Below, piece after piece: positions 1 to 64,000 of a DNA stretch of 64,000 bases. This DNA comes from Promethearchaeota archaeon (lineage in GTDB: Archaea > Asgardarchaeota > Lokiarchaeia > Sigyniarchaeales > SOKP01), in contig JAFGGO010000061.1 of NCBI GenBank assembly GCA_016930515.1, forward strand, positions 32,001 through 96,000. Direction: 5' to 3'. The notes under the pieces were generated by a model. The model searched no databases. It saw only the letters and a list, made by a program, of their open reading frames with translations, and was not told the origin of the DNA. The position numbers and the translations under genes were made by a program. The stretch's first letter is position 1. Each line of letters starts with the position of its first letter.

Positions 1-361
1 ATCCTGCTCCAGTAAATTCCCTATAGAAGCAGGAAAAATGGCCTGTATGGCACGCGGCTACATTTTGCTTAACTTTTAACAATATCGTGTCCATATAACA
101 ATCTACAAATACTTGTTGTATTTCCTGCACATGTCCACTTTCTTCTCCCTTTTTCCACAATTTTTTTCTTGATCTCGAATAGTAACAGGCTATACCCGTT
201 TCGAGTGATTGTCTAACAGCGGCCTCGTTCGCAAAAGCCAGCATCAGAACCTGATTTGACAAGTAATCTTGAGCGATCATGGGCACCAATCCTCCTTCGA
301 TTTTGGAAAAATCCAACATGCTGACGAACTTATCTATTTCTTGCTGAGAAAATTTTTTCAT
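1..361 (-). CDS. hisI: Phosphoribosyl-AMP cyclohydrolase (3' end runs off the window; not in ORF track)
   Basis: Manual translation from ATG at 361: MKKFSQQEIDKFVSMLDFSKIEGGLVPMIAQDYLSNQVLMLAFANEAAV...YYSRSRKKLWKKGEESGHVQ...VDCYMDTILLKVKQNVAACHTGHFSCFYR; SRSRxxLWxKGExSG and ACHTGxxSCF are HisI signatures. Confidence 0.93.
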   Translation of the reverse strand, partial: MKKFSQQEIDKFVSMLDFSKIEGGLVPMIAQDYLSNQVLMLAFANEAAVRQSLETGIACYYSRSRKKLWKKGEESGHVQEIQQVFVDCYMDTILLKVKQNVAACHTGHFSCFYREFTGAG

Positions 362-446
362 TATTATGAAATTTTTTTATGAATGATTAATATTAACTAA
401 TAACATTTTAGCAAATTTAAGATTAACATGGACAAAAAATATTAAT

Positions 447-1541
447 ATGACAGTGGATCCGTGGAGTTCGGCAAACATTGATGATAACGAAATAGAACGC
501 CTCATTAAAGAGTTTGGCATCGAGCGTGTTGACGATATTACCCGACAGAAAATGCTAGAAAACCGATTCATTAGGCGTAAGATCATTTTTGGGCATCGTT
601 CCTTGGGAGATATCTTTAAGGCAATAGACTCAAGGAATTCTTGGGCCGTCATGTCCGGTATTAAACCAAGTGGCCCATTCCATTTAGGAACCCTTACAAC
701 CGCATTAGAGATCGTAGAATTTCAGAAACTAGGCGCCCGAGCATATTACTGCATCGCAGATATTGAATCTTGGGAAGATAATGGCATTAGATACGAGGAA
801 GCCGAAGAAACAGCAGTAGACAACCTTGCAGATATTTTAGCTCTTGGTTTAGATCCCGATCCAGAGAAGGCCTACATCTGGAGGCAATCAAAAGAGCCAA
901 TTGTCAAGGATGTATGCTTCAAGGTAGGCCGATTAGTAACACAAAACATGGTAAACGCTATCTATGGTGAAAAACCATTTGGATTGTACCTTGCAGCACT
1001 TATACAAGTTGGAGACATCGTCCTCCCTCAATACCGAGATGGCCCCCAACCTACCATCGTACCCGTGGGAATTGACCAAGATCCCCATATTAGATTGACA
1101 AGAGACCTAACACGACGATATTTTTCCGAAGAAAAATATTTCCTTCCTGGTGCTACCTACCACAGGTTATTACCGGGTTTGGACGGATCCGACAAGATGT
1201 CGAAACGAAATCCTAACAGTTACTTTACTTTTAACGAACCTATTGATTCGATTGAAAAAAAAGTAAAAAATGCGTTAACTGGAGGGAGGCGTAACAAAAA
1301 AGAACAACAAGAATTAGGTGGAGAACCTCAAAACTGCATGATCTATAAGATTTTGATGTATCATTTTGAACCAAATGACGACAAGCTCAAGGAAAATTTC
1401 GAAAAATGCGTCACCGGGCAATTATTATGTGGCGCTTGCAAAAAGAACGCCATTGAAAAAGTTCTCGCCTTTATAAAAGATCACGAAAAAAAGAAGGCAA
1501 AATTAATAGAAAAAGCGCGAGAATTGTTAGACATTAGATAA
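447..1541 (+). CDS. trpS: Tryptophanyl-tRNA synthetase, archaeal type
   Basis: SGIKPSGPFHLG (HIGH), PVGIDQDPH, KMSKR; N-terminal VDPW; C-terminal C-x23-C-x6-C-x2-C cluster. Confidence 0.95.
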   Translation: MTVDPWSSANIDDNEIERLIKEFGIERVDDITRQKMLENRFIRRKIIFGHRSLGDIFKAIDSRNSWAVMSGIKPSGPFHLGTLTTALEIVEFQKLGARAYYCIADIESWEDNGIRYEEAEETAVDNLADILALGLDPDPEKAYIWRQSKEPIVKDVCFKVGRLVTQNMVNAIYGEKPFGLYLAALIQVGDIVLPQYRDGPQPTIVPVGIDQDPHIRLTRDLTRRYFSEEKYFLPGATYHRLLPGLDGSDKMSKRNPNSYFTFNEPIDSIEKKVKNALTGGRRNKKEQQELGGEPQNCMIYKILMYHFEPNDDKLKENFEKCVTGQLLCGACKKNAIEKVLAFIKDHEKKKAKLIEKARELLDIR

Positions 1542-1542
1542 A

Positions 1543-2478
1543 TTACACTAGTTGATTCATTACTTTTTCGATTTCGTCAATAAAATCAGAAAAATTTTCT
1601 AATAAAGTCTCCTTATATTCTTCCTTAATTAAAACCGATATATAAAAATTATTCTTATCAACCGTGATTTTATGTAAATATGATAAAATATTATTCTCGA
1701 TCGTGGTAAAATTATAATCGCTATCGTATTTTTCTTCTTGCATTCTTTTTAGAAGATATAAGTGTTCCTTGATTGATTCTAGCAATACGATATAGGAATC
1801 TGGATCTATTTCTTCTGAATAAAACTCACTTACGATAATACCGTTTTCGTCAAATAATATTAGCGAAGAGCATTTAAATTCTTCTAAATATGTTTCTAAC
1901 AAATGAGAAAGCTCAAAAAATTTTGGATCAAAAACCGAAAGAGCGTATGAGATTAATTGAACAATGCTTATAATATCGTATATGGATGTTTGTTGAAATA
2001 AAATTTTGACTGTGGGATATTTTCCATATATGGTTTCTCTTAACTCTACAATTCTAGCGTTAATGTCTTCTTTCCCCCTTAGTTCTGGATCAAATTTATG
2101 AAAAGATATAATTAAAGGAACATCCATTGAATTCTCGTTAAAGAATTTTAATATCATATCCAAGTATTCAAGAGAGGTTTTAAATCGTTTTTCGTCTTGA
2201 ATATCAATTATGAATAGTACTAAATTAGTATCAGAAAAATATGCGTCTTTATTTTGTTCGTAAAGCGCCCTATATTTCTCTTGGCCTCCCATATCCCAAA
2301 TATAGATGTTAAAATTAAGGAATTTTCGCTTGTTGTATTCTACTTTTATAGTAGGTTTTAGCTGCATTATGTACTTTTCAAAATCAAATTTCTTATCTAG
2401 TGCCGTGAGAATGCTTGACTTACCAGCATAATCCAATCCAGAGAGTATGATTTTTAGGGTATTATCCAAGAAGTTCAC
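1543..2478 (-). CDS. Rag/Gtr-like small GTPase with C-terminal roadblock/longin-like domain
   Basis: G1 GLDYAGKSS, G2 PT, G3 DMGGQ, G4 HKFD, G5 TSIYD; about 125-aa C-terminal alpha/beta domain (LILFDENGIIVSE). Confidence 0.85.
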   Translation of the reverse strand: MNFLDNTLKIILSGLDYAGKSSILTALDKKFDFEKYIMQLKPTIKVEYNKRKFLNFNIYIWDMGGQEKYRALYEQNKDAYFSDTNLVLFIIDIQDEKRFKTSLEYLDMILKFFNENSMDVPLIISFHKFDPELRGKEDINARIVELRETIYGKYPTVKILFQQTSIYDIISIVQLISYALSVFDPKFFELSHLLETYLEEFKCSSLILFDENGIIVSEFYSEEIDPDSYIVLLESIKEHLYLLKRMQEEKYDSDYNFTTIENNILSYLHKITVDKNNFYISVLIKEEYKETLLENFSDFIDEIEKVMNQLV

Positions 2479-2727
2479 ATCATATTTTTCGTGAGAGGTT
2501 CGATAATAATATACTTATAAACTCTACAAATTTATATTTTTATTTTAGCATATTAAATACTAAATGCATTATTAAAACTCATAATATTTAAGTTATTAGC
2601 TAAACGATTATCAACATTGTTTTCTGTTATGTATAACACATCGATAATACACTTGGCACATGACAATGATATAAGCTTTTTTTAATTCGGTTAGCGCTAC
2701 TAATCTTAACTAATAAATTACTTATAG

Positions 2728-2955
2728 TTGATTCAAATGATCGAGTTAGAAAATCATTTTTTAGAAAATTTAAGGCACCAAATAAAGCTTAAAGAATTAT
2801 CCAATTTTAAAAGGAGTCTTCCAACCTTTAGCGAGCAATTAAGCGAATGCGATAAAGCCGTTCGAGACATCAAAGAGAAATTTGATGAAATTCGAAAACG
2901 AGATGCATACAAAAGAGTTATTGGGCAAATTAACAAGGTATCTGAAGATTTCTAA
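2728..2955 (+). CDS. Small helical hypothetical protein
   Basis: 75-aa ORF with protein-like composition, convergent with yjbQ; no motif recognised. Confidence 0.5.
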   Translation: MIQMIELENHFLENLRHQIKLKELSNFKRSLPTFSEQLSECDKAVRDIKEKFDEIRKRDAYKRVIGQINKVSEDF

Positions 2956-2969
2956 ATATTTTTATTTTT

Positions 2970-3395
2970 TTAATCTCCAACAATCGTAATCGTAATCTCC
3001 CTATCTCTACTTTTTTCGTCAAATTCACAAAAGATAATTTGTTCCCAAGTACCTAAAAGTAGGCTCTTATTCCTAAACGGAAAAGTTTGAGATGTCTTGA
3101 CTAGGAAACTTCGTAAATGACCCGCCCCATTATGGTCTCCCCAAGTTCTATGATGCTTGTAATTCTCTTGGTAAGGAATAATTTTTTCCAAAAATTCTTT
3201 TATATCGTTTTTCACGAGCCCAGGTTCGTATTCCGTGGTAGAAATGGCACCGGTTGATCCGTTAAGATGGATATTTACCAAACCGTTGTTAATATTTCCC
3301 TTTTCAATTGCGGATTGCACTTGATTCGTGATGTTTATCACATCACAATAAGGTTCGGTCCTTTTTACTTTAAAAGATGAAAACTCTACAACCAT
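2970..3395 (-). CDS. yjbQ: YjbQ/UPF0047 family protein
   Basis: STGAISTTEYEPGL, HHRTWGDHNGAGHLRS, LGTWEQIIFCEFD. Confidence 0.92.
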   Translation of the reverse strand: MVVEFSSFKVKRTEPYCDVINITNQVQSAIEKGNINNGLVNIHLNGSTGAISTTEYEPGLVKNDIKEFLEKIIPYQENYKHHRTWGDHNGAGHLRSFLVKTSQTFPFRNKSLLLGTWEQIIFCEFDEKSRDREITITIVGD

Positions 3396-3504
3396 TGCAA
3401 TTCTTATTCTCTTAAATTATAAACAATAAGATTAATTATTCATTTTTCATTTTATTTTTTACTGAGTAATTAGGTTTTCATCCGAATAATTGTGGTAGGT
3501 TTTA

Positions 3505-3927
3505 ATGAGTGAAAAACTAAAAGAATTTTACAAGAAAATACATGATAACAAAAACAACATTCCTGAATACGCTTCCATCGTCATACGTCCTGGACAAAAA
3601 CTCGTGGATATTAAAATTAAAAAAGAAGCCTCAAACATCTTGAGGAGAATAGCGCACGATCAAAAAACTCCAGGATGGTTTTTACATTCGGTGCACATAC
3701 CCATAAAAAATTTAGGATTACCTCCCGACGCTAAGAACAAGGAGATTATTGCATATTTCGACGAACCACGCTTGATTACTCGAGATAAAGACACGAAGGA
3801 ATATGTGGAGGAATTGTTAAGGAAATATATATCAATTCTTCCTGATAAAAAGAACCATTTTTTCTCCACAAAACGTTTTAAAAAGAAAAAGGACCTCCGA
3901 ACTGGAGCAACACTAAAAGGATTTTGA
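3505..3927 (+). CDS. Basic hypothetical protein
   Basis: 140-aa ORF, ATG start with upstream GTAGGT; no motif recognised. Confidence 0.65.
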   Translation: MSEKLKEFYKKIHDNKNNIPEYASIVIRPGQKLVDIKIKKEASNILRRIAHDQKTPGWFLHSVHIPIKNLGLPPDAKNKEIIAYFDEPRLITRDKDTKEYVEELLRKYISILPDKKNHFFSTKRFKKKKDLRTGATLKGF

Positions 3928-3950
3928 TCAAATAAATTTTTATTACTATT

Positions 3951-4823
3951 TTATAGGTTTCCTTTTACAGGCATATCGCTAATGTCGATATATTCCTCTC
4001 TTTCAGGTTTTTTTTCTCGATAAGGATTATCTTCGTCGTAGACATGTCTTCCAAATGTGATATATCCCGTATGTCCAATCATCCTTACTTCAGGTCGAGT
4101 GGCGTTTTCCTTAACCTGCAAGCTTCTTTTCATAAGCTCGTATGTATTTATCTCGATAAATCCATTATCTCTTAAGGCAAAGGTCGTTTTTTTTACTTGT
4201 TCAATGGTCGGGGAAAAAGAAACCAAAACTCCGCTTAATTTCAAATATTCCTTAACTTTTTCAATTACTTCCCAAGGTTGTGGCATATCTAATACTATTG
4301 AATCAACATTTACATGATTAAGAGTGTCGTTTAATATATCGCCGTATTGCACTGTAACGATGTCTTTAAGACCAGCTTTCTCTACATTTTTTTTGGCTCT
4401 TTTTATAGATTTTTCCCTAATGTCGTAGGAAAAAACTCGTCCATTTGGACGAACGAAATTACCCAATATGCACGAAAGGGCCCCCGATCCCGCACCCGCT
4501 TCAATAACAACGCTCCCAGGTCCGATACCCGAATATATTAAAATCATTCCTGCATCCTCGGGGTAAATAATTTGAGTCTTCCGAGCCATATATACAACAT
4601 AATCAGAAGGTAATGGTTTTAAGACGTAGAATTTATGTCCTTGATGCTCGTACGGTTTGGAATAGATAACAGAACCAAATGATTTACCTATAAGATCGTC
4701 ATATTCAATTATTCCCTTATGAGTGTGAAATTGATCCCCAGATTTTACCTGAAGTAGCCACCTTCTTCGATGATCGAGAATTAAAAAGACCAAATCGTTT
4801 TCTTTTATAGTTTCAATAGTCAT
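3951..4823 (-). CDS. trmI: tRNA (adenine-N1)-methyltransferase TrmI/GCD14
   Basis: FHTHKG, TQIIYPED, EAGAGSG, LDMPQPW, SPTIEQV, HTGYITF. Confidence 0.95.
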   Translation of the reverse strand: MTIETIKENDLVFLILDHRRRWLLQVKSGDQFHTHKGIIEYDDLIGKSFGSVIYSKPYEHQGHKFYVLKPLPSDYVVYMARKTQIIYPEDAGMILIYSGIGPGSVVIEAGAGSGALSCILGNFVRPNGRVFSYDIREKSIKRAKKNVEKAGLKDIVTVQYGDILNDTLNHVNVDSIVLDMPQPWEVIEKVKEYLKLSGVLVSFSPTIEQVKKTTFALRDNGFIEINTYELMKRSLQVKENATRPEVRMIGHTGYITFGRHVYDEDNPYREKKPEREEYIDISDMPVKGNL

Positions 4824-5137
4824 ATTATGTTTTCAATAATGATTTCAATCATATATAGTATTTCTTATCTTGACGATGGAAACTTTAAAATTATTTAATT
4901 GAAACCAATTAAGTCATTAATTAAAAAGTTGTTTGAGTTTTAATCTCAAGATATTATAATTTGAATTCAAGTTTGAACCTATAAAAATGGTCATACAATA
5001 AAAAAGCACATGAAAACAAATATATTGGCTATGGATGCAAGCCAAGAATGAAAAAATATAAAAAAAATAATTAATTCAATAATCTAAGAACAAATTCTGA
5101 AATATTTCTTTTTATAAAATATATAAGGCACTTATTT

Positions 5138-6076
5138 ATGAGTAAGGAAGCAGCCAATAATGCCCAGCTTTCACAAACCTACAAGGAACTTCAAGGTAAA
5201 ATAGAAGATTACCGCGAAAAACGGGACGATCTCAACAAGAAAACGAAAGAATATATCACCCAACTACAAGAACTAGAAAATCAAATCGCGGAGAATTTAA
5301 AAGTAGCCAAGGACGAATACAAGAAAAAGCGGGATTTTTGGAACAATAAGGTAAAAAAGTTAAAAGATAAAAAAATAGAATATAAAGGCATTTTAGATAA
5401 TTTCATTGAAGAACGAAAAACACTTCAAAAAAAAGGCCCTGATGGAAAAGAACAAGGAAAATACGGAGATTTAAAGCAGATCACGAGGAAGATCGAAAAT
5501 TTAGAAAGAATGATCGAAACAGAAAACTTAGAAATTAACGAAGAAAACGCCATCATTGATCAAATTAAAGAACTTGCAGAAGTAAAACAAGACCTATTAG
5601 AATCGCAAAATTCAGATGAATTAGTAAAACTCGATCGAAAAATAGAAATAGTAAAGTTAAACCTCAATAAAATTTACGAGCAGTTAAGCAAATGGTCAAA
5701 TAAATCGCAAGATAATCACGCAAAAATGCTCGAAATCTACGATGTTATTGGGGATCTAAAAGAAAAAAAAAAGAAGATGGAAGAAGAACTCATCAAGAAC
5801 AAGCAAGCGGCCGACATGTACCACGAACAGTTCTTAGAATTGATGAATCAACGAAAGAAAATCTCTAAAAATTATCGCCCTTCAAGAACCACCTCAAAAT
5901 CGGAAAGGAGACCTCGAAAGATTAGGTTTAAAGACACTAAAGTTAAAGAAGCAGAGATGCTTGAACAACTCAAAAAAGAAAAACTTGCTGACGCACTTGA
6001 AAAGAAGAAAGCAGGTAAAAAACTTAACCTCTACGAAGCTCGATTGATCCTCGAAGCTCAAAATCAAGATAATTAA
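5138..6076 (+). CDS. Archaeal long coiled-coil protein (COG1340-like)
   Basis: K/E-rich heptads; ExxIETxxLxxxEENxIIxxIKEL and C-terminal KAGKKLNLYE pattern. Confidence 0.75.
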   Translation: MSKEAANNAQLSQTYKELQGKIEDYREKRDDLNKKTKEYITQLQELENQIAENLKVAKDEYKKKRDFWNNKVKKLKDKKIEYKGILDNFIEERKTLQKKGPDGKEQGKYGDLKQITRKIENLERMIETENLEINEENAIIDQIKELAEVKQDLLESQNSDELVKLDRKIEIVKLNLNKIYEQLSKWSNKSQDNHAKMLEIYDVIGDLKEKKKKMEEELIKNKQAADMYHEQFLELMNQRKKISKNYRPSRTTSKSERRPRKIRFKDTKVKEAEMLEQLKKEKLADALEKKKAGKKLNLYEARLILEAQNQDN

Positions 6077-6105
6077 CTATTCTATTCCTAAATATATTTT
6101 TTCAG

Positions 6106-7236
6106 CTAGTTTATAGCATTCTTAATACTAATTTTTTCTTCAGGTGCAAGTAAAATATCAAGAGATTTCTTAATTGTCTTTGCGACTCGTTTTGCTAGTA
6201 AGGGTGGAACGGCGTTTCCTATCTGCTTGTATTTTTGATTCAGACCTCCTTTAAAAGAGTAAGTATCAGGAAAAGATTGAAGCCTTGCCGCCTCTCGAAC
6301 TGAAATTGCTCTATTCTGAGTTGGATGAATAAATCTTCCCGGTGCGCTAACACATCCACAATTTGCAGTAATAGTATCTGCTGGCCGATTTAAGTGAAGA
6401 CGACCGTATATATTAGAATAACCACTATTTAGCTTGTAATTCTTGGGCAAGTCTTGGTGATTTTCTCCGGGTTTGATGAACGAGATGCGTTCTTTGACGT
6501 TTTTCCCGTGGTTTGGAGCGTGATGATCGCGTAGTTCGACTGAATTTTTTCTTAAATACTGTTGATAAGGGGTTTGGGGCGGGCGATCGTAGTTGAAAGT
6601 TATTAAGCCGTTTGATCTTCCCGTAATCGGTTTTATTTCAAGAATGTCTGAAAGAGCATCCCTTACGGTAAAGATATTAGATCGCTCTTTTCTAAAGTAA
6701 AGAGGAATCGACATTTTTTCTTTAAAACCAATGAAAAAAACGCGCTTTCTAACTTGTGGTATTCCGTAATCTGATGCCTTTAATAACCTCATTTGACACT
6801 CGTAACCTATATCATTATATAACTGTTTTATTTTTTGAACAACTCTCCCTTTATCCATGGTTAAAATACCAGGAACATTTTCCATCACGAAAAACCAAGG
6901 TTTGATCGTCTCAACCCATTTTATAAAATAATAAACAAGCGTGTTCCGAGGATCGTTTCTATTCCTGTTTCCAACTGAAGAATAGCCTTGACAGGGTGGA
7001 CCCCCAATAATACCCGTTACTCTTGAATTTGGAAGATATTTCAAGCATGTTTGCTTCACATCGAGGTTCGTTATATCCTCATTTAAGCAGATACAATCGG
7101 GGTTATTTAAATTGTAAGTCTCGTGAAAAATCTTTTCTTTTTCTACGGATAGTAAAATTTTAAATCCTTCAAGTTTAAACCCAAGTGATAGGCCACCAGC
7201 TCCACTAAAAAGGTCTATTATTTCCACGGATGTCAT
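6106..7236 (-). CDS. dcm: DNA (cytosine-5)-methyltransferase
   Basis: DLFSGAGG, GGPPCQGYS, MENVPG, QVRKRVF, REAARLQSFP, QIGNAVPP. Confidence 0.96.
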   Translation of the reverse strand: MTSVEIIDLFSGAGGLSLGFKLEGFKILLSVEKEKIFHETYNLNNPDCICLNEDITNLDVKQTCLKYLPNSRVTGIIGGPPCQGYSSVGNRNRNDPRNTLVYYFIKWVETIKPWFFVMENVPGILTMDKGRVVQKIKQLYNDIGYECQMRLLKASDYGIPQVRKRVFFIGFKEKMSIPLYFRKERSNIFTVRDALSDILEIKPITGRSNGLITFNYDRPPQTPYQQYLRKNSVELRDHHAPNHGKNVKERISFIKPGENHQDLPKNYKLNSGYSNIYGRLHLNRPADTITANCGCVSAPGRFIHPTQNRAISVREAARLQSFPDTYSFKGGLNQKYKQIGNAVPPLLAKRVAKTIKKSLDILLAPEEKISIKNAIN

Positions 7237-7328
7237 AATACTCTTAAAATAATTACTTTAATTAATGTAGGGTTCATTAAAAAATGTGTCTCGATTTTAA
7301 AACGCATTTATAGTCCAAAGCAAGAAAA

Positions 7329-7985
7329 ATGAAAAAAAGACGGCACTACGAGATCGTGAGAAATGGAATCGCTTCGTGGTACGATGTGAATAAACGCGAC
7401 TTTCCTTGGAGATCAACAACAAATTTATACAAGATCTTGGTAACGGAAATATTTTTACAAAAGACCATAGCAACAAATGTAAAAAACATATATATCGACT
7501 TTTTTAATAAGTATGATAATATGATAAAAATTTTAAACACAGAAAGGGAAGAAATCGAATCAGACATCAAATCCTTGGGATTAAGTAAGAAGCGGGCAAA
7601 AATTTTAAAAGAATTAAGCAGGATGGTGGTAGAGGAGTTCAATGGTGAGATTCCAATCCAACCTAGTGAGTTAACTAGAGTAAATGGAATTGCTGATTAT
7701 GTTAGTAGAGCTTTTTCATGTTTTGGACTAGGGAATAGGACGATATTTTTTGATGTGAATATAAAGCGAATAATTGAAAGGGTGTTTAACAATTTTAAAG
7801 ACACGATCAAAATAAAAGATCAAATCGAACAAAATCTGGATAAATTACTACCCGAATCTAATTGTAAACATTTTTATTGGGCACTTCTCGATTTTGCTGC
7901 ATTGATTTGTACGAAAAAAAATCCAAAGTGCGAATCGTGCTTGATTTCAAGTACTTGTCATTATTTCAGTTCTAAAGTTTATTAA
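7329..7985 (+). CDS. HhH-GPD DNA glycosylase, MutY/Mig (T:G mismatch) type, with [4Fe-4S] FCL motif
   Basis: WYDVNKRDFPWR, VTEIFLQKT, HhH VNGIADY, DVNIKR, C-x6-C-x2-C-x5-C; no C-terminal MutT-like domain. Confidence 0.88.
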   Translation: MKKRRHYEIVRNGIASWYDVNKRDFPWRSTTNLYKILVTEIFLQKTIATNVKNIYIDFFNKYDNMIKILNTEREEIESDIKSLGLSKKRAKILKELSRMVVEEFNGEIPIQPSELTRVNGIADYVSRAFSCFGLGNRTIFFDVNIKRIIERVFNNFKDTIKIKDQIEQNLDKLLPESNCKHFYWALLDFAALICTKKNPKCESCLISSTCHYFSSKVY

Positions 7986-8027
7986 ATTATTACAGTCAAT
8001 AATTTAAAATACAATCTAACTCATAAA

Positions 8028-8525
8028 TTGGTAATGAGGGATAATAATTTAAAATATGTTAGCGCAGTTTTTTTTGTGAAAAATATAGAAGTATCAAGGC
8101 AGTTTTATGCTAACACACTTGGACAAGAAATAACAGCGAATTTTGGAAGAAATGTGGTTTTTCAAGGCGGATTATCGATATGGGAAGAGAAATACGCTTT
8201 AAGTACCATCTATTCCTTAAGCAAAGCAAATATTAAGGTCGGAAGGAATAATAGCGAAATTTATTTTGAAACAAGAGATATTGAAAGGGCTTACAAAAAG
8301 TTCAAGAAGGATGGGATTGAGATCATTCATGAAATAATGGAACATCCTTGGGGTCAAAAAGGATTTCGATTATTCGATCCAGATAAACATGTTATTGAAA
8401 TAAGCGAACCAATGGACGAGGTAGTGTTAAGATATCATAATATTGGATATGATATGAAAGAAATATCAGAAAAAACAATGATGCCTATTAATATGGTCAA
8501 GAAAATTATCGAGACACTAAAATAA
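8028..8525 (+). CDS. Glyoxalase/VOC family protein with short C-terminal HTH-like tail
   Basis: FVKNIEVSRQFY, EIYFE, EHPWGQKGFRLFDPDKHVIEISE. Confidence 0.88.
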   Translation: MVMRDNNLKYVSAVFFVKNIEVSRQFYANTLGQEITANFGRNVVFQGGLSIWEEKYALSTIYSLSKANIKVGRNNSEIYFETRDIERAYKKFKKDGIEIIHEIMEHPWGQKGFRLFDPDKHVIEISEPMDEVVLRYHNIGYDMKEISEKTMMPINMVKKIIETLK

Positions 8526-8635
8526 ACAGCCCAATCTATTTTTTTTAAAGTCCTTTTCAATTATTTTAATTCTTCTAATTCAAAAAATTTTAATCAAATT
8601 CTATATTATCTTTCTCAAAGTTATATAAAACTGAT

Positions 8636-9973
8636 TTGATATATTTGAAAAATAAATTAGAAGAAATTCGGTCGATTTTAATCGAGCACCATCAAGAAAT
8701 TCGCAGTGCGATCCCACTCATTGCGTCCGAAAACATCACGAGCCCCGCTGTTGATGAGGCGTGTAATTGCGATTTTAGCCATCGATACGCAGAAGGATGG
8801 GTAGGACAGCGAGTGTACGCTGGTTGTAAATACATTGACAAGATAGAAAGTCTTTGTATGGACCTCACAAAGGAATATTTCAATTGTTGTTTTGCTGATG
8901 TAAGACCAATTTCGGGCGTCATGGCAAATCTCGTCTTGTATAACGCTTTTACTTCACGAAATCATGGAAAGATGATGGCAATGCCCATACCAAAAGGAGG
9001 CCACATCAGCCACGCCCCATTTGAGACCTCTAACGGACGCAAAATTTACGGTACTGCGGGAACCGTTAGAGGATTGGATATTAAATATTTCGCCTTTGAC
9101 GAGGAAAATATGAACCTTGATGTAGATGCATCAGCCAAAATCATACGAGAATTTAAACCAGAGATGGTATTGTTCGGGGGTTCTGTGTTTCTTTTTCCAC
9201 ATCCCGTCAAGGAATTAAGTGAAGTAGCAAAAGAGATAGGTGCGCATGTTGGATATGATGGCGCTCACGTGGCTGGACTAATCGGATCGGGGTATTTTCA
9301 AGATCCCTTGCGAGAAGGCGCAGACGCAATGAGTCTCAGTTGCCACAAGACTTTACCTGGCCCCCAAACAGGCGCGGTAGTCTCAAACAGGGAGGATTTA
9401 GTAGAAGACTTGAAAAACGCTGCCTTTCCGTCATTATTTTCGAACCATCACTTGCATAATATAGCAGGATTTGCCGTAGCACTTACCGAGATGTTAGAAT
9501 TTGGGAAGAAATATCACGAAAAAGTGATTAAAAACGCTCAAGCTTTAGGTTCTGCTTTGCAAGAACGGGGATTTAAGGTGCTTTGTGAACATTTAGGATT
9601 TACTAAATCACACCAGATCGTTATCGATATTGGAAATTTTGAAAAAACTGTAGGTCTTGGAGGAACTTTAGAGGCACTCTTAGAAGAAGCAAATATAATC
9701 GTTAATAGGAACCTACTTCCTTGGGACATACGAGAAGGAAGGCACTATATGAATCCGGGAGGTCTAAGGCTCGGAACATCGGAAGTTACAAGGTTAGGAA
9801 TGAATGAAAGCGAAATGGTCGAAATAGCTGAATTTTTCAAAAAAATCATTGTTGAACAACAAGATCCAAAGAAAGTTAGGAGAGAAGTTGCTGAATTCAA
9901 GGAACAATTCCAAGAAGTTAAGTACTGCTTTCAATCACCTAATAAGGCTTATGAATACCTGAAGTTTTATTAG
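8636..9973 (+). CDS. glyA: Serine hydroxymethyltransferase, archaeal type
   Basis: LIASEN, YAEG, GGHISH, YDGAHV, HKTLPGP (PLP Lys), GLRLGT. Confidence 0.96.
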   Translation: MIYLKNKLEEIRSILIEHHQEIRSAIPLIASENITSPAVDEACNCDFSHRYAEGWVGQRVYAGCKYIDKIESLCMDLTKEYFNCCFADVRPISGVMANLVLYNAFTSRNHGKMMAMPIPKGGHISHAPFETSNGRKIYGTAGTVRGLDIKYFAFDEENMNLDVDASAKIIREFKPEMVLFGGSVFLFPHPVKELSEVAKEIGAHVGYDGAHVAGLIGSGYFQDPLREGADAMSLSCHKTLPGPQTGAVVSNREDLVEDLKNAAFPSLFSNHHLHNIAGFAVALTEMLEFGKKYHEKVIKNAQALGSALQERGFKVLCEHLGFTKSHQIVIDIGNFEKTVGLGGTLEALLEEANIIVNRNLLPWDIREGRHYMNPGGLRLGTSEVTRLGMNESEMVEIAEFFKKIIVEQQDPKKVRREVAEFKEQFQEVKYCFQSPNKAYEYLKFY

Positions 9974-10095
9974 ATTTAGTTTTTATTTTAAAATTTTACT
10001 TTTAATTTTTTATGAATGGATTCTTTAAAAGAAAAATTTAATTTTTATGCTGCACTCTTCCTTTTAATTACGATTTATTTTTTGTGTATTAAATA

Positions 10096-10935
10096 ATGTC
10101 AAGCCTCGAAATTCTTGAACAAGACGATTACAATTTAGTATTTGTGCTTGAGGGTATTTCAATCGAGATGGTAAACGCCATTCGAAGAATAATGTTAACT
10201 GAAATTCCCGTCATGGCAATAGACGAAGTCATCATTCTAAAAAATGATAGCCCTCTTTACGACGAAATAGTTTCTCATCGTCTTGGAATGATACCCTTGA
10301 AAACCGATTTAGACGCTTATAGGCTTCCGAGCGAATGTGAGTGTGATGGATTTGGCTGTCCCCTTTGTCAAGTTTCTTTAACTTGCGAAATTCAAAACAC
10401 TTCAAACTCGCCCATCACGGTCTTTTCGGGAGATTTAAAATCAAACGATCCCGTGATCGTGCCCGTGTCCCCCGATATTCCAATTTTAAAAATTGATAAA
10501 AACAATAGCGTGATAATCGAGGCATATGCTAAATTGGGTCACGCAAGAGAGCACATGAAATGGCAGGCAGTATCGAACGTTCATTTCCGATTGTATCCAA
10601 AAGTAGATTTTGACGATTCCAAATGTGCAAAATGTCAGGATAAATGTGTTGTATCTAGACTGTGTCCTAAAAATTTATATGATTTCTCGGACAAGAAAAC
10701 ACCAAAGCTTGAAAAAGATTATTGGAAAACTTGCGATCTATGCAATGCCTGCCGGGATGCTTGCCCAGAAAAGGCCATTAAATTAGGAAAAATTAAAGAT
10801 AAGTATATTTTCGTCGTTGAAAGCGATGGAGTATTACCTTTCGATATTGTTATTAAGAAAACTTTTGAAATTTTTAACGAAAAAATTCGCGAGTTCGAAG
10901 AAAAATTGGAAGAAGTTGAAATCCAAGAACCCTAA
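10096..10935 (+). CDS. rpoD: RNA polymerase subunit D (Rpo3) with Zn loop and ferredoxin-like insert
   Basis: NAIRRIML, DEIVSHRLGMIPL, CECDGFGCPLC, EHMKWQ, CDLCNACRDACP, VESDG. Confidence 0.96.
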   Translation: MSSLEILEQDDYNLVFVLEGISIEMVNAIRRIMLTEIPVMAIDEVIILKNDSPLYDEIVSHRLGMIPLKTDLDAYRLPSECECDGFGCPLCQVSLTCEIQNTSNSPITVFSGDLKSNDPVIVPVSPDIPILKIDKNNSVIIEAYAKLGHAREHMKWQAVSNVHFRLYPKVDFDDSKCAKCQDKCVVSRLCPKNLYDFSDKKTPKLEKDYWKTCDLCNACRDACPEKAIKLGKIKDKYIFVVESDGVLPFDIVIKKTFEIFNEKIREFEEKLEEVEIQEP

Positions 10936-11021
10936 AATTTTCTATTTGAAGCTATATCAAAAAATTATTAAAATATCACATATTATCATCATTATCAATT
11001 TAAATGTGAAGTGTATCATAA

Positions 11022-11378
11022 ATGAGTCATCGCATAACAGGTCCATCTGACTATTACAACCGAAAACTTATAAGAGACTTGTGGAAGACGAAAAGAAGGA
11101 TTTGGAGAAATATTAGTAAGAAGTTGTCCAATTCGAGACGCCTCCGAGTCGAAGCAAACCTATACCGAATAAACAATAAAACAAAAAAAGACGATGTCAT
11201 CGTAATCCCAGGAAAAGTATTGGGCAATGGTGACCTGACTCACAAGCTTACAATATCGTGTTTAGATTGTTCTGAGTCTGCAAAGAAGAAGATCGAGCAA
11301 TCCGGGAGCAAGCTTCTTTCCATTGACGAGCTCTTAGAGCAAAATCCTACGGGGAAAAATGTGAAAATATTTTATTAG
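11022..11378 (+). CDS. rpl18e: 50S ribosomal protein eL18
   Basis: IWRNISKKL, NLYRIN, VIPGKVLGNG, NPTGKNV; position after rpoD. Confidence 0.95.
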   Translation: MSHRITGPSDYYNRKLIRDLWKTKRRIWRNISKKLSNSRRLRVEANLYRINNKTKKDDVIVIPGKVLGNGDLTHKLTISCLDCSESAKKKIEQSGSKLLSIDELLEQNPTGKNVKIFY

Positions 11379-11403
11379 AAATAAGGAACGAGAAGAACAA
11401 ATC

Positions 11404-11874
11404 ATGCAAGAACATCTATTATTAGACGCAACGAACCAAATTCTAGGGAGATTTTGCAGTCAAGTAGCCAAGAAAGTGCTTTTAGGAGAAAATGTGGTCA
11501 TAATTAATGCTAAACACGCAATAATTAGTGGAAACAAGAGAAATATTCACGAAAAATTCTTAGCACGCTTAGAAATAAGTACGGCTACTAATCCAACTCG
11601 AGGCCCTTTCTGGCCAAGACGTCCCGACACCTTAATGCGGAGCATCATTAAAAAAATGCTTCCAAGGAAAAAGAGAAGGGGAAAAGAAGCTATAAGAAGA
11701 GTCCACATATATATCACCGATATTCCAGAAAGATTTAAAAATCGATATCAAAAACTCGTACCTGGAGAAATTCCAAACGCAGACAAGAAACGACTTTCAT
11801 ATTACAACAAGTTCATCACATTGGAGAATTTATGTTCTCGTATTGGATGGAACAATCAGCAACTTGAGGTATAA
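11404..11874 (+). CDS. rpl13: 50S ribosomal protein uL13
   Basis: LDATNQILGRFCSQVAK, GPFWPRRPD, KMLPRK. Confidence 0.95.
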   Translation: MQEHLLLDATNQILGRFCSQVAKKVLLGENVVIINAKHAIISGNKRNIHEKFLARLEISTATNPTRGPFWPRRPDTLMRSIIKKMLPRKKRRGKEAIRRVHIYITDIPERFKNRYQKLVPGEIPNADKKRLSYYNKFITLENLCSRIGWNNQQLEV

Positions 11875-11879
11875 AATAA

Positions 11880-12296
11880 ATGTCAACGAAAAGCAAGGTC
11901 ATACAAGCAAGCGGAAAGAGAAAAACAGCCGTTGCACGTGCTGTCCTGCATTATCCCGCTAAAGGCATTATTAAAATAAATAACGTCCCCTTAGACTTAT
12001 ATGAACCCGAAATCGAAAAACTCAGGATAAAAGAAGTTTTGGAAATCGTAAATCATCCAAAAATGGAAAAGGCAGATATTTCCATTAAAGTGACTGGTGG
12101 AGGACGCAAGGGACAGACTGAGGCTGTAAGAATGGCCATGGCAAAAGCGCTACACAAGCTCATAGGAACAAAAACTATCGAACGCATGTTTCGAGAATAC
12201 GATAACTCCCTTCTAAGCGGTGATTCGAGACGAACAGAACCAAAAAAGTTCGGTGGCAAGAAGGCGAGGGCAAGACGCCAAAAATCATTTAGGTAA
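11880..12296 (+). CDS. rps9: 30S ribosomal protein uS9
   Basis: GKRKTAVARA, GGGRKGQ, RRTEPKKFGGKKARARRQKSFR. Confidence 0.97.
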   Translation: MSTKSKVIQASGKRKTAVARAVLHYPAKGIIKINNVPLDLYEPEIEKLRIKEVLEIVNHPKMEKADISIKVTGGGRKGQTEAVRMAMAKALHKLIGTKTIERMFREYDNSLLSGDSRRTEPKKFGGKKARARRQKSFR

Positions 12297-12343
12297 GGCT
12301 TGTTATTTCTATTTTGTACAACTCTTTAAATAAATAAAAACAA

Positions 12344-13726
12344 TTAAATCTCATCTACATGATAGAGATTAATATTTGTACCTAAATTTTGAAAGTGTTC
12401 AATGAAATTAGGATAAGAATCTCCTACAATGTCAGCACGTTTTATTAAAGATGGAGAATCCGCATGCATTGCTGCTACGAAACACGCCATTGCAATTCTA
12501 TGGTCATCCTCGTGATCTATCTCAGAAGCTTTTAAAGTATTACAGTGATAAACAATCATTTTATTTGATTCTTCTTCAATCTTCACACCCATCTTAGTTA
12601 ATTCACGAGCCATCACGGCAACACGATCGCTTTCTTTTTTTCGTATGTGGGACAGGTTGTATAATTCGGTATTTCCTTCGGCAATAGCACCCACGACAGA
12701 AAGTATTGGGAAAAGATCGGGTGTTTCGAGGCAATCAATTTTAATTCCGTGTAGTGGATATTTATTTCGATTACCAATGACGATTACTTGCTTTTTATCG
12801 ATGTCTACTTCGATGTGCGCACCCATTTCTCGCAATAATTCAATTATTCTTTTATCACCTTGAGAACGCGCGTAATCCATATTTCTGATAACTACCAACG
12901 ATTCTTCGGTTGTTAACGCCGTTGCGGCGATCACAAATGCTGCAGACGAAAAATCTCCTGGAACTTCATACACCCGAGGTCTTATCTGTTGATTGCATGG
13001 AACGGAATAAGTTCCTATTCTTTTATCGTCTAATCGTTCGAATACGGTTATTCCAAACGACCTTAAGGCGTCTAAAGTTATTTGTATGTAAGGATAAGAA
13101 ACCAAGGGCGTGGTTATCTCAATTTCAACATATTTTTGTTCCCCACACGATAATTTCGTTGCCATTATTAGCAAGGCTGTTATGAATTGGGAGCTTATAT
13201 CTCCTTTAATCGAGATTTTATCGCACTTTGAACTCGTTCTTTGAATTTTCAAAAGATTTTCCGAAAATTCGTATTCCCCTCCTACATAATTAAGTGCATT
13301 TAACAATTCGGCAATTGGCCGCTTTCGCTTTAAAAACTCTCCCGTAAACGAAAGACCACCTTTAACCAATAAGGCAAGGGCGCTGAAAATCCGTATAGAT
13401 GTACCAGAATTCTTGCAATCAATGACTTTCTCAATCGACTTGTACGATGATTGGTCCCTTTTAATCACGACTTTGTTATCCGATAGTGGTAAAATATTAA
13501 CGCCTAAAGATTTTAAAATATCTATAGTCACGCTGACGTCTCCCGAAATCAAGGGATTTTTCACGATTGAAACGCCTTCAGCAAAACTAGCTATTATGAA
13601 CGCCCTATGAGAGTAGCTTTTTGAACCAGGTATGTATATTTCTCCGTTGAGTTTTGGCGTTGGATTAATTACAACATCCATCAAATTATTAGTAGGACAT
13701 TCTACTAAATTAATTTTAGCATTCAT
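12344..13726 (-). CDS. aroA: 3-phosphoshikimate 1-carboxyvinyltransferase (EPSP synthase)
   Basis: PGSKSYSHRA, NSGTSIR, SSQFITAL, KESDRV, DHRIAM. Confidence 0.96.
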   Translation of the reverse strand: MNAKINLVECPTNNLMDVVINPTPKLNGEIYIPGSKSYSHRAFIIASFAEGVSIVKNPLISGDVSVTIDILKSLGVNILPLSDNKVVIKRDQSSYKSIEKVIDCKNSGTSIRIFSALALLVKGGLSFTGEFLKRKRPIAELLNALNYVGGEYEFSENLLKIQRTSSKCDKISIKGDISSQFITALLIMATKLSCGEQKYVEIEITTPLVSYPYIQITLDALRSFGITVFERLDDKRIGTYSVPCNQQIRPRVYEVPGDFSSAAFVIAATALTTEESLVVIRNMDYARSQGDKRIIELLREMGAHIEVDIDKKQVIVIGNRNKYPLHGIKIDCLETPDLFPILSVVGAIAEGNTELYNLSHIRKKESDRVAVMARELTKMGVKIEEESNKMIVYHCNTLKASEIDHEDDHRIAMACFVAAMHADSPSLIKRADIVGDSYPNFIEHFQNLGTNINLYHVDEI

Positions 13727-14060
13727 TTTGATATGATTAATAATGATAATTATACTTCTTTGAATTAAATCGAATAAATCAAATTCGCGTCTTTATGTGG
13801 TAAGTGTGAATTTTCTTTCTTTTTATATTGCTTCTTTAACCTACTTAAAATAAAATTAACAAATTACTCTTAATTGGATTTATGTTAGAAATTTGATCTG
13901 TTTATATCAAAACATTTTTGAGGATTATTTTCGTGAAGCGAGCTATAAGACGAAAAAGTAATTTCAAATAAGGACCTATAATAAGAGATTCTAAGGGGAA
14001 ATTTGAATTTTAGAAAAGAATTACCAGGACATTAAATATAAATGATATGATTTTGATTTA

Positions 14061-16007
14061 CTATCTTTTTGGAATTTTAATATATTCTCTTAAGCTTTTA
14101 AAATTATTCAAATTAAAGTGAGGGAAATACATGGCCTCGGCAAACTCTCGTTGAAATTCGGCTCTCGATGCTAATTCAAGGTATTTTACTTGTTTGGAAA
14201 GATTCAAGGCTTTTTTTCTAAGATCCTTGTTAATCAATAAGTATTGCGCTCCAATACCCGCTGCGTTTCCTATTTGAAATATTTTCTCGATAGGAATGTC
14301 TGGAATCATGCCAATGAATCTTGCGTTTTCTTTACTTATATAATTTCCGAAAGCTCCGGCCAAGAAGATTTGCTCGATATTCGCTTTAGATTCTTCTAGT
14401 TGATTGAGGTAATTTAGAATGATTTTTGCTCCTGAATAGAAAGCACCTTTAGCCATCTGAATTTGCCTGACATCATCAAGCGATATAGTAATTGCTTTTT
14501 TTAAATTCGTGTGTTTTTTCTTCACAACTACGAATTCAGCCCCATTCTCGGTTTCAACAAAATGACCGGTATTCAAGAATTCCTTGTTGAAATTACCACT
14601 TCTTGTAAGGAGCTTGACCTTTAAAAGTTCCGCAATCAAATCTATCAGGCCCGAACCGCATATTCCAATGGGATTCTTGTTATAAATGGTGGTATAATCG
14701 ACTTCGTAAGTCCGGGGATCTATTTTTACCGTGTCTATTGCACCTGCCGCTGCTCTCATACCATTTTTAATGTGTGCTCCTTCTAAGGCAGATCCTGCTG
14801 CGCAAGAAGATGTTATTATATTTTTCTGGTTTCCCACAATGATCTCTCCGTTCGTTCCTATGTCTATTGCTAGAGTTAAATCTTCTTCTTGTTCGATTTC
14901 AGACGAGATCATGACACCCATGGTATCCGCACCAACGAATCCCGCTATGAGCGGTGCAATATACACATTGCCAAATGGGCAGATATTCAAGTTTATCTCT
15001 CTTGCCTTGATGTTTAGATCGCTTTTAAAGACAGGAACATAGGGACTACGACCGATGTGTATGGGATCCACTCCCAAAAAGATGTGGTGCATAACGGGAT
15101 TTCCCACGACTGATGCCTCGTAAATTTGAGAAGATAATATTCCAACAACAGAACAAGTCTCGTGAATTATGTCGTTTAAAGCCTTATCAACTGCATCTTT
15201 CATTAGGGCAAGACCTTTTTTTTTTTCAATTCCGTAGTAAATACGAGCAATCACATCTTCACCGAAGGCTGTTTGCGGATTGAGCCGGGAACCGATGGCA
15301 CGAATCTTGCCATCCTCAAGGTTAATTAAATAACCTACAATAGTTGTTGTCCCTATATCAAATGCAATGCCATAATTATCTTCTGTCGTGTTTCCACCTT
15401 CACAATCGATGATCTCGCAATCGTTCCAAATGCTCAGCGTGATTTCATGGTTATTTTTTCGCAAAATCGAAGGAATTTTCCGTAATGATGCCACATTGAT
15501 CTCTTTTAATGTTTTTAAGCTAGACTTACGAATTAATGAAGCTAAAATCCTTTCAAGATCAGGCAAGGGGGATTCCAAGGACGGCTCGTCGACTTTAATA
15601 TATATTTTTTTTATGGTTGGATTGATTTTGATCTCCCTGTTAATTCCAGATGTGAGTATATTAAAATCTTCTAAGAGTAATTCATCTGGCAAATATATTC
15701 TAACTTTTTGAGGACCTTTGATGGTATTAGCGTTGATTTCTCCATTAATAACGCATTGACAAGCTAACCTCCAACCATCTTTGAGTTCCTCAACACTAAG
15801 ATTTTTTTTTTCGGAAGCGGTAGATTGATTCGTGTATTCTAATCCTTTTTCAACCAAAACCTTGCATTTACCACAAGAACCCTTTCCACCACAGAAAGAT
15901 TTTATACTAATCCCAATCTCATGAAGTAATTCAAATGCAGTTTTCCTCCCAGAAAGAAAGACCCTACGAGATATGGGTTCGAAATCGATGATAATATTTT
16001 TATTCAT
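14061..16007 (-). CDS. ASKHA-type reductive activator of corrinoid proteins (RACo/AcsV/DUF4445) with N-terminal 2Fe-2S domain
   Basis: CGGKGSCGKC...RLACQ, DIGTTT, FGEDVIARI, DIGTNGE, GICGSG, LAGAFG, GNAAG. Confidence 0.93.
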   Translation of the reverse strand: MNKNIIIDFEPISRRVFLSGRKTAFELLHEIGISIKSFCGGKGSCGKCKVLVEKGLEYTNQSTASEKKNLSVEELKDGWRLACQCVINGEINANTIKGPQKVRIYLPDELLLEDFNILTSGINREIKINPTIKKIYIKVDEPSLESPLPDLERILASLIRKSSLKTLKEINVASLRKIPSILRKNNHEITLSIWNDCEIIDCEGGNTTEDNYGIAFDIGTTTIVGYLINLEDGKIRAIGSRLNPQTAFGEDVIARIYYGIEKKKGLALMKDAVDKALNDIIHETCSVVGILSSQIYEASVVGNPVMHHIFLGVDPIHIGRSPYVPVFKSDLNIKAREINLNICPFGNVYIAPLIAGFVGADTMGVMISSEIEQEEDLTLAIDIGTNGEIIVGNQKNIITSSCAAGSALEGAHIKNGMRAAAGAIDTVKIDPRTYEVDYTTIYNKNPIGICGSGLIDLIAELLKVKLLTRSGNFNKEFLNTGHFVETENGAEFVVVKKKHTNLKKAITISLDDVRQIQMAKGAFYSGAKIILNYLNQLEESKANIEQIFLAGAFGNYISKENARFIGMIPDIPIEKIFQIGNAAGIGAQYLLINKDLRKKALNLSKQVKYLELASRAEFQREFAEAMYFPHFNLNNFKSLREYIKIPKR

Positions 16008-16143
16008 CAGCTTTGGAAATGAACCTTTTGAATTTGAATTTACCTACTATAAAAACGATATTAATTACTTCGCAGGAAAGTGAAGTTTTTTTTAAATGAC
16101 ATCTATTCTTAAAATAGAATTAATAAAAATTCGAGTTTGAGCA

Positions 16144-17253
16144 ATGGGAGACAATACAATTGGGACGAGATTTAAAATCACTTCTTTTGGAGAAAGCCAC
16201 GGAAAGGTCGTTGGGATTGTGATTGACGGAACCCCTGCTGGGTTAGAGCTTGACATTAATTTCTTACTTTCTGAGCTTGAAAAAAGAAAAACAAGTCAGT
16301 CAAGTTTAACAACAAGTAGGGAAGAACCTGATATCCCCGAAATATTATCGGGAATGCTTGATGGTAAAACAACAGGAGCCCCCATATGCTTGATCATACA
16401 TAATAAAGATGTAGATTCTTCAAAATACGAGAAATATAAGGATTTTTTGAGACCGTCCCAAATTGACTATTCTTTATTAAAAAAGCAAGGGGGTTTTGGC
16501 GATTTTAGGGGATCAGGGCGATTCTCGGGAAGGTTAACGGCAGGTTTTGTCATGGCGGGGGCAATTGCAAAGCAAGTATTACAAAAATACGGCATTTCCG
16601 TCTTCTCCTACACTAAACGCATTGGAACCATTAGCGACGAAACAGTTTATGATGTAAGAAATCTTTACAACTTGTTTGAATTAAGAGAAAATTCCTTAGT
16701 GAGAGCTTTAGACCACGAATTGTCTAAAAAAATGGAGAATTCGATAAAAAAAGTTAAATTGGAAAAGGATTCACTAGGAGGAGTTATTAAATGTGTTGTT
16801 TCAGGATTGCCCGAGGGTGTTGGGGGCCCAATGTTTAACAGCATCGAATCAAACTTGGCAAAAGCCATTTTTTCGATCCCTGCGGTCAAGGGAATAGAAT
16901 TTGGGGCAGGATTTAAAGCCACTACGATGAAAGGTTCTGAACACAACGATCCCTGGGTCGTTAAGGATGGAAAAATAACAACTTTAAAAAATGATTCGGG
17001 AGGCATTATTGGAGGTATTTCTATAGGTACACCTATAGAATTTAATGTTGGTTTTAAACCCACACCAACAATTGGAAAGTTACAAAAAACAGTGAGGCTC
17101 AGCACGATGGAACCCGTTGAAATGGCATTTTCCGGTAGGCATGATCCTTGCATCGTGCCTAGAGCTGTTGTAGTTGTCGAAGCGATGACCGCAATTGTAA
17201 TTCTTGACTTCTTGTTACTTGAAGGAAAGATACCTACGGTCTTGAAACCCTAA
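16144..17253 (+). CDS. aroC: Chorismate synthase
   Basis: FGESHG, SGRLTA, SIPAVKGIEFG, KPTPTI, GRHDPCIVPRA. Confidence 0.97.
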   Translation: MGDNTIGTRFKITSFGESHGKVVGIVIDGTPAGLELDINFLLSELEKRKTSQSSLTTSREEPDIPEILSGMLDGKTTGAPICLIIHNKDVDSSKYEKYKDFLRPSQIDYSLLKKQGGFGDFRGSGRFSGRLTAGFVMAGAIAKQVLQKYGISVFSYTKRIGTISDETVYDVRNLYNLFELRENSLVRALDHELSKKMENSIKKVKLEKDSLGGVIKCVVSGLPEGVGGPMFNSIESNLAKAIFSIPAVKGIEFGAGFKATTMKGSEHNDPWVVKDGKITTLKNDSGGIIGGISIGTPIEFNVGFKPTPTIGKLQKTVRLSTMEPVEMAFSGRHDPCIVPRAVVVVEAMTAIVILDFLLLEGKIPTVLKP

Positions 17254-17618
17254 CTGTGGATAGTAATTGTTAGTAAAATGTTTTTCAAGCATAAATCATA
17301 AAAGTGGAATAAAAAAGGTTGATAATCTTGCGATAAAAGAAGTTCATAGAATAAGTCAATTGAATTATAGATGCTCGTTTGAACTATGTGTGTTTTACGA
17401 TAATGGAAGCTTGAAAACAATCGATGGTATATTGGATTTTAAATATTATCTTTATAAAAAAAGATCACTAAGGGTCTTTAATTGGGCGAAATTTACGATT
17501 ATCGAGAAAAGAAAGAAAATTCTGAAGAATAAACTCGTTAATTTATTCATAATTTTCAGATAATTTTTATACATTCAGAACCTTAATAAATATTAAAAAA
17601 AAATTGGAAATGTAAAAG

Positions 17619-17846
17619 ATGAGCAAAAAAATCGATACTAGTGGTCAATTTATTGAATTTTACAAGAAAAAAGGAGATTATCTCGTTGAACTTTCGAACA
17701 ACCATCTCATGAACAAGGAATATAAAAAATCTCTTGAATTGTTAAGTCAAGCTTTCGCAATGTACGAAAAAGGCGGAGCAAACGAATTAGCGGAACAAAC
17801 AAAAGCTAAATTTAATGAAATTAAGGCCAAATATTTTAAAAAATAA
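17619..17846 (+). CDS. Small helical (TPR/SNAP-like hairpin) hypothetical protein
   Basis: 75 aa, YKKSLELLSQAFAMYEKGG pattern; clean ATG start. Confidence 0.65.
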   Translation: MSKKIDTSGQFIEFYKKKGDYLVELSNNHLMNKEYKKSLELLSQAFAMYEKGGANELAEQTKAKFNEIKAKYFKK

Positions 17847-17847
17847 A

Positions 17848-18333
17848 TTAATCTTCCATATCACTCAAATGGATTTTAATTTTTTCGATATGTGAACCTT
17901 TCCAGTAGATTTTATTACAATTTGGATTTGAGCAAGTAAAAAATTCGTTGTAAGAACGATATGTCTCTGGTTTGATTATGTCTTTTATAGCATCTTTCTT
18001 TAGAATTTTTTTTAGTAAAGAATTGCAAGCTGAGCACCTAGCTTTTTCTATTGAAAAATCTAATTTCAGACCTAACATTTCTTTGAGATAAATTAGATTT
18101 TTATAAGGATCCAATTCTTCTAGGTAAATACAACTTTTACCAGCTCTTTTAAAAAAAGGAAGGTCTCGAGTAAGAATAATTCTATTAGATTTTAGCGCAA
18201 ATTCAAGAAGTTTGGAATCTGGAGCAGAAGGTTCGACCTGTTCGGCATAAATTGTATCAAATCCAAATATTCTTAACAATCGAGCGAGTTTCCCGACCAT
18301 CGCATCGCATAAAAAAGTCACTTCCTCGGTCAT
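17848..18333 (-). CDS. Mut7-C RNase domain (PIN-like) protein
   Basis: DAMVGKLARLLRIFGFD, LTRD, RCSACN, CxxxxCNKIYWKGSH. Confidence 0.92.
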   Translation of the reverse strand: MTEEVTFLCDAMVGKLARLLRIFGFDTIYAEQVEPSAPDSKLLEFALKSNRIILTRDLPFFKRAGKSCIYLEELDPYKNLIYLKEMLGLKLDFSIEKARCSACNSLLKKILKKDAIKDIIKPETYRSYNEFFTCSNPNCNKIYWKGSHIEKIKIHLSDMED

Positions 18334-18445
18334 GATAATAATACTTATTTTTCAGATTTAAGTTAAAAAATATAACTTCAAATTTAATGATAATGACGGA
18401 AATTTATGATATATCTTGATATAGGATAATTGATTTTTATTAATT

Positions 18446-18997
18446 ATGGAATTAAGGATGAATGATCTCGTTGAAAAAGCCGTCAACTTTCATGGCCATC
18501 TATGTCCTGGTCTATTAATAGGAGTTCTTGCGTCTAAATATGTGCTTGAGCACGGTAACGATTTTTCCCTGGACGAAGAACTTGCCGCGATTGTAGAAAA
18601 CGATAACTGTAGTGTTGATGCCCTTCAAGCATTACTTGGAACCACATTTGGGAAAGGAAATCTAATATTCCGCGATTATGGAAAAAATAATTATACAATT
18701 TTCAATCGAACGAATAATAAAGTAATGAAACTAAGCGTTAAAGCCAGGAATTTTGGACAAGCAACACTCACAAGGGAGGAACGACTCGAACAGCTATTAA
18801 AATCCTCACCAGAAGAGATATTTGAAATAACATATTCAGCTGAAATTCCTCCCGAGAAAGCTCATATACACGAATCCATCAAATGTGATAATTGTGGAGA
18901 GCCTACGATGAGCACTCGGATACGGGAATTGAGAGAGAAAAGAGTATGCATTCCGTGTTACGAGAAGTTGAATATGGGAGTTTTTGATATTAAATAA
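18446..18997 (+). CDS. fmdE: FmdE family protein with C-terminal zinc finger
   Basis: FHGHLCPG, ENDNCSVDALQ, TFGKGNL, CDNCGE...CIPC. Confidence 0.92.
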   Translation: MELRMNDLVEKAVNFHGHLCPGLLIGVLASKYVLEHGNDFSLDEELAAIVENDNCSVDALQALLGTTFGKGNLIFRDYGKNNYTIFNRTNNKVMKLSVKARNFGQATLTREERLEQLLKSSPEEIFEITYSAEIPPEKAHIHESIKCDNCGEPTMSTRIRELREKRVCIPCYEKLNMGVFDIK

Positions 18998-19101
18998 TTC
19001 TAATATACATAAAAAATAGGATCCTGACTTTATGAAAGCGTTTATCCAATGTCGAAATTTTTTAAACTCTTATTTAATTACTAAAATTAATTAAGTTTTA
19101 G

Positions 19102-19572
19102 ATGACCTTTAATGGACACCTTCTCAATATGATAATTCGCGAGTTTTCCGAAAAAGATATCGATGAAATAACCGTCTTGATGAAAAAACTTTGTATGCTC
19201 AAGGGACAAGAGTTCGACGAAAGCCGGTGGAGAGATAGCGTGGAAAACAGGCTAAGAAAAGATTCGAAATTAAAGGTCGTCATCGCATTCAATAAAGACA
19301 CTGAAGAAGTCTTGGGAATGGCTCACTTTTCAGTCAGGAACACGGAAAAAGGTTTTCAAATAGGCGTTATCTCAAATCTTATCGTTATTGAAGAAAAACG
19401 ACGAGAAGGAATTGGAGAGAGTTTAATGAGAAAAGGCATAGAATATTTTAGAGAGAACCACATAAATTCCGTGAGACTTGCGCTTAAATCTACTTTAGAT
19501 AACGCAGCAAAAAAATTATTTCTTAAACTCGGTTTTGAACCGATTTTTATGATTTACGAACTAAAACTATAA
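19102..19572 (+). CDS. GNAT family N-acetyltransferase
   Basis: Motif A LIVIEEKRREGIGESLM; AKKLFLKLGF. Confidence 0.9.
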   Translation: MTFNGHLLNMIIREFSEKDIDEITVLMKKLCMLKGQEFDESRWRDSVENRLRKDSKLKVVIAFNKDTEEVLGMAHFSVRNTEKGFQIGVISNLIVIEEKRREGIGESLMRKGIEYFRENHINSVRLALKSTLDNAAKKLFLKLGFEPIFMIYELKL

Positions 19573-19626
19573 TGAAAACATAATTAAATAATAATAACTT
19601 CATACTACAAATAAGAGGATACGACT

Positions 19627-20853
19627 ATGATAAAAGAAATTAAAAAAGGAAACACCTTCGTTGTTAGAGGTGCAACGCGAGTTAAGTTACTTGAAGGTGA
19701 ATTGGAAGTTCTTGGAAAAGACATATTGCCGGGTAAGGAAGACGTTCCAACGGACGAGTCTGAATCAAGCGAAGGGATAGTCATCGTTCCAAGCGCATTG
19801 TCATTTCCATTATTCGCAACAAAAAATTCAAAACTTGAAATTTTTACAAGTAGTGATGAGAATATTGAATTAGTAAGTGAAAATTCCATCCCTCTTGAAT
19901 GGAAAAAAATTAAAGATAATTTGATCGAAAAAATCAAGAATTACGAAAGTACAAAGCCTCTAAAAATAATGGTCCTGGGAATTAGTAGTGGTAAAACAAC
20001 CTTAATAAAATATCTCGCCAATAATTTCATAAGAGAGGGACTTCAAGGCGGGTATTTAGATAGCGATTTGGGGCAACAAATTTTACTCCCAACCACCCTC
20101 ATGGTGGGCTTGATAGACAAACCGTTCATAAACCTCAAGGAAATTGGCGAAGAAAAGAGATATTTTGTTGGAGCGACCTTTCCAAAAGGAAACCTCAAGT
20201 TTATCGTATCTCATTACACGAATGCCATGATTGAAGAATTCTCTAAAAATCACAAAAATCTCAAGTATATATTGATTGATACGGACGGATGGGTAAAAAC
20301 CGAAGCAGGATGTGTTTACAAAAGTTATTTCGTGAAGAAAGTCGATCCAGACATTCTAATCGTGTTTTTTGACAAGGAGATCGAAGAATACGATAAAATT
20401 CTTTCCAATGCAAAGGAAAGAAAGGATAGGAATGTCATCTTGATAAACGAGAAAAACAAGTATTTCTACGAAAAATCCAAAGAAGAACGAAGGTTTCTCC
20501 GTCAAAGTCGATTTGCTCAGGTTTTTGAAAACTTTCAGAAAATTACCATCCCTTTAAGAGATTTAATATTTATAAAACGTGATTACGATACCGAAAAAGA
20601 CGAAGTTATTGAAGTTGAGTTAGGTCTTAAGAATTTAGTGAGCCTTCCATACCATTATGTAATCGTGGGATTATTAGATGCTAATTCAAGCTTGTTAAAT
20701 GTTGCGTTGCTTTTTACCGTAAACATTGAAAAAGGATACGCTTTGATTTTTACAGATCTTTCATACAAAGAACAGAGAAAGATAAAAAAGATCTTGCTCG
20801 GAAGCTTGAGACTTTCCATAAAAGGAAACCATCAAGGATACCTTTATTTGTAG
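19627..20853 (+). CDS. Clp1/Nol9/Grc3 family polynucleotide 5'-OH kinase
   Basis: VLGISSGKTTL (P-loop), LDSDLGQ, IDTDGWV, KEERRFLR clasp; N-terminal beta-rich domain. Confidence 0.88.
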   Translation: MIKEIKKGNTFVVRGATRVKLLEGELEVLGKDILPGKEDVPTDESESSEGIVIVPSALSFPLFATKNSKLEIFTSSDENIELVSENSIPLEWKKIKDNLIEKIKNYESTKPLKIMVLGISSGKTTLIKYLANNFIREGLQGGYLDSDLGQQILLPTTLMVGLIDKPFINLKEIGEEKRYFVGATFPKGNLKFIVSHYTNAMIEEFSKNHKNLKYILIDTDGWVKTEAGCVYKSYFVKKVDPDILIVFFDKEIEEYDKILSNAKERKDRNVILINEKNKYFYEKSKEERRFLRQSRFAQVFENFQKITIPLRDLIFIKRDYDTEKDEVIEVELGLKNLVSLPYHYVIVGLLDANSSLLNVALLFTVNIEKGYALIFTDLSYKEQRKIKKILLGSLRLSIKGNHQGYLYL

Positions 20854-20906
20854 GTATATTCTTTACTAATACAAACTGATCTTTTTGGATTGGATTTGAT
20901 GTTCTA

Positions 20907-22379
20907 ATGGACGAGAATAAGCTCTTGAAATTCGTAGAACTCATGTCAAAAAACATCTCTGATTCTGATCTCGAATTAGTTAATTTGGGATCTTCCTTAG
21001 GATTGGATTTAGTTTCGTTTCGAGAACTCAGAGAATCTCAAGAAGACGATTTCGTCGATAAAATAAGGTCTAAAGCTCTTAAAATCATGAAAAAAAACGG
21101 AGATAATCTTTTGAGCAATAAAGACTTGTTCTACGCAGGGAGCATAGATTTCATGGTTTCTGACGAACCCGGAGGAAAAAAGTTTTTCCTTCTTGAAACG
21201 AATGGTGGGAGCAATAGGGGGCTTTCGATTCTTTCAAATAAGCAACAATCCATCATGTACAACGGTTATTTTAAGGCCATTGAGCAAGCTATCGAGAGCA
21301 ATAAGAGAGGAGACGGTAGGATTTTATGTTTAGTCGGTGTTCCGATAAATGACGGATTAATTCACGAAAAAGTGATCATGCTCGATTATTTGAGAAAAAA
21401 AATCAGGGAGAAAGGAATGAGCGTGAAAATATACAATGTAAACAATTTTTCTAGCGATTTTGAAGTCGAGGTGGCTTTCTTGATTGCTGATTACAACCAA
21501 TTGTCTACCACGATCTCCTTCATAGATAATTGGGTGGTTTTTAAGGAACACGCCAGAGTTTCGGTTTTAATCGGAGATGGAATTGCTCGAAGGCTCCACG
21601 ACGAGGCTTTTTCTATGTTAATACTAGAAGATTTCAGGAAGATAAATTCAATTATCATAAATCCCGTCTTTAGGATAACCGATGATAAGTCTCTTACCTA
21701 CTTGGCCAGCCATTTTGCTAGGAATGAGTTGGAAAAATACGATCTGAAGTACCTTCATTTTACAAAAGCAAATACAGAAGAAGAATTAATAGAAAAACTC
21801 AAGCACTTGTTAAAAAAATATAATAAACCCTTTATCATCAAACCAAACGGTGGTTCTGGTGGGGCAGGAGTTGTTCCTATAGGTCCCGAACAGGATTTTA
21901 ACGAACTTCAAAACTTGATAGAAAAAAGTAAATCCGAATTTTTTTCAAAATTCATGAAGAATAGGAACCCTTACCCGTATACAATACAAGAAATGGCTCA
22001 ATTCTCTCTTATTTGCCCACCTTGGAAGATAGATAAAATGGAAAAGCACACTTTTGATGTGAGAATTTACATGTCACAAGATAAAGACGGTATCATCATC
22101 CCCATAGGGGGTCTTGCGAGAATTGCCCGCAAAACATATCACGGTACTCTTGATAAGGAAGAGTTTGTAGTAAACCTCTCTGGTTTTAACGGAGAAATCG
22201 AAGTGTTTCGCGGTAGAGGTATTTCAAAAAAGAACGCTGAAATTCTGGATTTAAATAAGAAAGACCTCGTGAAGATCTTTTCTATAGGTTGTATTCTTTT
22301 CGCAAGCATGGCAAATAACTACAAAAAAATAATATCATTTAACGATTGGGACAAGTTGATTGGTCAAGATGAATGTTAG
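20907..22379 (+). CDS. Circularly permuted ATP-grasp amide/peptide ligase
   Basis: N-terminal GSIDF...FLLETN, then INP...TDDK, IIKPNGGSGGAG, YTIQE, FDVRIY, GGLARIA, VVNLS. Confidence 0.82.
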   Translation: MDENKLLKFVELMSKNISDSDLELVNLGSSLGLDLVSFRELRESQEDDFVDKIRSKALKIMKKNGDNLLSNKDLFYAGSIDFMVSDEPGGKKFFLLETNGGSNRGLSILSNKQQSIMYNGYFKAIEQAIESNKRGDGRILCLVGVPINDGLIHEKVIMLDYLRKKIREKGMSVKIYNVNNFSSDFEVEVAFLIADYNQLSTTISFIDNWVVFKEHARVSVLIGDGIARRLHDEAFSMLILEDFRKINSIIINPVFRITDDKSLTYLASHFARNELEKYDLKYLHFTKANTEEELIEKLKHLLKKYNKPFIIKPNGGSGGAGVVPIGPEQDFNELQNLIEKSKSEFFSKFMKNRNPYPYTIQEMAQFSLICPPWKIDKMEKHTFDVRIYMSQDKDGIIIPIGGLARIARKTYHGTLDKEEFVVNLSGFNGEIEVFRGRGISKKNAEILDLNKKDLVKIFSIGCILFASMANNYKKIISFNDWDKLIGQDEC

Positions 22380-23523
22380 TACTCTAGAAAAATTATTAGA
22401 TACTTCAAAGCGAAAAGACCTTTTTGACGAAATTTTAAATAAGTTGCAAGATTTAGATGGAACTAACGGATTTACTTGCGAACTTCACAAAATATCTGAA
22501 GGAACGATACCTGTCGTATATTTCAACAAGCAACATAATACCAACGAGGTCCAATCGCTTAAGATCTTTATTGGTGCCCAACACAACGAATATAACGGAT
22601 TATTTGGGATCTTGAATGTTTTAGATTTATTAAAAAACGAAGAGATCTCACATAGACCAATAATTAATAAAAGGCAAATTCTTGCGTTTTTTCCTATCAT
22701 GAATCCTTATGGCTTTCTCAATCCCCGAAAAGATAACAAATCAGGATATTTTTTAAAAAACGGTTCGAATTTGAACAGGTTTTGGCGTAGAACCTTCGTT
22801 CCAGGATTTGAAGGAAACGAAGCAGATCTTATTGATCATCCAATACCAGAACACGCCATCCTTTTAAAAAAATTAATCAAACCTTATTGGGACAACGAGA
22901 AAATTGCCATTTATATTATAGATTTTCACGAGACCTCCCTCTTAGAGAGGTTTCCTAAAGAACTTAGCATGAATTTAAGCCCATATTATAAGTTCGATCA
23001 TTGGTTAAAGGAATCTATCGTTGAAAATGTGATGAGATTATACGATATTAAGAGTTTTCGAGAACCATTATTCTTCAAGTGTAATAATTCGGCAGATCAC
23101 AATCATTTGAACTTGTCGTTCAAGCAAGTGGAAAAGGTTCGCGAAAAATTATTCGAATTTATGGCTGAAAATCGTAGGAAATTACCCTTTTATCTCGTGC
23201 ACAGCAAAAAAAGCAAGGAACCATGCACACAACTAAGTATACGAGTTTTAGAAAAATTAGGAAATATCTTGTGGAAGACGGCAATTGCCGTTCACGATCA
23301 CGAGTTTCACGACCACGGTTGCTTGGTAAGAATGAACGATGTTGCGAAACGAGAAAATTTATTTTGCGTGGAATTGGAAAACCAAAAGCAATTTTTCGAC
23401 TTGTTTGAAGAAAAAATGAAATCAACGGCAGATTCGGAATATTTTCAAAATAAGTTAGAAACGGTCAACAAGACGATCGAGTTGATAAAGGAAACGATAA
23501 TCGAGACGATTAGATTGCCCTAA
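22369..23523 (+). CDS. M14-like zinc carboxypeptidase / succinylglutamate desuccinylase-aspartoacylase superfamily protein
   Basis: GAQHNE, PIMNPYG, NLNRFW, IDFHE, CVELE; ATG at 22369 overlaps upstream gene by 11 nt (ORF track starts at TTG 22360). Confidence 0.78.
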   Translation: MNVSTLEKLLDTSKRKDLFDEILNKLQDLDGTNGFTCELHKISEGTIPVVYFNKQHNTNEVQSLKIFIGAQHNEYNGLFGILNVLDLLKNEEISHRPIINKRQILAFFPIMNPYGFLNPRKDNKSGYFLKNGSNLNRFWRRTFVPGFEGNEADLIDHPIPEHAILLKKLIKPYWDNEKIAIYIIDFHETSLLERFPKELSMNLSPYYKFDHWLKESIVENVMRLYDIKSFREPLFFKCNNSADHNHLNLSFKQVEKVREKLFEFMAENRRKLPFYLVHSKKSKEPCTQLSIRVLEKLGNILWKTAIAVHDHEFHDHGCLVRMNDVAKRENLFCVELENQKQFFDLFEEKMKSTADSEYFQNKLETVNKTIELIKETIIETIRLP

Positions 23524-23543
23524 AAAAACGCCTAGGAGTTATC

Positions 23544-24542
23544 TCAGGCGTTTAAGAATCTAAGGGAGGCCCCAACAAGCGACACTTCGCTCTTTTTCAA
23601 TGAATGACCTCCTTTTTTAAACACAACAACCTGATCTTCGCTAAGGTCTAATGCTTTCATGTTTTCCTCTAAATTCTTAAATTTGATGACTTTATCGTTT
23701 TTAGCATGGATTAAAAGCACTTTTTTTTTAAACTCGAACCACTCTTGTTCAGAAAGACGGTTTTTTACCGATTTGAAGACCAGACAAGGCGATAATTTCT
23801 CGTTTTTTTCATTGCTGGGGTGGATGCTCACGCCTTTCAGTAAGTATCGTAGCACGACTACCAGATTGTGTTTGGCAGAGTTTTTCTTAAAATTAGAAAA
23901 AGAGGAAATCGCAATGATTTTTTCGACGTCTTTCCTGGGAAATCCCCCGCACAAGGCGGCCATAGCCCCAATACTCACGCCAGCAGCGTAGACTTTCATT
24001 CGATTTAAATCCCTGTTTTGCTTGATCCAATCCACGATTGTTCCAAAATCCTCAATTCGCTCGATAAATTGTCCCCTTCTCCCTGCTTTTTTTGACTTGC
24101 CAGAACCTCTTGCGTCGTAAGTCAAAATCGTATATCCTTGAAGGGCGAGCGGTAAGAAATAATATTGAAGCGTTTCTTTCGTATCTGAAAACCCGTGACA
24201 AACGATTAGAATCGCATCTTTTGGCTTGATAAGGTCTTGATTTTTGGGTCTTACGATATCAGCAGCTATGTATTTTCCTGGCTGAATTTCTATGTATTCC
24301 TCGCTTATATCAAGATACCGAGACTTTAATCGCTTCCACCGGTCAAACCACATGTCTCGAAAAGTCCAATATATTTCGAACGGGGTGTAAATAATTAAAA
24401 ATGTCGTGGTTGACAAGGATAAGCAAGTTTTAAAGGTGTTACCCCAACTGGCGTTCACATCCCAGATATAAGCGGAGACGATGATGGCCACGGTCGCCAC
24501 TGCAAGCCTTTTTGGTAATTTTTTCTTGAAATTTTCAAGCAT
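23544..24542 (-). CDS. Membrane-anchored alpha/beta hydrolase
   Basis: Two N-terminal hydrophobic segments; HGF, YDARGSG, GVSIG nucleophile, ND, GGHS. Confidence 0.9.
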   Translation of the reverse strand: MLENFKKKLPKRLAVATVAIIVSAYIWDVNASWGNTFKTCLSLSTTTFLIIYTPFEIYWTFRDMWFDRWKRLKSRYLDISEEYIEIQPGKYIAADIVRPKNQDLIKPKDAILIVCHGFSDTKETLQYYFLPLALQGYTILTYDARGSGKSKKAGRRGQFIERIEDFGTIVDWIKQNRDLNRMKVYAAGVSIGAMAALCGGFPRKDVEKIIAISSFSNFKKNSAKHNLVVVLRYLLKGVSIHPSNEKNEKLSPCLVFKSVKNRLSEQEWFEFKKKVLLIHAKNDKVIKFKNLEENMKALDLSEDQVVVFKKGGHSLKKSEVSLVGASLRFLNA

Positions 24543-24735
24543 CTTAATTAATCTATTGATAGTGTCTTAAAAGCTAAGATGGATAAAATAAAAAAGCGAG
24601 GATTAAATTAAAACCTAAGGAATTATAAACTTTTATTCGTATTGAAATAATCATATATTAATATCGTTTAGTATCTGGATTATTTTCAGGCAAATAATCG
24701 GGTTTATAAAAAATGGAAAAATCTAAATTTCAAGC

Positions 24736-24790
24736 ACCATTTTTTCACCTAAAATACCATTTTCACCAGTATTTTACCACTTATTTATAA
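24736..24790 (+). promoter_or_regulatory. Direct repeats next to a TATA-like box upstream of the acidic protein gene
   Basis: ACCATTTTTTCACC (24736), ACCATTTTCACC (24756), ATTTTACCAC (24771), then TTATTTATAA (24781) and SD-like GGTGA near 24800. Confidence 0.5.
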
Positions 24791-24813
24791 ACGCACGAAG
24801 GTGAGTTGATTCA

Positions 24814-25179
24814 ATGGCAAAGAAAAAGAAAGTTATGCCCGAACCCGAAGACGATGAGGTTCCTGACGGAGTTGTTGACGAGGACGGTGACGAAGTCTTA
24901 GATTTGGATGCGGAAAAGGACGATGACCTTTACGACGATATCGAATACGACCTGAGCCAGATTGAGGATGACATGTTAGCCGACGAGAATGAGGACGAGG
25001 AATTTGGCCCCGAGATTGACGATGTTATCAAAATGCTTAGAGCTGTCAAATGCGCGCCATGTCCTGGAAGCAAATCCAAGGTAGAATGTCAAATACGACA
25101 CGATTACGGCTGCCCGCCCGACAAAGCGGAAAAGTTCGTCCCGAAGACCGAGGCTGAGAGAAGAAAAAAAGTAAAATAA
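24814..25179 (+). CDS. Small highly acidic protein with Cys4 motif and basic termini
   Basis: D/E-rich tract of about 60 aa, C-x2-C-x8-C-x7-C, SD-like GGTGA upstream. Confidence 0.8.
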   Translation: MAKKKKVMPEPEDDEVPDGVVDEDGDEVLDLDAEKDDDLYDDIEYDLSQIEDDMLADENEDEEFGPEIDDVIKMLRAVKCAPCPGSKSKVECQIRHDYGCPPDKAEKFVPKTEAERRKKVK

Positions 25180-25511
25180 CGATCCATCGCTACAACACCC
25201 AAGAAAAAATCGATAACTATCCTTTATTTATCTTTTTTTCACAATGATAATCATAATAAACAGATTATATAATAATATGGGATTAATATATAAAAGTATG
25301 AGGAAGAACTATCATTTCCTTTGTTAACTTTTTCTCTTTTTTGACTTGAATGTGGAGTTTTTAAAGATAATTCGAAATGAAGTTATTCTATATTATGAAC
25401 TTACTACAAAAGTCCAGAGAATTGAGAAACTCAAAAATGGAAACCGATATTAAAATTAAGAAATTGGGCTTAGAAAGCATTAATCAGACCAATTGCTCCA
25501 GATAATTAATA

Positions 25512-26516
25512 TTAGTATTCTATTAGGTTCTGAATCATCCTTGTAATGCCTATGTCAAAAAAGTTAGTAAATGCGTTAAGGTAATATTTGACAATGTTTC
25601 TAAATTGTAATTCTGGTGCAAGTTGCTCATCGTGTTCAATCGATTCAAGTTCTTGGTTTAATTCAGATAGGAACACCTGAAATTTCGAAACCGTTTCTTC
25701 GTTAATATTATCAAAATTCTTGATGAGGTTTTGCAATAGGTTTGGAATCTTGATTAGCAACGAGGAATACTTATTGACGGTTTCAGAAGGTAACTTAAGG
25801 AAGCGAAAAGCCTCATTGATGAAATCACGGATGTAGAGTAGCACGACGCGGTTTCCTAAGAATCGAATGATAGGCAAGTTCCGATATCCTTTAGAAAGGT
25901 GATATCCCGAAAGACCCGTGATCAAAATCCTCGTTCCCAAGGAATATTTGCGATCAATTTCGGCCATAATAAGTTCGTAATTCGCTATTTCTATTTTTGC
26001 ACCTTTTTTTTTCGATGATTCTATTATAGATTCAATAATTGTTTTAAACACCATAGCAAGGTCTTTCAACACATCTATTAAATCTGTTTTTGAAGTGTCT
26101 AATAGGAAAATAATGTAAAATTCGTTACTTTCGACGATGTCCTTGAAATCTATCGCAATGATTTCTTGCCTTAATTTTATGAGCAATTCGTACAATTTTT
26201 GCTTAATATTCTGGTTATATTTTATATAAATTTCGTCTACATTGAGTTTAAAAGCAGAAATAATTGCCTGGTTTAGTAATGCTAAAGTCCATTCTTTTCC
26301 CGATTTTACGGGGTTAATTCTCAAGACGCGCTTTTGTTCGTCTTCTCGAGTAGCAATGATTATATTTCTATCGTTGATAGGATACATGATAACTTCAGAT
26401 TTCTCTTTTAAATCTGCGGCTTCGGCCCATTCTTGAGGAAAAGTCACTGCCTTGGAGTTTCCAAGCTTTATTATATTTCGAACATACTTGTCTTTAAAAC
26501 CACTCATTTTATTCAC
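25512..26516 (-). CDS. AbrB/MazE-type DNA-binding domain plus PhoU-like helical domains (archaeal phosphate-uptake-regulator architecture)
   Basis: RNIIKLGNSKAVTFPQEWA; IISAFKLNVDEI; EIDRKY. Confidence 0.75.
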   Translation of the reverse strand: MNKMSGFKDKYVRNIIKLGNSKAVTFPQEWAEAADLKEKSEVIMYPINDRNIIIATREDEQKRVLRINPVKSGKEWTLALLNQAIISAFKLNVDEIYIKYNQNIKQKLYELLIKLRQEIIAIDFKDIVESNEFYIIFLLDTSKTDLIDVLKDLAMVFKTIIESIIESSKKKGAKIEIANYELIMAEIDRKYSLGTRILITGLSGYHLSKGYRNLPIIRFLGNRVVLLYIRDFINEAFRFLKLPSETVNKYSSLLIKIPNLLQNLIKNFDNINEETVSKFQVFLSELNQELESIEHDEQLAPELQFRNIVKYYLNAFTNFFDIGITRMIQNLIEY

Positions 26517-26574
26517 TCGACTTAATTCTTGTATAAAAGTTATATTTTTATATATGATCAGAATATAGTTATAT

Positions 26575-28614
26575 TTAATAATTTTTCGCTAATAATTTCA
26601 TTTCACTTCCTATTTGTTTGGTATTCAAACAATTATAAGTCGTTCTGATTTGATCGAGAAGGTTGTATAACTTACGAGATTCAATGCTTTTAAAACAATC
26701 AAATTCAAACCTATTAACGAAAAAATTAAACTTAATATCGGGGAGAGTATTTCCAGAAGCAAAAACTCTTTTTAACTCAGTATATTCGTCGTTAAAATCT
26801 TCTTGGAAATAAAGCATGTAAACTAACGAATCGGCCAATCTCTTGAAAAATATCTTGTAATCACCTAACTTTGGTTTGAAAACATCGAGAGATAGAGAGG
26901 GAGTAGTTAACGGTTTTAAATCGTACTCTAATTGAGAAAGGAATTGAAGTATTTTCCCCAAACGAGAAAGAGAAATTGGAAAATCGAAAGGTAATGGTAA
27001 ATGTTTTATGAAACTACCGTTATAGCGCATATATCCCCCCGACATGTGTAAAGTCCCATAAAGTGCGTTATACAATTCATTCATTAGAGTAGAATTTAGT
27101 ATTGTTAATAAGCTGAATAATTGATCATTGCTTAGGCTCGGAACTAACAAGAAATATAGCCCCGTAACATTAGTGAATATTCCGGGGTCGTAAACAAAAG
27201 TCAATTCTCGGGCGATTTCCCTGAAAACGAGCTTTTTTTGTGCCATTTCTTGCCAAATATCTTCAAATTTATTCTCAAATCGGTAATAGCTCGGAATTAA
27301 TTCTTTTCGCGCTATGCGTATCTTCTTGTCAAACACGAAGTGATATTTTCCAACATTTCCTGTCCCCAACAATATCATGTCTTTTGGCGAACTCTTATTT
27401 TCAGCGATATTATCAAGATTTTTAGACCAGTTTAAGAATCCAAAAGGTCTATATATTATCTTTAAATCCGGGAAAATTTCATTCAAAGAATTATATTTCG
27501 AGAATACCTGTTCAACCATGGAAAGATTTCCAGAAATCGGAAATACCCATTTAGGTAACTTTTTAATCAAACCAATATCAACCATCTTTATATTGCTCCC
27601 ATTTTCGTGGTCAAATTGTAGTAAAGAATCATAGTTACATAATTTCACTGAGTAGTTTTGATGTGAAGCGGTGTTTTTTAAATATAATATTATTGGATAA
27701 GCGGCCTTTTTTCCAAAAACGCCCAACGAGGAGATATTAGCGATTTCTTCCACTTGAACATTTTTTAATATAAATTCTCGTATTCTAACACCATAGTCAG
27801 CAGAAAGAAACTTATTTGGTAATATATAACTAACGAATCCTTCCCTTTTTACTATCAATAATGCCTTTTCGATAAATAAGACGGATAGATCAAATAATTT
27901 ATAGGCGGAACGATAAAGCTTGCTCAATTGTTTTTTGTATTGGAAGTTCTTATTTTTTTTATTTTCGATATAGGGCGGATTGCCAATAATGATGTCAAAT
28001 TTTTTATCGTTTTTAAATTCCGTGAGAAAATCGAACTCATAAATGTTTAAGTGAATTCCGATTATTTTTAGGATTTTTTCAGCTGAAATGGTATCAGAAT
28101 TGATAAATTCAAGCTCTCGAGGGATTTCTGCACTATCAGATAAATACCAACAAATCAATCGCAATCGAGCGATACTAGCGGTTTCTTTATCAATTTCGAC
28201 TCCAAAAAGAGATTTTTCGAGGATATCTTTTTTCAATTCGGACTCTGATCGATCAGAACTTATTAATTTGAACATGATTAGTAACAAATTCGCAGTAGCG
28301 ATCAGGAATCTCCCTGTCCCGCAGGAGGGATCCAAAATCGTGATATTTTCTATTTTATTTAATAAAAATTCGTTTAGGTGGGTTTTGTTGATTATTTCTT
28401 CAAGGGGAGCAACTGAGTAAGGAATTCCTATATAGGACAATAACACTTTATTAACCATCTTTTCGACAATAATCCTTGGAGTGTAGGCTATTCCACTTTC
28501 TTGGGCTTTAATTTTGTTATGTTCGCTTAACTGACGATTTTCAAACTCTTCGATTAATCCCATAATCTTTTGTTTAAGTAGGGTTTTTTTATTGGTTGTC
28601 ATGATATCGTTCAT
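26575..28614 (-). CDS. N6-adenine DNA methyltransferase, gamma class (TaqI/Eco57I-like) with C-terminal target-recognition domain
   Basis: YTPR, LDPSCGTGRF, GVEID, IIGNPPY, ILPNKFL, ILNS. Confidence 0.92.
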   Translation of the reverse strand: MNDIMTTNKKTLLKQKIMGLIEEFENRQLSEHNKIKAQESGIAYTPRIIVEKMVNKVLLSYIGIPYSVAPLEEIINKTHLNEFLLNKIENITILDPSCGTGRFLIATANLLLIMFKLISSDRSESELKKDILEKSLFGVEIDKETASIARLRLICWYLSDSAEIPRELEFINSDTISAEKILKIIGIHLNIYEFDFLTEFKNDKKFDIIIGNPPYIENKKNKNFQYKKQLSKLYRSAYKLFDLSVLFIEKALLIVKREGFVSYILPNKFLSADYGVRIREFILKNVQVEEIANISSLGVFGKKAAYPIILYLKNTASHQNYSVKLCNYDSLLQFDHENGSNIKMVDIGLIKKLPKWVFPISGNLSMVEQVFSKYNSLNEIFPDLKIIYRPFGFLNWSKNLDNIAENKSSPKDMILLGTGNVGKYHFVFDKKIRIARKELIPSYYRFENKFEDIWQEMAQKKLVFREIARELTFVYDPGIFTNVTGLYFLLVPSLSNDQLFSLLTILNSTLMNELYNALYGTLHMSGGYMRYNGSFIKHLPLPFDFPISLSRLGKILQFLSQLEYDLKPLTTPSLSLDVFKPKLGDYKIFFKRLADSLVYMLYFQEDFNDEYTELKRVFASGNTLPDIKFNFFVNRFEFDCFKSIESRKLYNLLDQIRTTYNCLNTKQIGSEMKLLAKNY

Positions 28615-28741
28615 CTTGCTTGGAAATGAATTCGTCCTTTACATATTATTGATATATTTAATAATACCTCGTGTAAGGGTTTAAAAGAATAACTATCATA
28701 TTTGTGCACAAGTAGAACAAACGCAATGTTATTTATAAGTC

Positions 28742-29650
28742 ATGACATTATCGAATGCTTATTTAGAGCGATTGTTAAAGGATCCGAAGACTATATCAAA
28801 AATAAGTTTTGACGAGCTTTCTGAAATTTTAAACGCAATGAAAATACTATTGGATAAGGAATTTCTATTGGTGGAACTAACACAGTCGGATCAAGAAAAA
28901 GAAGTCATCATCGTTGGAGACCTTCACGGAAATTTAGAATCCTTGCAAAAAATACTCGATCATATTAAGGATCGAAAACCCGAGTTTATTGTTTTCTTGG
29001 GTGATATCGTCGATCGTGGTCGCTTTCAATTGGAGTGCTTGGTCCTAATATGTTGCTTGAAAATAATAGATCCAAATCGGTATTATATATTGAGAGGGAA
29101 CCACGAAGAAGGTGATGTTAACAAGAGATACGGATTTTACGATGTCTTCGTAAGAAAATTTAAAGACTCTAAAAAATTCGAGGAAATAGAGAACTTATAC
29201 AACAGCCTTCCTGCGTGCCTGGTTCTTAACGATGATATATTGTGCCTTCACGGGGGAATTCCTTCAAACATTCAAGCATTAGAAAAGCTCAAGAATACAA
29301 GGTTGAGCGACCTTATCGGCAAAGAACTCATTGAGTATAACCAGATACTTTACGAAATCTTTTGGAACGATCCAAAAAATCACATTGAGGGATTTAAGCC
29401 AAGTTATCGAGGAGAAGGTATAAAATTTTTTGGAAGGGACGCGTTCGATAAATTTTTGAATTACAACCACTTGAATAGGCTTGTGAGATCTCACGAGTGC
29501 TTCACGGAAGGATATAAATGGTACTTTCACCGACGACTGTTATCCATTTTCTCTTCCTTTGATTATAGTGGCGCACAAATCCCCAATCCTGCTAGTATTG
29601 CGTGGCTCAAGGATGGAGAGCTTGGAGTGAAAATATTTTACGGATCTTAA
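28742..29650 (+). CDS. PPP-family Ser/Thr protein phosphatase
   Basis: GDLHG, GDIVDRG, RGNHE, HGG, WNDP, RSHE. Confidence 0.95.
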   Translation: MTLSNAYLERLLKDPKTISKISFDELSEILNAMKILLDKEFLLVELTQSDQEKEVIIVGDLHGNLESLQKILDHIKDRKPEFIVFLGDIVDRGRFQLECLVLICCLKIIDPNRYYILRGNHEEGDVNKRYGFYDVFVRKFKDSKKFEEIENLYNSLPACLVLNDDILCLHGGIPSNIQALEKLKNTRLSDLIGKELIEYNQILYEIFWNDPKNHIEGFKPSYRGEGIKFFGRDAFDKFLNYNHLNRLVRSHECFTEGYKWYFHRRLLSIFSSFDYSGAQIPNPASIAWLKDGELGVKIFYGS

Positions 29651-29661
29651 AAGATAGAAAA

Positions 29662-30003
29662 TTAATAAAATGCGTGAGTGCGTATTAATTCTTCAGAAGG
29701 ATAATACGCATAAGCTTTTAGTTGTTTACCAGATGTAGTAATTACATCAACAACAATTCGATAATACAACTCTCCTTCCATCGAATCAATTCGAGCTAAA
29801 ACCGATTCCGATAGATTGAAATATACTTCTCCGTTAACAGTCATTCCCTTCTTTTTTACGATGAGGGGATATTCCAAAGAGATTGGTTCTATTTTTTCAT
29901 AACCTTGAATTTGACCTCGTTCAAACGGAAGTCCTTTAAGTACACGGTTTCGGCTTTTCCCGCTTTGTAAGGTTCCATATACAAATAAATTATTCATAAA
30001 CAA
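29662..30003 (-). CDS. Gamma-glutamylcyclotransferase (AIG2-like)
   Basis: LFVYGTL, VNGEVY, IDSMEG, YYR. Confidence 0.9.
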   Translation of the reverse strand: MFMNNLFVYGTLQSGKSRNRVLKGLPFERGQIQGYEKIEPISLEYPLIVKKKGMTVNGEVYFNLSESVLARIDSMEGELYYRIVVDVITTSGKQLKAYAYYPSEELIRTHAFY

Positions 30004-30286
30004 CCACTATATTTTTTTAATTTCGAGGATTTTTAATTTGAAGTTAAAAACGAAATAATCGTTAAACTATTTTTAGTTACAAAAAGATTAACTACTATTT
30101 AAAGTAGTAAATGTGTATGTTGAGATTTAGCAGTAATACTCATAAATACAGGAATCCTCTCCAATAATAACAAGTATATTTTTATTAGGAAAAAGGCAAG
30201 TCAAATTAGATGGCATACAACAGAACGAAATGTGAAAATGGAAATGATATATCTTAATTCAAACAAGCGCTGAAATTTACCTGCAA

Positions 30287-30547
30287 TTACATAATTTCTG
30301 ATGCATCAGGCTTGATAAACAGTAAGTTATTTCCTCGAATGAAGATTTCGTTGTATTTTGCAACGGGGGAACCGTCCATAATTTCCGTGGCGTCTTCTAA
30401 TATCATATTCATATATGCATCAATTTCCTTCAACATACCCCGATATTCCGTGCCGTCTTTTAATCGGAGTAAAATCTCAGAGTTCTGAGCGTTCTGTAAA
30501 ATGGTTAGGGGATTCTTCAATCTCGGCTGATTTTCGTTTTTAGACAA
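30287..30547 (-). CDS. Sm/Lsm RNA-binding protein (SmAP)
   Basis: Sm1 LKDGTEYRGMLKEIDAYMNMIL; Sm2 IFIRGNN. Confidence 0.95.
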   Translation of the reverse strand: MSKNENQPRLKNPLTILQNAQNSEILLRLKDGTEYRGMLKEIDAYMNMILEDATEIMDGSPVAKYNEIFIRGNNLLFIKPDASEIM

Positions 30548-30659
30548 TTTCTTTACCTTTCGAGAATAAATTTAACTTCAATAATAATGTAATAAGATAA
30601 AAATTAGTTTTTAGAATTAAAACTCTTCGGTTTAATCGGAAGGTTTAAAAAAATTTAAA

Positions 30660-31271
30660 TTGCTTTTAAGTTTTGATAGTATCGTGAGAATGGAGCTCGA
30701 CAAGAAGAAAGATATCATCGATAAGTACAACTCGACATCTTATTTTTACGACAAGAGATATTCAAACATTCAACTTGAAAAGTATAAACTCGCTTTAAAC
30801 GACCAATCGTTCTCCAACAAGGTTATATTCGACGCGGGATGCGGTACCGGACTGCTTTGGGAATTAGCACGGGTTTTAGAAGGCAAGCACCAAGATGCAA
30901 CCTATCATTTCGTTGGAAGCGACATTTCTTGGGAAATGCTTAATGTGTTTCTCTTGAAAACAAAAAACCAAGAAATCTGCATTAAGAGGGCGATTCATTT
31001 AGTTCTTTCAGATATGGAAAAACTTCCTTTTAGGGATGAATCTTTCGAAGCTTTTTTTTCCTTCACATCTCTCCAAAATTTACATGATATGAAGCAAGGC
31101 GTGAAAGAGTGCCTAAGAACTTCCGGAACGGGTACTAGAGTTATATTTTCAATATTAAAAAAGAAGAAAGGGTTTAATGATCTGCTCACCCTATTTAAGA
31201 CAAAGATGAATGATTTAGAAATCCTCGATAATCACAATTTAGAAGACGCAATCGTTAGGTTTTATTTGTAA
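30660..31271 (+). CDS. Class I SAM-dependent methyltransferase (start may be ATG 30690)
   Basis: FDAGCGTG, GSDIS, LPFRDESF. Confidence 0.9.
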   Translation: MLLSFDSIVRMELDKKKDIIDKYNSTSYFYDKRYSNIQLEKYKLALNDQSFSNKVIFDAGCGTGLLWELARVLEGKHQDATYHFVGSDISWEMLNVFLLKTKNQEICIKRAIHLVLSDMEKLPFRDESFEAFFSFTSLQNLHDMKQGVKECLRTSGTGTRVIFSILKKKKGFNDLLTLFKTKMNDLEILDNHNLEDAIVRFYL

Positions 31272-32139
31272 AAAAAGATTTAACGATATCGTCAGGATTA
31301 CTAATAATCCTATACTTTTTTCTAAAAAAATTACACAAATTTTGGATATCCCTTAATAAAAGTAATCGAGCGTTAGGATGATCGCTCGGAACGGATTGTA
31401 ACCAATCAATGATCAGGATGTTCCCCTGTTGATCGAGAACGATGTTAAATTCTCCTAAATCTCCGTGAATTAGGTTTCCTTTTTGATAAATATGCTTTAT
31501 CTGGGAAATAATCTTATCAAATATATAACGAGGATCGTCAATATCGCTATAATACACTAATTCCTTACCGCGCAAATATTCCATAACAACCGCGTGCCTG
31601 TTGTATCCAATTGGTTTGGGCGTGTTAAGATTTAATTCATAAATGCTCCTAAGAGCTTCGTATTCTTTTTTTGCAGCAAGACGATTAACATAGAGCCAGG
31701 ACATGTGAGTTCTTTCTCCAATCAAATCTCGTAATTTTTTTATGTTTTTGAAACTCGTGCGCCCCATACGGTACAACTTCAAGGCAAAAATGTTTTCTTT
31801 ATCGTCCATGCAACTGAATACATCGGATTCTTTTCCCTTTCCAATGAGCGGACCTAATTGTGCGATTGTACCTTTTTCGACCAACGCGCGTAATGCAAGG
31901 AGGTCATAAGCTTTTGAATTAAGGGTATATCCGAGATCGTGTTTTGACGAATTACGTATTATAAGATCGTATTTATGTACCCTGTTTAATCGATATAATG
32001 TTTCTTCGATTGGGTACCTTGAATAAAACCTGATATCGTTAACTTTAACGAATTCAGATCTTTTCATCCCAATTTCAATAGCCATTAAAATTCGTAAATC
32101 TTCTTTCTCTAATTTTGTGAGTAGTCTTGCCGCTTCCAC
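31255..32139 (-). CDS. rio2: RIO2 atypical protein kinase
   Basis: N-terminal winged helix (YDLLAL), GKGKESDVF, GRTSF, HGDLGEFNI, IIDW. Confidence 0.94.
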   Translation of the reverse strand: MEAARLLTKLEKEDLRILMAIEIGMKRSEFVKVNDIRFYSRYPIEETLYRLNRVHKYDLIIRNSSKHDLGYTLNSKAYDLLALRALVEKGTIAQLGPLIGKGKESDVFSCMDDKENIFALKLYRMGRTSFKNIKKLRDLIGERTHMSWLYVNRLAAKKEYEALRSIYELNLNTPKPIGYNRHAVVMEYLRGKELVYYSDIDDPRYIFDKIISQIKHIYQKGNLIHGDLGEFNIVLDQQGNILIIDWLQSVPSDHPNARLLLLRDIQNLCNFFRKKYRIISNPDDIVKSFFTNKT

Positions 32140-32366
32140 ATTATAAGGACAGATTAGTCACATTTAACTTTTTTTAAAACGATTATCGATTCTTCTTATG
32201 ATAGAATTACGAAAAGATGACATTGGAAACAAAAAGTCCATTTAACCTATTGATTAAATATTTTAAAAAGAGTAAACATAAAAATGTATTTTTTTATTAT
32301 CTATGCGAGAAAATTTTTATGGCATTTAAGGTCTAAAATCGCACTCTTCCCCAGGAACTAAAAAAC

Positions 32367-33533
32367 ATGATAAATAATTCCCCTAACAATTTGTCATTGA
32401 AAGATTATCAGACAATAATAAAATCATTGGGTGATCTCGTGACTATTATTGATTCCAACTTGAAGATTGAATACATAAACGAAGATTCGCACTTAAAACT
32501 ATTAAATCGCTCCAAAGAAGAGCTTTTAGGCGTTTCTATTGAGAAGATCATTTATTACAAAGACTTTAACGATTTTTTGGATAATTTTAAAAAAGCTATA
32601 AAAGACGGGGAAAGAACAATAGATGTGAGGTTTTTACGCAAGGATAAGCACAAATTATGGTTCGAGAGCAAGCTTAAGTATCTAAATGAGTTTGAATTTA
32701 ATTCAAAAATTTTAGTTGTTTCAAGAGAAATTACAGAGAGAAAAAATGTCGAAAAATTTATAAGCGAAATGTCTGAGAGAAGAAAAACAGAAGAGATTAT
32801 AAAAAAAGAAATAGAAAAAGTCAAAGAATTCACCAAGATAAGGAAGGCCTTGATTTCAAGCATAAGTCACGAGTTAAAAACGCCCCTAATGTCCATTAAC
32901 GGCGCAAGTGAGCTACTCTTGCAAATATATTGTGAGGAGCTTGGTAAGGACGCCAAGGAATTGATCCAGATGGTAGCGAGAGGGGGAGAAAGACTTGAAT
33001 ATCTCATAGGTAATCTCATGGATGTATCACGGATGGATTACGACAAGCTTAAATTGGAAAAATCGCAAGAGGACCTTTGCGATATTTTAAACAGTTGTTC
33101 ACGAGAAATGCAATACCAGTTAAATCAACGAGAAATACAACTTCATATAGAATTACCGAATGCGTTTGCAATTGAATTGGATAGAATTCGAATAGAGCAA
33201 GTCATAACAAATCTCCTGCTGAATGCGATTAAAAACACTCCTCCTAAAGGCGAAATATTTGTAAACATCAATGCAGGAAAAGATTATGTTTGGATTTACA
33301 TTAAGGATACGGGCATTGGCCTTACACAAGAGGAAATACAGCAATTATTTACGGAGTTTGGGAAAATAGAAAGGTCGGGAGAGGGTTTTGAATATTTAGA
33401 TATTCAGGGATCTGGTCTAGGATTGTTCATAACAAAACAAATTGTCGAGATGCACGATGGTGAGATTTCGGCAATGTCAGAAGGGCGACACAAGGGATCT
33501 ACATTTATCGTTAAATTACCTCGAAAAGCATGA
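32367..33533 (+). CDS. Cytoplasmic PAS-domain sensor histidine kinase
   Basis: PAS/PAC (SREITERK), SHELKTPL, NLLLNAIK, DTGIG, GSGLGL. Confidence 0.95.
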   Translation: MINNSPNNLSLKDYQTIIKSLGDLVTIIDSNLKIEYINEDSHLKLLNRSKEELLGVSIEKIIYYKDFNDFLDNFKKAIKDGERTIDVRFLRKDKHKLWFESKLKYLNEFEFNSKILVVSREITERKNVEKFISEMSERRKTEEIIKKEIEKVKEFTKIRKALISSISHELKTPLMSINGASELLLQIYCEELGKDAKELIQMVARGGERLEYLIGNLMDVSRMDYDKLKLEKSQEDLCDILNSCSREMQYQLNQREIQLHIELPNAFAIELDRIRIEQVITNLLLNAIKNTPPKGEIFVNINAGKDYVWIYIKDTGIGLTQEEIQQLFTEFGKIERSGEGFEYLDIQGSGLGLFITKQIVEMHDGEISAMSEGRHKGSTFIVKLPRKA

Positions 33534-33656
33534 AAAAAGCTTGAAATTAAGAAAAAATGATAGAATCATAAGAATCCATCGAAAAATTATATATAATTCG
33601 TAAAATTCCAAGGAGTTGCAATAGATTGAAATAACTTGTTGCTTTTGATTAATATT

Positions 33657-34487
33657 ATGTCAAACGAAAGTGGATATTTCGAAGGAAGAGAAACAACCAA
33701 GCTTTTTTATCAATATTGGCTCCCTGATCCACGAGAGATCAAAGCATTTATAATTGCCCTTCACGATTGGGGAACTCATTCGGATAGAATTACGTTACCA
33801 GCGCAGTTTTTAACTGAAAAGGGATACGCCATTTACGCCTTCGATATAAGGGGCCATTGGAGAAATGCGGGTCAGAATCCCGGCCATATTATTAGTATGT
33901 TCGATCATGTCCAGAAAGACATCGTTTTATTCATGGATGTTGTTAAAAAAGATGCAGGAGATAAAAAAGTTTTTCTAATGGGAGAAGGATTTGGTGGATT
34001 AGCTGCTCTTATTTACGCCATCATGCACCCACAACTCGATGGCGTCATTGCCTCGTCTCCAGAACTTGGTCTTCTCGATAAATTACCTGCAAGTAAAAAG
34101 GTTGAGGCAAAATTAAACCCATCTAAGATCGTAAAATATGAGATAAATCAGAAAGTGTTAACTAGCGATCTTAAAATATTGAAGAAACATTTTGCGGATA
34201 AAAACAAGATCGAGGTCATTTCTGCCGAGACTGCTGCAGATAGGGTCGCTTCAGCAAAGTGGGCATTAGCTAATGCCAATAACCTTGCTTGTAGCGCATT
34301 AATACTGCAAGCAGGTCAAGATAGGATCGTTGACAAGAAAAAAACGAAAAAGTTTTACGATAAAGCAAGAAGTCTGGACAAGAAATACCAAGAGTACGAC
34401 GAGTTCTATCACGAGTTATGGCAGGAACGTGGAAGAGAGCAAGTATATCGAGACATATTCGTTTGGCTCGAACAGCACTTAAAATAA
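33657..34487 (+). CDS. Monoacylglycerol lipase/lysophospholipase-fold protein lacking the nucleophilic Ser
   Basis: LFYQYW, FDIRGH, GEGFGG in place of GHSxGG, QDRIV, YHEL; ATG 33657 preferred over TTG 33636. Confidence 0.85.
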   Translation: MSNESGYFEGRETTKLFYQYWLPDPREIKAFIIALHDWGTHSDRITLPAQFLTEKGYAIYAFDIRGHWRNAGQNPGHIISMFDHVQKDIVLFMDVVKKDAGDKKVFLMGEGFGGLAALIYAIMHPQLDGVIASSPELGLLDKLPASKKVEAKLNPSKIVKYEINQKVLTSDLKILKKHFADKNKIEVISAETAADRVASAKWALANANNLACSALILQAGQDRIVDKKKTKKFYDKARSLDKKYQEYDEFYHELWQERGREQVYRDIFVWLEQHLK

Positions 34488-34492
34488 AAAAA

Positions 34493-35278
34493 TCAGGTAT
34501 ATTTTTTATACATGTTTTTTATGAAATCGTCTAATTCCTTCATTGATTTCTTCGGATCGTAAGCGAGACTTGCGCATTCATCCTCAAGATCAAACCACTT
34601 GCCAATTTGCTCTTTACTCATCATTGCCGTCATCGACTTGTATGTGAATAAAAACGCACTATTTAAGTTTCCTAGTTGTTTTGCGTAGTTAAGCGTTTCT
34701 TCCTCGATTTTGTCCAGCGGAAATACAAGCGAAGGAAAATTTATATTCTTTAAATCCTCGAGAGAGGCCCTTTTATTAGTAAACATTAGGTTTTTAGCGT
34801 ATGTGGCTCCAAAAGCCAATAACGGCATTATTGAAGCCCCAGTTTGAGGAAAAGCGCTGATATAAAGCTCAGGTAATTGAATGAAAAGTTCCTCTTTAGG
34901 TCTATCTGCAAAAATTCTTATATCAGAGGCAACAGTAATTAGAACGCCAAAACCAACCGCTATGCCTTGGATTTGAGTTATTACAGGTTTTTTCATCAGC
35001 ATGATATACTCGTTTACTTTTCTCCCCAATTCGGCGACTATCTTGCTTTTCTCAGGGTTCCCCTTCACTTCTTTGAGGTCATATCCAGCAGAAAAAAATC
35101 GATCACCCACGCTACGGACTAAAACGCAATTAACTGCCTCGTTTTCATCAGATTTAACGATGTAATCATAGATATCCTGTAACATCGAACTTGTCACCGA
35201 ATTGGCTTTATCAGGTCTGTTGATAGTGATTATTGCAACTTTTTCTTCAACCTTATATTGTATGAGATCTTCACTCAT
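34493..35278 (-). CDS. Enoyl-CoA hydratase/isomerase (crotonase) family protein
   Basis: ITINRPDKAN, FSAGYDL, KPVI, ASDIR, LPE; ATG 35278 preferred over TTG 35320. Confidence 0.9.
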   Translation of the reverse strand: MSEDLIQYKVEEKVAIITINRPDKANSVTSSMLQDIYDYIVKSDENEAVNCVLVRSVGDRFFSAGYDLKEVKGNPEKSKIVAELGRKVNEYIMLMKKPVITQIQGIAVGFGVLITVASDIRIFADRPKEELFIQLPELYISAFPQTGASIMPLLAFGATYAKNLMFTNKRASLEDLKNINFPSLVFPLDKIEEETLNYAKQLGNLNSAFLFTYKSMTAMMSKEQIGKWFDLEDECASLAYDPKKSMKELDDFIKNMYKKYT

Positions 35279-35597
35279 GATAGTGTGTAAAAGGTGGCTT
35301 TTTATTAATGTTTTAGCCAAAGTTAATTTTTAAGATCTTTTATAAAAACTTTTTAAGTTAAAAATGTGAAACAAATTCCTAGCGCGCTTCGCTATCAATG
35401 AAGTTGTTTATAATAAGGAATATATTGATAATATCTTTATTTTAAGACTTTTTAAAAAACTATTATTAAAATAACGACAAATTATTAGTCTCCTTATATT
35501 ATTAACTCAGAATTAACATAGATTTATTTTGATATTGAATTAATGATCTTAAATTAGTAAGTTAGAATTTACATTTTAAAAGATTCAAGTAATTAAA

Positions 35598-38351
35598 ATG
35601 ACTCTGGACGATATAAACATAGATGATCTCACCCCAATGATGAAGCATTGGGCGTCTATTAAATTAAAATATCCTGAACACTTGTTAGCGTACCGAATGG
35701 GAGACTTTTTCGAATTTTTTTACGACGATGCTGAAAAGATCTCCAAACTCATTGGAATTACTCTTACGAAGAGAAAGATTGGAAATAGCGCGTATCCCCT
35801 TGCTGGTATACCCCATCATTCTGTTAAAAATCACTTTAATAACCTCATAAAACAAGGACAGACCGTGGTCATTGTTGAGCAACTCGAAGATCCCACAACC
35901 GTGAAAGGACGAATTGTGAAAAGAGGGGTCACGAGAATTCTTTCTCCTGGCACCATAATTGATTTTGACATGTTAAAATTAGACAAGAACAATTATATAT
36001 CCTCGATGGTTAGGGGAAAACACGGCTATGGAGTTGCGTTTGCAGATCTTTCTACGGGGGAGTTTGTCACAAAAGAATTTACTTCGAAGGAAGGCGATCC
36101 TCTTGAAAAGCTTCTGAGCACGGTCTCTCAATACGATCCCGTAGAAATCGTAGTGCCATCGGATTTTAAAAAGGATGAGAAAACATTTGTTGTCCTGACA
36201 GATTTAACGGACGCTGTTATAAAAACTCTTGATGATCAAATTTTCGATTTTAACCAAGCAAGCGAAACAATAGTGAATCATTTTAATTTGTCAAATTTGG
36301 CTGGATTTGGGTTAGAAAATTCCATACTAGCGGTTCAGGCAGCAGGTGGCCTTTTAAAATTTTTAAAAGAAACGCAAATGGAGATGTTACCCAATATTTT
36401 CAAGATTTTACTCTTACAAGACACAAGTCAGTTACATTTAGATTATGTGACTCAACGAAACTTGGAGTTAGTATCGTCATTATGGGAAAAGGGCAAGGAC
36501 ACATCATTGTTCTCCATATTTAATGACACTTATACACCAATGGGGGCGCGATTACTAAAAAAAATAATCCTTCAACCCCTCTTAAATATAAATGAAATAA
36601 ATCAAAGACTTAACATCGTAGAGAAGTTCAAGAATGATGTTTTTCTTAGGACGGAATTAAGAGAACAATTAAAAATAATAGGTGACTTAGAGCGATATAT
36701 CAATCGAATAAATTATTCCAATCGTTCAAACGCTCGAGATTTGTTAAATGTAAAGGAATCCTTAGAAAACATCCCAAAGATAAAAGATTTGTTAATAAAA
36801 GCAAACATTTCCGAAATTGCAGCATATTTAGAGAAAATCAACGATTTTAAGACCTTAAGAACTCTAATTGAAGTTTCAATCCACGAAGAACCCCCTCTTA
36901 CAATAACGGAAGGCGGTATCATTAAAGACGGATTTAACGAGAAGGTTGATGATCTAAGAGATGTTTTAAACAATGGCATGCAATATGTTCTTACCTATGA
37001 GGAAAATTTAAAAAATAAATGGAACATAAACACGGGGCTCAAAATCAGTCATAATAATATTTTAGGATATTATATTCAAATAACACATAATACTTTAAAA
37101 TCAATTGAAAACCTACCATTGGATTTTAACGAACGGGCTACCCTAAAAAATGCAAAACGATACACCACGCCTGAATTAAAAAAGATCGAAGAAAAAATAT
37201 TAACGGCACGAGAACAAATTAGCGATGTAGAATATGAAATATTTTGCACCATCAGAGATAAAGTCGTGGAGCAAACTAATGATATTTTGGAAACAGCTAA
37301 AGCGTTAGCCTATATAGATGTATTATCCTGTTTTGCTGAAAATGCCGAAAGATATGGATATTGCAGGCCAATAATGTCTGATGACTTGAAGATAGATATA
37401 AAAGAAGGTAGACATCCCGTAGTAGAACGCTTGAATGTTGACGAGGCTTTTATACCAAACGATTGTTATTTAGATACTGAAAGCGAACAAGTACTCATAA
37501 TAACGGGGCCCAACATGTCGGGAAAAAGTACAATTCTTCGTCAGGTCGCCCTAACCTGCATCCTGGCTCAAATGGGTAGTTTTGTGCCAGCAAAATCAGC
37601 CTATATTGGAGTAATAGATCAAGTATTCACGAGAATAGGCGCATCGGACGATTTAGCGCGAAAATTAAGTACCTTCATGATAGAGATGACCGAAACTGCG
37701 AAGATTCTTAATTACGCCACTCCCAAGAGCTTGGTAATCATCGATGAATTAGGAAGAGGAACCAGTACCAGCGATGGACAAAGTATTGCATTGGCCACCC
37801 TTGAAACTCTCCATCAAATGAAAATCAAAACGCTCTTTAGTACCCATTATCACCAGCTCACGGAAATAAAATTACCTCGAGTGAGGAACTATCATTTAGA
37901 CATCATCGAAAACGAAGACGGTTCCATTAATTTCGTAAGAAAGCTCCGACCGGGAAGTACGGATAAATCTTACGGAATACATGTAGCCAAGCTTGCCGGG
38001 ATTCCCGATGCCGTGATAAAAAGAGCTTTTGGAATTTTAGAGGAAATAGAGAAAAACGATCCTTTCAAGACCACCGTAAGAGAAAAGGGAGGAAACTCCA
38101 ATGAAAAAAAAAAAATCCAAAAGAAAGATAATAAATATAAAGGAACTTTCAACTCTGCAGAAGAACGTCAGAAGAAATTAGTCCAAACCTCCTTCTTCCG
38201 CCCTATCGTCAAAACTGAAGCATCTCTGAACGGTAAGCTTAAAAGATTAATTGAAATTGTTGAAAATATGGATATAGAGAACTTAACACCCGTTGACGCC
38301 ATGAAAAAATTGATACGACTTAAAGAAGAATTACTTTCAAACAAAAACTAA
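35598..38351 (+). CDS. mutS: DNA mismatch repair protein MutS (MutS1)
   Basis: TPMM, RMGDFFEFF, GRHPVVE, TGPNMSGKST, STFMIEM, DELGRGTS, SYGIHVA. Confidence 0.97.
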   Translation: MTLDDINIDDLTPMMKHWASIKLKYPEHLLAYRMGDFFEFFYDDAEKISKLIGITLTKRKIGNSAYPLAGIPHHSVKNHFNNLIKQGQTVVIVEQLEDPTTVKGRIVKRGVTRILSPGTIIDFDMLKLDKNNYISSMVRGKHGYGVAFADLSTGEFVTKEFTSKEGDPLEKLLSTVSQYDPVEIVVPSDFKKDEKTFVVLTDLTDAVIKTLDDQIFDFNQASETIVNHFNLSNLAGFGLENSILAVQAAGGLLKFLKETQMEMLPNIFKILLLQDTSQLHLDYVTQRNLELVSSLWEKGKDTSLFSIFNDTYTPMGARLLKKIILQPLLNINEINQRLNIVEKFKNDVFLRTELREQLKIIGDLERYINRINYSNRSNARDLLNVKESLENIPKIKDLLIKANISEIAAYLEKINDFKTLRTLIEVSIHEEPPLTITEGGIIKDGFNEKVDDLRDVLNNGMQYVLTYEENLKNKWNINTGLKISHNNILGYYIQITHNTLKSIENLPLDFNERATLKNAKRYTTPELKKIEEKILTAREQISDVEYEIFCTIRDKVVEQTNDILETAKALAYIDVLSCFAENAERYGYCRPIMSDDLKIDIKEGRHPVVERLNVDEAFIPNDCYLDTESEQVLIITGPNMSGKSTILRQVALTCILAQMGSFVPAKSAYIGVIDQVFTRIGASDDLARKLSTFMIEMTETAKILNYATPKSLVIIDELGRGTSTSDGQSIALATLETLHQMKIKTLFSTHYHQLTEIKLPRVRNYHLDIIENEDGSINFVRKLRPGSTDKSYGIHVAKLAGIPDAVIKRAFGILEEIEKNDPFKTTVREKGGNSNEKKKIQKKDNKYKGTFNSAEERQKKLVQTSFFRPIVKTEASLNGKLKRLIEIVENMDIENLTPVDAMKKLIRLKEELLSNKN

Positions 38352-38360
38352 AAATCTATC

Positions 38361-40241
38361 ATGTTGCGTAAGAAAATCGAAAGGATAATTGAGGCAGAAA
38401 AAATCGCTGCAGGAGAGGTTATTGAACGCCCAGCGAATGTAGTAAAAGAATTAATCGAAAATTCTATCGATGCGGGAGCGAATGAAATTAAATTAATCGT
38501 AAAAAAGGCAGGAAAGTACCTTATACAATTAATAGACAATGGATTTGGGATTTCACCAGAAGAAATAGAATTTGCGTTTGAACGCCATACAAGCAGTAAA
38601 ATTAGGAGCATTGATGACTTAGACAGTCTTGAAACCTTAGGATTTAGAGGAGAAGCATTGGCGAGCATTGCTGCTGTAAGTCGGGTTGAAATAACATCAA
38701 GGACGATCGAGAACGATCTTGGAGTGCAATTAATAATCGAAGGTGGAGAGGTGAAAAATAAAAATCTGGTAGATTCCCCAATTGGCACTAATATAAAAGT
38801 CAAAAATCTTTTTTACAACATTCCCGCTCGTCAAAAGTTCCTCAAGGCAGATACCACGGAGCTAGGACACATTTCAGATATCGTTCAAAGATACGCCCTT
38901 TCCTATCCAGAGAGGCATTTTATATTTCGTCACAACGAAATAGATGTGTTGAATTGTCCTGCGAATAACGATTTAAAGACCACGGTCTTTCACATCTATG
39001 GGAAGAATATTGCAAACAATACAGAAAAGATCGACCATAACGACATTGATATTGAAGTTAATGGGCTCATTGGGCACGGTAAGATTTCTCAGAAGGATAA
39101 AAACGTTTCCAGCGCATTTATCAACCATAGATATGTGAAAAGCGAAACGATATTCAAGGCAATAAAGGAGGCTTATAAAGGAACCTTGATGATTGGAAGA
39201 AATCCCTTTTATGTTCTTAACTTTAGATTAGATCCGTCCGTTATTGACTTTAATGTTCACCCAAAAAAATTGCTTGTGCGATTCGAAGATGAGGAATACA
39301 TCTACAACAAGATTTACAACATCTTAAGAGGATTTGTCGAAGAAAACTTTATTTCTAAAGAAGCAAAATATATCGATACTCAGTTAAACGAATTCGTAAG
39401 TAAAACAGTCAGATTTCAAAATCAAAAAAAACAACTTACTGAAATAAAACATAAAAACCCTATAAAAGAGATTAGTCAAAAAATTGTAAATAAACCGACA
39501 TTAAAAGGAGAAATATTTGAAAAAGAACCCAACCAGCTCGAATTAATTAGACCAGATCGAGATGACAATCTCGAAGAAATAGAATCCAATCATATATTAT
39601 CTAATAACCACTATAAGCCCTCAAAGAACCTTCCACATTTAAAACTTATCTCTAAATCGGGACAATTAAGCAATAACACTTATATTATATTAGAAGGCCA
39701 TAATGAAGACGATGAGGAAGGAATATATATTCTAGATCAACACGCGGCTTCTGAAAGAATAAACAAGGAAATTCTTTTAAAATCTTGCGATAACAGAAAT
39801 AACTCTAAAAAACAGGGACTTATTTCTCCTTATAAAGTGGATGTTGCTCCTAGTGATAAGTTCTTTCTACGGGAAAATTTAGAAGATTTTAAAAGATTAG
39901 GATTTAATTTCGAACATTTTGGAGGGAATACCTTCGTTCTAAGGGAAATCCCCACAATAATGGAAAAGACACCTCCCATTGACATAGTGAAAGATATGGT
40001 TTCAGATATTGCAAAAATTGGAAAAGATAAGAGTTTTGAGAATGTTAAAGAAGAGATAATTAATTACCTTGCATGTCATAAAAGCATCAGAGGAGGAGAC
40101 CAAATGAACCCCACAGATGTAAAAAAACTCCTTATTGACCTATTCAAGACAAATGATCCATTCCATTGCGCTCACGGAAGACCAACCTTAAAATTCATAT
40201 CTTTTAAAGAATTAGATAAGCTTTTCAAGAGATCGGTTTAA
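38361..40241 (+). CDS. mutL: DNA mismatch repair endonuclease MutL
   Basis: IAAGEVIERP, GFRGEALASI, DFNVHP, DQHAASERINKE, ACHKS, CAHGRP. Confidence 0.97.
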   Translation: MLRKKIERIIEAEKIAAGEVIERPANVVKELIENSIDAGANEIKLIVKKAGKYLIQLIDNGFGISPEEIEFAFERHTSSKIRSIDDLDSLETLGFRGEALASIAAVSRVEITSRTIENDLGVQLIIEGGEVKNKNLVDSPIGTNIKVKNLFYNIPARQKFLKADTTELGHISDIVQRYALSYPERHFIFRHNEIDVLNCPANNDLKTTVFHIYGKNIANNTEKIDHNDIDIEVNGLIGHGKISQKDKNVSSAFINHRYVKSETIFKAIKEAYKGTLMIGRNPFYVLNFRLDPSVIDFNVHPKKLLVRFEDEEYIYNKIYNILRGFVEENFISKEAKYIDTQLNEFVSKTVRFQNQKKQLTEIKHKNPIKEISQKIVNKPTLKGEIFEKEPNQLELIRPDRDDNLEEIESNHILSNNHYKPSKNLPHLKLISKSGQLSNNTYIILEGHNEDDEEGIYILDQHAASERINKEILLKSCDNRNNSKKQGLISPYKVDVAPSDKFFLRENLEDFKRLGFNFEHFGGNTFVLREIPTIMEKTPPIDIVKDMVSDIAKIGKDKSFENVKEEIINYLACHKSIRGGDQMNPTDVKKLLIDLFKTNDPFHCAHGRPTLKFISFKELDKLFKRSV

Positions 40242-40342
40242 ATGGTCTAGCATAGGTGTCGCAGTACAAATGTTTTTATGCATCTTTTTTTACTATTTTA
40301 TAAATAGATACCCAACCATATTATCATCCACCACCAATCGGA

Positions 40343-42016
40343 TTGACCCAAACCGTGACTCCTAAGGATAAACAAAAAAAAGAAAAGGAAAACAAGACCA
40401 ACAAGAGAGAAACCGTTGAACAAGATATTATGAAAGAAGAGCAGGATTCCCTTGGTGTCAACGATCAAAATATGGTCGAAGATATGAAGTTCGCGCCCTT
40501 GGACCAATACAACAATGGAGACTCAAATGATATTAACAAACTAATTGCTTTAAAAGAGGAGCATTATTCAAGACAAGAATACGGTGACGCAATAATCTTA
40601 GCAGAACAGATCATCCGTATGGCAAGGAAAAACGAGAAAAAAGACCTCGTTCAAGAGCACGAAAAATTCATTACGAAAGTCCATAAGGATATGAAAAAAA
40701 AATTCGCCAATGTGAATGTGGAAGATATTTTTAGAGAATTATCCGAACTCAAGGAGAAGCACGAATTTAATTTAAGATTTGAAGACGCAATAAATGTTGC
40801 TCGAAAAATCATTCATATTGCGTTAGTGACTAAAAAGAAGGATGTCATCGTAGAACAAGAAGAATATATCAAGGATATAAAACAAAAGATCAAACAAAAA
40901 CCTTCCAAACTCGAATTGGTAGAAAAAATTGAGAAACTTAAAGGTATTAAGCAAGAACATGTGGTAAAAGGAGAGGAAGCAAAAGCTATTGAAGTTGCAA
41001 GGCAAATAATTGAGATCGCAAAAATAGCATCAATAGAATTGGTAGTAGAAGAAGAGGAAAAATATATTAAGTCAATTAAAGAACTGTGGGATAAAGAAAA
41101 CTTCGTTTCCAGGGCAATAAACGATTTAAAAGATCAAAAATCTGATTACGACATATTAATCAAATATAATGCTTTAAAGGAAGCCCACCAAATGATAGAA
41201 GACTTTTCAACGAAATACCAAGAATATCCTGAAATATTTTCGGATCCATATGTAAAGGAATTTATAACGGAAGATAATAAAAAGTGGGTTAAATATAGCG
41301 TTTCAACAGACAAGTCCGGAGATGAGGAGCTCGGGGAAGCAGGAAGAAAAAAGATCGTAAAGTTGGAACTAGAAATAGTTAAAATCGAAGAAGAAAAATC
41401 AAGATTAAGGAGAGAATTGGGAAAACTTAAAAGAAAATTGGAATATTCTGAACTTGGACAACTTAAATTAGAATTAGATAAAAAAAATGCAGAATTAGAG
41501 ATTTTCAAAAAAAGGTTGGAAACTCAAGAGCAAAGATTCGAGGAGCGCGAGGAAAATCAAAAAGATAATATTGAAAAAGAAAAACAAGAAATCGAACTCA
41601 ATAGAGCTCAACTAGAAGAAGAAAAAACGAGGTTAAAATTAGAAGCTTTAAAACTCGAAAAATCTAAAAATTTTGAAGACGACGAGAAAACATTCGTTCA
41701 ACTAGAAAAAACAGAACTCGAGGAGGAGAGGCAAAGATTAACAACAGAAATAACGAGACTCATGGAAGACAAGGAGCATTTACAAAGAGAACAAATGATA
41801 TTTGAACGAGATATGGAAGAAAGAGAGAGACAATTGGAAGAAAAAACAAAAAAAATCGAAGAAAAACAAACGGAGCTTAATACAGAAGTGAGAAAATTCG
41901 AAGAAGACAAGGAGAAATTCGAATGGGATAAATTAAAACTCGAAGAAGAGAAAAAGAAGCTCGAAGAAGATAAGCAAAAAGTACAAGAAATAAAACAAAA
42001 ACTAATGGACTTGTAA
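40343..42016 (+). CDS. Helical-repeat plus long coiled-coil protein (start uncertain)
   Basis: Three 66-aa repeats (about aa 64-250) followed by more than 200 aa of E/K-rich heptads. Confidence 0.8.
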   Translation: MTQTVTPKDKQKKEKENKTNKRETVEQDIMKEEQDSLGVNDQNMVEDMKFAPLDQYNNGDSNDINKLIALKEEHYSRQEYGDAIILAEQIIRMARKNEKKDLVQEHEKFITKVHKDMKKKFANVNVEDIFRELSELKEKHEFNLRFEDAINVARKIIHIALVTKKKDVIVEQEEYIKDIKQKIKQKPSKLELVEKIEKLKGIKQEHVVKGEEAKAIEVARQIIEIAKIASIELVVEEEEKYIKSIKELWDKENFVSRAINDLKDQKSDYDILIKYNALKEAHQMIEDFSTKYQEYPEIFSDPYVKEFITEDNKKWVKYSVSTDKSGDEELGEAGRKKIVKLELEIVKIEEEKSRLRRELGKLKRKLEYSELGQLKLELDKKNAELEIFKKRLETQEQRFEEREENQKDNIEKEKQEIELNRAQLEEEKTRLKLEALKLEKSKNFEDDEKTFVQLEKTELEEERQRLTTEITRLMEDKEHLQREQMIFERDMEERERQLEEKTKKIEEKQTELNTEVRKFEEDKEKFEWDKLKLEEEKKKLEEDKQKVQEIKQKLMDL

Positions 42017-42083
42017 GGGATCAAAAAAATAATAAAGCTAATGCTTCAAGTTAGCAAATTTTATAAGTAAAGTTAAGTTTAAA

Positions 42084-42353
42084 TTACGCCTTGGAAAAAC
42101 CTAGAGCTTCAATTCCTTGAATGCCCTCAACCTGATTCAATAATTCTTCAAGTTTATCTGTTCCGCCCCATTCTTCAGGATATCTAATGCGAGCGCGAAT
42201 CTTTTTCAAACCGAAAGCAACTGGCATTATGTCATAGTGTTCGATTGTACATGAGTCCGGGAGAGTTTTTTTTAAGGTTTCTGCTAGTTCGTCAAATTCC
42301 GTGTCAGTATCTTCCGGAATTATATCAATTAACGCAATATATTCTTTTCCCAT
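42084..42353 (-). CDS. ef1b: Translation elongation factor aEF-1beta
   Basis: PVAFGLK, GGTDKLEE; adjacent to the Zn-ribbon gene. Confidence 0.93.
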   Translation of the reverse strand: MGKEYIALIDIIPEDTDTEFDELAETLKKTLPDSCTIEHYDIMPVAFGLKKIRARIRYPEEWGGTDKLEELLNQVEGIQGIEALGFSKA

Positions 42354-42387
42354 AGTATTAATACCTCTCTATTAAGTATAAGCTGGT

Positions 42388-42564
42388 TTAGGGCCCTTCA
42401 AACTCACACTTCAAGCACTTGTAAGTTTTTCCCATATCTCTACAACGTTCACATCTCCAAATCGTCACGTCTCCACAGGAAGGGCACGGAAAGTGAACAG
42501 CAGCTTCAAAGGGTGCGATAGGCCGACCACAACACATACAAAGGTTTTTTTTTAACGACGACAT
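42388..42564 (-). CDS. Zn-ribbon protein DUF1610/HVO_2753 family (58 aa, below ORF-track cutoff)
   Basis: MSSLKKNLCMCCGRPIAPFEAAVHFPCPSCGDVTIWRCERCRDMGKTYKCLKCEFEGP; four CxxC and terminal FEGP; conserved position upstream of ef1b. Confidence 0.93.
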   Translation of the reverse strand: MSSLKKNLCMCCGRPIAPFEAAVHFPCPSCGDVTIWRCERCRDMGKTYKCLKCEFEGP

Positions 42565-42783
42565 CGATAAAGCATATCTTTTATTTGATAATCTATGAGG
42601 ATTAAAATATAAAATAACTTTAATTATTTTTGGTTTTTAATGTCGTCCATTACAGTATGAGGATTTGAACGAAAACCAGTTAATCACGCGAAGAAAAATA
42701 GATTAATAAGTAATCGTGATTTTAATATAGACTATCGAACAATCTAATACTTCTAAAAAATTTCAAAAAAAGGGTGCAAGCTC

Positions 42784-43317
42784 ATTCCAGAAAATAAAGT
42801 AAAGAAATATTTTACATTTATCGAATGCTGGGCGTTTTGCGATATCTGTCAAGACATGGTCGCACTCGATATTGACAAAAAAGAAATCATTAACGGGCTT
42901 AAAATGGGAATTTATACGAAGGAACACATCCATAGCAATCCATTTCCCGATGAAGACGATTACGACGATAATTCTGGTCAGGAACACCACATTTATGTTT
43001 ATATCAACTCAGACTATGATGTAACGGGAGTAAAATCGTTCTTTGGTGACATGCCGAGCATGTCGGAAATAGACGCAGAATTAGCGCAAGAAGGGGGCGA
43101 AGTAATGATTCCCGTGGTGACCAAGGAAGTGCCAGAAATGAGCGTTCATTTAGGCATGCTCACGCAAGAAGAATTCATCATCCTTAAAGTATGCGACGGG
43201 ATGAACACGATACCCCAAGTTGCAAAAATTTCTGGAAAAACTGTAGAAGAAATAGATAAAATGATGCAAAAATTACACAAAAAAGGGCTCGTAAAAGTAA
43301 TCAGAAGAGAATTATAA
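42784..43317 (+). CDS. Putative metal-binding (CxxC...HxH...H) protein with C-terminal winged helix; probable ATT start
   Basis: Frame open upstream of ATG 42856 giving IPENKVKKYFTFIECWAFCDICQD; C-terminal LKVCDGMNTIPQVAKISG...KLHKKGLV. Confidence 0.7.
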   Translation: MPENKVKKYFTFIECWAFCDICQDMVALDIDKKEIINGLKMGIYTKEHIHSNPFPDEDDYDDNSGQEHHIYVYINSDYDVTGVKSFFGDMPSMSEIDAELAQEGGEVMIPVVTKEVPEMSVHLGMLTQEEFIILKVCDGMNTIPQVAKISGKTVEEIDKMMQKLHKKGLVKVIRREL

Positions 43318-43334
43318 TTAAAATATAACCATGG

Positions 43335-43991
43335 TCAAGAATCACAACTACCTATTACTTTTTTACCTTCTTCAAAGCCGAGATGCATTGCTTTAATGTT
43401 TAATTCTGGATCTCTCAACCATTCTTTAATTACCTCTTCGTAATGCTTCATTTCAATGAAATGGATTTTTCCCGTAGCGATCGCAAAGCCAAGCATTATT
43501 AAATTAACTTGTTGATTGTGTTTGAAATGATCCAAGGAAACTTGTGTTGCGTTCATAAAATACACGCCGTTTCTATATCCTTCTAAAGTTTCTTTTATTT
43601 CTTCTATGGATGGATACCGCTCGAATCCTGCCGTGATCATAACTCCTGGGATTGTACGATCGTTAATTACAAATGTTGTTTTACCCGACGCATATATACC
43701 TCTCCTTAATGCTTCCACGGGTTCAAAACATATGTATAAATCTGCATCTCCATAACAAATTAATGGAGACTGGAGATTCCTACGTTCGTCCTCAAAAACT
43801 TGCTTTTGATATCTGGTATGGCTTGTAATGGCACCCTCTCGCTGAGCGAGCCCATGCATTTCACTTCCAAAAGCCCTCTCTATCCCAGCTTTTTGTGCAG
43901 CAAACTCGATTAATCTTTTTAAAGTAATGACACCTTGGCCTGCCGTACCTGCAATTACAATATTTATAATATCAGTTTCTTTAAAATACAT
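43335..43991 (-). CDS. iorB: Indolepyruvate:ferredoxin oxidoreductase beta subunit
   Basis: AGTAGQG, SEMHGLAQREG, FEPVEALR, NLIMLG. Confidence 0.93.
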   Translation of the reverse strand: MYFKETDIINIVIAGTAGQGVITLKRLIEFAAQKAGIERAFGSEMHGLAQREGAITSHTRYQKQVFEDERRNLQSPLICYGDADLYICFEPVEALRRGIYASGKTTFVINDRTIPGVMITAGFERYPSIEEIKETLEGYRNGVYFMNATQVSLDHFKHNQQVNLIMLGFAIATGKIHFIEMKHYEEVIKEWLRDPELNIKAMHLGFEEGKKVIGSCDS

Positions 43992-44022
43992 GATTATTTA
44001 ATCCTTTCTTTTTTCTTTTAAT

Positions 44023-45972
44023 TCATAACTCGCGGAAAGGCACCTCTACACCTTCTAAAGCATTAATTACAGACTTGCGAATCGCTCCGTTTGGACAAAT
44101 TTCATAGCAAACACCGCATTTCACGCATCTATCTTGATCGATTTGCATTTCTTCGATTCCATCGGTTTCTACTCTTCTTATAGCAGGACAGCTTAAAATC
44201 CTTGCACACTCATAGCACATTTGGCACCCTCCAATAAAGTATGATACATCTTGAACCCGCTTACCTTGTGTCTCTAACGACCTTATCTGGCTCATTCTCC
44301 ACCTATTCGCTTGTAAAGCACATTCTCGTTTTACGATTATAACTTTTAATCCCTTTGAGTTTAAGGCCTCATCAATGCTTTTTATTAATTTCTTAGGATT
44401 GTAAGAATCCTCAACCCTGAGCCATTGTACTCCTATGGATCTGCATATTTTTTCGATCGAAAAACCACTTTTCGATAGGTATCTTAGCACATCATCTTGG
44501 TGGCCTGTCATTGCCGTCCATGAATTTTCAAAAATTATAAGGAGAAAATTCGAATCGTATCCAACAGCCTCAGCCAAGGGTGCCATACCGGTATGGAAAA
44601 AAGTAGAATCTCCTATCATCGCGAGAACTTTTTGATCGGTTTTTGTTGACATTCCAATTGCGGCGCTTATTCCACCCGACATGCAAATAATGAGGTCGCT
44701 GCATTCCTGCGGAGGAAAAAATGACATTACATAACAGCCTATATCTCCACATATTACAGTGTTATCCAGATGATTCGTAGCTTTCAGAATGGCGTAAAGA
44801 GTAGCGCGTTCGGGGCAACCAGCACAAAATGTTGGGAACCTACTTGGGACGATGTCTTTATAAGAGTTGAAATAATCAATTGCCTTCATCATCTGGTCAT
44901 TTGGATGTTTTCCATATATTTTCGCCAAACATGTAGCAACTAAACCAGTTGAAAATTCATTGTATTTTGGAAAATATTTTTCACCAAGAACTTCAACTTG
45001 AATTTTATGTTCATGCGCGATTCTTGCGATATCCATCTCAAGAAAAGGTTCTAATTCTTCAATAACAACAACTTTCTCAAGTGCTTGAAGGAATTTAATA
45101 ATTTGTTCGTAATTTAAAGGATAAATCATACCCAATTTTAAAACAGGAACATCTCTCAAACCTAATTGTTCGAGTGCTTCCATGGTATATCCAAAAGGCA
45201 TTCCACTAGTGATAATTCCTATCTTATTGGTTCCAGCAAATTCAGTGTTGAAACCCAATTCAGGGATGTCTTTTCGCAGTTGTTCGATTCGTTCATACAA
45301 TCGGATGTGATTGTTGATTGCGTGGGGTGGTAAGGAGTTAAATTTCGGAATGTTTCTTATAAATTCTCCCTTCTCCTTGCCCTTAATAATAGGTTCTAGA
45401 TTTACAAAACCGCGGGAGTGAGCACTTCTCGTCGACGTGCGAAAATTCACAACTAAATCGTATTTTTCAGAAATTTCAAACGCTAATTTTATCCAATCCT
45501 TGCATTCTTGAGGTGTATGGGGTTCTATGGTAGGTAAATGGAACATCCAGGCGTAGAAGCGTTCGTTTTGCTCCTGATGAGAGCCGAGGCTTCCAGGATC
45601 TGACCCAACTACAGTTACTAATCCTCCTGGTTTTGGTCCATTTAGGGCTATAACACTTAAAGCATCGCTCGCAACATTTAGTCCCACATGTTTCATAGGA
45701 TTTAAAGCCCTTACACCCGTCCAGGCAGCACCAGCACACGAAGAAGATGCAACTGCTTCATTAACTGCCCAATGATGAACCAAGTATTTATGCATTTCTG
45801 GTTCTGAATCCAAGATTTGATGGAAATATTCTCCAATATCACTAGTTGGAGTTCCAGGATATTGTGAAACATAAGAAACTCCCGCTTCAAGGCAGCCCCT
45901 GACAATCGCCTCGTTTCCAAGCATTAATACCCTTCCGTTTTCTCTAGTAAAACGCGTGTCTTTAATAGGCAA
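44023..45972 (-). CDS. iorA: Indolepyruvate:ferredoxin oxidoreductase alpha subunit
   Basis: LGNEAIVRG, YPGTP, MKHVGLNVA, FCAGCP, GDIGCY, GDSTFFH, C-terminal CVKCGVCYEICP. Confidence 0.95.
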   Translation of the reverse strand: MPIKDTRFTRENGRVLMLGNEAIVRGCLEAGVSYVSQYPGTPTSDIGEYFHQILDSEPEMHKYLVHHWAVNEAVASSSCAGAAWTGVRALNPMKHVGLNVASDALSVIALNGPKPGGLVTVVGSDPGSLGSHQEQNERFYAWMFHLPTIEPHTPQECKDWIKLAFEISEKYDLVVNFRTSTRSAHSRGFVNLEPIIKGKEKGEFIRNIPKFNSLPPHAINNHIRLYERIEQLRKDIPELGFNTEFAGTNKIGIITSGMPFGYTMEALEQLGLRDVPVLKLGMIYPLNYEQIIKFLQALEKVVVIEELEPFLEMDIARIAHEHKIQVEVLGEKYFPKYNEFSTGLVATCLAKIYGKHPNDQMMKAIDYFNSYKDIVPSRFPTFCAGCPERATLYAILKATNHLDNTVICGDIGCYVMSFFPPQECSDLIICMSGGISAAIGMSTKTDQKVLAMIGDSTFFHTGMAPLAEAVGYDSNFLLIIFENSWTAMTGHQDDVLRYLSKSGFSIEKICRSIGVQWLRVEDSYNPKKLIKSIDEALNSKGLKVIIVKRECALQANRWRMSQIRSLETQGKRVQDVSYFIGGCQMCYECARILSCPAIRRVETDGIEEMQIDQDRCVKCGVCYEICPNGAIRKSVINALEGVEVPFREL

Positions 45973-46159
45973 AATATTCTCATTTGATCTTTTATTGCTC
46001 TGTATTTTTTAAAATTGATAATAGAAAAAAAATTTTATTGATATAAAAAATAACAATTCTCTTTCATTGACGAAATAATGAATAATTTGAAAGAAGCTCC
46101 TATGGACAAAAATTCAAAAATTTATTTAAATTTGAACAACTTTACGACATAAGGACATC

Positions 46160-46432
46160 ATGATTGACGCAAGTAATATAGCTGAATTGGAGAAACAAGC
46201 CTATAGGAATTTCGAACGGATTCAAAAATCTTTGATTGGATTGTACGAAGTATTAAGCATTACCTACGGAGAGACATCTGAAAACATTTGTTTTAAGGCT
46301 GGACAAGATAACATCATAGGACTTTATGAAAATCTTCTCGAGCTTCTCCTCAACGAAAAAGGCTTGAACCACTTAGTCCGAAGCATAAAAGATTCAAAAA
46401 TAAAGCTCGATGTTACGTTAAGTGAGTATTAA
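46160..46432 (+). CDS. Small helical hypothetical protein, paralog of 49727-50035
   Basis: Shared NFxxIQxxxxGLY and AGxDNxIGLYxNLxELLxNExGLxHL. Confidence 0.8.
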   Translation: MIDASNIAELEKQAYRNFERIQKSLIGLYEVLSITYGETSENICFKAGQDNIIGLYENLLELLLNEKGLNHLVRSIKDSKIKLDVTLSEY

Positions 46433-46494
46433 CTATTTCTTTTTTATTAAAAATGTTATGCATTAAAAAATTAATTAAAAAAAAGAGTTAAAAA

Positions 46495-46911
46495 TTAAGG
46501 AAGGGAATTTAGAAAAGCATTAAATATTTGTTGAGTTGCCTCGGGTAGATCCTTTATAATTTTTCTTACTTTTTCTTCAAAATCTTGTTTTGATCCCGTT
46601 TCTTTTAAAACATAATTGTCAATATCCTTGAAAACGCTAACTATCTTCTCGTAAGCCATAATGATATTGTCGAGATTCTTGCTAACGTTTATCTTCCAAT
46701 CTGCGTCTAAATCGGACTTTTTCTTGTCCTTGTCTTTATCCTTGTCCTTATCTTTCTTGTCTTTATCCTTGTCTTTATCCTTGTCCTTATCTTTCTTGTC
46801 TTTATCCTTGTCCTTATCTTTCTTGTCTTTATCCTTGTCCTTATCTTTCTTGTCTTTATCCTTGTCCTTGTCTTTCTTGTCTTTATCCTTGTCTTTATCT
46901 TCTTTTCCCAT
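46495..46911 (-). CDS. Protein with N-terminal Lys/Asp repeat tract and helical C-terminus
   Basis: MGKEDKDKDKDKK...; synonymous codon variation within the repeat; ATG 46911 (ORF track 46923). Confidence 0.7.
   Translation of the reverse strand: MGKEDKDKDKDKKDKDKDKDKKDKDKDKDKKDKDKDKDKKDKDKDKDKDKDKKDKDKDKDKDKKKSDLDADWKINVSKNLDNIIMAYEKIVSVFKDIDNYVLKETGSKQDFEEKVRKIIKDLPEATQQIFNAFLNSLP
46718..46902. repeat. Coding tandem repeat, 27-nt unit (DKDKDKDKK) with longer variants
   Basis: Unit tctttcttgtctttatccttgtcctta repeated about 6 times, with extra DK pairs in some copies. Confidence 0.92.
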
Positions 46912-47021
46912 AAAAATCAACATAAAATAGTTTTAGTTCAAATAAGCTAAGTGTGTATTTAAATTTTGGTTTAGTCTAAAAAATCAGATTTATTTAATAT
47001 ATTTTAAAGACTCTTTTGTTT

Positions 47022-47480
47022 TCAAAAAAGCTTTCTTATTTCCTTAATCAAGGAAGATCCTTCTTTACATTTTCCTTTCAATAATTCATGCATTTCTATA
47101 TCTTTTTCTTGAACCACCCCATCGATCTTTATAACATCAGCTACACCCGAAATCACCTGTAGAATATTTCCCATATTGTGAGAATATTAGTCCTTTAATT
47201 TGTTATTCATAATGGCGTTATTATTATATTCAACATGTATGAGAAAAATGATAATGATGATGGAAGTGATAATTGATGGAAGATAATTTAGGATGATAAT
47301 AAATTCGTTTTCTGAATCGTAAAGGCTGTAATTAAACCCAGAGAGATAAATTACGATAGATATGGGAAAATAGATGAAGAATGATGCAATCATGCAATAA
47401 CACCATTTCACACTCTTTCCTATCTTGTTCTTAAATTAAGCCATTTTAGAGGGAAGGACAAGATAAATCCAATTAAATAA
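47022..47480 (-). pseudogene. Decayed membrane protein with HisKA-like C-terminal tail
   Basis: One frame reads WIYLVLPSKMA*FKNKIGKSVKW...(TM helices)...NNKLKD*YSHNMGNILQVISGVAD...LIKEIRKLF*; two in-frame TAA, no 5' part. Confidence 0.65.
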
Positions 47481-47481
47481 T

Positions 47482-48051
47482 TCAAGCAACAAATTTTTCA
47501 ATTGAATCTTGTTTTGAATTCGTCTTTTCATCTCTCTTTACAAGATGATCTAATAAAGAATAGAAGGTTTCTTTGATATTATAATTTGATTTTGCCGATG
47601 TTTTCATGTATCCAAAACATCGTTCATTACTCTCAACAATATGATTTGCAAACTTATCTAGATTAATATGGTTAGCGTCTTCCAAATCCGATTTAGTGCC
47701 TACGAGAAGAAGTGGAAAATCTCCTCTTTCCATCAATAAATTCATCCATCCTTCTATTCCCATTGAAGAAGCAAACCTAGAAAGGTCAAACAATAACATG
47801 GCACCAACGGCACCACTTATAAAATTTGGTAGCATGAATCGAAATTGCTCTTGGCCTCCAAAATCCCAAAAGATAACATTGTATTCATTGCCCTTGTGGT
47901 CGATTTTAATCGTCTTGCTAAAGAAACCGATACCTTTGGTCATGAGAGAATTATCGTCAAATATATCATTGATGTATCTATCTAATAAGGAGGTCTTTCC
48001 AACGGCACCATCCCCAGCAACTATGATTTTAATTGTTTTAATTTGTTCCAT
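47482..48051 (-). CDS. Rab/Ras-like small GTPase
   Basis: GDGAVGKT, TKG, WDFGGQEQF, TKSD, TSAK; ATG 48051 preferred because the ORF-track start 48159 overlaps the upstream gene. Confidence 0.93.
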   Translation of the reverse strand: MEQIKTIKIIVAGDGAVGKTSLLDRYINDIFDDNSLMTKGIGFFSKTIKIDHKGNEYNVIFWDFGGQEQFRFMLPNFISGAVGAMLLFDLSRFASSMGIEGWMNLLMERGDFPLLLVGTKSDLEDANHINLDKFANHIVESNERCFGYMKTSAKSNYNIKETFYSLLDHLVKRDEKTNSKQDSIEKFVA

Positions 48052-48148
48052 TTCAAGTAATGAATGGTGAAAATGGTTTTTAAAAATCAGTACAAACATG
48101 CTAGTTTCGTTATTATGAAACATACGATTTGAAAAAGAATATTTTTGA

Positions 48149-49360
48149 TCAATACCCAAAAACCATTACAACTGTCATAATGGCACCTGATATTATTGGA
48201 ACAGTAAAATTATCGTTCATATCAAGTGGTAATACCTCAGCAATAGGTGCAACAAGTCCTCCACAAATTAATATGACTGGCGATATATCTAATAAGTGAT
48301 ACAAGATAAATCCAGTAATCAAAACGCTTCCGAAATAAGCTAGCGTGCCTTCAACCGTTTTAGTATTAAATATTTTATACTTTCCAAACGCTAAACCAAA
48401 AATTTTACTAAAAATATCGCCAAATATGAGAAATATTATTGAAATCATTGCGATATTTTTCTGGAACACGAGAATCGAGAAGAAACTAGCTAATAAAAAA
48501 ATCGTCATTGAAGAAAAACACTTCTGTTCAGTTTTTCTAAATATGGATTTTATCTTTTCTGTTAAAAATTCATTAGCCTGCTTCAAAACGAACCTAATTA
48601 TATCAATAACAGTAAAGATTGCCGTTATAATCCCAATTAGAATTAATGTATTAATTAAGGAATTAAAAACATAAAATACAACGAAAACGATCGCAAAAGG
48701 TCTTGCAGCAACCCTCCACCAGTATGTTTTAAAATTTTCATCCAAAATTACGATTTTTCGTTCTTTGATAATTTTATATAAACCTACGATTCCAATATGA
48801 ATGGTAATTAACAAAAAGATGATATTATATTGGGAATTGGCGTAGTAATAAAATATGCTGAAATCAAGAACAGGAAACAATACTATTGGAAGTAGCGTAC
48901 CAATTCGGGCAATATAATAGAAAATCATGAGAATAATGATAATATAACAAATAATTAGCAATATTACCAAACTCTCTAAAAAATAGTTTATCAAGCAACA
49001 AAGTAAAATCCCCGTGGCAGTTGCAACGCCTTGACCGCCCTTAAATTTCAAATAAAAAGGAAAAACATGGCCTATAATAGTTGCAAGACCGGATAGTTGA
49101 ATTACAAGGAAATTTGCTCCAAATAAAGAAGCAATTAACATTGCTAGAAGACCTTTAACTACGTCGTATATTCCGGTAAGCATAGCATAAGGGAATCCGA
49201 GTACGAAATATGCATTGGAGGTTCCAGGGTTGCCAGTTCCATGGCATCTAATATCGATGTGCTTTATTTTTCCGAAGATATATGCTGGTAATATTGAGCC
49301 AATCAAATATCCTAAAAAAATACTCAATATACTTGCTGGGACATTAATATCAAAAGCCAA
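48149..49360 (-). CDS. plsY: PlsY-like glycerol-3-phosphate acyltransferase fused to SEC59/DGK1/phytol-kinase-type CTP-dependent membrane kinase domain
   Basis: GYLIGSI, DIRCHGTGNPGTSN, DVVKG, GHVFP...FKGGQGVA; C-half FGDIFSKIFG, KTVEGT, DNFTVP. Confidence 0.87.
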   Translation of the reverse strand: MAFDINVPASILSIFLGYLIGSILPAYIFGKIKHIDIRCHGTGNPGTSNAYFVLGFPYAMLTGIYDVVKGLLAMLIASLFGANFLVIQLSGLATIIGHVFPFYLKFKGGQGVATATGILLCCLINYFLESLVILLIICYIIIILMIFYYIARIGTLLPIVLFPVLDFSIFYYYANSQYNIIFLLITIHIGIVGLYKIIKERKIVILDENFKTYWWRVAARPFAIVFVVFYVFNSLINTLILIGIITAIFTVIDIIRFVLKQANEFLTEKIKSIFRKTEQKCFSSMTIFLLASFFSILVFQKNIAMISIIFLIFGDIFSKIFGLAFGKYKIFNTKTVEGTLAYFGSVLITGFILYHLLDISPVILICGGLVAPIAEVLPLDMNDNFTVPIISGAIMTVVMVFGY

Positions 49361-49726
49361 GAGGCAATATCATCTTTAGAGAATTGTTAAATTATAATCT
49401 TTAAATCAATATTTATTGATGTATTATTTATAAATTGAGTTTAACTTAAGATGGAAAAAAAAAAGATTTACAGCTTGCTAGATTTTTTGTATCACTATTG
49501 ATCGGAATGGATCTTTATGAATCAGGTGATGATCGATGTCGTCCTTTATGGGCCTCTTTGATCGTCCTGAACGCGCATTTATCGCGGTTCAGATCCATTT
49601 TGGTCTACGAATTTAGATTATGGTTAACAGTTTTTTCGATTTCGATAATAAAATAATGGATCTCAGTATAGATTTTGACGGAAATGTATACTTTTATATA
49701 CCTTATTTTACATTAATATATTAGAG

Positions 49727-50035
49727 GTGATAAAAACGATCAAATCGAATTTTACTTACGACACGACAAAAAAAGCCGAAGATAATTTCAGGAAAATTCA
49801 GCAAGCGATTAAAGGATTGTACGACATTATAAACTTCAATTTCGTGGAACCCGAGGAGAAGGTTTTTCTTGAAGCGGGAGAAGATAATTTAATAGGATTG
49901 TATAACAACTTAATCGAACTACTCACAAACGAATATGGTTTGAGACATTTAACAAAAAAAATTAATCGATCGGAAATCGACCTCAACATCGTGCTCAACG
50001 AACTGGAAGCTCGTGAATTTCTTGAACAAGAATAG
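49727..50035 (+). CDS. Small helical hypothetical protein, paralog of 46160-46432
   Basis: Full-length similarity to 46160-46432; GTG start within GAGGTG. Confidence 0.8.
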   Translation: MIKTIKSNFTYDTTKKAEDNFRKIQQAIKGLYDIINFNFVEPEEKVFLEAGEDNLIGLYNNLIELLTNEYGLRHLTKKINRSEIDLNIVLNELEAREFLEQE

Positions 50036-50097
50036 TGCAAAACCTACTCCAGTCCAAATTGGCAAACCTTTTATTTTCTATATCAATCATAAAGTTA

Positions 50098-50640
50098 ATG
50101 GTACAAAAAGCATATACCATAGAGGATTTCATCCTTGATATAAAGAATCGGAATTTAAGAGTGGACGACCCTAGAAAGTATAATGCAACTGTTGATTGGC
50201 CCGAAGGTCATTTAGGGACCTACATTCACGACATGCGAGCGGATAGCAATCAGGAAATAAAAAATCAGATCAGTACGATTTTTCAACAACTCTATAATAA
50301 TGTTATTTTAGTTCAAGTCCATTCGATGGGTCGATTATCCGATGAGTACATTGAAAAGATGTGTTATGATTTGAACATGCCTAAATCAAGAATATCAAAC
50401 AATTTATTGGATAGCGTGCTAAAAATGGTAGCTGAATGGTCCATAGAAAATACTAGCTTAATAATATGGAAACGAGGAAAAGAAAACCAATTTGAAAAAG
50501 GCAAAGAAGAAGCGTTTCTATTTGCTGAGAAATGCGCAGAACACCTAAATTGGCTCTTAATGGAATCTGAAAGAAATGTACCGATCGAACTCGGCAACGA
50601 TCTCACGAAACCGAATCGATTAAAACCCATTTTCTCTTAA
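50098..50640 (+). CDS. Hypothetical protein
   Basis: Long ORF, ATG 50098 preferred over GTG 50035; no motif recognised. Confidence 0.7.
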   Translation: MVQKAYTIEDFILDIKNRNLRVDDPRKYNATVDWPEGHLGTYIHDMRADSNQEIKNQISTIFQQLYNNVILVQVHSMGRLSDEYIEKMCYDLNMPKSRISNNLLDSVLKMVAEWSIENTSLIIWKRGKENQFEKGKEEAFLFAEKCAEHLNWLLMESERNVPIELGNDLTKPNRLKPIFS

Positions 50641-50676
50641 AATATTAACTACTTAGAATTTAAGTCACTATGTTGA

Positions 50677-51010
50677 TTGATTAAAAAATATCGCAATTAT
50701 TGGATGTGAAAGGATGCCAGATTCTTGTCCTGAAACTTCTTGTCTTACTTCATTTTTAGAAAAAAAACATTTTTAAAAATTAAAACAAAGATTCAATTTT
50801 TAATAGGTTTCTTTTCTTGTAGAGGTTGTCCTGGGCGCAGGATCTTCAGATTTATCAGGAATTTAAAAGAAGAAATTGGTCTTTATGTCGTTCATATCGC
50901 ATCTTGCGTGTTAAAAGGAACTCCTTTTCCGAAAGGCCTCTATAAAAAAGAAATCATAAAAACCATCAGAAATGGGTGTTAATGTGGTTTTAAGAAGCGA
51001 CGATAACTAC
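50677..51010 (+). pseudogene. Frameshifted CGGC-domain protein
   Basis: KNIAIIGCERMPDSCPETSCL (frame a), IGFFSCRGCPG...VVHIASC (frame b), EMGVNVVL (another shift); at least three frame changes. Confidence 0.8.
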
Positions 51011-51155
51011 CAAAGGGAACTTAAAATCAAAAAAAAAACGAGCAAAATTGAAAACTACGAGGAAATAAAGGGCTTGCTCGATGATAAAAAATATAGGTAG
51101 CGTAATTTTAAATTTTTGTAATAAAATTTTTTTAGCATTAAATTATCTTATCATA

Positions 51156-51929
51156 ATGGAAGAACGAACTCTTGAAGAATTGCTAAAATTAGCAGCAAAC
51201 GATCGCGCTCACGCGCCTGAATTTTACAAGAAATTATTATCTTCAGAGGTTTATTTACTTGGGCTAATTGAAAAAGCAAGTAATCTTATCAATTCAAAAG
51301 AAGAGGCCATTTCCTTAGAACCAGGAGACGAAGTGAATTTTACATTTTGGCATTATGAAGATGGCACACAATTTCTCCCAATATTTTCTTCTCTAAATAT
51401 GCTCCAATCAGTCATCAAGGAGGATTCCCAATACATTAAATTCCCTGCAAAAGTATTATTTGAAATGGTTAAGGGAATTCCAATCTTTCTAAACCCCAAA
51501 GCACAATATGGAAGAGAATTTTTACCAAAAGAAATCGAAAGCTTGTTGAAAAATCAAACAACCCAAGAAGCAAAACCCATACTCATCGAAAAAGAGACGC
51601 AAGTCTTAATCGGCCATCCAGCAAATTATCCCCAGAATTTGATTGATACTTTAAATAAATTTCTACCAAAAATCACTCAAGTAAGAGAAGCTTATCTTGC
51701 TTTGTATCTTAATCCCACAATAGACGATAAACCAGTTTTATTAATTGCGATTGATATAGAAGGAGGAATACAGGAATATGAGAAGATTCGGAACGGAATT
51801 GGCACGGTTGCTCAGGAATCAGCCCCCAAAGGAGAAATTATTGATTTTTTATTATTGGATAAGTCAGATGTAAATAACTCAATAAACATGTATTTTCGGG
51901 ATAAAAAGCCATTTTATAAGAGAACATAA
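51156..51929 (+). CDS. sseB: SseB family protein (SseB plus SseB_C domains)
   Basis: HAPEFYKKLL, FLPIFSS, LNPKAQYGREFLPKEI, LIGHPANYP, VREAYL; ATG 51156 preferred. Confidence 0.88.
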   Translation: MEERTLEELLKLAANDRAHAPEFYKKLLSSEVYLLGLIEKASNLINSKEEAISLEPGDEVNFTFWHYEDGTQFLPIFSSLNMLQSVIKEDSQYIKFPAKVLFEMVKGIPIFLNPKAQYGREFLPKEIESLLKNQTTQEAKPILIEKETQVLIGHPANYPQNLIDTLNKFLPKITQVREAYLALYLNPTIDDKPVLLIAIDIEGGIQEYEKIRNGIGTVAQESAPKGEIIDFLLLDKSDVNNSINMYFRDKKPFYKRT

Positions 51930-51935
51930 TTTAAG

Positions 51936-52940
51936 TTACATTTTTGGTTTTTTTAGATTTTCTAATTTAATTGGTTCTTCTTCCTTTTTATTTTCTTGAT
52001 TGGTTTTAGTTTCTTCGTTTTCCAATTTTTTTATTACCCTCGTGAAGGTTTCAAGTTCTTTCTTCCTCAAATTCTCTTCGTCAAGCGTGATAGCCTTTAA
52101 TTCCTCGTCATTCATGGGTTTTAAAATGTCTCGAAAATCCAAAATCTCCTTATCTTTCATAACATTACTAAATACACCTTTCAATTCACCAATAAATGCT
52201 GGCCTACCAGGAGGAGCTAAAGCTACAGATTTAGTTGGAACTCGTCTTATCCTCGTGATAGGTTGATCAAGAAGCGCGTGAGACAGATTTGAGCCCAAAC
52301 TAACACCATTAAAACTAATATGCTTGAGAGTTTCAGTGATTTCTTTCAAGTAATTCTCAACATTAGCAAGTCTATCGTTGTTGATCTTGATTTCTGCCAT
52401 AAGAGAATTCGAACCTGACACGCTTTCAATGGTTTTTTTTTCATATACAACCGTGTTTTTTTCCTTATTATTTTGCTTATCCCTCGAAACTTCTTGATAT
52501 ACTCTTTCCTGTGTAAACGATGTCCTTACGGGTGTTTCTTCTACAGTAGCCCTTTTTTGATAGAGAGAAGTTATTTCATCTTCGTTCACGTAAATTTCAG
52601 ACATTTCAAATTTCTGGTTTATTGATATTTCAATTCTTTTTCCCGATTTAAAAAATGCGGTTAATGAAAGGAAATTAATGTTAAGATCGTCTTTTTCCAC
52701 CATTAAATCGAGGTCTATTGAAAAAAGAACGAAATCGGTATTTATAAAAAATTTCTTGATTGAAACAAGAATGGGCATTTCAGTTCGATAGGGATCGTTG
52801 CGATTAACCTTAGAAAGTTCATATTTAAGGTTCATTCGCTTGATGTTTTCGGGAACGAATTGCTCTTTATCTCGCTCGTTTTTCTTGAACTCCAAGAACA
52901 AATTTTCGTGATCGTCCCAAAATACCTGGAATAGCTCCAT
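51936..52940 (-). CDS. Hypothetical protein: N-terminal beta-rich domain, short coiled coil, low-complexity C-terminus
   Basis: 334-aa ORF with ATG start. Confidence 0.75.
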   Translation of the reverse strand: MELFQVFWDDHENLFLEFKKNERDKEQFVPENIKRMNLKYELSKVNRNDPYRTEMPILVSIKKFFINTDFVLFSIDLDLMVEKDDLNINFLSLTAFFKSGKRIEISINQKFEMSEIYVNEDEITSLYQKRATVEETPVRTSFTQERVYQEVSRDKQNNKEKNTVVYEKKTIESVSGSNSLMAEIKINNDRLANVENYLKEITETLKHISFNGVSLGSNLSHALLDQPITRIRRVPTKSVALAPPGRPAFIGELKGVFSNVMKDKEILDFRDILKPMNDEELKAITLDEENLRKKELETFTRVIKKLENEETKTNQENKKEEEPIKLENLKKPKM

Positions 52941-53204
52941 GCTTATTTTACCAACCTATTATCTAGGATTGGTAATTTAAACTCCAAACAAATATTAAAA
53001 ATGAGCAGTCCAAGAAATTTGTGATATATTCTTAACCTAAATAACTCATTTATTACCCTAACTTAAGACAAAGTAATGTATTATAGCAAGAAATTTTTTA
53101 AAAGAGAAGATTATATTTTTTCCTCATTATATTAATTAACATTAAAATTCATTCAAATGAATAATGCCAATGGAATGTTCTTTTGTTATTGATTATAAAA
53201 TAAT

Positions 53205-53492
53205 TCAATCAGGACCAAGTTGCCTTTTAAGGTCTATAAAAATAGGAATTTTTTTGTCCTTTTGTTCAATCACGACTTTCAACATACCGTTTTCAATTGA
53301 AGTACTCAATGGGTGAATCTCTCCCTCACTTTCAATTTTTTTAACTCCAATACTTGAAGCGCGCTTAGTTTTCATTTTTAAACAAGTGTGTTCCTCATCG
53401 TATAAAATGCATTTCGAACAACAAAAACCTACTGGCATGTGTCCTACGATCGAACATAAGTCATAATTGTCACAATTGCAATTATTGCACAT
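53205..53492 (-). CDS. Cys8 small putative metal-binding protein (copy 2)
   Basis: C-x2-C-x-C-x5-C-x10-CC-x2-C-x8-C; SD-like GGTGA upstream. Confidence 0.85.
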   Translation of the reverse strand: MCNNCNCDNYDLCSIVGHMPVGFCCSKCILYDEEHTCLKMKTKRASSIGVKKIESEGEIHPLSTSIENGMLKVVIEQKDKKIPIFIDLKRQLGPD

Positions 53493-53512
53493 CTACGGAT
53501 TTCACCAATGAA

Positions 53513-53734
53513 TTAATGTTGTATTTCTGGATAATCTAATAGTTTTTTCGCCTTAGTTTTCACGCAAAAAGCACTAGGAAGTACAGGTTTATTTTTCAAG
53601 GTCCATCCCATCTTAGCTTTAAGACAAGTCAACATTTCGTCGTAATGCTCGCATTTCGAACAACAAAATCCTATTGGTTGCATTCCAACAATCGAACACA
53701 GCTCATAATCATCACAATTACAATCATTACACAT
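53513..53734 (-). CDS. Cys8 small putative metal-binding protein (copy 1)
   Basis: Same Cys spacing as 53205-53492; ATG 53734 aligns with the paralog start. Confidence 0.85.
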   Translation of the reverse strand: MCNDCNCDDYELCSIVGMQPIGFCCSKCEHYDEMLTCLKAKMGWTLKNKPVLPSAFCVKTKAKKLLDYPEIQH

Positions 53735-53949
53735 TTTTAACAATCACACCAGAGAAATTTTTTTTTGGATTTCTCCATTATTGTATATTTTTTTACTTAT
53801 ATTTAAATCTTATGCAAAAAATGATCCATTTCCGACATATCCGTAATTATAAATGCACGAATCCGATAATGATAGGATTTGTGATGATTGTCTTTGTCAT
53901 TATTGATCGATAACGATCATCATTAAGCGACTTTTACAATCTTAAGGTC

Positions 53950-53976
53950 AATTGTGATCGGGATGGAATCACAATT
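53950..53976. promoter_or_regulatory. Perfect 9-bp inverted repeat, candidate operator
   Basis: AATTGTGAT-n9-ATCACAATT within a divergent intergenic region. Confidence 0.5.
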
Positions 53977-54416
53977 TACACATTATTTCCTGTCCTTTAT
54001 AATTATTCGTGACATTACGAATCAAACATATAAAATTAAAATAACTTCATTTAATATGATTTCTTAAAAAATTCGCAGGCTCCATTCATTAATAATTAAT
54101 TAATCACAATTTAATTACTTTCAAAAATATGTGAAATAAATATGATATGTTGTGAATAGTGTAATAACCCAATTGAAGAAGATAAAATCAACTCTTTCAT
54201 AGCATTTACATTAGGAAACACCAAAAAGGGAGATTTTATACCTATTGGATCAATTTACTATCACAGAGATTGCTTGAGAAAACAAAAACCTATCAAAACA
54301 CTATAGATCCTTCTTTAAAAGGATTTTAACTTCTTTTTTTTATTACCTCTCATTAATATTGAAAAATTTTATTATTTGCTAAAATATAAATGTATGAAGA
54401 AGAGTACATATGGTGA

Positions 54417-55052
54417 ATGACTACAAACGATACAGAAGACGACGGACTTATTCGATTTATTTGTCCTTATTGTAGTATGAGCTTTAAAAAGGCAATCGAA
54501 TTACAGAAGACTGCTAGAATAAATACAATTCTCATAAAAAATCATCCAGAGGGAAAAAATTGCCGCCCATTCATAGCCTTCATTGACTCGTTTGGAAAAC
54601 ATAGGGGATCACAAAAAATAGATAATGTAGAAGAAGCAGCATCGGTCAACAATCAGATCATTGAATCATCGTTAAAAACTATTAACGAACTGGAAGATAT
54701 GATACGTTTTTATCACCTAAAACTTCCTCGAGGTAAAGGAAGGGGATTTGAGCATAAGGTATCGAATGTTACAGATAGAGCGGTAATGAGTTCGCAGTTT
54801 TATGTTTTATTAGTCGAATCGTTGGTACAAATAGTAGAAGATAATGTTTTTGGTATCGTCACAATAGAAAAAGACAATAATTTCGAAGGTGGTCTTTTGG
54901 TTTATGGAAAATATAATGGTATGATCTACTCAATTTTTTGGCGAGACCAAAAATCGCTCCAGGAAAAATCTTTAGATGATTTACGCGCCAATGCTAATTT
55001 AACCATTGAACAATTGCTCGATATTTACAATCTCTTAGAGTTCTTTTATTAA
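54417..55052 (+). CDS. Hypothetical protein with N-terminal CxxC zinc-ribbon-like domain
   Basis: FICPYC...NHPEGKNCRPFIAFIDSFGKHRGSQKID. Confidence 0.78.
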   Translation: MTTNDTEDDGLIRFICPYCSMSFKKAIELQKTARINTILIKNHPEGKNCRPFIAFIDSFGKHRGSQKIDNVEEAASVNNQIIESSLKTINELEDMIRFYHLKLPRGKGRGFEHKVSNVTDRAVMSSQFYVLLVESLVQIVEDNVFGIVTIEKDNNFEGGLLVYGKYNGMIYSIFWRDQKSLQEKSLDDLRANANLTIEQLLDIYNLLEFFY

Positions 55053-55353
55053 ATCTGATATTTAAATCTAAAAAGATTTTTTATATAGGAAAGACTCCAT
55101 AAAAAGTGCTATAAAAAGCTGATTTTCTGAATTTTTATACAATCACAATTGTTATATGCGCGTTTTTGCCTCGATGGGCGATCATAATCGTTGAAAAGAT
55201 CGACTTTCGTTGATGCTCAGACTCTTTTTTTTCGGATTCGATCATTTTTTGCCCTCCGAATATAGAAATTTTTAAATACTAGCATGATGAATATATTCAT
55301 AGTTTAAAGAAATACCAATTTTGGAATAATATATCTATAATAGCTAGATTAAC

Positions 55354-55851
55354 ATGAGTGTTATAAATTTTGATTTTAGGAATGAAGTTATGAAACATAA
55401 CGCGTCCTTAAGCTACTGTTATCAATGCTCGACATGTTCTGGAGGTTGTCCTGTCGCATTAATAACTGAAGGGGCTTATAATCCTAGAAAGATCATAGAA
55501 GAAGCAATACTGGGTTTTCAAGAAAGGTTAATTGAGTCTAAAGATCCTAATATTTGGTTGTGCTCGACATGTCAAAAATGCGTTGAATTATGTCCCCAGA
55601 AAGTAGAACTCACGGAAATTTTTTCCGTGATAAAAAATAAGTGTTTTGAAGAGGGAAAATGTCCCGATGCGTTTTATTCTCAGGGAAAGACCGTTTTAGA
55701 AAATGGCATCGCAATTCCATACTCAAAAGCAATTACTTCCAGGCGAGAAAAGCTAGGATTACCCAATATTAAGACTGCTCAAATCGAGGAAATTCAAAAA
55801 ATCATGCAATCAACTAAGTTTAATATATTCATTAATAAAGGAGGAGAATGA
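55354..55851 (+). CDS. hdrC: Heterodisulfide reductase subunit C
   Basis: CYQCSTCSGGCP, WLCSTCQKCVELCPQ. Confidence 0.95.
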   Translation: MSVINFDFRNEVMKHNASLSYCYQCSTCSGGCPVALITEGAYNPRKIIEEAILGFQERLIESKDPNIWLCSTCQKCVELCPQKVELTEIFSVIKNKCFEEGKCPDAFYSQGKTVLENGIAIPYSKAITSRREKLGLPNIKTAQIEEIQKIMQSTKFNIFINKGGE

Positions 55852-55855
55852 AAAA

Positions 55856-56731
55856 ATGAGTTACGACTTATTTTTAGGATGTGTCATACCAGCGCGATTG
55901 CCTTTCTTAGAACTTTCTTCGAGAAAGATTTTTGAAAAACTAGGGATTGAACTAAACGATGTTGATGGATTTAGTTGCTGTCCAGATCCAACAGGAATAG
56001 AACTGATTGACCAAAAAACATGGCTTGCAATGGGTGCAAGAAACTTAAGTTTATGCAATAAAAATGGTGGTGTGGTTTCCTTTTGTTCAGGTTGCGTTGA
56101 GACCTTAAAAGGAGTTAATTACCACATCAAAAAAGAAGAATCGGTCAAAAAGGATGTAAACGAGATCCTTAGTAAGGTTGGTAAAATTTACGACGGAAGC
56201 GTAGATGTAAAACATTTTGCTCAGGTTCTCTACGAAAATATTGAAAAAGTTAGAAAGAATGTGGTAAAACCACTTGAAAACTTCAAAATTGCCGTTCATT
56301 ACGGTTGCCACTATTTAAGACCTTCAGAAATTATTGCTTGGGATGATCCTTTCGAACCGCGAACTTTAGACGAGATCGTGGAAGTCCTTGGGGCAGAATC
56401 AATAGATTACGATATGAAAGCGGAATGTTGTGGAAATCCCGTTGATAAATCAGATAAAGAACTTTCCTTGTTAATGATAAAAAATAAATTAGAGGCAATT
56501 CAAAATTCTGGAGCTAACTGCATTGCTTTAGTTTGTCCAGCATGTTATCAACAATTTGAATTCAACCAAAAGGAACTAAATAAATCTGGAGAATGTAATT
56601 TTGAAATTCCCGTGTTTTACCTATCAGAATTAATCGCTTTGGCGTTTGGTTTCAAACCTGAAGAACTAGGTTTTAACTTCCACCGAGTAAAACCAAAGGT
56701 CTTATTCGAAAAAATTCAATTTTTTGGATGA
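55856..56731 (+). CDS. hdrB: Heterodisulfide reductase subunit B
   Basis: FLGC, SCCP, CSGC, HYGCH, CCG, CPAC. Confidence 0.95.
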   Translation: MSYDLFLGCVIPARLPFLELSSRKIFEKLGIELNDVDGFSCCPDPTGIELIDQKTWLAMGARNLSLCNKNGGVVSFCSGCVETLKGVNYHIKKEESVKKDVNEILSKVGKIYDGSVDVKHFAQVLYENIEKVRKNVVKPLENFKIAVHYGCHYLRPSEIIAWDDPFEPRTLDEIVEVLGAESIDYDMKAECCGNPVDKSDKELSLLMIKNKLEAIQNSGANCIALVCPACYQQFEFNQKELNKSGECNFEIPVFYLSELIALAFGFKPEELGFNFHRVKPKVLFEKIQFFG

Positions 56732-56779
56732 TTGATTCATTCAAAATTTAATCAGAATTAATAGAAATGTGATGAAAAA

Positions 56780-58090
56780 TTGGCAAAAATTTCAAAGAGT
56801 GCCTTAGTAATTGGCGGAGGAATAGCAGGTATCCAGGCAGCCTTGGACCTAGCCGATATGGGAATACATGTTGATATGGTGGAGAAAAAACCTTGTATAG
56901 GTGGACGCATGGCTCAATTAGATAAAACTTTTCCCACGAACGACTGTTCCATCTGTATTTTAGCTCCGAAGCTATCAGAATGTTTCCGCCATCCAAATAT
57001 AAAAATATACTCGTTTTCGGATATTCAAAAAGTTAAAGGCTCTCAAGGTAATTTTAAGGTTGATATTTTAAAGCGAGCGCGTTACGTAAAAGAAGATGAG
57101 TGTATTAATTGTGGTCTGTGCGCTGAAAAGTGTCCCATGAGGGTTGATGATGAGTTCGATCGACAATTAAGAAAACGTAAAGCAATCTATATGTATTATC
57201 TACAAGGCGTTCCCGCAGTTATGACTATCGATGAGGATAAATGCCTATATTTGACGAAAAACGCATGCAGGATATGCGAAAAAAATTGTGATCGAAACGC
57301 AATTGATTTCGAACAAAGGGATGAAGAAATAAAATTAAAAGATGTTGGTTCTATCGTGGTTGCTACTGGGTACAGTCTCATCGAAGATTTTCAAAACGAT
57401 GCGTTAAAAAATTATGGTTACAAAAAATTGAGAAATGTTGTTACAGCAATGGAATTCGAACGCATGATGTGTGCCTCGGGACCCCAAGAAGGGCACATCA
57501 AGAGATTTTCTGATGGAAAAACCCCGAAAAAGATTGCTTTCTTGCAATGTATTGGGTCCCGGAGCGAAAATAGCAAAAAATATTGTTCATCAATATGTTG
57601 CATGTATACGACTAAAGAAGCGATGATAGCTCACGAACACGATAATGAGCTTGAATCTTATATTTTCTATATTGATATGAGAGCTGGAGGGAAGGGTTTT
57701 CAATCATTTTTAAAGAGAGGCGCCGAGGAATATAATATAAAATATATTAAAAGCAAAGTTTCAGAAGTCACGATCGATAATTCAGAAAACCCACAGATCG
57801 TGTATGAAGACCTCGAAGAATCAAAGATCAAGAAAATGGGTGTGGATTTAGTAGTTCTGGCCACATGTATGGTTCCTCCCCGAGGAATCGAGGACTTGGC
57901 AGACACTTTAAAAATCGAATTAAATGATTATCATTTCATTAAAACGAAACCATTTTATCCCGTCGAAACGAGTAGGGAAGGTATTTTTACTTGTGGATGT
58001 GCTCACGAGCCCATGGACATCCCCCGTTCTGTTTCTGAAGCAAGTGGTGCTGCAGCGCGGGCGGCAGAAATTATACGAGGTGCAGATTAA
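56780..58090 (+). CDS. hdrA: Heterodisulfide reductase subunit A-like (first module)
   Basis: GGGIAG, KTFPTNDCSICI, ferredoxin insert, QCIGSR, YCSSICC. Confidence 0.93.
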   Translation: MAKISKSALVIGGGIAGIQAALDLADMGIHVDMVEKKPCIGGRMAQLDKTFPTNDCSICILAPKLSECFRHPNIKIYSFSDIQKVKGSQGNFKVDILKRARYVKEDECINCGLCAEKCPMRVDDEFDRQLRKRKAIYMYYLQGVPAVMTIDEDKCLYLTKNACRICEKNCDRNAIDFEQRDEEIKLKDVGSIVVATGYSLIEDFQNDALKNYGYKKLRNVVTAMEFERMMCASGPQEGHIKRFSDGKTPKKIAFLQCIGSRSENSKKYCSSICCMYTTKEAMIAHEHDNELESYIFYIDMRAGGKGFQSFLKRGAEEYNIKYIKSKVSEVTIDNSENPQIVYEDLEESKIKKMGVDLVVLATCMVPPRGIEDLADTLKIELNDYHFIKTKPFYPVETSREGIFTCGCAHEPMDIPRSVSEASGAAARAAEIIRGAD

Positions 58091-59784
58091 TGGAAGTTAA
58101 AAAAAATGATGAGAATCCAAGAATAGGTGTTTTTATTTGTCATTGTGGTTCGAATATAGGTGGATTGATCGACTGTGTTGGGTTAGCAAAATACGCAGAA
58201 GGACTACCCAACGTTGTTCATAGCGAGGATAACTTATATACATGCTCTGAAAACGGATTAAACGCCATTAAAAAAGCCATTCGAGAGGATAGTCTCAATC
58301 GAGTAGTTGTAGCATCTTGTACTCCGAGAACACACGAACCACTCTTTCGAGAGTGTATTTCAGAAGAAGGATTGAATGAATATTTATTTAATTTCGTAAA
58401 TATTCGCGATCAATGCACTTGGGTTCATATGAAGCAACCAAAAGAAGCATTTGAAAAAGCTAAAGATCTAGTTAAGATGGGTGTCGCAAAAGCGAGTAAG
58501 CTAGAAGCTCTCGATAAAGTTAATGTGAAGATTAATCCTGCAGTCTTAATTATTGGTGGAGGCATAGCAGGTATGAGTGCTGCTTTAAACTTGAGCAATC
58601 AAGGATTCAAAACCTTTATACTTGAAAAAGAGGCACAATTAGGAGGGAGATTAAGATATCTGCATAAGTTATTTCCACATGGAATGGATGCGTCCGAACT
58701 ACTTGAAAATATTTACGATAAAATAAAAAATTCTCCAAATTTAACCATTTTTACGTCTTCAAGCATGAAAGATGTTGAAGGTTTTGTCGGAAATTATGAT
58801 GTTGACATTCAACACGACGGAATTATTGAATCCATTACAGTTGGAGCCATAATTGTTACTGTTGGAGCGTCTTTGTTTGTTCCAAAGAACATATATGGTT
58901 ATGATGGGAAAATAAGAATAACCCAACAAGAATTAGAGCAAAAATGGATCAAGAAAGACCTTGAAGCAAAAAATATAGTAATGATACAGTGTGTTGGTTC
59001 TAGGTCCGAGGAGAGAGTCTATTGTTCTAGCGTGTGCTGTCCAACTGCCTTGAAAAACGCAATATTATTAAAAGAGGACGATCCAATTAGAAATGTTACT
59101 ATTTTGTTCAGGGATATATATTCGCCTGGAATGGCTTATGAACAAATCTATAGAAAAGCCAGGGAATTAGGTGTAATTTTTATTAGATATTCCTCTGAAA
59201 GGCCCCCTCAAGTAGAAGAAACACATATAGAGGTCTATAATGAATTTATAGGAGAGACCATTATCATTCCGTACGATCTTCTCGTCTTATCTACGCCACT
59301 TATTGCGAATGAGGATAACAAACAACTCGCCCAGCTATTAAAAGTGCCTTTAGAATCCAACAAATTCTTCTTGGAAGCTCACGTGAAATTAAGGCCGAAC
59401 GATTTTGCAACGGACGGCGTGTTTATAGGAGGCGCGGCAAAGTGGCCGGTCGATGTTACAGAAGCAATAACCCAAGGATACGCAGCTGCTTCAAGAGCGA
59501 GCACGATCTTATCACACGATACGATTCAGGTAGAAGGCGCCACTTCAGATATACCTGAGTGGAACAAAAACCTGTGCACGGGATGCGAAGTCTGCATAAA
59601 AGTATGTCCTTATAAAGCAATTATAAAAAATGAAAACGACGAAATAGAAATAATACGAGCCGTGTGTAAGGGATGTGGAGTGTGCGGTGCGACTTGTTCT
59701 AAACATGCCATTGAAATCAAACATTTTACTGACGAGCAAATATTATCAGAAATCTATGCATATGGAGGGAAAGAAGCATGGTGA
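58090..59784 (+). CDS. hdrA: Heterodisulfide reductase subunit A-like (second module)
   Basis: RIGVFICHCG, ASCTPRTHE, NIRDQC, GGGIAG, QCVGSR, C-terminal 2x[4Fe-4S]. Confidence 0.93.
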   Translation: MEVKKNDENPRIGVFICHCGSNIGGLIDCVGLAKYAEGLPNVVHSEDNLYTCSENGLNAIKKAIREDSLNRVVVASCTPRTHEPLFRECISEEGLNEYLFNFVNIRDQCTWVHMKQPKEAFEKAKDLVKMGVAKASKLEALDKVNVKINPAVLIIGGGIAGMSAALNLSNQGFKTFILEKEAQLGGRLRYLHKLFPHGMDASELLENIYDKIKNSPNLTIFTSSSMKDVEGFVGNYDVDIQHDGIIESITVGAIIVTVGASLFVPKNIYGYDGKIRITQQELEQKWIKKDLEAKNIVMIQCVGSRSEERVYCSSVCCPTALKNAILLKEDDPIRNVTILFRDIYSPGMAYEQIYRKARELGVIFIRYSSERPPQVEETHIEVYNEFIGETIIIPYDLLVLSTPLIANEDNKQLAQLLKVPLESNKFFLEAHVKLRPNDFATDGVFIGGAAKWPVDVTEAITQGYAAASRASTILSHDTIQVEGATSDIPEWNKNLCTGCEVCIKVCPYKAIIKNENDEIEIIRAVCKGCGVCGATCSKHAIEIKHFTDEQILSEIYAYGGKEAW

Positions 59785-60542
59785 ATTTTGAACCTCGAAT
59801 TTTGGGATTTTTATGTAATTGGTGCTCCTATGCTGGTGCTGACCTTGCTGGAGTTAGTAGGATTCAATATCCACCTAACATGCGAGTTATAAGAGTCATG
59901 TGCAGTGGCCGTGTCGATCCAAAGTTCATTTTTGAAGGGCTTTTACAGGGTCTTGATGGCATTTTTATAATGGGATGTCACATCGGCGATTGCCATTATC
60001 TGGAAGGAAACTACGAAGCAGAAAAAAAATTCCATATGGTAAAAAAATTTTTAGAATTCATTGGAATGCAAAATAGGGTAAGGTTGGATTGGGTTTCTGC
60101 CTCAGAAGGAGCAAGATTTGGAGAATTAGTTCTTGAGTTTGTTAATCACATAAAAAGTTTAGGACCATCCCCCTTGAGTGGAGTAGATAAAGATAAAAGC
60201 TTAGAATTCAAATTAAAAGCGATTGAAAGGGCGGCAGGAACGAGTAGGATTCGTGCATTGGTTGGAAGGGAAAGAAAAATAACTGAATTCGAAAATGTTT
60301 ACGGAGAAAAATATCCAATGGACAAATTTGAGGGTTTATTTAACGAAGCCATTCGAGACGAATTTATTCGAGCAAGTATATTACTTTTCCTTGAAAAAGA
60401 GCCCCAGTCGATTAAAAATTTGGCATTGCAACTTAATATTGATTCGAGTGAAGTACTCGAAAATATTGTGGTCTTAAAAGGGCGAGCCCAAGTAGATATG
60501 AGTGAAATAGAGGGAATTTCCCCAATATATATAAGAACTTGA
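59778..60542 (+). CDS. mvhD: MvhD-family 2Fe-2S protein with C-terminal extension
   Basis: FLCNWCSYAGAD, MCSGRVD, GCHIGDCHY, SASEG, plus about 120 extra aa. Confidence 0.92.
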   Translation: MVNFEPRILGFLCNWCSYAGADLAGVSRIQYPPNMRVIRVMCSGRVDPKFIFEGLLQGLDGIFIMGCHIGDCHYLEGNYEAEKKFHMVKKFLEFIGMQNRVRLDWVSASEGARFGELVLEFVNHIKSLGPSPLSGVDKDKSLEFKLKAIERAAGTSRIRALVGRERKITEFENVYGEKYPMDKFEGLFNEAIRDEFIRASILLFLEKEPQSIKNLALQLNIDSSEVLENIVVLKGRAQVDMSEIEGISPIYIRT

Positions 60543-60554
60543 GAGGATTAAACT

Positions 60555-63500
60555 ATGGATAAAATTGGAGCTGTTTTAATTGTTGGCGCAGGCATAGGAG
60601 GCTCCCAAGCATCGTTAGATTTGGCAGATGCGGGATATAAAGTGTATTTATTGGAGTCCAGTACGAGCATTGGAGGTGTTATGGCGCAATTGGATAAGAC
60701 ATTCCCTACGAACGATTGTGCAATGTGCATTGTCAGTCCTAAACTTGTTGAAACTGGGCGCCATCAAAATATCGATCTTTTCATAAATGCAAGGGTTTTA
60801 GAAGTTCAAGGAGATTTGGGAAATTTTAAAGTGAAAATATTGAAAAAATCGTTATATGTTAATATGGATAAGTGTACTGGATGTGGAGTATGTGGAAGGG
60901 AGTGTCCCGTCGAAGCTATAGATTTGTTTAACGAGGGACTAGCAAAATACAGTGCCACATCGGTAAAATATCCCCAAGCAGTTCCACTCGTGTATGCAAT
61001 AAACAAGGATTATTGCATTGGTTGTGGAATTTGCCTAGGCGTTTGCAAGGCAAAAGCAGTGGAATACGATTTGAAGGACCAAGAACTTGAATTAAATGTG
61101 GGGGCCATCATTTTGGCAGCAGGATTTGATGAATTTATCCCTTCAGAATCCAACATATATGGTTATGGAAAATTCAAGAATGTTGTTACCAGTATCGAAT
61201 TTGAGCGAATATTAAGCGCAAGTGGCCCGTTTGCTGGTAAAATTTTGCGCCCTTCCGATGGAGATATACCTGAAAAGGTAGCTTTCCTTCAATGTGTTGG
61301 ATCCCGAGATAATCGAGATGGTCAACCATATTGTTCCTCTGTATGTTGCATGTATACAGCAAAAGAAGCAGTAATTGCGAAAGAACATATGGATCAAGTT
61401 AATCCCACGATATTTACTATGGACATCAGAGCTTATGGAAAAGACTTTGATAAATATATCGATCGGGCCCAAAAAGAATATGGTGTGAGGTATGTCCGAA
61501 GCAGAATTTCTCACTTGGAAGAAAATCCTGACACAAAAGATCTCGTTCTTATATATGAGGCAGAGAATGGAAGGATCGTAAAAGAGAATTTCAATCTGGT
61601 GGTGCTTTCCGTGGGTTTGAATCCACCTAAAGACGCTAAAGATCTTGGAAGGATTTTCGGAGTTGAATTGAACGATTATAATTTCGTTAAAACAGATGTT
61701 TTTAATCCCGTTCAGACATCTCGACCGGGAATTTTTGCTTGTGGCGCGTTTACGTCACCTAAAGACATTCCAGAAACCGTCACACAGGCGAGCGCTGCAG
61801 CGGGTTGCGTAAACCAACTTCTCTACAATCAAAGGGGAACTTTAATCACGGAAAAAACCCTTCCTCCAGAAATTTTTGTTGCTGGCCAACCACCTAGAAT
61901 AGGCGCGTTTATTTGCCATTGCGGTATAAACATTGGAGGATATGTAGATGTACCCGAAGTGACGAGGTATGTGGGAACATTACCAAATGTAGTTTTAGCA
62001 GATAGAAACTTGTATACTTGTTCAGCAGACACCCAAACTATCATTAAGGATAAGATTAAGGAATATAACCTTAATCGAGTAATAGTAGCATCTTGTACTC
62101 CAAGAACTCACGAGCCTTTGTTTCAAGAAACTATTCGAGAGGCTGGTTTAAACAGATACTTGTTTCAAATGGCAAACATCAGGGATCAATGTTCTTGGGT
62201 ACACATGCACGAGCCAGAAAAAGCAACTCAAAAAGCAAAGGACTTAGTGCGGATGGCCGTAAATAAAGCACGAGAAATCCAACCTCTAGAAAGAATTAAA
62301 TTGGGCGTAACACCAAAAGCCCTTGTTATTGGTGGTGGTATTAGTGGCATGGTCGCAGCACTTAATTTTGCAACTCAAGAATTTGAAACATTTCTCGTTG
62401 AAAAAGAACGCACTCTTGGAGGACACGCTACTCACATTTATGATACTCTTGAAGGAGGAAATGTTCAAGTGTATCTTAAAGATCTTATTAATAAAGTCAA
62501 TACTAATGAGTTCATCAATGTTTATACAAGCTCGGAAATAGAAAACATTGATGGATATATTGGAAATTTCAAAACGACGATAAAAAGTGGAATAAATAGA
62601 GAACAAATGGAATTCGAACATGGCGTTGTGGTTGTTGCAACGGGAGCTGCCGAATACGAACCGATTGAGTTTTTTTATGGGCAGGATGATAGAATCCTCA
62701 AGCAATCTGAATACGAAAAAATTATTAATACTGAACCAGAGATCTTGAATGATAAAAAAACAATCGTCATGATCCAATGTGTTGGTTCTAGAAACGAGGA
62801 ACATCCTTATTGCAGCAAGATGTGTTGCGCTGAAGCTATAAAAAATGCGATTAAGACCAAGAAATTAAGTCCATCAACGGAAATAATCGTTTTATATCGC
62901 GACATCCGCACATATGGGTTTAAAGAATTATATTACAGAAAAGCAAGAAAAATGGGAATCATTTTCATTCGATTTGATCCAGACAGGCCTCCAGAAGCAG
63001 TCATTGAGGGTTCAGACTTAAAAGTATCTGTTGAAAATCCGAAATTAGGAAGTCTTGTTCTATCTCCTGATTTTCTCGTCCTCAGTGCGGGCATTGTTCC
63101 CAAGACCAAAGAAAACGAGGAACTTGCGAAGATGCTTAAAGTTCCATTAAACGACGATAAATTCTATTTAGAGGCCCATGTGAAGCTTCGACCTGTTGAT
63201 TTCGCAACAGAGGGCATTTTCGTTGCAGGTATTGCCCATTGCCCCAAGCCTATCGAGGATTCTATCTCTCAAGCCAACGCCACAGTCTCAAGAGCGTGTA
63301 CCATCCTATCAAAAGAGGAAATCGAGGTTGAAGGAAAGGTCGCCAGCATCGATCCTTCCCGCTGTAGCGGATGTGGCATGTGCGTGGAGAATTGTGCCTA
63401 TAATGCCATTGAGTTATTAATTGATCGGAGGTACGGATTGATAGCTTCTATTAATCAGGCTCTCTGCAAGGGTTGCGGAGCCTGCTCAGGAAACTGCAGG

Positions 63501-63572
63501 TGTTCTGCAATCGATATATTGGGGTTTACTGGAGAACAAATATTTGAAATGATAACGGGGAGGATTGGTTAA
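60555..63572 (+). CDS. hdrA: Large two-module HdrA-like flavoprotein
   Basis: Two FAD-binding GxG motifs, KTFPTNDCAMC, internal RIGAFICHCG, terminal ferredoxin. Confidence 0.94.
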   Translation: MDKIGAVLIVGAGIGGSQASLDLADAGYKVYLLESSTSIGGVMAQLDKTFPTNDCAMCIVSPKLVETGRHQNIDLFINARVLEVQGDLGNFKVKILKKSLYVNMDKCTGCGVCGRECPVEAIDLFNEGLAKYSATSVKYPQAVPLVYAINKDYCIGCGICLGVCKAKAVEYDLKDQELELNVGAIILAAGFDEFIPSESNIYGYGKFKNVVTSIEFERILSASGPFAGKILRPSDGDIPEKVAFLQCVGSRDNRDGQPYCSSVCCMYTAKEAVIAKEHMDQVNPTIFTMDIRAYGKDFDKYIDRAQKEYGVRYVRSRISHLEENPDTKDLVLIYEAENGRIVKENFNLVVLSVGLNPPKDAKDLGRIFGVELNDYNFVKTDVFNPVQTSRPGIFACGAFTSPKDIPETVTQASAAAGCVNQLLYNQRGTLITEKTLPPEIFVAGQPPRIGAFICHCGINIGGYVDVPEVTRYVGTLPNVVLADRNLYTCSADTQTIIKDKIKEYNLNRVIVASCTPRTHEPLFQETIREAGLNRYLFQMANIRDQCSWVHMHEPEKATQKAKDLVRMAVNKAREIQPLERIKLGVTPKALVIGGGISGMVAALNFATQEFETFLVEKERTLGGHATHIYDTLEGGNVQVYLKDLINKVNTNEFINVYTSSEIENIDGYIGNFKTTIKSGINREQMEFEHGVVVVATGAAEYEPIEFFYGQDDRILKQSEYEKIINTEPEILNDKKTIVMIQCVGSRNEEHPYCSKMCCAEAIKNAIKTKKLSPSTEIIVLYRDIRTYGFKELYYRKARKMGIIFIRFDPDRPPEAVIEGSDLKVSVENPKLGSLVLSPDFLVLSAGIVPKTKENEELAKMLKVPLNDDKFYLEAHVKLRPVDFATEGIFVAGIAHCPKPIEDSISQANATVSRACTILSKEEIEVEGKVASIDPSRCSGCGMCVENCAYNAIELLIDRRYGLIASINQALCKGCGACSGNCRCSAIDILGFTGEQIFEMITGRIG

Positions 63573-64000
63573 ATGACGGAATCGGTTATTGAAAAAAAAG
63601 TGAAAAAAAAAGAGTGGACGCCAAAAATAATAGCTTTTTTATGCAATTGGTGTTCATATGCGGGTGCTGATCTTGCTGGAGTGAGTAGGATTCAGTATCC
63701 CCCCACTATCAGGGTTGTGAGAGTCCCATGCTCAGGTAGAATTAATCCCTTTTTTATTATTAAGAGTTTAATGGATGGATGGGATGGTGTAGTAGTTTCT
63801 GGCTGCCATCCAGGAGATTGCCATTATATTAGCGGCAATCTCGTCGCAAGGAGGAGATTTGCCATCTTAAAAGAACTCCTAGATTTTTTTGGAATCCACC
63901 CCGATAGGGTGCATTTTATGTGGGCTTCTGCCGCTGAAGGAGAACGTTTTGCTACCTTGATCAAGAAAGCCACAAATTTAGTCAAGAAGATAGGTCCGAA
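63573..64000 (+). CDS. mvhD: Second MvhD/FlxD-family 2Fe-2S protein (runs off the window; not in ORF track)
   Basis: MTESVIEKK...IAFLCNWCSYAGAD...PCSGRINP...GCHPGDCHY...SAAEG. Confidence 0.92.
   Translation, partial: MTESVIEKKVKKKEWTPKIIAFLCNWCSYAGADLAGVSRIQYPPTIRVVRVPCSGRINPFFIIKSLMDGWDGVVVSGCHPGDCHYISGNLVARRRFAILKELLDFFGIHPDRVHFMWASAAEGERFATLIKKATNLVKKIGP

Follow-up and report, generated by a model that had tools for sequence, protein, structure and literature searches.

Two overlapping genes in a Lokiarchaeial genome, one for a ligase (LIG) and one for a hydrolase (PEP), raise the question of whether they make and cleave the same kind of bond and, if so, on what kind of substrate. They lie in a 64,000-nt stretch (the window) of contig JAFGGO010000061.1 of Promethearchaeota archaeon (assembly GCA_016930515.1). 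A sequence-only reading had proposed a circularly permuted ATP-grasp ligase coupled to an M14-like carboxypeptidase, together writing and erasing an amino-acid tag. The features on which the following analysis relies are these:

19627-20853, plus strand: Clp1-type P-loop polynucleotide kinase (CLP1_P), from Pfam and family synteny
20907-22379, plus strand: LIG, predicted circularly permuted ATP-grasp amidoligase, 490 aa, from motifs, Pfam and the AlphaFold2 model
21135-21203, plus strand: LIG beta-hairpin, residues 77-99, with putative Mg-binding D81/E97/N99, from model strands 77-87 and 90-99 and conservation
21789-22181, plus strand: LIG ATP-binding core, residues 295-425, with K312, the Gly-rich loop 314-321, E362, R386 and N423, from YheCD and CP_ATPgrasp_2 matches and conservation
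22369-23523, plus strand: PEP, putative divergent M14-clan (AstE/AspA-derived) zinc hydrolase, 384 aa, from the model, structural match and hhalign
22369-22379, plus strand: overlap of LIG stop and PEP start, 11 nt, from ORF coordinates and the homologue start consensus
22582-22590, plus strand: PEP H72-N73-E74, putative zinc motif with one residue fewer than HxxE, from the homologue alignment and comparison with AstE-type partners
22774-22779, plus strand: PEP N136-R137, putative counterpart of N144/R145, which bind the carboxylate in carboxypeptidase A, invariant and aligned to DLNR of AstE-type partners
22927-22929, plus strand: PEP H187 (in DFHE), putative third zinc ligand, invariant, from motif order relative to AstE-type partners
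23377-23379, plus strand: PEP E337, putative general-base Glu, invariant, from motif order only

The motifs of LIG run in the order D81, E97, N99, TDDK (K261), KPNGGSGG (K312), IQE, FDVR (R386), GGLARIA and VVNLS (N423), every one present and placed as first claimed. Even among relatives with as little as 17% identity, conservation reaches 90% or more at D81, E97, N99, K261, K312, R386 and N423; in a set of 61 sequences of that depth, K312, G319, G321, D81, E97 and N99 either never change or are kept in at least 90%. The Pfam scan matched ATPgrasp_YheCD to residues 295-409 above its cut-off (32.3 versus 26.8 bits) and the final 95 positions of the CP_ATPgrasp_2 profile (PF14403), which correspond to the ATP-binding core, to residues 297-407 below its cut-off (21.3 versus 32 bits); it listed no match to CP_ATPgrasp_1 and returned none to the eukaryotic glutathione synthetase model. 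In canonical ATP-grasps the Mg-binding strands close the domain. The AlphaFold2 model of LIG (pLDDT 92.2) matches many ATP-grasp enzymes at Z 11-15; permuted members cover residues ~18-476 (3k1t, Z 15.1; YjfC, 14.4; eukaryotic glutathione synthetase, 13.0-13.6; GspS, 12.6), whereas alignments to canonical ones (ArgX/LysX, CPS, Ddl, TTLL6, TTL) begin only near residue 137. The model thus confirms the permutation read from the sequence: LIG is an intact ATP-grasp with its metal strands moved to the N-terminal side.

The structures nearest to LIG belong to likewise permuted small-molecule ligases, namely 3k1t, YjfC/YgiC, glutathione synthetase, GspS and Cp1B of E-64 biosynthesis. The best match, PDB 3k1t of Methylobacillus flagellatus (334 residues, model 56-476), shares the permutation but only 14% identity, and its own function is putative (deposited as 'putative gamma-glutamylcysteine synthetase'). 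Glutathione synthetases (2HGS, 1M0W), GspS, YgiC and YjfC align over nearly the full length (Foldseek E 4e-12, Z 12-14.4), although at 10-14% identity, and LIG differs from them in lacking an amidase domain and in its partners. Ligases of the glutathione synthetase/GspS type form amides on small molecules through an acyl-phosphate, and the same is proposed for LIG. LIG is an orthologue of no characterised enzyme; its family is uncharacterised. Within its Lokiarchaeial family (f1), LIG is 50-72% identical, compared with 60-68% for chorismate synthase encoded in the same block.

The PEP frame is open over 22360/22369-23523 (plus strand), and the ATG at 22369 yields MNVSTLE, the consensus start in 46 homologues. 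The resulting overlap of 11 nt between the two ORFs (20907-22379 and 22369-23523), as originally described, is consistent with translational coupling. An apparent ligase-hydrolase fusion in one relative (G210) was rejected, its 885-aa open frame being two ORFs. No Pfam family matched PEP at E up to 0.1, including PF24827 and PF00246; NCBIfam gave only an acetylornithine deacetylase model at 14 bits, and PDB sequences gave no relevant match even with a 47-sequence profile. The PEP model (pLDDT 89.2) nevertheless matches carboxypeptidases A/B with Z 21.6 over 252 aligned residues (rmsd 3.1 A; Foldseek probability 1.00), indicating a complete M14 carboxypeptidase fold. In the model the catalytic core follows a helical segment and one beta-hairpin, and the C-terminus is helical (H345-354, H358-381).

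Among the homologues, N73, E74, N112, N136, R137, D185-E188 and E337 are invariant, whereas H72 and P113 are kept in at least 90% and residue 114 varies. Residues that PEP has in addition to those of the AstE/AspA family are the invariant H244, H246, H311, H316 and C318, together with C238 and C286 (at least 90% conserved). The M14 assignment made from motifs stands for the fold, with one correction: the putative zinc motif H-N-E is one residue short of the M14 HxxE, and because this spacing is atypical, zinc binding by PEP stays putative. Compared with nine AstE-type partners of related ligases (which score 75-97 bits on PF24827), PEP aligned over 90 N-terminal columns at 92.9% probability (hhalign E 3.7e-7), with a gap at the zinc motif; an ungapped alignment brings the invariant Q71 into register with the His. 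Judging by the title of Chan et al. 2015, as cited in PMC5053510, Csd4 offers a precedent for Gln as a zinc ligand. PEP shares NP.(A/G)F, (D/N)LNR and D.H with the AstE/AspA family (succinylglutamate desuccinylase, aspartoacylase; PF24827) but differs in its H-x-E motif and in having helices in place of the C-terminal barrel-sandwich (biotin/lipoyl-like) domain, for which the AstE-type partners in other phyla show a signal.

To what extent are the two genes tied to each other? Among 68 sister genomes of family f1, LIG was found in 64 and PEP in 41, and wherever both exist PEP sits immediately downstream of LIG. The pair is retained in a different context in divergent f2 genomes (L074, L067). 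In other phyla, 16 of 24 non-f1 loci have AstE_AspA_cat genes next to the ligase, in varying order and orientation; these loci come from Hadarchaeota, Methanohalarchaeum, Thermoplasmatota, Actinomycetota, Chloroflexota and Bipolaricaulia, and there bona fide, canonical AstE/AspA hydrolases stand beside 30-40%-identical ligases. PEP is a remote relative of the hydrolases paired with ligases elsewhere, and the LIG-PEP pair is the local Lokiarchaeial form of an uncharacterised module scattered in archaea and bacteria. Functional coupling of LIG with an M14-type hydrolase is well supported, as such pairs turn up again in several archaeal and bacterial phyla with differing gene orders. The expected recurrence of the pair was accordingly found in f1, f2 and other phyla, but with an exception: PEP was undetected in 23 of the 64 LIG-bearing f1 genomes and a search of 71 f1 genomes turned up no canonical AstE, so the hydrolase is not obligatory. 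Tandem ligase paralogues, observed in Anaerolineae, suggest stepwise amide formation.

The first reading had taken the pair alone as the module, overlooking both this frequent loss of the hydrolase and a third partner. A divergent RtcB-like gene adjoins the ligase in 19 of the 24 non-f1 loci; in family f1 it is encoded elsewhere in the genome, not beside LIG, and it was not found in the source genome, which is 94% complete. Three f1 genomes with a clean LIG deletion also lack the RtcB-like gene. Counting these as two independent co-losses was not upheld, the tree allowing one event or two for G252 versus G104 and G267. A literature search found no paper describing the trio of ligase, hydrolase and RtcB-like protein.

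The remaining neighbours appear to belong to the chromosome region rather than to the module. The GNAT, CLP1_P and alpha/beta hydrolase genes identified from sequence were recovered with Pfam, and all fall within a ~15-kb stretch, from aroC to orf302, that is collinear throughout family f1, a block that the first reading had not seen. In some genomes extra genes stand between Clp1 and the ligase; the two that were compared are unrelated to each other, and the one checked against the RtcB-like family does not belong to it. Neither the window nor 11 foreign loci yielded a riboswitch or leader, and no biosynthetic neighbour shared consistently by ligase loci was found. Conserved operons of a CP ATP-grasp with alpha-E and transglutaminase-like genes were reportedly described by Iyer and colleagues in 2009 (Mol Biosyst 5:1636, listed among the references of PMC7824862). 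Like the LIG module they combine a permuted ATP-grasp ligase with an obscure product, but alpha-E and transglutaminase genes, already remarked to be missing here, were not found among ten scanned window neighbours or the scanned foreign neighbours, and an RtcB-like third partner stands instead.

We favour, with moderate confidence, the reading that LIG is an active amidoligase and that PEP cleaves the same bond type on a low-molecular-weight substrate, in a pathway shared with the RtcB-like enzyme. Retention of the Mg triad and of the ATP-binding Lys, the Arg and the Asn down to 17% identity speaks for an active ligase. LIG would use ATP to phosphorylate a substrate carboxylate, and the acyl group of the resulting acyl-phosphate would be passed to an amine to form one amide bond. 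PEP, from the AstE/AspA branch of the M14 clan, would grip a free alpha-carboxylate through N136/R137 and cut the same type of bond; because it would do so, its role may be recycling, trimming or proof-reading of the LIG product. Instead of a protein, the substrate would be a short peptide, an amine conjugate or some N-acyl amino acid, and a small amide metabolite that is made and then trimmed is the most likely case. The analysis shows the folds, the conserved catalytic residues, how the operon is built and that the three genes are linked across phyla; both the directions of the reactions and the small-molecule nature of the substrate are what we infer. Those AstE/AspA enzymes that have been characterised deacylate small N-acyl amino acids.

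A further reading, which we regard as possible but hold tentatively, places the ligase, the M14-type hydrolase and the RtcB-like protein in one pathway in which nucleotidyl transfer and amide ligation meet on the same molecule. Candidate targets would include an RNA end and a phosphate or nucleotide compound carrying an aminoacyl group or a peptide, and the outcome would be a reversible modification of an undescribed kind, retained by Asgard archaea and by bacteria here and there.

Somewhat less likely, in our view, is chemistry on nucleic acid itself, with LIG and PEP adding and removing an amino-acid-type group on an RNA end, a modified nucleoside or an intermediate nucleotidylated by the RtcB-like protein, in a new RNA repair or modification pathway. 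The assignment of the third partner to RtcB draws only on hhalign, sub-threshold Pfam matches and ESM Atlas leads. The RtcB-like family is collinear with RtcB over 242 columns (hhalign E 4.8e-4, at a probability of just 32%) and retains both the metal-binding Cys/His residues and the motif of the nucleophilic His (PHGGGY versus HGAGR); of 16 members, 3 are hit by the Pfam RtcB model at scores under its cut-off, and leads from the ESM Atlas support the assignment, but PDB sequences returned nothing with the family profile. HD and calcineurin-like (Metallophos) phosphoesterases, typical end-healing enzymes, adjoin the RtcB-like gene in several loci, which fits a nucleic-acid or phosphorylated substrate equally with a plain metabolite. 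The shared absence of LIG and the RtcB-like gene from three genomes also speaks for this reading, but the RtcB-like family is far wider in Asgard archaea than the ligase (141 versus 67 of 301 genomes), and the RtcB-like protein therefore does not require the ligase; because a TruD protein from L049 stands in the family alignment without being a member, the weaker Asgard matches (E ~1e-31 to 1e-57) in the larger count need care. Clp1, a polynucleotide kinase, always lies upstream of LIG in family f1, and in one Actinomycetota locus a CLP1_P kinase, an RtcB-like gene, LIG and AstE follow each other in order. As a component of the system Clp1 was nonetheless rejected: it is present in a single copy in the source genome, is common in Asgard families that have no ligase and is kept when the ligase is deleted, so its placement probably reflects block synteny. 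Finally, we know of no ATP-grasp amidoligase that acts on RNA.

The protein-tail part of the original writer/eraser proposal fares worse, and we now consider it improbable, while its coupling of ligase and hydrolase is upheld by the cross-phylum pairing. Here LIG would add one or several amino acids to a protein C-terminus or side-chain carboxylate, as RimK, TTL/TTLL and LysX do, and PEP would remove them in the manner of a cytosolic carboxypeptidase. The whole carboxypeptidase A/B fold of PEP with its carboxylate-binding N-R pair, the very strong conservation of LIG and the presence of ArgX/LysX and TTLL6 among its structural matches (Z 11-12.5) are in keeping with such a role, and in TTLL with the M14 peptidase CCP, or in RimK, an ATP-grasp ligase is likewise opposed by an M14-fold carboxypeptidase. 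This likeness is analogy and not homology, as had been stated from the outset: TTLL6 and TTL match the canonical part of LIG only (Z ~11, from residue 137), the Pfam TTL model weakly matches 1 of 32 LIG relatives and not LIG itself, and the CCP N-domain was not found in PEP. More generally, protein-modifying ATP-grasps cover only the canonical part of LIG, its full-length matches are small-molecule ligases, and the hydrolases partnering the ligase elsewhere are of the small-molecule AstE/AspA type. An acidic microprotein, orf121, is encoded 1.3 kb away and conserved in the collinear block; as a LysW-like carrier it was rejected, since only its N-terminal half is acidic, its C-terminus is basic and its gene is a member of the general block. 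No small carrier or tail protein was found travelling with the ligase among neighbours at foreign loci outside f1. The C-terminus of the RtcB-like protein, considered as a tagged tail, reads P.YVLK(I/V) with or without the ligase and mirrors the terminal strand of RtcB.

That PEP is uncoupled from LIG in the source genome, with an unrelated role and an adjacency owed to strong one-family synteny, would fit the collinearity from aroC to orf302 and the loss of PEP from a third of ligase-bearing genomes, but is very improbable given the pairing in other contexts and orders beyond the family, the 11-nt overlap and a PEP gene never found apart from the ligase.

The locus bears on Asgard biology in several ways. 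LIG is conserved about as strongly as chorismate synthase across a Lokiarchaeial family, yet has neither a name nor a dedicated family model, which marks a gap in the map of Asgard metabolism and modification. PEP represents an M14-clan enzyme that has drifted beyond recognition by sequence libraries while keeping its fold, its zinc motif shortened to H-x-E. The ligase, the AstE/AspA-type hydrolase and the RtcB-like protein form a defined three-protein set for joint expression and assay. It would be new biochemistry if the RtcB-like partner acts on a substrate beyond RNA, and equally so if RNA bears an amide-linked group that LIG has made.

The ligase and hydrolase genes lie in a Lokiarchaeial (Asgard) genome of ~4 Mb, 94% complete, and comprise two open reading frames:

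20907-22379, + strand: LIG, the ATP-grasp ligase, 490 aa
22369-23523, + strand: PEP, the M14-fold hydrolase, 384 aa, co-oriented with LIG

The ATG start of PEP at 22369 agrees with the start of 46 homologues, and the reading frame shares its first 11 nt with the 3′ end of LIG, stop codon included. The sequence-only reading had proposed LIG to be a circularly permuted ATP-grasp, and this was confirmed by its N-terminal Mg-binding strands (D81, E97 and N99; residues 77-99), by the AlphaFold2 model (pLDDT 92.2, pTM 0.91) and by the alignment of nearly the whole chain with the permuted structures 3k1t (Z 15.1) and YjfC/YgiC (14.4); near-full-length matches were also obtained with eukaryotic glutathione/homoglutathione synthetases (Z 13.0-13.6) and glutathionylspermidine synthetase (12.6), all sharing the permutation of LIG, and Foldseek additionally matched the E-64 ligase Cp1B. 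In contrast, canonical ATP-grasps (ArgX/LysX, carbamoyl-phosphate synthetase, Ddl, TTLL6, TTL and synapsin) align with LIG only from approximately residue 137. The chain is exclusively helical C-terminal to VVNLS (N423). Residues 295-409 matched the Pfam family ATPgrasp_YheCD above its cut-off and, below cut-off, the extreme end of the CP_ATPgrasp_2 profile, as would be expected from a permuted protein with its ATP-binding core close to the C-terminus. Catalytic residues (D81, E97, N99, K261, K312, the Gly-rich loop, R386 and N423) are kept in relatives down to 17% identity, indicating that LIG is very probably an active enzyme. Judged by sequence, it is an orthologue of no characterized enzyme; its best PDB sequence match was a 60-residue stretch of PurD (E 0.005), and every NCBIfam score fell far below cut-off.

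PEP matched no Pfam family and no PDB sequence, even with a 47-sequence profile. Its structure model (pLDDT 89.2) has the complete M14 carboxypeptidase fold with a helical C-terminus (carboxypeptidases A/B, Z 21.6 over 252 residues, rmsd 3.1 Å), bearing out the assignment of the downstream gene as M14-like, and the Foldseek list includes bacterial CCP-like and other M14-like structures. Invariant residues in the homologue alignment are N73, E74, N112, N136, R137, D185-E188 and E337, with H72 and P113 at least 90% conserved; further invariant positions are H244, H246, H311, H316 and C318, and C238 and C286 are at least 90% conserved. The putative zinc motif, H-N-E, is one residue shorter than HxxE. 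Aligned with AstE-type partners, hhalign places a gap at this site, without which the invariant Q71 falls at the His position; either arrangement could bind zinc, and a Gln zinc ligand is reported for Csd4 (title of Chan et al. 2015, cited in PMC5053510), a precedent.

When 1.84 billion representatives were searched exhaustively, the ligase yielded only 74 clusters, many of them full-length (21-42% identity). A scan of genomes placed ligases of 30-40% identity in Hadarchaeota, Methanohalarchaeum, Thermoplasmatota, Helarchaeota, Actinomycetota, Chloroflexota and Bipolaricaulia. Across 24 loci outside the Lokiarchaeial family of the window genome (f1), an AstE_AspA_cat gene lies beside the ligase in 16 (upstream, downstream or convergent), a PEP-type hydrolase in two and an M20 peptidase in one; four of the other five end at contig ends, and L044 carries a response-regulator gene downstream instead. 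This recurrence across phyla in varied gene orders, together with an hhalign match of PEP to the AstE-type partners (probability 92.9%), is strong comparative evidence that ligase and hydrolase act together, as had been proposed, and that PEP derives from the AstE-type partner and has evolved fast. The M20 locus (Helarchaeota, L070 2493-8840) has the order Metallophos, HD, RtcB-like, ligase, with the convergent peptidase replacing the AstE/M14-type hydrolase. Several Anaerolineae contigs (L053, L054, L057 and L058) carry a duplicated ligase gene, arranged in tandem or convergently, and a distant metagenomic relative (P0305, 674 aa, 23% identity) carries an N-terminal GPP34 (GOLPH3-like) fusion.

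Among 301 genomes sampled from the Asgard phylum, the ligase was present in 64 of 68 f1 sister genomes and in one of seven from f2, the sister family, but hardly anywhere besides. PEP, found in 41 of the 68 and in the ligase-bearing f2 genome, always lies directly 3′ of the ligase and in the same orientation; f2 contigs L074 and L067 retain the pair in a different context. In 23 f1 genomes with the ligase, PEP was not detected, although one of the 23 retains a short remnant (residues 319-377) 3′ of the ligase. A search of 71 f1 genomes for a canonical AstE/AspA gene was likewise negative; the hydrolase is therefore accessory. Identities across f1 are 50-72% for the ligase, 39-55% for PEP and 60-68% for chorismate synthase of the same block.

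In 19 of the 24 loci a third partner, a ~400-aa protein without a Pfam family, is encoded no more than two genes away from the ligase. We term it RtcB-like on the basis of motifs collinear with RtcB (KPN.CG/DINCG, SNHF/GNHF, H.S.SE/HTGSRG, HQG/AHN and PHGGGY/HGAGR, the last containing the guanylylated His of RtcB), an hhalign match (E 4.8e-4, 242 columns, probability only 32%), matches of 3/16 members to the Pfam RtcB model under its cut-off, and placement in the ESM Atlas beside a cluster with the RtcB family in 13% of members. The gene, often flanked by HD or calcineurin-like phosphoesterases, is far more widespread in Asgard archaea than the ligase (141/301 genomes), and occurs in 64 of 68 f1 genomes on contigs other than the ligase's. 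Neither it nor canonical RtcB (PF01139; present in 12/12 other sampled Asgard genomes) was found in the window genome, probably reflecting an assembly gap. Three f1 genomes (98-99% complete) have a clean ligase deletion, with Clp1 abutting the alpha/beta hydrolase, as shown for two of them, and all three lack the RtcB-like gene; a naive Fisher test of this joint absence gave ~7e-4 (3/1/2/63 table), the tree being compatible with one or two events. The RtcB-like and phosphoesterase partners make a nucleic-acid or nucleotide-linked substrate the more interesting rival reading, although we consider it unlikely. The RtcB-like family and the Clp1-type kinase show a largely complementary distribution among Asgard families (RtcB-like without Clp1 in f2, f5, f9 and f24; Clp1 without RtcB-like in f6, f10, f15, f17-f19 and f22; both in f1, f21, f23 and f30), which may reflect alternative RNA-end chemistries. 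A polyamine or hypusine context adjoins the pair in f2, where the RtcB-like gene is followed by one for pyruvoyl-dependent arginine decarboxylase (L074 1013-3842; L104 5406-7273) and, on L074, by a deoxyhypusine synthase gene.

In the window, FmdE-like, GNAT and CLP1_P kinase genes precede LIG on the same strand (intergenic gaps of 104, 54 and 53 bp), and an alpha/beta hydrolase gene converges 20 bp 3′ of the pair. The GNAT, Clp1 and alpha/beta hydrolase neighbours are thus present as originally placed. GNAT is often missing from the f1 block, and Clp1, the sole CLP1_P gene of the genome, is most simply explained by block synteny, because it is common in Asgard families without the ligase and stays put where the ligase is deleted. 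One Actinomycetota locus, with the order CLP1_P, RtcB-like, ligase, AstE, offers a lead towards a Clp1 link to the module. The entire aroC-to-orf302 stretch is collinear across f1, so ligase-PEP adjacency within the family is little proof of coupling. Beside the alpha/beta hydrolase, a 121-aa microprotein (24814-25179, +; hyper-acidic N-terminal half, C..C...C......C cluster, basic tail) is kept across f1, inverted in the window relative to other genomes; a 334-aa protein with an N-terminal MazE/AbrB-type (SpoVT-AbrB) domain (25512-26516, -) is block-conserved in several genera.

Arrangements in which an AstE/M14 hydrolase accompanies an ATP-grasp ligase are of an already known kind; our literature search found no paper on this ligase family or on the ligase/hydrolase/RtcB-like trio. 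ATP-grasp enzymes convert a carboxylate to an acyl-phosphate that is then joined to an amine, and M14-clan enzymes hydrolyse amide bonds adjacent to a free carboxylate. LIG would accordingly activate a carboxylate as acyl-phosphate and couple it to an amine, and PEP would cleave the amide adjoining a free carboxylate. No carrier or tail protein was found travelling with the pair in the loci compared, and the full-length structural relatives of LIG are all small-molecule ligases; the protein-tail ligation envisaged in the sequence-only reading gained no positive support and is improbable. The same two observations, together with an ancestral partner type that is a small-substrate deacylase, lead us to favour, with modest confidence, a low-molecular-weight compound as the most likely substrate.
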